From positions 56,737-120,736 of the forward strand of contig JAEUOU010000006.1 in the NCBI GenBank assembly GCA_016790575.1: a DNA stretch of 64,000 nucleotides, written 5' to 3'. A model generated the notes under the pieces. That model was given only the letters and a program-made list of their open reading frames with translations, did not search any database and was not told where the DNA came from. The position numbers and the translations under genes are program-made. Below are positions 1 through 64,000 of the stretch, piece after piece (the stretch's first letter is position 1; every line of letters starts with the position of its first letter). This stretch comes from Burkholderiaceae bacterium (lineage in GTDB: Bacteria; Pseudomonadota; Gammaproteobacteria; Burkholderiales; Burkholderiaceae_C).

Positions 1-36417: not shown

Positions 36418-37805
36418 CGTGCAGCTTTCGTGGAGGGGTGGGTAAAGGGTCGCGCGGGTTGCGGTTCGACGGCCTGCCGGATGAGAGTCGCGTCGTGCTC
36501 GGCGGGTTCCCGGTAAGGCGCTGGCCAGCCCAGCAGGGCGCTGGCTTCTTCACACCGCGCGCGCAGGTCGGAGGCATCGCGCCCGCCCAGGTGGAGAATG
36601 CCGTACCGGTAGCTGCCCAGCCATTTGAAATCGCGTTCGACGGACCCTGCGCTTTTCGGAAAAGGCAGCAGCAGCGCATCGGGGAAGGCCTCGGCCAAGG
36701 CCATGCGCCGGGCCGCCGTCGGCTGGCAGACCACCGCATCAGGCTGGAAGCTGCGGTAGACGAAACTGGCCGCCGCCCCTGCCACCGGTGCCACCGAAGG
36801 AACGCGTGCGGGGTCCTCGCCGTGCGCCAGCGCCAGCGCCAGGGCGTGCAGGTCGATACCGACCACCCGCAAGTAGAGGTCGGAGAACTGCGACGCCATG
36901 CGTGGGTTGAATTCGATGACCGTCAGCCGGTCCCGGGCGGCGTCGTAGAAGAACTCCATGTTGAACAGGCCGTGGCGGAAGCCCGCCGCCTGCAGAAAGC
37001 GGCGGGCCACGTCCAGCGCCCGCGCCTGTACCGCCGGCGGCAGGGCACTGGGCAGCTCGAAGCGCATGAAGGCCTGGGTGCCGGGGTACATGACAGCGTC
37101 CACCACACCCACGGCATGAACCTGTCCGTCAAAGACATAGCCGTCCAGGTTGAACTGCGCCGCGCGAACCGGTGCCTCCAGCAGCAGACGGTGCGCGCTG
37201 GGCAGGTCCGGGTCGAGGCGGCGCCGGGCGATCCGTTCGAACGGCTCCACCAGGTGGCGGATGACCCACAGCTCCCAGGCGCCGAAGCGGGTGTGCCGGT
37301 GCAACTCGGCGTGGTTGTGCACGGTGCGCGCCAGCACGGAAAACGCCGCCTTCACCGGCTTGACAAAGCGCGGGTAGTCAATGCCGGTGGGCACCGGGGC
37401 GCCGTATTCGGCCTGCAGCAGCGCAAACGGCACGTTGGCCTCAGGCGCCACCCGCTCCAGGACCGTGCGGGCCAGCCATTTGTGCTGGCACGTCAGGATG
37501 GCGTCGACCGGGGTGCCGGGCCAGCCCATGCGTTCCGCCAGCATCGCGGCCGCGAGCGCCCCGAACTGCTCGTGCTGCGAGGTGACGGCGCTCCAGCCCC
37601 GGCCTGGAGCCTGCCGCGCCAGGCGGGCTACGAAGCGGTCCAGGTCGAACCAGGCCAGCCGCGCGTTGCTGGGAAACGAGAACAGGTCGAAACCGGCTTC
37701 GTCCAGTTGAATGCCCCGCGCCGCAGCGGCACGGGCATGGCCGACCGCGTCCCAGTCATAGTCGAACAGCGTCAGGGTTCGGGCACGCGAAGGGGGGGCT
37801 GTCAT
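36414..37805 (-). CDS. ATP-grasp domain protein
   Basis: About 463 aa with an ATP-grasp-like core (FVKPVKAAFSVLARTV...FNMEFFYDAARDRLTVIEFNPRMASQF). ATGA overlap with the upstream oxidoreductase stop. Confidence 0.65.
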   Translation of the reverse strand: MTAPPSRARTLTLFDYDWDAVGHARAAAARGIQLDEAGFDLFSFPSNARLAWFDLDRFVARLARQAPGRGWSAVTSQHEQFGALAAAMLAERMGWPGTPVDAILTCQHKWLARTVLERVAPEANVPFALLQAEYGAPVPTGIDYPRFVKPVKAAFSVLARTVHNHAELHRHTRFGAWELWVIRHLVEPFERIARRRLDPDLPSAHRLLLEAPVRAAQFNLDGYVFDGQVHAVGVVDAVMYPGTQAFMRFELPSALPPAVQARALDVARRFLQAAGFRHGLFNMEFFYDAARDRLTVIEFNPRMASQFSDLYLRVVGIDLHALALALAHGEDPARVPSVAPVAGAAASFVYRSFQPDAVVCQPTAARRMALAEAFPDALLLPFPKSAGSVERDFKWLGSYRYGILHLGGRDASDLRARCEEASALLGWPAPYREPAEHDATLIRQAVEPQPARPFTHPSTKAAR

Positions 37806-38941
37806 GAGGAATAGGTGCGCATGAAGCGGCGGTCGATGCGGTCTTTCCAGCGCCAGACCCAGCCGCCTTCGAAACTCAGTGGCCCCCACGCCCCGATCGC
37901 GGTGCGGGTACCGCAGGAGAGCAGGTTGAGCGTTCGTGTCTGGGGCCTGTAAGGCGTGAGCGCTTGCCCCGCCGCCGTCGCGCGCAAATTGGCCAGCAGC
38001 GGCGGGCCGGCCCGAACGGCATAGACGCCGCTGCGCGGGTGGGGCCGGTCCATCCGGCTGGCGACATCGCCGGCCGCAAAGACGTTCGCATGGCTGGTGC
38101 TTTGCTGGCAGGCGTTGACGGCGACAAACCCTTGCGCGTCCAGCGCCAGGCCACTGTCGGCGAGCCAGCCGGGCGCCTGCGCGCCAATGGCCAGAACCGG
38201 CGCGTCACAGTGCAGCCGCGCGCCGCCGGCCAGCAGCACTTCACCGGCGGCGAAGCCAGTGCAGCTGTCGCGCAGCACGGTAATGCCGTGGCTTTTCAGG
38301 GCGCGTGCGATCCGCCGGCGCACCGCTTCGGGATACGCGGCGCCAGGCTCGTCGGGCCCGCACACCAGCGTCACGTGCGATTGCGGCATGGTGCCGGGGC
38401 CGGTCAGCGCATGGTTCATGGCCATGGACAGCTCGATACCGGCCGCGCCGCCGCCGACCACCGCCACATGCAGGGGTCGCTCGCCGGCCAGCTCGACCAC
38501 CCGGGGCCACAGCATGGCAAAACGTTCGATCGGGCGCACCAGCAGGGCATGCTCCGTGGCGCCGGGCAGATGCCGGTCCAGCCAGGTGCGATCCAGCACC
38601 GGGCCGGTGTTGATGCTCAGCCACTCGAAGTCCAGTGTGCTTTCGTCGTCCAGAAAAACCGTGCGGTGGTCCGCGTCCAGGCCCACCGCATGCGCCTGCA
38701 CGAAGCGGGCGCCGGCCCGTTCCAGCAGGCGGGGCAGCGCAATCGCGCAGTCGTCGAGCGCATAGTGACCGGCAACAAAACCGGGCACCATGCCCGAATA
38801 CATCTGGCGCGGGTAGGGGGCCACCACCGTGACCATCAGGTCGGCGGGCCGGCTTTGCGCCAGGCCATGCAGGACCTGGACATGGGCGTGGCCGGCGCCA
38901 AGAAGGACCAGATGTTTGAGGGCCAGGGTCGACGTGGTCAT
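37802..38941 (-). CDS. FAD-dependent pyridine nucleotide-disulfide oxidoreductase family protein (the type found N-terminally fused to SelD in other genomes)
   Basis: HLVLLGAGHAHVQVL dinucleotide fold, a second fold VAVVGGGAAGIEL, and VFAAGDVAS. ATGA overlap with the upstream DUF3047 stop. Confidence 0.75.
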   Translation of the reverse strand: MTTSTLALKHLVLLGAGHAHVQVLHGLAQSRPADLMVTVVAPYPRQMYSGMVPGFVAGHYALDDCAIALPRLLERAGARFVQAHAVGLDADHRTVFLDDESTLDFEWLSINTGPVLDRTWLDRHLPGATEHALLVRPIERFAMLWPRVVELAGERPLHVAVVGGGAAGIELSMAMNHALTGPGTMPQSHVTLVCGPDEPGAAYPEAVRRRIARALKSHGITVLRDSCTGFAAGEVLLAGGARLHCDAPVLAIGAQAPGWLADSGLALDAQGFVAVNACQQSTSHANVFAAGDVASRMDRPHPRSGVYAVRAGPPLLANLRATAAGQALTPYRPQTRTLNLLSCGTRTAIGAWGPLSFEGGWVWRWKDRIDRRFMRTYSS

Positions 38942-39699
38942 GGCGAGAGTTTGACATCCCCGACAAAGGCCAGGCTGCGCCCGCCGGTGTTGTCGCTGTC
39001 CGTGCCGACCACCACCGCCGTCATCGGCGGCGTGGTGGGGCTTTCGTCGCCGAAGGCGCGCTGGAAGTCGGCGGCGATCGGGCGGCGGTGTTCGCGCCAC
39101 TGACCCAGGGGGCTGTCGCTGCCATCGACCACCAGCCAGCGCATGCGCCGGGTGTAGGCGTTGGCCAGCACGGTGCCGGCGGGCAATTGCGGGTCCCAGA
39201 CGTAACACAGGGTGGCCGCCGGAAGGGCTTCACCGGAAACGGTGCGCGCCAGGCGCAACAGGCTGCGTTCGCCCAGCGACAGGCGAGACAGTGGCTGGTC
39301 GAACATCACACACAGCTTGACGGCGGCATCGTCGCCGGCGCGCTGGCGCAGGTCGGCGCCGGGCACAGGCTGGTCGAGCCGCCAGCGCCAGGCCAGCGCC
39401 GTCTGCGGCTGTGCGGGCAACAGGGGCAGGTCGTGCACCAGTGTGCCGTATGAGGCCGTGCTGGCCAGGCGCAATACGGCGGCGCCGGGAACGAGGCGGT
39501 GGTCCAGCAGCATCGCACTCAATGGCACCTTGCCGCCGGGCAGTCCGACCGCCCGCCAGGCGGGCGGCGGTGCATCGCCGCGCCCGGCAGAAAAGGCGGC
39601 CAGCGGCCCCGCCGGGGGCAGTGCCGGCTCGGCCGACTGCGCCTCAGCGGCCCAGATCGTTGAGAGACCAGTCGTAATCGAGAAAAGAAATCGCCACAT
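38938..39699 (-). CDS. DUF3047-like secreted protein
   Basis: MWRFLFSITTGLSTIWAAEA signal peptide, WRAVGLPGGKVP, and AAVKLCVMFD...CYVWDPQLPAG. The start at 39699 overlaps the DUF547 3' end by 56 nt, so the start is uncertain. Confidence 0.6.
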   Translation of the reverse strand: MWRFLFSITTGLSTIWAAEAQSAEPALPPAGPLAAFSAGRGDAPPPAWRAVGLPGGKVPLSAMLLDHRLVPGAAVLRLASTASYGTLVHDLPLLPAQPQTALAWRWRLDQPVPGADLRQRAGDDAAVKLCVMFDQPLSRLSLGERSLLRLARTVSGEALPAATLCYVWDPQLPAGTVLANAYTRRMRWLVVDGSDSPLGQWREHRRPIAADFQRAFGDESPTTPPMTAVVVGTDSDNTGGRSLAFVGDVKLSP

Positions 39700-40465
39700 G
39701 GCGCTCCTGCAGTCGTTGCCGGTTGGGCGCATCGGACGCCAGGGTGTTGGCATAGCGGGCAAACACGTCTTCCAGGCGCGCAAAGCCCTGGTGGCCTTTT
39801 TCAAAGTCTTCACGGAACCATTTGAAGATACTCGAAACCTGCAGCCCGCCCGGACTGAGGCGGTTGCGGGTGCGATCACCAAGGAAGCGCTGCATGCCGT
39901 CTTCCAGCATGGCTTCCAGGCGATCGGCCGTGAAGGCTTGCGGAAACAGCGCGGGACAACCGATGCTGGCGCAGTTGACGGCCACATGCACGCGGGGCTC
40001 CTGGTAGCGCGGGCGAAGCTGCTCATGCTCGATCCAGTCCAGATGGCGGGTCTCGCCAAGCAGGGTGAAGAACTTTTTCTTCCAGGGCGATTGCAGCAAC
40101 GAGCCCAGATCCTTGATGGATTTGAGATCGGGGTATTGCGTCAGGATCAGCTCGATGGTGAAGCCGTTGTAGGCATTGATCAGAAAAACCATCTGTTCGG
40201 CGCGGGGCAGGGCGTTGAACTGGGCCGGGGTGACGGCAGACCATTGCGCCAGCACCGCCTGCAAGGCGGCGCGATCGGCGGCGAAGCCCCGGTAGTCCAC
40301 CCGCGACTGCCGGTTGTCGGGCAGCCAGCGCACATGCTTTTTCAGCAGTGCCTCCCAGGCCTGGTAGCGGGTGTCCAGCCCGGAATTCTGGGCAAAACCG
40401 GGCGTACCCAGCGTAAAAAGGTGCAATGCAGCTATATAAAAGATAGCGTTTCGGCGGGTGTTCAT
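39644..40465 (-). CDS. DUF547 domain protein (secreted)
   Basis: VDYRGFAADRAAL, MVFLINAYNGFTIELIL and HVAVNCASIGCPAL are typical of DUF547. The N-terminal signal peptide is encoded by repeat copy B. Confidence 0.65.
   Translation of the reverse strand: MNTRRNAIFYIAALHLFTLGTPGFAQNSGLDTRYQAWEALLKKHVRWLPDNRQSRVDYRGFAADRAALQAVLAQWSAVTPAQFNALPRAEQMVFLINAYNGFTIELILTQYPDLKSIKDLGSLLQSPWKKKFFTLLGETRHLDWIEHEQLRPRYQEPRVHVAVNCASIGCPALFPQAFTADRLEAMLEDGMQRFLGDRTRNRLSPGGLQVSSIFKWFREDFEKGHQGFARLEDVFARYANTLASDAPNRQRLQERHVAISFLDYDWSLNDLGR
40382..40448 (-). repeat. Dispersed repeat family, copy B (reverse orientation, inside the 5' end of the DUF547 CDS)
   Basis: The reverse complement CGCTATCTTTTATATAGCTGCATTGCACCTTTTTACGCTGGGTACGCCCGGTTTTGCCCAGAATTCC aligns with copies A, C, D and E. 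Confidence 0.8.
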
Positions 40466-40466
40466 G

Positions 40467-42629
40467 TCAGCCTCGCTTCCAGTCGTGGAATTTCCGCACC
40501 CACTGCAGCAGGCGCTGCGGCGCATGGGCCCGTTTCCATTCGCCGGCGGCGTATTTGTTGGCTTCTGCCAGGGTCGGATAGGTGTGGATGGTGCCCAGAA
40601 TCTTGTTCAGGCCCAGGCCATGTTTCATGGCCAGCACATACTCGGCCAGCAGGTCGCCGGCATGGGTGCCGACAATGGTCACGCCCAGAATCCGGTCCTT
40701 GCCGGGCACGGTGAGCACCTTGACGAAGCCGTGCGCCTCGCTGTCGGCGATGGCGCGGTCCAGATCGTCGATTCCGTACTTCGTCACCTCGTAGGCAATG
40801 CCTTTTTCCTTCGCTTCCTGCTCGTTCAGGCCGACACGGGCCACTTCGGGGTCGATGAAGGTGGCCCAGGGGATGACCGAGTAGTCCGCCTTGAACTTGC
40901 GGAAGTCGCCGAACAGGGCATTGACGGCGGCATACCAGGCCTGGTGCGCGGCGGTGTGGGTGAACTGGAACGGCCCGGCCACGTCGCCGGCGGCAAAAAT
41001 GTTGGGGTAGATCGTCTGCAGGTATTCGTTGGTCTCGACCGTGCGGTTCGTCGGGATGCCCAGGTCTTCCAGGCCGTAGCCGGTCAGCCGCGCGACACGG
41101 CCGACGGCGCACAGCAGCTGGTCGAAGGCGATGCGCTTCTCCACCCCATCGTGTTCCACCACCAGCGTCTTCTCGCCGTTCACCCGCTCGCAGCGCAGCG
41201 CCTTGTGGCCGGTGAGCACGGCCACGCCGTCGGCTGCCAGCGAGGCCTTCGCGAGTGCCGAGACCTCCTCATCCTCGCGGATCATCAGGCGCGGCGCCAT
41301 TTCGACCTGCGTGACCTGCGCCCCCAGCCGCGCAAAACTTTGCGCCAGTTCGCAGCCGATAGGGCCGCCGCCCAGCACCACCAGGCGCCTGGGCACCTCG
41401 TCGAGCCGGGCAAATGCATCCCACAGCGTGTCGCTGGTGACGTAGCCCACGTCATCCAGCCCCGGCAGCGGCGGCACGAAGGGCCGGGCGCCGGCCGCGA
41501 TGACGATGCTGCGGGCCGTGAGCCGCTGTGTTCCGCCGCCGGTGAGCGCAATCTCCACCGTCCACGGGTTGACCAGTTTCGCGTAGCCCTGCAACACCTC
41601 CACCCCCAGGCCGGTGTAGCGTTCCACGCTGTCGTGTGGCGCGATGGCCTGGATCACGTCGTGGATGCGCTGCATCACCGCCTTGAAACGGAATCCGGGC
41701 GTGGCATCGGACAGGCCGTAGCGCGAGGCGTGACGCATCTGGTGCGCCAGCTTGGCGCTGCGGATCAGCGCCTTGCTCGGCACGCAGCCGTAGTTCAGGC
41801 AGTCGCCGCCCATCTTGTGGGCTTCCACCAGCGTGACTTTGGCCTTCACCGCCGCGGCGATGTAGGCACTGACCAGGCCGCCCGCGCCGGCGCCGATCAC
41901 GATCAGGTTGCGGTCGAAGCGCTGTGGCCGCTGGGGCGCCCACCGGGCGTAGACCTTGCGCTTCTGGACCGCTTCGACCAGCCTGCGCGCCATCAAGGGG
42001 AACAGGCCCAGCAGCACAAAGCTGCCCAGCAGGGCGGGGCTGAGAATGCCCTGGAGGGAATTGAGCTGGCCCAGTTGGGTGCCGGCATTCACATACACCG
42101 CCGTGCCCGCCAGCATGCCCAGCTGGCTGACCCAGTAGAAGGTCCGGGCCTTCATCTTTGTCAGGCCCATCAGCAGGTTGATGACAAAAAACGGGACCAC
42201 GGGGATCAGGCGCAGGGTGAACAGGTAGAAGGCACCGTCCTTGTCGATGCCGCGGTTGATCTCGGCCAGCCGCTGCCCGAAGCGGCTTTGCACGCTGTCG
42301 CGCAGCAGAAATCGTGCGGTCAGAAAGGCCAGCGTCGCGCCGATGCTGGAGGCAAACGACACCAGCAGCAAGCCCCAGCCCAGGCCGAACAGGGCACCAC
42401 CGGCCAGGGTCACGATCGTGGCGCCGGGCAGCGACAGCGCCGTCACCGCCACATAGGTCACGAAATAGGCCGCCGCCATGGTCAGGGGCTGCGTGGCGCG
42501 CAGTTCTGCGAAGCGGGCCTGGCTTTCCTTGAGAAATTCGAGGCTGAAATAGCGGTTCCAGCCCAGGGCGAAAAACGCCCCGACGGTGGCCACAAGCGCC
42601 AGCAGGACCAGGATTTTTCTCACGTTCAC
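40467..42629 (-). CDS. Fusion: N-terminal TVP38/TMEM64 (DedA-like) membrane domain plus C-terminal class-I flavoprotein disulfide reductase (mercuric reductase/dihydrolipoamide dehydrogenase-like)
   Basis: 720 aa. About the first 230 aa are hydrophobic, with FYLFTLRLIPVVPFFVINL. This is followed by LIVIGAGAGG and the GGDCLNYGCVPSK redox-active CxxxxC, and a C-terminal dimerisation region HTYPTLAE. Confidence 0.8.
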   Translation of the reverse strand: MNVRKILVLLALVATVGAFFALGWNRYFSLEFLKESQARFAELRATQPLTMAAAYFVTYVAVTALSLPGATIVTLAGGALFGLGWGLLLVSFASSIGATLAFLTARFLLRDSVQSRFGQRLAEINRGIDKDGAFYLFTLRLIPVVPFFVINLLMGLTKMKARTFYWVSQLGMLAGTAVYVNAGTQLGQLNSLQGILSPALLGSFVLLGLFPLMARRLVEAVQKRKVYARWAPQRPQRFDRNLIVIGAGAGGLVSAYIAAAVKAKVTLVEAHKMGGDCLNYGCVPSKALIRSAKLAHQMRHASRYGLSDATPGFRFKAVMQRIHDVIQAIAPHDSVERYTGLGVEVLQGYAKLVNPWTVEIALTGGGTQRLTARSIVIAAGARPFVPPLPGLDDVGYVTSDTLWDAFARLDEVPRRLVVLGGGPIGCELAQSFARLGAQVTQVEMAPRLMIREDEEVSALAKASLAADGVAVLTGHKALRCERVNGEKTLVVEHDGVEKRIAFDQLLCAVGRVARLTGYGLEDLGIPTNRTVETNEYLQTIYPNIFAAGDVAGPFQFTHTAAHQAWYAAVNALFGDFRKFKADYSVIPWATFIDPEVARVGLNEQEAKEKGIAYEVTKYGIDDLDRAIADSEAHGFVKVLTVPGKDRILGVTIVGTHAGDLLAEYVLAMKHGLGLNKILGTIHTYPTLAEANKYAAGEWKRAHAPQRLLQWVRKFHDWKRG

Positions 42630-42856
42630 GGGGGCTCCAGAGGAATGACGCAGTGGTACTGTGTCGCGGGGACGGAGCCATTCTTACACCGCGCCACGTT
42701 TTTCGCCGGCCCATCGCGTGTGTGGCCGGCCTGTAAGACAATGCCGCGCCCGCCGACCGACACGTCGGGGTGCGGGTGTGGGTGAATTGGCCGGCGGTGG
42801 TGCGCCGGACGTACAAGCCGCCTACCATCGCAAGGCAGAACTGGAACGGAGAAACC

Positions 42857-43735
42857 ATGAGCCAGAAACGGGTCGGTGTGATTGGCGGCAGTGGCCTGTA
42901 CGCCATGGAGGCGCTGGAGCAGGCGCAGGAACAGCGGGTCCAGACCCCGTTTGGCGAGCCGTCAGACGCCATCGTCACCGGCACGGTGGCCGGGGTGCCG
43001 GTCGCCTTTCTGGCCCGCCACGGGCGGGGCCACCGGCTTTTGCCCTCGGAAGTGCCCTACCGTGCCAACATCCATGCGCTCAAGCAACTGGGCGTGCGCT
43101 ACCTGCTGTCGATGTCGGCCGTGGGGTCCCTGCGGGAAGACTTTCGCCCGCTCGATCTGGTGTTGCCCGACCAGTTCATCGACCTGACCACCCGTCGCGA
43201 CAGCACCTTTTTCGGTCAGGGTGCGGTGGCCCATGTGTCGATGGCGCAGCCCGTCTGCCCGGTGGCGGCAGCGGCGCTGGCGCACGCGGCGCGCGACGAG
43301 CTGGCGCGCGAGGGCAACCCCGACGGCGTGCGACTGCATGAATCGGGTACCTACGTCTGCATTGAAGGGCCGCAGTTTTCCAGCCTGGCGGAATCGCAAC
43401 GCTACCGGGCCATGGGCGCCGGGGTCATCGGCATGACCAACCTGCCCGAAGCCAAACTTGCCCGCGAGGCCCAGATCGGATATGCCACGCTGGCCATGGT
43501 CACCGACTATGACTGCTGGCACCCCCGCGAGGCCCATGTGACGGCCGACATGGCCTTGCAGAACCTGTTTCGCAACGCGGCGCGGGCCCAGCGGGTCGCC
43601 GCGGCCGCCATCGCGCGGCTCGGCGCCGAATGGCCCGAAAGCCCGGCCCACACCGCCTTGTCCCACGCGCTGGTCACCCAGCCCGACGCCATGGCGCCGG
43701 CCGTTCGCCAGCGCCTGGCGGCCTTGCTGGCCTGA
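42857..43735 (+). CDS. mtnP: S-methyl-5'-thioadenosine phosphorylase-like purine nucleoside phosphorylase
   Basis: RVGVIGGSGLY, FLARHGRGHRLLPSEVPYRANIHALKQLGV and GMTNLPEAKLAREA motifs. Confidence 0.85.
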   Translation: MSQKRVGVIGGSGLYAMEALEQAQEQRVQTPFGEPSDAIVTGTVAGVPVAFLARHGRGHRLLPSEVPYRANIHALKQLGVRYLLSMSAVGSLREDFRPLDLVLPDQFIDLTTRRDSTFFGQGAVAHVSMAQPVCPVAAAALAHAARDELAREGNPDGVRLHESGTYVCIEGPQFSSLAESQRYRAMGAGVIGMTNLPEAKLAREAQIGYATLAMVTDYDCWHPREAHVTADMALQNLFRNAARAQRVAAAAIARLGAEWPESPAHTALSHALVTQPDAMAPAVRQRLAALLA

Positions 43736-43760
43736 TCGCCCATCCGACGGAGCATCCACC

Positions 43761-44723
43761 ATGCATGACACCTTGCCACGCCTGACCGCCATTGCCTTTC
43801 CCCCCTTGCAGCGGGGCCGGCTGGACACCCTGCAGGTCAACCTCGGCTACCGCTGCAACCAGAGCTGCCTGCACTGCCATGTCAACGCCGGCCCGAACCG
43901 CACCGAGATGATGGACGAGGACAACATCGCCCTGATTGCCGAGGTGCTGCGCCAGCGCGGGCTGGGGACGCTGGACCTCACCGGCGGCGCGCCCGAACTG
44001 CACCCGGGCTTTCGCGCGCTGGTGCGTCAGGCGCGCGGCCTGGGTGTGCGGGTCATTGACCGCTGCAACCTGACCATCCTGTCCGAGCCCGGGCAGGACG
44101 ATCTGGCCGCCTTTCTGGCCGAGCAGGCGGTGGAAGTGGTGGCATCGCTGCCCTGCTACTCGGCAGGCAATGTCGACCGCCAGCGCGGCGACGGCGTGTT
44201 CGAGCGCAGCATCGAGGGGCTGCGGGCCCTCAACGCGCTCGGTTACGGACAGCCCGGTTCTTCCTTGCGGCTGAACCTGGTCTACAACCCGCAGGGGCCG
44301 TCCCTGCCGCCGGACCAGAAACGCCTGCAGGCGGACTATCAGCGCGAACTGGCCGAGCATTTCGGCGTGGTCTTTCACGAACTGCTGGCGCTGACCAACA
44401 TGCCCATCCAGCGCTTCGGCTCGACGCTGGTGTCCAAGGGCAGTTTCGACACCTACATGGATCTGCTGCGCGGCAGCTTCCGCCCCGAGAATCTTGACGG
44501 CGTCATGTGCCGCAGCCTGGTCAGCGTGGACTGGCAAGGCTGGCTCTACGACTGCGATTTCAACCAGCAGCTGGGTCTGCCGGCTGGCCACAGCAATGTG
44601 CGCCGCCACTTGCGCGACCTGCTGCAGCGTGACCTGTCAGGCCAGGCGATCCGTGTCGCCGGCCATTGTTATGGCTGCACGGCGGGGCAGGGAAGCAGCT
44701 GCGGCGGAGCCCTGGCGGCCTGA
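43761..44723 (+). CDS. arsS: Radical SAM/Cys-rich-domain protein of the ArsS (arsenosugar biosynthesis) family
   Basis: NLGYRCNQSCLHCHVNAGP (CxxxCxxC) and the C-terminal Cys cluster VAGHCYGCTAGQGSSCGGAL. There is no in-frame TGA, so this is the Cys form. Confidence 0.8.
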   Translation: MHDTLPRLTAIAFPPLQRGRLDTLQVNLGYRCNQSCLHCHVNAGPNRTEMMDEDNIALIAEVLRQRGLGTLDLTGGAPELHPGFRALVRQARGLGVRVIDRCNLTILSEPGQDDLAAFLAEQAVEVVASLPCYSAGNVDRQRGDGVFERSIEGLRALNALGYGQPGSSLRLNLVYNPQGPSLPPDQKRLQADYQRELAEHFGVVFHELLALTNMPIQRFGSTLVSKGSFDTYMDLLRGSFRPENLDGVMCRSLVSVDWQGWLYDCDFNQQLGLPAGHSNVRRHLRDLLQRDLSGQAIRVAGHCYGCTAGQGSSCGGALAA

Positions 44724-44751
44724 AACCCGGTGTGAACCCCGTTGCGGAGCG

Positions 44752-64000: not shown

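Follow-up and report, generated by a model that had tools for sequence, protein, structure and literature searches.

Rickettsia palindromic elements (RPEs), as outlined in a review, are dispersed short repeats found both in intergenic regions and in frame inside many unrelated genes (Ogata et al., 2000, 2002, in PMC10969869). They are the closest precedent for the repeat described here, the likeness being one of kind and not of sequence homology. The uptake sequences USS of Pasteurellaceae and DUS of Neisseriaceae have cores of ~9–12 bp that occur roughly once per kb, and combine helically phased AT tracts, lineage dialects, favoured coding frames, a preference for weakly constrained protein segments and positions that are conserved among relatives. 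REPs, which reportedly bind gyrase and IHF, are another dispersed class. They are GC-rich imperfect palindromes carrying a GTAG or CGTC tag (PMC3733652). The Betaproteobacterial repeat element (BRE) has been reported from Bordetella and from Comamonadaceae, reaching 29 copies in Polaromonas JS666. The element is ~90 bp long, GC-rich (69%), often tandem and present in few copies, mostly intergenic with some in coding sequences (PMC3110155). Strong gyrase sites show a GC/AT oscillation of ~10–10.5 bp over roughly 130 bp, with one side stronger (10.1101/2025.10.21.683783 and work cited there).

We examined a short repeat in a 64,000-nucleotide stretch of DNA from a Burkholderiaceae bacterium, referred to below as the window, one copy of which (copy B) enters the 5′ end of a gene encoding a DUF547 protein. 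An earlier note on this DNA had drawn attention to copy B and to a second copy (copy D) in the leader of an M16 peptidase, and had proposed a mobile or recombining signal-peptide cassette. We favour a different reading, to which we assign a probability of about 0.65, namely that copy B is a member of an old family of ~450 boundary elements that doubles as a leader where genes abut.

Repeat copies in the DUF547 and M16B leaders

The 5′ end of the DUF547 gene reads ATG AAC ACC CGC CGA AAC GCT ATC TTT TAT ATA GCT GCA TTG CAC CTT TTT ACG CTG GGT ACG CCC GGT TTT GCC CAG and is translated as MNTRRNAIFYIAALHLFTLGTPGFAQ. Codons 7–28 are supplied by copy B, whose core, CACCTTTTTACGCTGGGTA, is identical to the family core at 18 of 19 bases; in a repeat search of the window, 40383–40447 paired with 26514–26578 and 59307–59361. 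Copy D, within which the ATG of the second M16 peptidase gene (M16B) falls, reads ATA GCT ATA AAG CAC CTT TTT GCA CTG GGT, a repeat frame identical to that of copy B, and the sequence at both leaders is as the earlier note had described it. That note also regarded copy B as the signal peptide of the DUF547 protein, which is correct for codons 7–28 but does not extend to the n-region MNTRRN (40449–40465). This segment lies outside the repeat and is ancestral, since orthologues without the repeat also have an MNTRRN-type start.

Residues 7–25 of the predicted 25-residue DUF547 signal peptide are encoded by copy B. Its successive parts, MNTRRN, AIFYIAALHLFTLG and TPGFA followed by Q, have Sec/Tat-type features that pass a crude n/h/c rule screen (a basic n-region, an uncharged hydrophobic h-region of 7–15+ residues and small residues at −3/−1). 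Both the RR n-region and the F-[AGS]/Q junction are conserved among DUF547 orthologues, and cleavage would probably follow residue 25. Searches with NCBIfam and Pfam gave no match to a Tat-signal model in either the DUF547 or the M16 leader.

Upstream of the DUF547 gene, and in the same direction, runs a gene for a fusion of a VTT/DedA-type domain with a pyridine-nucleotide-disulphide oxidoreductase. A gap of 1 nt separates the end of its stop codon from the DUF547 ATG, and therefore there is no intergenic room for a repeat; this gene order recurs at orthologous loci. The gap between the two M16 genes (M16A and M16B) is 13 nt. SD-like GAGG/GAGGGA motifs precede the starts of both DUF547 and M16B. 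Neither start lies downstream of the repeat, that of DUF547 lying upstream of copy B and that of M16B inside copy D. The copy at 61074..61135 stands where a stop and a start overlap on the minus strand; in reverse it encodes the final codons of gene 61080–62051 (minus strand) and gives the ATG (GCTATGAA) to gene 59374–61083 (minus strand).

All six copies in the window have positional counterparts in a related genome, G041. This holds for the M16 leader copy and for the copies at 46082..46141, 59307..59372 and 61074..61135, while the counterpart of copy A occupies the same spacer in the opposite orientation. Collinear DNA is only ~73% identical between the two genomes. The collinear DNA around these copies is mostly coding.

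Table 1. Repeat copies and associated genes in the window (positions count from its first nucleotide)
Feature	Position	Strand	Basis
Copy A, non-coding, just past the 3′ end of gene 26645–27643 (−)	26513..26578	+	nhmmer 57.7 bits
DUF547 gene	39644..40465	−	PF04784, E=2e-21 (Pfam search); 273 aa
Predicted DUF547 signal peptide (25 residues), MNTRRN-AIFYIAALHLFTLGTPGFA, followed by QNS	40391..40465	−	Translation, rule-based screen, orthologue comparison
Repeat copy B	40382..40448	−	nhmmer 37.7 bits over HMM positions 2–68; E=3e-10 to 6e-11
Copy B palindrome module, GCTATCTTTTATATAGC	40447–40431	−	
Copy B core, CACCTTTTTACGCTGGGTA	40423–40405	−	
Copy B 3′ portion, T-tract/GCC tail after the core		−	
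VTT/DedA-type domain fused to pyridine-nucleotide-disulphide oxidoreductase, upstream co-directional gene	40467..42629	−	ORF list, Pfam, sequence
Non-coding copy between convergent genes, beginning at the stop codon of gene 45492–46088 (+)	46082..46141	−	nhmmer 43.1 bits
M16B leader copy (copy D)	53296..53362	+	nhmmer 46.3 bits
Second M16 peptidase (M16B) CDS, leader MKNIAIKHLFALGIGLFCMKSALA, followed by VLPVQQW	53299–54636	+	Pfam M16/M16_C
Non-coding copy filling the 68-bp spacer between convergent stops 59305 and 59374	59307..59372	+	nhmmer 60.3 bits
Copy at overlapping minus-strand stop/start junction	61074..61135	+	nhmmer 38.9 bits; reverse-frame listing; context

A repeat family at gene boundaries

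The earlier note had recognised a leader that is homologous at the DNA level between two unrelated, predicted exported proteins and is also found non-coding elsewhere; this observation holds for a family of ~450 copies. An nhmmer profile detected ~449–466 copies of the ~70-nt AT-rich repeat in the 3.45-Mb genome, one per 7.5 kb, and the family core allowing two mismatches or fewer occurs 260 times, compared with none for a reversed control. The element is built of a palindrome module (GCTAY-N7-RTAGC) and an A-tract, then the core GACCTTTTTACGCTGGGTAT, a second tract of either A or T, and GAAA. Around 29 positions across 63 columns are constrained, and information is strongly position-specific, columns of ~2 bits standing beside columns of ~0 bits. 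Some three quarters of the copies are non-coding and located at gene boundaries; by the gene caller about half are intergenic, and they face gene 3′ ends more often than 5′ ends. Genes were called with a simple codon-usage method whose calls span 84% of the genome, which makes the counts of boundary and internal copies approximate.

Coding sequence contains around 90 of the ~450 copies, read in frame +0 or in frame −2 according to their orientation, so that the two orientations of coding copies give two different peptides. Copies that run on into strongly coding sequence number 47–48 in the forward and 41 in the reverse orientation. Approximately 36 are internal to proteins with coding sequence on both flanks (19 forward, 17 reverse), including MiaA, the CCA-adding enzyme, ComEC and an acyl-CoA dehydrogenase. 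As described for RPEs, the repeat therefore occurs both as non-coding DNA and in frame within unrelated ORFs. Counted over 449 copies, the core can be read without a stop in forward frame 0 in 348 cases, against 29 for frame 1 and 151 for frame 2. The common frame of copies B and D is consequently not an independent coincidence, because the remaining two forward frames usually hold stop codons.

In the genome-wide census that the earlier note had proposed, ~16 copies were found in signal-peptide-like leaders (~10 forward and 6 reverse, with an h-region overlap of at least 20 nt), as called by crude hydropathy and the −3/−1 rule together with orthologue comparison; two of these leader genes encode lipoproteins with a lipobox. 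All 14 leader copies that could be assessed stand behind a co-directional neighbour. CAC (His) replaces GAC (Asp) in 9 of 11 forward leaders but in only 63 of 438 other copies (Fisher p=1.9e-6), and leader copies are thus adapted at the protein level by an Asp to His change. The repeat-encoded leaders are probably translated, exported and cleaved.

The favoured reading runs as follows. Most elements occupy gene boundaries, but co-directional genes that abut, such as oxidoreductase/DUF547 and M16A/M16B, leave no spacer, and the element then lies within the ~28 codons that open the downstream gene. Its open frame reads I-A-x-x-(D/H)-L-F-T-L-G-I-G-x-F because T-tracts occupy second codon positions, and this peptide can act as h-region and c-region of a signal peptide provided that CAC (His) stands in place of the Asp codon. 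An element within a leader therefore places one DNA under two constraints, the nucleotide motif of the repeat and a working leader peptide.

AT content oscillates with a period of 10–10.5 bp; the amplitude is 0.12 in the element and 0.046 in its 3′ flank, whereas controls reach 0.008 at most. In a mutual-information scan of the copies, AAAA and TTTT tracts interchange between copies, seen as coupling of neighbouring columns, and no Watson-Crick covariation was detected. RNA folding of the consensus and of individual copies on both strands was unremarkable (z-scores −0.5 to −1.3), and the palindrome arms pair in only ~50–90% of copies per position. By folding, arm pairing and covariation alike, the repeat shows no convincing potential for the stable hairpin of an RPE-type palindrome. 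A second hairpin (GGCC..GGCC) read from the top copies was dropped after the covariation scan. Phased A/T tracts without base-pair covariation point to a function of double-stranded DNA, and the element may act as, for example, a wrapped or bent protein-binding site for gyrase or a nucleoid protein. In Rfam 15 no match in the window reaches the gathering score, and permissive thresholds gave only chance-level matches (E>1), on copy 59307. A sigma-70 promoter, a sigma-54 promoter and an IHF site were compared by eye with the consensus and set aside, since the spacings do not appear to fit.

A wider proposal, which we advance tentatively and rate as possible but below even odds, is that the repeat is an undescribed chromosomal element, maintained by selection in a large part of the Comamonadaceae. 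Its footprint would be ~130 bp, made up of the core and 10.5-bp-phased A/T tracts. It would stand at gene boundaries, retained at equivalent sites in different genera, with gyrase or a nucleoid protein as the probable wrapping factor, and in tight operon junctions it would be dual-coded with signal peptides and protein loops. If this were true, a DNA-architecture signal in tight operon junctions would partly shape protein N-termini.

Age, distribution and rival origins

The repeat family is old and not recently mobile. Pairwise identity at variable columns is 0.359, compared with 0.362 expected for independent draws, and these columns are therefore saturated; only one pair of near-identical copies and one pair of adjacent copies were found, and no recent transposition, in the form of near-identical copies at non-orthologous sites, was detected across the family. 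Between window copies and their G041 counterparts, identity is 80% for conserved but 51% for variable columns. Conservation of the motif blocks could result partly from gene conversion instead of selection. Some turnover nevertheless occurs, given the inversion of copy A relative to G041 and one G041 copy that is missing in G000 as a unit-sized indel.

The family core gave no match beyond G000 when its own genus and 40 relatives of other genera were searched, and the family was traced in relatives only after the search had been loosened to the palindrome module and variant cores. Core 'dialects' proved to be lineage-specific (G000, G041/G042, G012 and G009), and the palindrome module occurs 20–284 times in genomes of about 40 of the 121 genera of Comamonadaceae, compared with 0–5 for controls. 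Age, positional conservation, presence in about a third of the family's genera and 10.5-bp phasing are together unusual traits of this repeat family. For DUF547, the best 80 of 549 related loci from a search of genome contigs were kept, and GCTAT-N7-ATAGC (two substitutions or fewer) is present at the same codons in 29 of 69 orthologues, in frame in all 29. The palindrome codons ATA and GCT are rare in the mature part of DUF547 (3.4% of Ile and 7.7% of Ala codons, respectively), and the MNTRR start is conserved in the orthologues. The M16 leader copy and the MiaA loop copy are also common to several other genomes.

The element probably first arrived as a unit insertion. However, a simple unit insertion would not account for the DUF547 leader and the MiaA loop, whose length is nearly equal with or without the repeat. 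Elsewhere the MiaA loop of G050 is ~20 aa longer and has a repeat-like tail, and M16B of G012 has an N-terminal extension.

An alternative that we regard as unlikely is a functionless, selfish MITE- or REP-like element, possibly once mobilised by a Y1/RAYT protein, with the leader and loop copies as tolerated accidents of the sort seen in RPEs. The unit-sized difference between G000 and G041 and the longer G050 loop are in keeping with such an element, as is insertion in permissive frames only, the expected residue of purifying selection against disruptive insertions. The genome also has candidate enzymes in a PF01797 search, an IS200-like gene on C29, around which no repeats occur, and a RAYT-like ORF on C5; the latter, however, lacks the HUH motif (replaced by F-Q-I) and has no flanking repeats, the nearest being 5 kb off. 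No terminal inverted repeats were seen, nothing upstream of the palindrome mirroring the 3′ end in an anchored alignment of 449 copies, and the single filled-versus-empty comparison (G041 against G000) shows no clear target-site duplication. A selfish origin also sits poorly with information that is sharply position-specific while variable columns are saturated, with orthologous motif blocks that exceed the surrounding DNA in identity as variable columns fall below it, with rare palindrome codons kept across genera, and with a phased A/T periodicity that reaches past the element.

More doubtful is an uptake-signal-like motif of the USS/DUS type, spread by molecular drive and accumulating in situ, tolerant coding parts included, because a DNA-uptake receptor would favour it. 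The lineage dialects, the phased A/T tracts, the substitution of sequence at constant length and the coding copies in favoured frames, tolerant segments and both orientations are all features that such a motif would share. With ~29 constrained positions over 63 columns, the repeat is, however, far longer than known uptake sequences and about 7-fold sparser, the unit-sized indel does not fit, and the organism's own ComEC bears a copy.

The cassette of the earlier note, which would donate export leaders by transposition or recombination, is very improbable. It could draw on the ~16 genes with partly repeat-encoded leaders, on the enrichment of the His variant in leader copies and on the palindrome, which gives A-I-x-x-I-A in either orientation. 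Leaders nevertheless account for only ~3–4% of copies, most of the others being non-coding at boundaries and ~36 internal to proteins, and it is stop codons in the other frames that impose the common one. The copies in leaders are old and positionally orthologous, in a family without recent copying. Nor did the repeat confer export, because orthologues that lack it already carry normal signal peptides of about the same length; for DUF547, those in Hydrogenophaga and in G030, which belongs to a different family within the order, have GC-rich leaders of the MNTRRxx type.

Least probable of all is that the starts are mis-called, with repeats in 5′ untranslated leaders, true starts downstream and nothing repeat-encoded; although the codon-usage caller picked downstream starts for several leader genes and M16B has an internal ATG at 53341, no DUF547 start codon occurs between 40465 and the conserved mature region and MNTRR and GAGG are conserved, M16B from 53341 would keep only MKSALA before its mature part (too short against the signal peptides of its orthologues), the motif is in frame in every orthologue that bears it, and the Asp to His bias is specific to leader copies.

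Comparison with described repeat systems

Like REP/BIME and REPIN-RAYT systems, the repeat comprises hundreds of short copies, found preferentially beyond gene 3′ ends and between genes that converge, and the single RAYT-like Y1 gene of the genome recalls REPIN-RAYT. REPs are essentially extragenic, and the repeat differs from them in being AT-rich and without a stable stem, and in the RAYT-like protein having neither HUH nor flanking copies. We therefore reject identity with REP/REPIN-RAYT, there being no tagged GC-rich palindrome and no cognate RAYT flanked by repeats. BRE, compared by its published description, is likewise rejected on composition and arrangement, since the present repeat is AT-rich, dispersed and present in hundreds of copies. 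It resembles USS and DUS in being over-represented and AT-phased, with dialects, favoured frames and conserved positions, but differs in its number of constrained positions and its density. Its period, extent and one-sided asymmetry are like those of strong gyrase sites, a likeness of sequence mechanics only; its placement at converging transcription is suggestive of such sites by analogy, whereas nothing in the degenerate E. coli gyrase motif corresponds to the conserved 19-bp core. The family may represent a genome-architecture signal, which would be directly testable in cultivated Rhodoferax, Polaromonas and Variovorax. For annotation it carries a warning, because start-codon choice and repeat masking will misjudge repeat-led genes.

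The resemblance to RPEs lies in a conserved peptide per family, old copies common to related species and the use of permissive protein parts. The two differ in size (100–150 bp for RPEs and ~70 bp here) and in host, an AT-rich obligate intracellular bacterium in one case and free-living, GC-rich Comamonadaceae in the other. Unlike RPEs, the present repeat has unconvincing hairpin potential, uses two orientations and is concentrated at gene junctions. Its ~16 copies as predicted signal-peptide cores also set it apart from RPEs as reviewed in PMC10969869, which makes no mention of signal-peptide use (the word 'signal' is absent). Dispersed repeats that are read as protein have until now been documented mainly in Rickettsia. 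If our reading is true, the Comamonadaceae repeat would add an independent and larger second example, from GC-rich bacteria that live freely. It would come with a defined use, in that it forms the hydrophobic core of ~16 signal peptides, and with an adaptation, Asp to His, that can be measured. It also provides a natural test of the extent to which signal peptides can absorb constraint at the nucleotide level.

The DUF547 leader and the repeat family

The DUF547 gene follows its upstream neighbour closely, the TGA of the latter being separated by 1 base from the DUF547 ATG, which is preceded at 5 nt by a GAGG motif. Its opening codons, MNTRRNAIFYIAALHLFTLGTPGFAQNS, are identical on the minus strand to those read in the earlier note. 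The n-region, MNTRRN, lies outside the repeat, and copy B, in the codons that follow, equals the family core, the 19-nt conserved part, at 18 of 19 bases. A repeat search of the window paired 40383-40447 with 26514-26578 and 59307-59361, and alignment recovered the ~67-nt unit of copy B at 53292-53358 as well, with a weaker match at 61066-61132. The repeat search also revealed a GC-rich tandem array with a 12-nt period (family D1) at 51305-51603.

Features of the DUF547 locus and repeat copies at gene junctions in the window
Feature	Position	Strand	Remarks
VTT/DedA-type domain fused to pyridine-nucleotide-disulphide oxidoreductase	40467-42629	minus	co-directional, upstream of DUF547; Pfam
DUF547 ORF	ATG 40465 to 39644	minus	273 aa; PF04784, E=2e-21
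Repeat copy B	40382-40448	minus	DUF547 codons 7-28; 37.7 bits (nhmmer)
Repeat copy	59307-59372		fills exactly the 68-bp spacer between convergent stops 59305 / 59374; same element in the spacer of the MAG genome G041
Repeat copy	61074-61135		read in reverse, last codons of gene 61080-62051(-); palindrome arm GCTATGAA contributes the ATG of gene 59374-61083(-)

An nhmmer profile seeded with four window copies and iterated over the whole genome (G000; 3.45 Mb, 64.7% GC) identified 449-466 copies, with the consensus tcGCTAYtaaattcRTAGCaaAAAAtGACCTTTTtACGCTGGGTATgGGCcgATTTcgcccGAAAa. Allowing up to two mismatches, the core has 260 matches in the genome and its reversed control 0. Comparison of the window and repeat copies with Rfam matched the repeat to no family. 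A simple codon-usage caller, whose 2941 genes cover 84% of the genome, places about half of the copies between genes; many overlap gene ends, and the two ends of the element are turned towards 3' ends of genes more frequently than towards 5' ends.

Reading frame and signal-peptide leaders

The core is open in forward frame 0, the frame of the earlier note, in 348 of 449 copies, compared with 29 in frame 1 and 151 in frame 2. Since frame 0 is mostly the sole open frame, any forward coding copy is nearly forced into it; the frame shared by copy B and the copy in the leader of the second M16 peptidase (M16B) is therefore real, as the earlier note stated, but not independent evidence. The T-tracts form second codon positions of the open frame, giving Leu, Phe and Ile. 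With strongly coding sequence defined as at least 25 bits per 80 codons (off-frame 99th percentile, -42), 47-48 forward copies run on in frame 0 into such sequence, 19-20 of them flanked by coding sequence on both sides; internal examples are MiaA, CCA-adding enzyme, ComEC, a type II secretion F-like protein, acyl-CoA dehydrogenase and DsbD. The reverse orientation has a second permissive frame, which reads ..IPSVKRSL.A.. and accounts for 41 coding copies (17-18 internal). A DsbD-like gene outside the window (contig C36:19387-21658) carries two in-frame copies, the first in the leader and the second internal, around residue 620.

Using a crude n/h/c-region rule that required at least 20 nt of overlap between repeat and signal-peptide-like h-region, we found ~10 forward and 6 reverse copies in leaders, among them those of DsbD and two lipoproteins with lipoboxes (an SCO1-like protein at C24:37911 and a small protein at C12:186644). 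The genome-wide census that the earlier note had called for hence yields ~16 repeat-overlapping leaders, or about 3-4% of the 449-466 copies: the repeat can be embedded generally, and leaders are one of its minor uses. No further DUF547 start is available from 40465 up to the conserved mature region. The M16B ATG at 53299 lies within the repeat; the next, at 53341, would leave only MKSALA ahead of the conserved mature start, and orthologues have full signal peptides. A co-directional neighbour lies upstream of the leader copy in all 14 assessable cases. The family's GAC (Asp) is replaced by CAC (His) in 9 of 11 forward leader copies versus 63 of 438 other copies (Fisher p=1.9e-6), which is what intolerance of an acidic residue in the h-region would produce. 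Export and cleavage of the repeat-encoded leaders are predicted from these sequences; in a protein-family model search, the Tat model matched neither the DUF547 nor the M16B leader.

Hydrogenophaga orthologues of DUF547, like the one in the genome G030, which belongs to a different family within the order, start with MNTRR(R/Q/H).. directly behind the same upstream gene. Comparison with repeat-free orthologues, also proposed earlier, thus finds ordinary, GC-rich leaders of similar length already there, and neither the DUF547 leader nor a MiaA loop differs much in length between proteins that have the repeat and those that lack it. GCTAT-N7-ATAGC, a form of the palindrome module, stands at the same codons in 29 of 69 DUF547 orthologues (up to 2 substitutions; 16 exact), in frame in 29 of 29. 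The observation that two unrelated exported proteins share leader sequence encoded by the repeat is right; its reading as a mobile or recombining signal-peptide cassette is not, given how few copies are leaders and that the repeat took the place of pre-existing leaders and did not create export. We propose that the element belongs at gene boundaries, as at 61074-61135, where one repeat occupies a stop/start overlap junction. With no spacer between neighbours, it lies in the stretch of the downstream gene that tolerates it best, the signal peptide, and other coding copies fall in loops or C-terminal ends (61074-61135 as a gene tail, for example).

Age and distribution of the family

From 23 to 64 kb the window is collinear with a contig of G041 at ~73% nucleotide identity, and each of the six window copies is matched by a G041 copy at the orthologous position, five of them in unchanged orientation. 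The sixth, the G041 copy corresponding to 26513-26578, occupies the same spacer in the opposite orientation with respect to the neighbouring genes and has an A-tract for the T-tract, which suggests local inversion or independent acquisition. Between two ABC-importer-region genes, G041 has a full repeat copy (C12, ~145438-145493) whose 3' end gives the downstream gene's ATG, and at 28719-28743 our genome has a gap of 24 nt in which the remnant CTTGAAG gives a TTG start; this reflects either a unit deletion here or an insertion in G041. Orthologous copies in the two genomes are 80% identical at conserved columns and 51% at variable columns. Within our genome, pairwise identity at variable columns is 0.359 versus 0.362 expected for independent draws, and the family shows no recent copying. 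From these comparisons, the family is old, not detectably active now and under position-specific constraint; in a purely neutral relic, decay would be even.

A Y1-transposase search of the genome found no repeats flanking either an IS200-like gene or a RAYT-like ORF, both outside the window. The former, an intact IS200-type TnpA (C29:2884-3246; PF01797, 128 bits), sits on a contig of 20 kb without repeat copies. The latter (C5:135656-135886; 249 aa, weak PF01797, 21 bits), in which HUH has become F-Q-I and which lies ~5 kb from the nearest copies, may be a REP-type transposase that has been domesticated or is dead.

The organism belongs to the Comamonadaceae, and orthologous loci were taken from MAGs labelled Rhodoferax, Polaromonas, Variovorax and Hydrogenophaga. 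A search of 40 relatives belonging to other genera did not find the exact core. The MAG genomes G041 and G042 contain 57 and 74 occurrences of a variant core, CCATTTGACGCTGGGAA, and the repeat families of two other comparison genomes (G012 and G009) have the palindrome module and general layout in common with ours; core variants are lineage-specific and lie at orthologous sites. GCTAT-N7-ATAGC is present 20-284 times in ~40 of 121 genera of the family (controls, 0-5). Across these 121 genomes the count is bimodal, 0-5 or 20-284, with an N7 spacer that is nearly always AT-rich, a pattern that may distinguish a clade or genomes with a specific binding protein. In many of the relatives the DUF547 leaders retain the blocks GCT AT. 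... ATA GC. ... CT. TT. ACG ... TTT G.. CA., with ATA and GCT at these sites, codons that account for 3.4% of Ile and 7.7% of Ala usage over the mature part of these genes. The M16B leader and MiaA loop copies are shared, in decayed form, with several genomes.

DNA-level character and comparison with known systems

Folding of the repeat is unremarkable and its palindrome arms pair inconsistently. A mutual-information scan of repeat copies detected no Watson-Crick covariation, and the strong coupling of neighbouring columns that it revealed represents interchanging AAAA/TTTT tracts. AT content shows a periodicity of 10-10.5 bp, with an amplitude of 0.12 within the element, 0.046 for ~60 bp past its 3' end and 0.018 on the 5' side (random-control maximum, 0.008). 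This phasing, together with the lack of covariation, points to a function of double-stranded DNA rather than RNA, possibly as a bent or wrapped ~130-bp footprint with a specific core. Gyrase sites (10.1101/2025.10.21.683783) are similar in asymmetry and ~10-bp GC oscillation, a resemblance of sequence only.

When the repeat was compared with REP/REPIN, MITE, uptake sequences and BRE (PMC3110155), several of the defining features tested were absent. The closest known kind is the Rickettsia palindromic elements, described in PMC10969869 (citing Ogata 2000 and 2002) as repeats in coding and non-coding DNA that are read in frame, as here. The present family is set apart from them by its size and host, the lack of hairpin potential, the two orientations used, its bias towards junctions and its use in signal peptides.
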